Positions 1-12,768 of a stretch of 12,768 nt of DNA are shown here, piece by piece. The notes beneath the pieces were generated by a model. That model made no database searches and had not been told where the DNA came from. It worked only from the letters and a program-made list of their open reading frames with translations. Positions within the stretch are counted from its first letter, which is position 1, and each line of letters opens with the position of its first letter. The DNA is taken from positions 1 through 12,768 of the forward strand of contig NW_021827133.1 in assembly GCF_006345805.1 (NCBI RefSeq). The letters run 5' to 3'. Source of the stretch: Octopus sinensis (taxonomy: Eukaryota). The position numbers and the translations under genes are program-made.

Positions 1-297
1 CTGTTTTGACGTCCCAAGTATCTCGAGTTTTCATTTGAACTCGGAAGGAAAGGAAGAGGAAGAATGTGTTTGCTGATGAAATTTCATGGGAAAACCGTCT
101 GTGCTACATGGGTTGGACTTGCTGAAATTCCTGCATCAAGCAGAATCAGGAAAGACTGTGAAATGTGTAACGTAGAGCCAGCCGTCTCTTGGGAGACTTG
201 GCAACAAAAAGTAGGCTTTTGCGAATTATTTTAGATGTGTATGCAGACGCGAGGAGACATAGACACGTTTCTTAGTCTTTCGCCTCATTGACTTACT

Positions 298-673
298 GGG
301 AAGCACTCCGTCGGTTACGACGATGAGGGTTCCGGTTGATCCGAATCAACGGAACAGCCTGCTCGTGAAATTAACGTGTAAGTGGCTGAGCACTCCACAG
401 ACACGTGCACCCTTAACGTAGTTCTCAGGGATATTCAGCGTGACACAGAGAGTGACAAGGCCGGCCCCTTGAAATACAGGTACAACAGAAACAGGAAGTA
501 AGAGTGGAGTGAGAGAAAGTTGAGGCGAAAGAGTACAACAGGGGTCGCCACCACCACCTACCGGAGCCTCGTGGAGCTTTAGGTGTTTTCACTCAATAAA
601 CACTCACAACGCCCGGTCCGGGAATCGAAACCGCGAGTCCGCTGCCCTAACCACTGGGCGATTGCGCCTCCAC
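298..673 (-). mobile_element. tRNA-derived SINE, family A, copy 1
   Basis: The minus strand begins GTGGAGGCGCAATCGCCCAGTGGTTAGGGCAGCGG with an A-box-like motif and a B-box-like GTTTCGATTCC. It is flanked by an 11-bp TSD ATTGACTTACT (287-297 and 674-684) and is highly similar along its length to 1762-2150. Confidence 0.92.
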
Positions 674-731
674 ATTGACTTACTAGGGCAACAAGGATGT
701 GAAAGATGCAGGCAAGGTAAGCTGCTCCAGA

Positions 732-880
732 AGTAGACTGGTGCTCAATTTCATCTGAGTAGAATGGAGCAACGTGAAATGAAATGCCTTGCTCAAGGAC
801 ACAACGAACACGCTTGTCAGGGAATCGAGCTCGTGATGTTATCGTCGTGAATCTAATGGATAGTCACTAGGCCAAGCGCA
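732..880 (-). mobile_element. Old degenerate tRNA-derived SINE fragment
   Basis: The minus strand reads TGGCCTAGTGAC (A-box-like), GCTCGATTCC (B-box-like), then GTTGTGTCCTTGAGCAAGGCATTT, a typical post-tRNA SINE motif. No TSD seen and the boundaries are approximate. Confidence 0.6.
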
Positions 881-1018
881 GGCATCGGAGTTTAGCATTA
901 GCGCAAGTTTCTATATGATTGTAGCTTTCACTTCATCGGAAGTGCTGCCTTACGTAACGTGTATGTATTTATTAAGGCATATTTGTGTCGCGCAGGGTTC
1001 TGGCTTATAAAAAGGTGT

Positions 1019-1560
1019 TTGAGTTCAAATTCCGCCGAGGTCGACTTTGCCTTTCATCCTTTCGGGGTTGATTAAATAAATACCTATTTCTCTACTACCC
1101 ACAAGGGGCTAAACACAGAGGGGACAAACAAGGACAGACATAGGTATTAAGTCGATTACATCGACCCCAGTGCGTAACTGGTACTTAATTTATCGACCCC
1201 GAAAGGATGAAAGGCAAAGTCGACCTCGGCGGAATTTGAACTCAGAACGTAACGCAGACGAAATACCGCTAAGCATTTCGCCCGGCGTGCTAACGTTTCT
1301 GCTAGCTCGCCGCATTAAATAAATATCAGTTGCGCACTGGGGTCGATGTAATCGACTTAATCCGTTTGTCTGTCCTTGTTTGTCCTCTCTCTGTTTAGCC
1401 CCTTGTGGGTAGTAAAGAAATAGGTATTTCGTCTGTCTTTATGCTCTGAATTCAAATTCCGCCAAGGTCGACTTAGCCTTTCATCATGTTGGCGTCAATA
1501 AATTAAGTACCACTGGACTCCTCCCCACAATATTTCGGGCTTTGTGCCTAGAGTAGAAAG
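1019..1560 (+). mobile_element. Composite SINE family B: interrupted outer copy plus a tandem partial second unit
   Basis: GAGTTCAAATTCCGCCGAGGTCGACTTTGCCTTTCATCC starts at 1021. The element resumes at 1326 after the inverted insert and runs to ~1423. A second, more diverged unit (GAATTCAAATTCCGCCAAGGTCGAC, from ~1424) ends in a different tail near 1560. Confidence 0.8.
1083..1313 (-). mobile_element. Full-length SINE family B copy inserted in inverted orientation into another family B copy
   Basis: It has a 12-bp TSD ATTAAATAAATA (1071-1082 and 1314-1325). The minus strand starts GCGGCGAGCTAGCAGAAACGTTAGC, contains the B-box-like GAGTTCAAATTCC, and its reverse complement matches both flanks. 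Confidence 0.9.
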
Positions 1561-1610
1561 TAACATTTTTAATCTCCTCGTTTATATGTTTTGGCATTTA
1601 GTCCTAACTT

Positions 1611-2185
1611 GGAACTCAGAACACAAACTGCCGGAATAAATGCGCCAATCACTTTGCCCGTCACACTAACGACACAATCATCACAAGTGGTCCTAATATT
1701 TAGTGGAAATCTCATTTGATTAAATCGACACACTTTTCACCGGTGCCTTACTTTATCAAATGGATGGAAGCACTCCGTCAGTTACGACGACGAGGGTTCC
1801 GGTTGATCCGATCAACGGAACAGGCTGCTCGTGAAATTAACGTGTAAGTGGCTGAGCACTCCACAGACACGTGTACCCTTAACGTAATTCTCGAGGAGAT
1901 TCAACGTGACACACAGAATGTGACAAGGCCGGCCCTTTGAAATACAGGTACAACAGAAACAGGAAGTAAGAGTGAAAGAAAGTTGTGGTGAAAGAGTACA
2001 GCAGAGATCACCACCATCCCCTGCCGGAGACTCGTGGAGCTTTAGGTGTTTTCGCTCAATAAACACTCACAACGCCCGGTCTGGGAATCGAAACCGCGAT
2101 CCTACGACCGCGAGTCCGCTGCCCTAACCACTGGGCCATTGTGCCTCCACTTTATCAAATAGGGGGAGCTGAAAGGCAGAGTTGA
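1611..2185 (-). mobile_element. Highly degenerate family-B-like SINE fragments hosting the 1762-2150 insertion
   Basis: 1611-1675 (GAACTCAGAAC...TTTGCCCG...CTAACG) resembles 1238-1295. 1716-1761 joined to 2161-2185 (GATTAAATCGAC...TTTATC...TGAAAGGCAGAGTTGA) resembles 1152-1223. Confidence 0.5.
1762..2150 (-). mobile_element. tRNA-derived SINE, family A, copy 2
   Basis: A-box TGGCCCAGTGG and B-box-like GTTTCGATTCC on the minus strand, with a 10-bp TSD TTTATCAAAT (1752-1761 and 2151-2160). It is a paralog of 298-673. Confidence 0.92.
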
Positions 2186-2453
2186 AATTCGATCTTGGAA
2201 GAGAAGGATCTGACAACGAGGTGGGATATTAAATATGTAAGGTAAGCACTAGATAACGGTTATGATGAAGCACACCTGAGCAAAAAAAAAAAAAAATAGA
2301 TTGAACGAATTGTAGGTTACTGCATATTGTAATCTAATATTATAATGAAAGGAGCGAAAAACAAAAGAACGATGATTGCACAGACACAATGATATCAACA
2401 ACAGCTACAACAATAATATCAGGAAGAAGAGGAAAAGGAGAAAAAGTAGAAGA

Positions 2454-2569
2454 GACGACGATGATGATGGTGATGATGACGATGACGATGATGATGATAA
2501 TGATGATGATGATGAGGAGGAGGATGATGATGAGGATGATGATGAGGATGATGATGATGATGATGATGA
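2454..2569. repeat. Imperfect (GAT)n trinucleotide microsatellite
   Basis: Read directly: GAT/GAC/GAG triplets, which explain the poly-D, poly-M and poly-S ORFs. Confidence 0.95.
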
Positions 2570-2710
2570 AATTTTATGAAATGCCATCAACTTTGTTATT
2601 TCGGTTTCCTTTGTGTTAAATACCTTATACTTAAGTAATCACTTATCTTCCTGTCATTTCCTCTCTTCTGAGAAACACAATATAGATGTAGGTGCATACA
2701 CACGTACACC

Positions 2711-2906
<196 letters not shown>

Positions 2907-2924
2907 AACATATAAATATGTACC

Positions 2925-2958
2925 AGATAGATAATAGATAGATAGATAGATAGATAAT

Positions 2959-3003
<45 letters not shown>

Positions 3004-3022
3004 GGATGGAGGATGGATAGAT

Positions 3023-3079
<57 letters not shown>

Positions 3080-3080
3080 C

Positions 3081-3139
<59 letters not shown>

Positions 3140-3202
3140 AAGACGGACGGACGGACGGACGGACGGATGGACGAACGGATGGATGGATGGATAGATAGAT
3201 AG
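2925..3202. repeat. (GATA)n microsatellite with (GATG)n and (GACG)n blocks
   Basis: Read directly from the sequence. Confidence 0.95.
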
Positions 3203-3426
3203 AACTATCTACATGTATAAAATTACGCCTATGAATATATGTACGTCTATTAACTCTTATATGCAAATGCATCTCTCTTTACTAATACCTGGTATCGACA
3301 GGCATCTGTAAAATATGGGGGAAGCGTTGGTGTGCCTTAAATTGCTTCTCTTAGCTGTTTCCTTTCAGAATTAGAATTAGTATTGTGGCATAAGAAATAT
3401 CAATACTATTACTAACGTTGATAATA

Positions 3427-3846
3427 CTCTTTTACTCTCTTTTACTCTTTTACTTGTTTCAGTCATTTGACTGCGGCCATGCTGGAGCACCACCTTTAAT
3501 CGAGCAACTCGACCCCGTGACTTATTCTTTTTGTAAGCCCAGTACTTATTCTATCGGTCTCTTTTGCCGAACCGGTAAGTGACGGGGACATAAGCACACC
3601 AGCATCGGTTGTCAAGCAATGCTAGGGGACAAACACAGACACACAAACACGCATATATAATATATATATATATACATATATACGACGGGCTTCTTTCAGT
3701 TTCCGTCTACTAAACCCACTCACAAGGCTTTGGTTGGCCCGGGGCTATAGCAGAAGACACTTGCCCAAGGTGCCACGTAGTGGGACTGAAACCTGAACCA
3801 TGTGGTTGGTTAGCAAGCTACTTACCACACAGCCACTCCTGCGCCT
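3427..3846 (-). mobile_element. tRNA-derived SINE, family C, with an internal microsatellite and a short-repeat tail
   Basis: The minus strand starts AGGCGCAGGAGTGGCTGTGTGGTAAG (A-box), then GTTTCAGTCCC (degenerate B-box) and GGCACCTTGGGCAAGTG (CORE-like). It has an internal TA/TG tract, a 3' tail of AGTAAAAG-type repeats, and a possible 6-bp TSD ATAATA (3421-3426 and 3847-3852). Confidence 0.88.
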
Positions 3847-3994
3847 ATAATATTAATAATAGTTATAATAAATACTCCTAAAATCAATACTAATATAAAC
3901 ATAGATATTCTCGCAAAGACGAAAGCAAGTATGTGTATTTGCACGCACGTATGTGTCTGTGTGTGTGAAAATGCTTCTCTTTTCTATATTTCTC

Positions 3995-4056
3995 TTTACG
4001 GGACGCCATATTTTTTTTCTACATTTGTTCTCGAACGCTTCATACCTCGTTTCCAT
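3995..4056 (-). mobile_element. Possible tiny RTE-clade LINE ORF2 remnant
   Basis: The translation ETRYEAFENKCRKKIW resembles the post-RT 'I-x-AFE-x-x-C-x-R-x-I/L' motif of RTE LINEs. It is too short to be sure. Confidence 0.3.
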
Positions 4057-4124
4057 GAAGCATCAAATTTAGAGCCGTTTTTATTTCACTAATCATTAGT
4101 TCTGTGATATTGTGCTAATGCTAA

Positions 4125-4525
4125 ATACACACGCACACACACATAATTATACCTATACCAATAACCAATAAATTATAAATGTAAACGCAAACACACACAC
4201 ACGCACATACACATATATATATACATACATATAAATATATGTAACATATACCTTTATGTGTGTTTATATATATATATATATATATAAACAAATATGCACA
4301 CACATTCATGCACGTATACATAAATAATATTTACTAAATATGTATATTAATTATGTATGCGTGCGTATAATTATGTATATGTCTGTATAAACATTAAATA
4401 TACGTATCTTTATATATTTATATATGTATGTATATTATAAGTGGAAGCATATGTAATATATACATATATATATATATATCCATACATATATATATATATG
4501 TTATATATGTGAATATGTATATATG

Positions 4526-4553
<28 letters not shown>
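4125..4553. repeat. Low-complexity TA/CA-rich microsatellite region
   Basis: Read directly from the sequence. Confidence 0.9.
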
Positions 4554-4556
<3 letters not shown>

Positions 4557-5228
4557 TAAGTATATTTTTTTGTGCCATTACTTTCACAAAAGCCTTTTCA
4601 ATTTACGGTTCTATATTGATATATTTAAGTGTTTTTCCTTTCTCGCAAAATAAAACATAAATAAATATATAATTAAATAAAATAACAAAATCAAAAATAA
4701 ATACGTAACTTTTTTACATACAAGTGTTGAAACAGTGAAGATGTGTTCCTGAGAGAATCGATTTTGGTTATCATTTCCATAATTCATATTATCGTTTCTG
4801 TGACGCAAGCAGAGCTGAGCTGAGAAGCTTACCTTTGGAATTCTCTCACACACCTTTATGAATGTATAAATTAAATTAATTATTATAGATAAGGATGGAT
4901 ATATTTTTTTTAAGTTTGTACACCTTTAAAATATTAAATACTCTTTTATAAATAACGATTAACATTTTGGAATGGCATATAGTTATCAGCAGTTATACCA
5001 AACACCGTTTTATACATGATAAGCAGAAATAAATGAAAATAAATGTTATGTATGTGTGTAATTAATGTAAGTATATACAGGTATGAATTCATCACAAAGC
5101 GTATAGCAGGTATATGATTATATACACAGTTTTACGGAATAAGCTGGTACAATAAATAAGCATTTACAGTTAACACACAGAAAGCTATGAGGAACAGGTA
5201 GGTTCTTAAATATCTTAAATATATATAT

Positions 5229-5362
5229 GTCTTTCCTGATGAGAAGACGGAATAATGCACTCTTTATTCCTTCGGAATTAAGAATATGTAGTCTTCGAAA
5301 CATGTGTCGAGAATAAAGGAATTTTGTTAAATCGTCGTTCGACTCCATTCTTTCATTTATCT
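5229..5362 (+). mobile_element. Probable solo Penelope-like pseudo-LTR fragment carrying the hammerhead
   Basis: The hammerhead is followed immediately by AATAAA (5312-5317), and a diverged dispersed paralog lies at 8556-8685. Minimal type I hammerheads are an established feature of Penelope pLTRs. No linked ORF was seen and the boundaries are uncertain. Confidence 0.55.
5232..5312 (+). ncRNA. Type I hammerhead ribozyme motif with an intact core
   Basis: Stem I TTTC (5232-5235) pairs with GAGA (5309-5312). The core is CTGATGA (5236-5242). Stem II GAAGAC (5243-5248)/GTCTTC (5291-5296) encloses a GGAATAA/TTATTCC hairpin. GAAA is at 5297-5300, followed by a minimal stem III (ACA-TG-TGT) and the GUC triplet, giving a predicted cut after 5308. 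Confidence 0.82.
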
Positions 5363-5380
5363 ATATTATAGATATATGTA

Positions 5381-6184
5381 CAAAATCATCACCTTCAACA
5401 ATTTGGAAAGGTTCCTAAACTTGGAAAATGGGTGCCTCGTGAATTGTTCGAAAGCAACCGCAAATCCCGAGTTGGCATCTGCTCTTCTCGCCATTCTCGT
5501 GAACTCAATTCACCCTTTTTGGATAGATTTGTGACTGGTTACGAAATTGAATCTTCTGTCGAAATGTTAAACGTTGTAAACAGGGGCTTGGTAAAAGAGA
5601 AAAAGCTCAACCACAACGGAGAATGGAACTCAAGGCAAAAAGTTGCTTCTCTCTATCTGGTGGGATTGCAAATGAGTAATTCACTTTGAATTGTTATCAC
5701 CTAATGCGACAATCAATGCTCAAGTCTACTGTCACCAATTAGAGCGTTTGAACCAAGCTTTGAAGAAAAAAGACCCTCTTTAGTGAATCGAAAAGGAGTG
5801 ATGTTTCATCAGGAAGATGCGCGACTCCACACAGCAAAGATCACATCACAGAAGATCGAAGAGCTTCACTGGGAAAAAATTCCTCATCCACCTTCTGCTC
5901 TCGACCTTCCTCCTTCAGACTACCATTTGTTTCGTAGTTTACAGAATCATTTGGGGGACACACTTTCGCAAGCCAGGAGGTGGTCGAAACTGTCATTTCA
6001 GAGTTTTTCGCTTTGAAACCAAAAGAGTTTTACATTGATGGGATTAAAAAGCTTGTAAATAGATGGAAGGAAGTCATAGATAATCAGGGAAAGTACATTG
6101 ATGATTAATTTCAATTAAATATAACATTGGCTCACTTGTTTTCTAAATTCAAAATTGGGACAGAACTTATGGTATGATCTGATA
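5381..6184 (+). mobile_element. 5'-truncated, frameshifted mariner (Tc1/mariner DD34D) transposon with a transposase pseudogene and right TIR
   Basis: Motifs across frames: KLGKWVPREL (WVPHEL), FLDRFVTGYE (first D decayed), FHQEDARLH (HQDNARPH), HPPSALDLPPSDYHLF (YSPDLAPSDY), and the C-terminus GIKKLVNRWKEVIDNQGKYIDD* ending at 6108. A TIR-like GGACAGAACTTATGGTATGATCTGA followed by TA lies at ~6158-6184. Confidence 0.93.
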
Positions 6185-6280
6185 ATTATTAATTTAATAT
6201 ACACTTTGCTAATTTCCATGCTGACTACTTGATAATCATCATTAACGTGATTTTTATCCCTGTTTTTTTTTTATTATGTA

Positions 6281-6788
6281 CTAGCAGTATCGCCCGGCGT
6301 TGCTCGGGTTTGTAAGGGAAATAAATATATAAGCATTTTTAGAGAGTTACTTCCATTATAGATGCCAATTCGGGCTTTCTTAGCCATTTCTGTTTGGTGT
6401 CTTCAAGCCATGAAGTCGTTGTTCTAAAAGAACGCTGGTCTCCTTGACAACGCATTACGACGTTGATTTCCTTAAACTCCCTCCCCCCAGCTTCACGAGG
6501 AGGGAAGGGGGAGAAAAGCAACAGGTGCAGATGTGAGCGTGGACGCCAACTCCGCCGCCATCGACACACGAAAAATTATGCATTAAAATGGAATAAAAAA
6601 TTATGTTAAATTATTTTTAAAATCGTAGACTCATTGTAGACGTGCGTTAATACTCAGACGGGCTCGATATTAATCATGACTATAAGATACCCGAATTTGG
6701 TTAAAGTGCACCGCAAAATGTGGGAGGAGTTAGGAATCTAAATCGTAGGAGATAGACACTCATACAACTACAGTTTTATATATATAGA
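6281..6788 (-). mobile_element. Non-autonomous Helitron (508 bp)
   Basis: The minus strand begins A|TCTATATATATAAAAC (5' TC at 6788-6787). It ends with the hairpin CCCGAGC-AAC-GCCGGG (6308-6293), an 8-nt spacer and CTAG|T (6284-6281). It sits between A and T with no TSD, matching canonical Helitron termini. Confidence 0.82.
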
Positions 6789-7604
6789 TATACATATGTG
6801 TGTGTGTGTGTGTGTAATATATACATATGAAGTAACCTGGATCGAGGAGTATATAACGTTTCGGACTTAAATGATCTATGGGTTACAATGAAAGTAACCA
6901 GTTTTTTTTTGTCCAACTTCTTTGCTGAAAATAAATTTGGACCAAAGAGCTAACTCGTACTCATTTGTACCATGAAGGGGATTATAAATCCGGATAGTGC
7001 TTTCCATGCGTGGTAGATTGGTAAGCTTAATCCACCTCAACGTCAAGCATCAAAACCTGGTTCTTGGGGGCCTTCAGAAGCACACCTTTCTATCAGTCGG
7101 GTCAGTTTTCTGGTTTCGGTATCAGCGGAAAAAATAGGCTCAAGAGCAAGGCCCTTACATTTTTGATTAAAAGTTAACAGTGTATTCGATATGGGGGCTT
7201 ACAAAATATAAATATATTCCTCATTCCCCACTTCCGGCTTACCAGTTCATGAATATATGATAGCTGTATAAATTTCTTGTAATTTAATATTAAATTTTCA
7301 GATTGACAATATTAAGGTTACGAAAGTTGAAAGCCAAAAGTGAAAGTCAAAAACGAAAAAAGACACATTAAGAATTGGGAAAAATAGAAAAATAAAAGTG
7401 CTGAAACACTTAAATTTAGAAAAATGAAAAACAGTACTTTGAAGCCAGACTAGATTAAGGAATGAATTGCTTAGAGAACAGAATCGTCTGAAGTTTGCTT
7501 GGAATATTTAAAAATTTTTCAAGGAAGCTTTAGAAATTTTCATTCGAAACATTTATCTCAACCTCTAATGGTTTATGTCTGTGTGCGGAATATGTATAGA
7601 AATA

Positions 7605-8084
7605 AATATACATACACACATACACATACACACATACATACACATGTATATATACTTGTATATATATTATATAATATATATATATTATATATATATATAT
7701 TTATACATTTATTAATGTATGCACAAATTTGTTAATGAATACACACGCATATACATACATATACATACACACACACACATATATATAGATAGATATAGAT
7801 ATATAGATATATATGCATATGTATGTATGTGCATATATGTATGTATGCACGCGTGTGTGTATGTATGTGTGTGTGTGTGCATGTATATACACATGTATAT
7901 ATATATACACACACATATTAATGTATGCACAAATTTGTTAATGAATTCACACGCATATATATACACATACATACACACACATATATATATATATATAGAG
8001 ATATATATATATATATATATATATACATATGTATGTATGTGCATATATGTATGTACGCACGTGTGTGTATGCATGTATATATGT
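7605..8084. repeat. Compound microsatellite containing a ~206-bp tandem duplication
   Basis: The anchor ATTAATGTATGCACAAATTTGTTAATGAAT occurs at 7711 and 7917, each followed by the same order of microsatellite blocks. Confidence 0.88.
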
Positions 8085-8555
8085 AAGAATTGACTCAGAA
8101 ATCTCAAAACGAACACATATACCCCAAAATACATTATTCATCATCGCACAAATAAACTTGTATAACATTTACATGGGGAAATATCAGCCGAGACCTACGC
8201 AATCTTTCTCTCAATCAAATACAATATAGAAAATTACATGTATTTCATACGACGTGTTATGAGCAAGATGCATATTGTTACAATGTGCTAGTTGTGTCGA
8301 TAGAATAAAATTCCATAATACCTACAATTTCGCATCAATATCTAATATATTTTTGCAATCGTTGTCTTTCCTGAGTCATTTAGTTTCTCTTAAATCGTGC
8401 ACGATATCATGGCCTATGTGAAATACCTGTTAAGCCTCGAGAAACCACTCCATACCATTGTATATATATTAAACAATATTAATAGCGTTCTGTCAATCGC
8501 TATACAAATCCATCATTTTTGCTAAAATGTCTTATTGACGAGTTTCGTTTTTTTC

Positions 8556-8641
8556 ACTTTCCTGGGGAGAAGATTGCATTGTTTATACCATTTATTCTTT
8601 TGAATAGTATCAGTGAAATTTTCGAAACATGTGTCGAAAGT
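8556..8641 (+). ncRNA. Type I hammerhead motif, paralog of 5232-5312, with an A6G core mutation (likely inactive)
   Basis: Stem I ACTTTC (8556-8561)/GAAAGT (8636-8641); core CTGGGGA (8562-8568); stem II GAAGATT (8569-8575)/AATTTTC (8617-8623); GAAA (8624-8627); CATGTGTC with a predicted site after 8635. Confidence 0.72.
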
Positions 8642-9002
8642 AAAAATATTTGATTACACCTGCGTTAAACTCCATTTATTTATTCATATATTATTCAAAA
8701 TATTCAACGTAAACACAAAGTTTCTACCTTTATAAACAAGTAGTTACAACACCTTTACTTGTGAGATTTTTGCTGCCCTGATAACTATTTATTTATTTTT
8801 TCCGTGTTAATTGTTAACAAGGTAAAAAAATACTCATCTTATATATATATATATATAATATACGTTTTTATTATTATTTTGCATTTTACTTAATCATCGG
8901 TATATTATTGTTATTTTAAATTTAATATTTCTATTATATGTAATTTTCTAGATGGTGTAATTTAATTGTTCATTTTGAATTAATAAAAGGTGTTTTTTTC
9001 TA

Positions 9003-9006
<4 letters not shown>

Positions 9007-9079
<73 letters not shown>
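9007..9079. repeat. Pure (TA)n microsatellite at the left boundary of the Penelope remnant and duplication
   Basis: Read directly from the sequence. Confidence 0.95.
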
Positions 9080-9081
<2 letters not shown>

Positions 9082-9477
9082 GCAATCTAACTTTCACTGG
9101 ACGATGCCTCAGCATCAATTCCCATCTTCCGTCCGTACAGTATAAGGAGAGAGATTGCTCAGTGCCTTAAACATCGATCAATGACTAGAACTAGTGACCT
9201 TTATGCCCACCACAAAGAAAGGATCAAGCTAAGAAACAATCTACTATGCAACACTAGCCAGGACATACTATATCCTCCAATTAAGAAGAGAAGAGATGAT
9301 GACCCTTAAACTGACCACAGTCGTGTCTACACTATGTCAAAGGCCACTCCGAAAAGATACGAAAGTTATGCGGTTCATATTACATCAGGACAGTATTCAG
9401 AAATAATCTAACACTTCACAAATATCTCCTCCAAGTAAGACCACCCATAAAAGAGAATATGACCAAATACTGCGTGT

Positions 9478-9780
9478 TGTTTGTTCCTTCTCGAGCCATG
9501 CCTGGCTCATAAGGGCCGGTTTCCTGGTTTCTTGGCGTATAGGTTCCCCACTTTGACGGGACCCCGGTCCGTCGCAGGTGAGCTGCAAGATGCAGGAGGA
9601 AAGAGTGAGAGAAAGTTGTGGCGAAAGAATCAGCAGAAGTTTCGCCATTACCTTCTGCCGGAGCCGCGTGGAGCTTAGGTGTTTCGCTCATAAACACACA
9701 CATCGCCCCGTCTGAGATTCGAACCCGCGATCCCTCGACCGTGAGTTCGCTGCTCTAACCACTAGGCCATATGCCTCCAC
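9478..9780 (-). mobile_element. tRNA-derived SINE (family A-like head, different 3' half) inserted in the Penelope ORF, copy 1
   Basis: A-box TGGCCTAGTGG and B-box GGTTCGAATC on the minus strand. A decayed TSD reads CAAATACTGCGTGT (9464-9477)/CAAGCCTGCGTGT (9781-9793). Removing the insert rejoins ENMTK to CVYSIP. Confidence 0.9.
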
Positions 9781-10134
9781 CAAGCCTGCGTGTACTCCAT
9801 CCCATGGCGTTGCGGTAGGTTATACAAAGGTGAGACATGCCGTCCCCTTAGAGGAACATTGTAAGGCTGTGGCACGAGGGGATAGTGAAAAATCAGGTAT
9901 AGGTGATCATGTATGAAAAAAAGGGAGACCACCTCCCTTGTGGGATGAAATTAAAATAATAGACAGATAACACCGCTGGAAAATACGAAAATTAAAAGAG
10001 GCTCTGCATATGCTAGGACACAAGAACCTCCTAAGCAGACCTAGTGCAGATATGAATGTAATATGGGAACAAGTATTAAGAAAAGATAAAATATTAGGTT
10101 TATAAACCCCAAAATTCCCTCTCTTATTCCCTAC

Positions 10135-10205
10135 GGACATGCAGCGTAGCGGATAAGAGCATGCCCTGCTAACCCTCGGATGCTGAGTTCAATTTTAGTA
10201 GCGAC
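10135..10205 (+). promoter_or_regulatory. Degenerate tRNA-like Pol III A/B-box region in the Penelope 3' region (duplicated at ~11895-11966)
   Basis: GGACATGCAGCGTAGCGGATAAGAGC contains the A-box-like CAGCGTAGCGG (10142-10152). The B-box-like GAGTTCAATTT (10185-10195) lies at tRNA-like spacing. Confidence 0.5.
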
Positions 10206-10314
10206 TTGGGAAATAATTTATAACAAAATTAACATCAGCGGAAGAAGAATACCTTGGCAGGGAAAAAAGCGTACCACATTAGTTAAAAAAGGATTGGGTT
10301 CGAAATTCCACCAG

Positions 10315-10360
10315 AAAACTTGATGAAGTCTGGAGAGTACATCAGCAGAAACGTTGTGGT
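10315..10360 (+). ncRNA. Degenerate minimal hammerhead-like motif in the Penelope pLTR, copy 1
   Basis: TTGATGA (10320-10326, C3U), partial stem II CTGG/TCAG, and GAAA-CG-TT (10348-10355) with the palindromic ACGT stem III of dimer-type minimal hammerheads. Stem I pairs poorly. Confidence 0.55.
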
Positions 10361-10740
10361 AACAACAAACAAGATGAGGACAAAATATCCGTCAAATGTA
10401 AGTGATATATACATATGTATGTATATTCTATAAACTTATTCTTTTTTCACATAGCCATAATAAAATAACAGGTTCATTTCAATAGAGCCAATTTTACTCT
10501 TCTTATGTGTATACGTGTGTACAAGGCGATGTATGTATGTATACAGTGTGAGCGTCAGCATCACTCTAGCTATCTATCAATCTATTCACCTATCTATTAT
10601 CTATGTATTTTTCTTCTCTCTCTCTCTATCACTGTATATATATATATATATCTATACACATGTATGTATGTATGTATATATATATATATATGTAAATGTA
10701 TATATAATTTTATATGTATATAAATATATATATATATTTA

Positions 10741-10792
<52 letters not shown>

Positions 10793-10795
10793 TAA

Positions 10796-10836
<41 letters not shown>

Positions 10837-11235
10837 GCAATCTAACTTTCACTGGACGATGCCTCAGCATCAATTCCCATCTTCCGTCGTTACAGTATAA
10901 GGAGAGAGATTGCTCAGTGCCTAAACATCGATCAATGACTAGAACTAGTGACCTTTATGCCCACCACAAAGAAAGGATCAAGCTAAGAAACAATCTACTA
11001 TGCAACAACTAGCCAGGAAACATACTATCCTCTCCAATTAAGAAGAGAAGAGATGATGAAACCCTTAAACTGACCACAGTCTGTCTACACTATGTCAAAG
11101 GCCACTCCGAAAAGATACGAAAGTTATGCGGTTCATATTACATCAGGACAGTATTCAGAAATAATCTAACACTTCACAAATATCTCCTCCAAGTAAGACC
11201 ACCCATAAAAGAGAATATGACCAAATACTGCGTGT

Positions 11236-11546
11236 TGTTTGTTCCTTCTCGAGCCATGCCGGCTCATAAGGGCCGGTTTCCTGGTTTCTTGGCGTATAGG
11301 TTCCCCACTTGACGGGACCCCGGTCCGTCGCAGGTGAGCTGCAAGATGCAGGAGGAAAGGAGGAAGAAGAGTGAGAGAAAGTTGTGGCGAAAGAATCAGC
11401 AGAAGTTTCGCCATTACCTTCTGCCGGAGCCGCGTGGAGCTTAGGTGTTTCGCTCATAAACACACACATCGCCCCGTCTGAGATTCGAACCCGCGATCCC
11501 TCGACCGTGAGTTCGCTGCTCTAACCACTAGGCCATATGCCTCCAC
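11236..11546 (-). mobile_element. tRNA-derived SINE inside the Penelope remnant, copy 2
   Basis: Duplicate of 9478-9780 with the same decayed TSD (11222-11235 and 11547-11559). Confidence 0.9.
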
Positions 11547-12075
11547 CAAGCCTGCGTGTACTCCATCCCATGGCGTTGCGGTAGGTTATACAAAGGTGAG
11601 ACATGCCGTCCCTAGAGGAACATTGTAAGGCTGTGGCACGAGGGGATAGTGAAAAATCAGGTATAGGTGATCATGTATGAAAAAAAGGGAGACCACCTCC
11701 CCTGTGGGATGAAATTAAAATAAGACAGATAACACCGCTGGAAAATACGAAAATTAAAAGGGCTCTGCATATGCTAGGACACAAGAACCTCCTAAGCAGA
11801 CCTAGTGCAGATATGATGTAATATGGGAACAAGTATTAAGAAAAGATAAAATATTAGGTTTATAAACCCCAAAATTCCCTCTCTTATTCCCTACGGACAT
11901 GCAGCGTAGGCGGATAAGAGCATGCCCTGCTAACCCTCGGATGCTGAGTTCAATTTTAGTAGCGACTTGGGAAATAATTTATAACAAAATTAACATCAGC
12001 GGAAGAAGAATACCTTGGCAGGGAAAAAAGCGTACCACATTAGTTAAAAAAGGATTGGGTTCGAAATTCCACCAG

Positions 12076-12121
12076 AAAACTTGATGAAGTCTGGAGAGTA
12101 CATCAGCAGAAACGTTGTGGT
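12076..12121 (+). ncRNA. Degenerate minimal hammerhead-like motif in the Penelope pLTR, copy 2
   Basis: TTGATGA (12081-12087) ... GAAACGTT (12109-12116), identical to 10315-10360. Confidence 0.55.
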
Positions 12122-12508
12122 AACAACAAAACAAGATGAGGACAAATATCCGTCAAATGTAAGTGATATATACATATGTATGTATATTCTATAAACTTAT
12201 TCTTTTTTCACATAGCCATAATAAAATAACAGGTTCATTTCAATAGAGCCAATTTTACTCTTCTTATGTGTATACGTGTGTACAAGGCGATGTATGTATG
12301 TATACACGTGTGAGCGTCAGCATCACTCTAGCTATCTATCAATCTATTCACCTATCTATTTATCTATGTATTTTTCTCTCTCTCTCTCTCTCACTGTATA
12401 TATATATATATATCTATACACATGTATGTATGTATGTATATATATATATATATATGTAAATGTATATATATATTTATATATGTATATAAATATATATATA
12501 TATTTATA

Positions 12509-12556
<48 letters not shown>

Positions 12557-12768
12557 CTATATATATATATATCCGTCTCCATCTATCTGTCTATCTGTCT
12601 ATCTGTCTGGCGCTCTCCTCTCTCAGTATATATATATGTGTGTGTGTGTGGTGTGTGGTGTGTGTGTTGTGTACGTATGCATGTATATGACTATATGTAT
12701 TCTATAACCTGAGAATGTATGTTTTCGTGTACACGTGTAAGCCTAATATATATCTAAATATTATATAA

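Follow-up and report, generated by a model that had tools for sequence, protein, structure and literature searches.

The role of the hammerhead ribozymes carried by Penelope-like elements (PLEs) is treated as an open question in the available parts of PMC8557442 and PMC11167929. According to the accessible text of Cervera and de la Pena 2014 (PMC4209133), the minimal PLE hammerheads belong to type I and have a G10.1-C11.1 pair, a helix II of 6-8 bp, a short helix I and a tiny palindromic helix III; they cleave as dimers (PMC4209133, PMC6765202), are slow in vitro (PMC4209133) and occur in inverted pairs 100-700 bp apart. In the Hydra clade, which includes Hydra-1_Obim (Craig et al. 2021, PMC8557442), a single frame holds the reverse transcriptase (RT) and, at its C terminus, a GIY-YIG endonuclease, with the motifs DKT and RW, no CCHH, CxxC and CxH flanking E and N, (TA)n targets and a type I hammerhead near the 3' end. 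In File S2 of that paper all 26 of 26 Hydra rows have a helix II of at most about 26 nt, and for Hydra-1_oBim we counted about 23 nt by eye. Larger sizes have a precedent in the Selaginella entries PLE-X1_sMoe and PLE-X1_sTam, whose loop 2 measures about 35 and 29 nt; these are, however, endonuclease-less plant elements of another clade, flagged in File S2 as deviating from the canonical structure and represented there by one consensus each, for which the available text gives neither covariation nor a bulge motif. In the part of PMC13725137 available to us, 'long helix II' means 6 bp. The available text of PMC11167929 reports that cleavage is dispensable for insertion in the sole PLE tested; for the Poseidon element PAc of Anolis (Frangieh et al. 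2024, PMC11167929) it describes uncut RNA as the insertion substrate and two fixed 3' ends (a tail) that are unrelated to the cut site.

The window analyzed here is the whole 12,768-nt Octopus sinensis contig NW_021827133.1, part of a 2.7-Gb genome and composed mostly of microsatellites and repeats. It contains a hammerhead-bearing element end (5228-5365, the window copy), and the family to which this belongs probably carries, in its 3' UTR, a PLE hammerhead with a paired helix II of 53-59 nt that is predicted to cleave only as a dimer, the long arm likely being a binding or docking handle rather than a catalytic part. It resembles the minimal PLE hammerheads in its type, the G10.1-C11.1 pair, the palindromic helix III and the occurrence of inverted pairs, but its helix II comprises 16-23 bp in segments, its helix I about 17 bp, and there is no extra base between positions 9 and 10.1. 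The features listed above for the Hydra clade are all shared, and the N-terminal and RT motifs resemble those of Hydra-1_Obim by eye, whereas helix II is roughly doubled in length and the CxCX5C linker and RWK of the clade are replaced by an asparagine-rich stretch and RWL. As in PAc there are two fixed 3' ends off the cut site; the octopus tail differs in spanning about 150 nt, and the hammerhead is part of the 3' UTR, where no long frame begins in it. Judged from sequence comparison, what is new is a structural variant of a known PLE hammerhead, widespread in one lineage and lying below standard detection thresholds, its size having the Selaginella precedent. We found no literature description of the family or of this architecture in cephalopods, although Lunse et al. 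2017 and Arkhipova et al. 2017 may show long helix II variants; the available text of bioRxiv 10.64898/2026.07.22.740005 mentions neither octopus nor helix II.

The type I hammerhead and its extended helix II

A preliminary description of the window had reported an intact type I core with a 6-bp stem II, a 4-bp stem I, a minimal stem III and a 42-nt loop II. All of these elements can be read in the sequence (Table 1), with CUGANGA, GAAA and UH in type I order between three helices.

Table 1. Features of the hammerhead-bearing element end and of a related copy in the window
Feature	Position	Strand	Remark
(TA)4 at 5' junction	5220-5227		family's usual target sequence
5'-truncated 3' end of Hydra-type Penelope-like element	5228-5365	+	starts 8 nt before core
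Helix I, proximal 5' strand UUUC	5232-5235	+	pairs with 5309-5312
Catalytic core CUGAUGA, intact	5236-5242	+	read from sequence
Helix II domain, 54 nt	5243-5296	+	6 bp, G.A mismatch, 5-bp segment, 7-nt 5' bulge, apical hairpin
Stem II, 6 bp	5243-5248/5291-5296	+	read from sequence
Loop II, 42 nt	5249-5290	+	read from sequence
Helix II 5-bp segment	5250-5254/5285-5289	+	two damaged positions in window copy: 5251, 5289
Helix II unpaired bulge, 7 nt, conserved letters	5255-5261	+	aligned copies
Helix II apical hairpin	5262-5270/5274-5282	+	family fold
GAAA core	5297-5300	+	read from sequence
GAAA core, stem III and C17 block	5297-5308	+	predicted cut after C5308
Stem III, 2 bp with 4-nt loop	5300-5307	+	read from sequence
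C17	5308	+	predicted cut position
Stem I 3' strand GAGA	5309-5312	+	read from sequence
Helix I 3' strand	5309-5328	+	5316-5328 orphaned
AAUAAA	5312-5317	+	read from sequence
Second, older copy of same lineage	8469-8862	+	93.7 bits

The folding energy of the region is unremarkable (z -0.2), and no hammerhead family appears among 119 Rfam matches over the whole window. When a 201-base stretch of a family copy was compared with the Rfam model Hammerhead_1 (RF00163), the core and the three-way junction aligned, but because of the 50-nt insertion the score came to only 20 bits, with the gathering score at 34, and standard annotation therefore misses the octopus motif. As the arm pushes the score below threshold, long-arm ribozymes may be undercounted in other animal genomes as well.

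Two further features of the preliminary description did not hold for the family. A GGAAUAA/UUAUUCC hairpin inside loop II can form in the window copy (pair probability about 0.54), but it is private to this copy: it requires a C-to-A change at 5251 that is absent in 46 of 46 near copies, and across 33 aligned copies it is 60% paired without covariation above shuffles. The AAUAAA behind the motif is present, but it lies in the helix I 3' strand and follows the cut site in only 11 of the 33; it is not a conserved feature or poly(A) signal. The extended helix II, by contrast, is real in its length, being a helix of the whole family instead of an insertion in one copy.

A putatively Hydra-derived carrier element

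A similarity search with window positions 5180-5380 returned 1,682 candidates, and most of the other copies among the 40 that were scored match at 92-98% from 5228 onward. The carrier is the 5'-truncated end of a high-copy PLE with a Hydra-type RT and a GIY-YIG endonuclease at the C terminus. Frames upstream of the hammerhead show GLYRDD, an RT motif, as well as SIYQC..FYVG, which is of GIY-YIG type, and in the eight copies measured their stop lies 207-628 nt upstream of the core. This assignment rests on the motifs and on homologues, many of them with PF26215, a Pfam scan of one fragment having named neither RT nor EN; the named protein homologues come from Octopus species with 49-71% local identity. 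Public databases annotate pieces of the retrotransposon protein (P0002, P0017, P0052) as host proteins, either 'GATA zinc finger domain-containing' or 'myb-like'. Of the PLE or retrozyme origin proposed earlier, only the first survives: non-LTR retrozymes consist of non-coding tandem units of a few hundred bases, whereas this family has a coding body, and since RT and endonuclease frames lie upstream it is an autonomous PLE lineage.

In 42 matches at 30 loci, the 3' ends fall at +124 to +131 (30) or +274 to +281 (12) from the core, and the terminus of the window copy (+129) is the short one. The 5' starts lie upstream of the core in 41 of the 42 and are scattered, with a cluster near -80, while 10 of the 30 loci contain an inverted partner copy. 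Truncation, inversion and an optional 3' tail together form the signature of PLEs in the available parts of PMC8557442 and PMC11167929. The cluster of 5' ends about 80 nt upstream of the core (L002-L030) coincides with a site containing ATTAT, and 15 of the 42 ends lie between -78 and -86.

Measured against the definition of the Hydra clade in PMC8557442, the translations show DKT in place of DKG (SDKT in L147, L148, L152, L153, L156, L159 and L160, some of these loci overlapping), lack CCHH and have CxxC and CxH around conserved E and N; insertion is into (TA)n. The RWK motif reads RWL (RIRWL in L150, L156 and L161). The CxCX5C linker is absent in the frame before the endonuclease motif in 55 rows from the octopus genome, which include overlapping loci and one false hit, and four CxC flags among them all fall in broken or foreign sequence; an asparagine-rich stretch takes its place. 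Because the linker is missing, we file the lineage, placed by its motifs, as putatively Hydra-derived and not as a typical member of the clade. The Neptune clade, our initial guess, was dropped against the definitions in the available text of PMC8557442. The copies with the asparagine-rich linker still target (TA)n (L035, L038, L047), a preference that the same text ties to the cysteine motif.

Older subfamilies with 55-75% protein identity have kept the long arm. In two families that are more distantly related, a Hydra-like endonuclease of 29-37% identity lies close by, on the opposite strand in one (L082) and directly upstream in the other (L119). A 612-codon frame at L161:4904-6739 is of another PLE type and has cysteine motifs both ahead of the endonuclease and inside it.

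Family fold and compensatory changes

For the structural analysis 33 natural copies were chosen out of 134 extracted so as to span the subfamilies. Full copies retain the 5' strand that the window copy has lost, and in their helix I an internal loop separates 4 bp from about 13 further pairs; their helix II of 53-59 nt is interrupted in the manner given in Table 1. Over the family structure 87.5% of cells are paired; double-change cells number 53, whereas shuffles give 19.7 and slid controls no more than 25. The number of pairs with a double change is 12 against 9.1 in shuffles (25 of 500 shuffles), and further pair types do not exceed shuffles in this alignment. Note that the shuffle test overstates significance, as the aligned copies are related and were picked to span subfamilies. 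The proximal pairs of helix I are paired in 96% of cells with 5 double changes, and the first 11 pairs of helix II in 93.7%, five of these pairs having double changes. The apical hairpin is less well supported: its upper 5 bp are without double change and its lower 3 bp only 72.5% paired. At the level of sequence, these compensatory changes show pairing of the long helices.

Within the 7-nt bulge, U and A are invariant in 33 of 33 aligned copies, and the next two C are kept in 30 and 26. No conserved extra helix between the arms was found in the 33 copies by a test to which non-canonical contacts between loop I and loop II are invisible. A coding overlap running through the arm was discarded, the frames seen there being short.

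Long and short arms in the genome and beyond

Three mutually exclusive patterns, two for CTGATGA subfamilies and one for CTGAAGA, gave 979, 927 and 1,028 matches in the genome against 0, 0 and 7 in reversed controls (sequence detail being taken from the first 100 matches listed of each). The core thus lies beyond chance, and the genome holds about 2,900 long-helix-II matches in total; a fourth long-arm pattern (147 matches) overlaps in part with the others. Few short-arm versions share this core and loop type: there are 41 matches, which resemble scattered deletions and by eye are mostly deletion derivatives, with no amplified short-arm subfamily among them. A looser short-arm pattern yielded 1,055 matches against 76 in the control, and among the 100 matches listed 75 represent a single canonical motif that frequently recurs at about 350 bases; the genome therefore carries ordinary short hammerheads too. 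This motif, with the loop CTCGAG, is abundant in tandem units of about 353 bases, for example at G000:C1:148255725-148257169. We label it retrozyme-like.

In several sequence-distinct families the helix II domain measures 44-62 nt, and loop III is a different palindrome in each (CATATG, CACGTG, CAATTG, CAGCTG, CGTACG, CGCGCG, CTGCAG and CGATCG; one copy each). The 14 arms tested have folding z-scores between -6.3 and 0.0, two families being weak (-1.5 and 0.0), and the arm sequences are unrelated between families. At 20 loci of the other long-arm families, three probes detected no Hydra or other PLE frame upstream of the hammerhead; one of these loci (L173) has an unrelated Hydra endonuclease on the opposite strand. 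Tandem units also occur in these families, and a 401-base unit at L177:855-1657, each with a 44-nt long-arm hammerhead and the loop CTGCAG, is likely a non-autonomous element with the same architecture.

For an outside comparison we drew on metagenomes, taking 77 Hydra-type loci out of the best 80 among 335 confirmed; 71 of the 77 have the CxCX5C linker. They were searched with a scanner that allowed a helix II of up to 95 nt and gave 0 hits in reversed controls. It located 55 hammerheads in 45 of the 77 loci, and in 43 of 43 distinct motifs helix II has 10-25 nt, whereas for 108 of 113 distinct motifs of the octopus genome, from loci pre-chosen for long arms, this scanner gave 42-77 nt. As the arms are short both in these outside motifs and in the published table, the long arm appears to be derived in the octopus lineage. 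The Naiad 'half-core' cases were considered as possible long-arm hammerheads and set aside, since in the available material Naiad_Ovul, the one complete case, has GAAAC before CUGAUGA.

Predicted dimer cleavage and the possible role of the long arm

In a monomer, stem III has a computed probability of at most 0.01, while the 8-bp self-duplex of loop III amounts to -7.0 kcal/mol. As families each carry their own palindromic loop III, cleavage as dimers is indicated, and the earlier assignment to the dimer type was in our judgment right. Two transcript copies would pair through the 8-nt palindrome and thereby build stem III, and the cut would fall after C17 within the dimer; computed pairing and the published PLE hammerheads suggest that this would probably be slow.

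What the long helix II contributes is a separate question. A function as a folding clamp was rejected, for natural short-arm copies pay no more for the active fold than full ones: it costs 2.3-3.8 kcal/mol in five of seven of the former and 2.4-5.5 kcal/mol in seven of eight of the latter, the exception (L059, 10.8) being on a par with the window copy. The arm is thus not needed for the secondary fold. Trimming off distal helix I, in comparison, adds 2.6-4.2 kcal/mol in six of eight copies. The steady arm length and the conserved letters of the bulge suggest a handle, and we tentatively propose, with rather less confidence than for the architecture itself, that selection may keep the long helix and its bulge for binding by the element's protein or for tertiary docking on the long helix I.

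A less probable though serious alternative is that the arm is tolerated baggage, an old AU-rich hairpin expansion that could persist because dimer-type hammerheads need no contact between loop I and loop II, its pairing being kept only to spare the core. The equally good folding of short-arm copies would agree with this, as would the unrelated arm sequences of different families, the Hydra relatives elsewhere that function with 10-25 nt, and the strong drift expected, by inference, if few master copies are active. Against it stand the narrow length range over many families, the invariant letters of the bulge and the lack of an amplified short-arm form among the 41 matches. Taken together, the evidence suggests that the handle is favoured over baggage. 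A more specific scenario, in which the Hydra-derived octopus lineage lost its cysteine linker and gained the roughly 55-nt helix II domain as a recognition handle for its protein, with the palindromes keeping dimers within the family, seems doubtful to us in this complete form. Thousands of copies in nested subfamilies supply natural compensatory changes, short-arm deletions and several palindromes, and through this variation dimer dependence, family-specific pairing and the role of the peripheral domain become directly testable.

Fate of the window copy and origin of the genomic copies

The preliminary description had regarded the window copy as possibly still active, cutting any plus-strand transcript after 5308 beside a poly(A) signal. 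With its core, 6-bp stem II and 4-bp stem I intact, and with a second copy of the lineage on the same strand 3.3 kb downstream whose identical loop III makes it a possible partner, this would be conceivable, but we consider it unlikely. The copy begins inside helix I and has lost half of it, the truncation having removed the distal 5' strand and left 5316-5328 without a partner. It differs from near copies at 5251, 5261 and 5289, two of these changes striking the second segment of helix II. The active fold has a computed cost of 8.9-9.4 kcal/mol, about 9 where most full copies stay within the range given above, and the pair probability is 0 for proximal helix I and 0.36 for stem II. Its loop III is a near-palindrome, ACAUGUGU, where the commonest form in the family is ACAUAUGU; the self-duplex is weakened to -6.0 kcal/mol and has an equally stable shifted register. 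The scarcity of AAUAAA in the aligned copies also speaks against such a reading. To cut at all, the copy would likely require a partner, and it is probably an impaired, dead-on-arrival fragment, predicted to cleave poorly if at all. By itself the single window copy is of little importance.

It is very unlikely that self-cleavage sets the 5' end of the RNA copied into the genome. Among 13 matches with a purine at position 17, eight are copies starting at the cut site, but a control two bases upstream gave a similar result (6 among 22 distinct matches listed, of 23), and 1,152 matches keep GUC intact across the site. Genomic 5' ends show no peak at the cut site, which fits uncut RNA as template in line with the available part of PMC11167929; the genomic copies likely derive from such RNA.

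Hardly to be expected at all is a switch or pseudoknot between the CCUUUAUUC segment of the arm and that part of the helix I 3' strand which immediately follows the cut site. A perfect 9-bp complement exists in the window's subfamily, but the reading was rejected for lack of covariation: there is a single double-change cell where shuffles give 1.3, one of the pairs is broken in 17 of 33 copies, and the complement is not evident in the other families.

Neighbouring sequence in the window

In the second, older copy the hammerhead occupies about 8529-8666, and the invariant core A6 is changed to G (8565). The core at 5236 might in principle act on the cut site of this copy in a read-through transcript. 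The adjoining stretch 8854-9005 is a 3' fragment (about 90% identity) of a second long-arm family, without hammerhead and ending in (TA)37. Directly after the element, 5372-6108 holds a broken transposase remnant with no Pfam hit, presumably mariner-like by its motifs. Positions 9080-12400 hold a tandem duplication of near-identical sequence that repeats about every 1,760 bases, with (TA)n in between; it is either a real repeat or an assembly artefact.

Follow-up and report, generated by a model that had tools for sequence, protein, structure and literature searches.

Two hammerhead-like motifs in one contig of Octopus sinensis, at 5232 and 8556, raise the question whether they are pieces of a single mobile element or separate arrivals, and how the second came to have G at core position 6, where most of its relatives have A (A6G). 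The window, i.e. the whole stretch of DNA analysed here, is the entire contig of 12,768 bases from a genome of 2.72 Gb, AT-rich and with many microsatellites. We propose that a 370-base, 5'-truncated pLTR with its tail, from a high-copy Penelope-like family likely belonging to the Hydra clade, contains the 8556 motif as a hammerhead fold, that this copy and the one at 5232 are likely independent insertions, the former into a TA run, and that A6G most likely represents a single event at a change-prone A6 site; we put the probability of this reading at about 0.85. Published systems are cited from the accessible parts of the respective sources.

Predicted hammerhead fold

On the forward strand, positions 8556 to 8641 form a predicted type I hammerhead, identified by fold prediction and core letters, with cleavage likewise a prediction. 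Stem I joins ACTTTC (8556-8561) to GAAAGT (8636-8641) in six perfect base pairs, as a sequence-only reading of this DNA had claimed. Between its strands lie the core CUGGGGA (8562-8568; G8565 is core position 6), stem II with a structured insert (8569-8575 with 8617-8623), the GAA of the hammerhead (8624-8626) and stem III (8627-8634), and the predicted cut falls after C8635 (hammerhead numbering according to PMC7151607). In the MFE fold stem II comprises 7 bp, one mismatch and 5 bp more, followed by two additional insert helices; all three insert helices that had been claimed are present, and the core-proximal pairs have probabilities of 0.85 (stem I) and 0.88 (stem II). The MFE is not beyond that of shuffled sequences (z -1.19; 24 of 200 shuffles equally good), and an Rfam scan gave 90 matches at E<=1, all microsatellite-driven miRNA noise with no hammerhead among them, a miss likely explained by the long stem II insert. 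Since the shuffle statistic is weak and Rfam is blind to this form, the case for a hammerhead was built on the core letters and the family. The family satisfies the type I pattern (CUGANGA...GAAA...UH, three helices in type I order), and the window copy has all of these core letters except A6. That its core differs by a single change agrees with its relatives: the family majority is CUGAGGA, and among 69 copies, a sample deliberately enriched for A6G, CTGAGGA is present in 39 and the column of 8565 (forward strand) holds 52 A, 13 G, 2 T, 1 C and 1 gap.

A6G is predicted to weaken cutting by the window copy; A6C lowers hammerhead cleavage and does not abolish it (PMC3088659, PMC7151607). The literature covered, with subscription papers and the supplements of PMC4209133 largely outside its scope, yielded no test of A6G cleavage and no report of A6G recurrence or of editing in PLE hammerheads.

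Stem III has two pairs and a self-complementary loop and is, according to predicted energies, of the dimer type: an 8-bp dimer register is favoured at -6.0 kcal/mol over the monomer hairpin at +2.4 kcal/mol, and a shifted 6-bp dimer register is equal at -6.0 kcal/mol. The two variants in the family, ACAUAUGU and ACAUGUGU, can both self-pair as dimers (-7.0 and -6.0 kcal/mol, respectively) and are both unstable as monomer hairpins (+2.4 kcal/mol). Dimer-type PLE hammerheads have been described with low activity (PMC4209133), and the ribozyme of active elements would likewise cut weakly, as a dimer formed through the palindromic stem III.

Stems I and II contain similar words in both motifs (5231-5246 and 5294-5311; 8557-8573 and 8621-8638), such that an alternative, non-catalytic fold is possible, in which the 5' strands of stems I and II pair with each other and the 3' strand of stem II pairs with that of stem I. 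This is the MFE fold of the 5232 copy in one span and the RNAalifold consensus, which favours it in the core region, where the search pattern had fixed the letters in question; it could be an off state.

Covariation between the motifs and their relatives

Relatives of the 8556 motif are called family B here and those of the 5232 motif, which has the canonical core CUGAUGA (5236-5242, forward strand) and a predicted cut after C5308, family A. The words reported as common to the two motifs are in place, i.e. CTTTCCTG at 5231 and 8557, TTCGAAACATGTGTCGA at 5294 and 8621 (with no third occurrence in the window) and, downstream, ACTCCATT at 5342 and 8669, and the likeness is beyond chance (self-BLAST E 1.5e-7). 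Stem II differs between them as described, GAAGAC/GTCTTC against GAAGAT/ATTTTC (C-G to U-A plus G-C to G-U). Loop II and the insert, considered strongly diverged, are indeed diverged but still homologous: the central TATTC/GAAT hairpin can be aligned across subfamilies. A pattern common to both families has 2823 exact matches in the genome (reversed control, 0), which sort by eye into about seven subfamilies.

Covariation was scored on 33 distinct sequences, for which 30 were taken in genome order and the two window copies and three other members of the family were added. Using a structure drawn by hand from these same sequences, with core-proximal columns fixed by the search pattern and relatedness left in the statistics, 84.9% of 919 cells were paired, with 43 double changes, and the covariation score was 0.171 compared to 0.124+-0.006 for shuffled and 0.038-0.109 for slid partners. 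Pairs that carry a double change were no more numerous than in shuffles (8 vs 6.3; 45 of 500), in this check on homologs that had been proposed earlier. Double changes are located at pairs 29-78, 30-77, 36-71, 13-99 and 48-67, with clear switches at 29-78 (A-U/G-C), 30-77 (C-G/U-G/U-A, the pair singled out earlier) and 36-71 (A-U/U-A); pairs 28-79, 31-76 and 12-100 are open in 14, 23 and 23 of the 33 sequences. The compensatory changes represent, as had been suggested, divergence between lineages, in that they separate subfamilies. There is moderate support from the alignment for compensatory pairs between subfamilies, and selection in source elements may have maintained the paired stems.

Ends and insertion of the 8556 copy

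The motif lies in a 5'-truncated, non-coding remnant of a family B Penelope-like pLTR with its tail (8469-8838, forward strand); relatives align from 8469 at 93-96%, and longer copies extend upstream of this position into the endonuclease end. It is flanked by (TA)4 at 8461-8468 and (TA)9 at 8840-8857, the likely target site, and (TA)n ends most copies of the family. The tail (8692-8838, forward strand) is optional according to the family alignments: 29 of 92 stop at 8691, and 44 reach the query end at 8838. Two reverse transcription start sites were shown for another Penelope element, with which the two 3' ends of family B are consistent (PMC11167929). Partial tandems and inverted 5' arms are common, and truncation at the 5' end occurs as well. 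An excess of copies beginning at the cut site was considered and rejected: 8636 is the start of one alignment among the 92, which were sampled with a bias toward whole hammerheads.

In the proposed course of events, the RT-endonuclease of the element would have nicked a (TA)n site, and copying would have begun at the tail-bearing end of the RNA, passed the uncut hammerhead and halted some 370 bases on. We also note a 6-bp inverted repeat, ATAGCG/CGCTAT, in the region 8479-8503 on the 5' side of the family B hammerhead, enclosing the marker positions 8491 and 8495.

Recurrence of A6G

The family-B pattern has 335 genomic matches, and the family B copies are a median 2.2% from the family majority (window copy, 2.7%). 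With a 23-letter family-B pattern, 17 G and 370 A were counted genome-wide at position 6, two of the 17 coming from other subfamilies. Across subfamilies, and with the window included, position 6 is changed to G in 68, T in 10 and C in 3 (81 rows), and position 9 to G in 18, T in 13 and C in 3 (34 rows). A6G is accordingly about four times as frequent as A9G (68 vs 18; without the window 67 vs 18, P 8e-8), while transversions are nearly equal (13 at A6, 16 at A9), and within the family-B pattern 16 non-window A6G changes compare to 10 A-to-G changes at five neighbouring A sites together (P 3e-7); these comparisons cover six control sites, haplotigs and unplaced contigs may duplicate loci in them, and the window itself was chosen for A6G. 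Plain random decay fails to explain this excess.

With the A6 column masked, the A6G copies require 13 independent changes among 13 on the tree; the clustering seen with the column included (7 changes) was circular and disappeared upon masking. Among two-arm insertions, five that include an A6G arm were examined: in four of them a single arm is changed and in the fifth both are, and a further two-arm insertion has A6U in both arms. Among the discordant inverted insertions, L148, L155 and L163 have A6G in the tail-bearing arm, and L158 with L042 has it in the tail-less arm.

Contigs from five presumed-RNA runs cover the family and have A at 8565 with no G, contigs being such that rare variants are dropped and ends, strand and level are not given. 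With regard to a possible assembly error behind A6G, the non-A remainder at 8565 in large runs, irrespective of letter, is small: 415 of a depth of 191643 in run X15, 61 of 12958 in X16 and none in X17. At core position 4 (window 8563) about half of the summed depth of the three large runs is C (U4C), and the deepest contig of the presumed-RNA runs carries this change, which is absent among 163 loci; the U4C contigs likely stem from a sister family that is high in copy number and variant in its core.

Origin of the A6G change

We give somewhat better than even odds to a DNA-level change, with A6 being a site prone to it. The four of five insertions in which a single arm is changed, together with the 13 of 13 changes on the masked tree, favour many A6G changes being of late origin. 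For the window copy, A6G most likely arose once, whether in a source copy or, following insertion, at the DNA level; an assembly error is a matter of a few percent. The suggestion that this copy was inactivated later is thus unproven, since A6G recurs in excess and may predate the insertion.

That the parent element already had A6G and nevertheless retrotransposed, some A6G copies then being sisters, is doubtful. In support, marker 8495A, which the window copy has, is found in seven of the 11 A6G copies outside the window that have data there, compared to 37 of 210 in the family (six of 10 without one edge case; P 0.001-0.003, uncorrected for about 13 markers). However, no A6G clade is present on the masked tree, where all 13 changes are separate, the A6G copies conflict at other markers, and shared variants are not in excess (0.42 vs 0.33+-0.14, P 0.23). 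Under the strict pattern and without the window, the link is 3 of 36 vs about 3 of 173 (P 0.065; the 3 of the larger class are from loci already known, 100 of its 173 matches having been listed), and the A6G excess of other subfamilies is left unexplained.

Taking together every route by which A6 was switched to G prior to integration, i.e. site-specific A-to-I editing or mobile A6G source copies, we consider it unlikely. If it were true, the genome would be a fossil record of ribozyme-weakened RNAs retrotransposing in vivo, and an RNA editor could turn off the ribozyme of a retroelement.

The RNA-stage variant, in which A6 is edited A-to-I in some transcripts and the weakened ribozyme leaves the RNA uncut to be copied as G, appears improbable. 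It would account for an excess of A6G over A9G with even transversions, for the excess over the five neighbouring A sites in the family-B pattern (16 vs 10) and for its occurrence in several subfamilies, and it agrees with the one insertion that has A6G in both arms, the arms being merely 97% alike. Another Penelope element did not need cleavage to insert in vitro (PMC11167929), and the ApT context, considered as a cause of A6G, is no hotspot (A>G 0.14% at ApT vs 0.67% elsewhere). Against editing, four of the five two-arm insertions are discordant at A6, and G at 8565 was not seen in the contigs of the five presumed-RNA runs, in which rare variants are dropped. An element-wide editing signature was looked for and is absent from the A>G rates, both in the whole family, where A>G is not generally above T>C (4.3 vs 3.35 per 1000), and in the A6G copies, where A>G elsewhere is not raised (0.45% vs 0.57%). 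Moreover, A6 has a 5' G neighbour, which ADARs disfavour.

The parent element

Two loci, L061 and L062, show an EN+ Penelope-like architecture, RT followed by a GIY-YIG-like segment between two pLTRs, which is absent from the window: the two family-B pLTRs are 2864 bp apart and enclose a frameshifted ORF. Pieces of the L061 ORF identified by eye in the alignment are RW(L), DKT, YRDD, a GIY-YIG-like segment, CLLC (CxxC) and CKH (CxH). The Pfam match to RVT_1 is weak (E 0.0046), tblastn to the full-length homolog P0001 gives E 1.9e-80, and Atlas matches are at 0.95-0.96 with GIY-YIG clusters among them; Pfam did not detect GIY-YIG, and this call relies on the motif, the alignment and Atlas. In family A, loci L011 and L022 have the endonuclease end with a protein 57-61% identical to that of family B, and across family A and five other loci the endonuclease ends are related, with proteins 52-64% identical. 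Relatives of the 8556 copy thus adjoin an ORF for RT with a C-terminal GIY-YIG-like segment, a check that the sequence-only reading had proposed along with one for tandem arrays of the motif, of which none were seen.

These ORF traits correspond to Hydra clade motifs in PMC8557442: family B has RW, DKT, a C-terminal EN with no CCHH seen, CxxC and CxH, is <3 kb and inserts at (TA)n. The linker CxCX5C, which in Hydra precedes the endonuclease, is missing in L061 and L064, while the homolog P0001 has a cysteine linker there. Judged from these motifs, family B is likely a Hydra-like Penelope element, probably of the Hydra clade; as the linker is missing, it is not filed there outright. Two unplaced contigs carry three occurrences of one full-length insertion with its flanks, 99.9% alike (L061 and L062; C8755:10038 and 86328), through a duplicated assembly or a segmental duplication, which calls for caution on copy counts.

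It is highly improbable that the motif is part of a non-coding retrozyme, i.e. a tandem 170-400 nt unit of a circular RNA. The type I hammerhead, the weak palindromic stem III, the length of about 370 bases and the AT-richness would fit (compare PMC7229834), but the copies are solo, inverted or adjoining the ORF and not in tandem arrays, and longer ones continue directly into the RT-endonuclease ORF.

Two families in one window

The 5232 motif is in the short-end form of a family A pLTR remnant (5228-5362, forward strand; 94-98% to its own family), family A being a sister family. From 40 scored candidates each, it has 51 genomic matches, the full-length ones at 94-98%, and the 8556 motif has 43, the full-length ones at 94-99%; the sole outlier among full-length matches of both families is one at 83%. 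The window copies are identical to each other in 95 of 141 columns (67%). On these identities, and with the median of 2.2% from the majority in family B, A and B are regarded as different, young, high-copy families. This argues for two independent solo pLTR remnants, one of the possibilities that had been raised, and against a local paralog of the 5232 motif.

Neither RT nor endonuclease has left a remnant in the window (best tblastn E 0.22 for the 3327-bp spacer separating the motifs), and this spacer includes an unrelated remnant of a mariner-type DNA transposon (5385-6184, forward strand; 84-91% to genomic relatives, of which L097 matches Pfam Transposase_1 at E 6.7e-20, plus HTH_48). Nesting of the 5232 copy in the mariner was rejected, as mariner homology begins at 5385 and the upstream half is absent from 4300-5228. 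An origin of the pair as the eroded ends of a single ancient element, or by local duplication, is contradicted by these data: both motifs are on the same strand and their 3327-bp spacing is near the 2864-bp period of the element, but the families are young, with identities of 94-99% within and 67% between, the endonucleases of subfamilies differ by about 40%, and the spacer has a mariner and no RT-EN ORF.

Other repeats and motifs

About 1760 bp are duplicated at positions 9006-10834 and 10760-12572, several blocks being 100% identical, through either a recent tandem duplication or an assembly artefact. A dispersed repeat at 299-676 and 1766-2153, with parts at 9593-9780 and 11361-11546, is 75-88% alike within the window and matched by up to 25 fetched loci; it may be a tRNA-derived SINE, which it resembles. 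Further high-copy repeats at 1020-1512, with internal inverted symmetry, and at 3400-3800 are possibly MITE-like. Other hammerhead-like motifs of unrelated sequence with a palindromic loop 3 were seen at L011:2752 (-), L046:2393 (+) and L027:1178 and 781 (-), one of them with a CCGAUGA core.

Comparison with known systems

Published work already covers both hammerheads in the terminal repeats of Penelope elements and molluscan elements of the Hydra clade, and the window fragment is in this respect routine; the A6G excess is the sole part that might surprise a specialist. How such ribozymes serve the element is unsettled according to PMC8557442 and PMC11167929. About 2900 copies in several subfamilies permit counts of core changes per site, and through the excess one can ask directly whether the templates in vivo are uncut or edited RNAs.

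Family B resembles the Hydra clade as described in PMC8557442 in its size (<3 kb), a single ORF of RT and then a GIY-YIG-like segment, RW/DKT, CxxC/CxH near the C-terminus, (TA)n targets, a pLTR hammerhead, inverted 5' arms and the CCHH not seen in family B, and differs from it in lacking the CxCX5C linker. Its hammerhead also differs: stem II of the 8556 copy encloses a 55-nt structured insert (10.1 to 11.1), whereas about 30 Hydra hammerheads in File S2 have a short loop 2, and its stem III has 2 pairs with a 4-nt palindromic loop, compared to 3-4 pairs. An octopus element, Hydra-1_Obim, is already placed in the clade and its hammerhead differs in sequence from the 8556 motif (Craig et al. 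2021, PMC8557442). With Anolis Poseidon PAc (PMC11167929), family B shares an optional tail from two 3' ends and copies that cross the hammerhead cut site; Poseidon PAc belongs to another clade, has a tail of 30-40 bases vs about 147 in family B, and was assayed, while family B is known here from sequence alone. Metazoan non-LTR retrozymes (PMC7229834) similarly have type I hammerheads with a weak helix III, but are tandem and non-coding, whereas family B has its own ORF. Metazoan PLE hammerheads with a small palindromic helix III (Cervera and De la Pena 2014, PMC4209133) are alike in the long helix II, G10.1-C11.1 and the palindromic loop 3, and likewise are mostly solo, with some pairs on opposite strands 100-700 bp apart and families showing compensatory changes.
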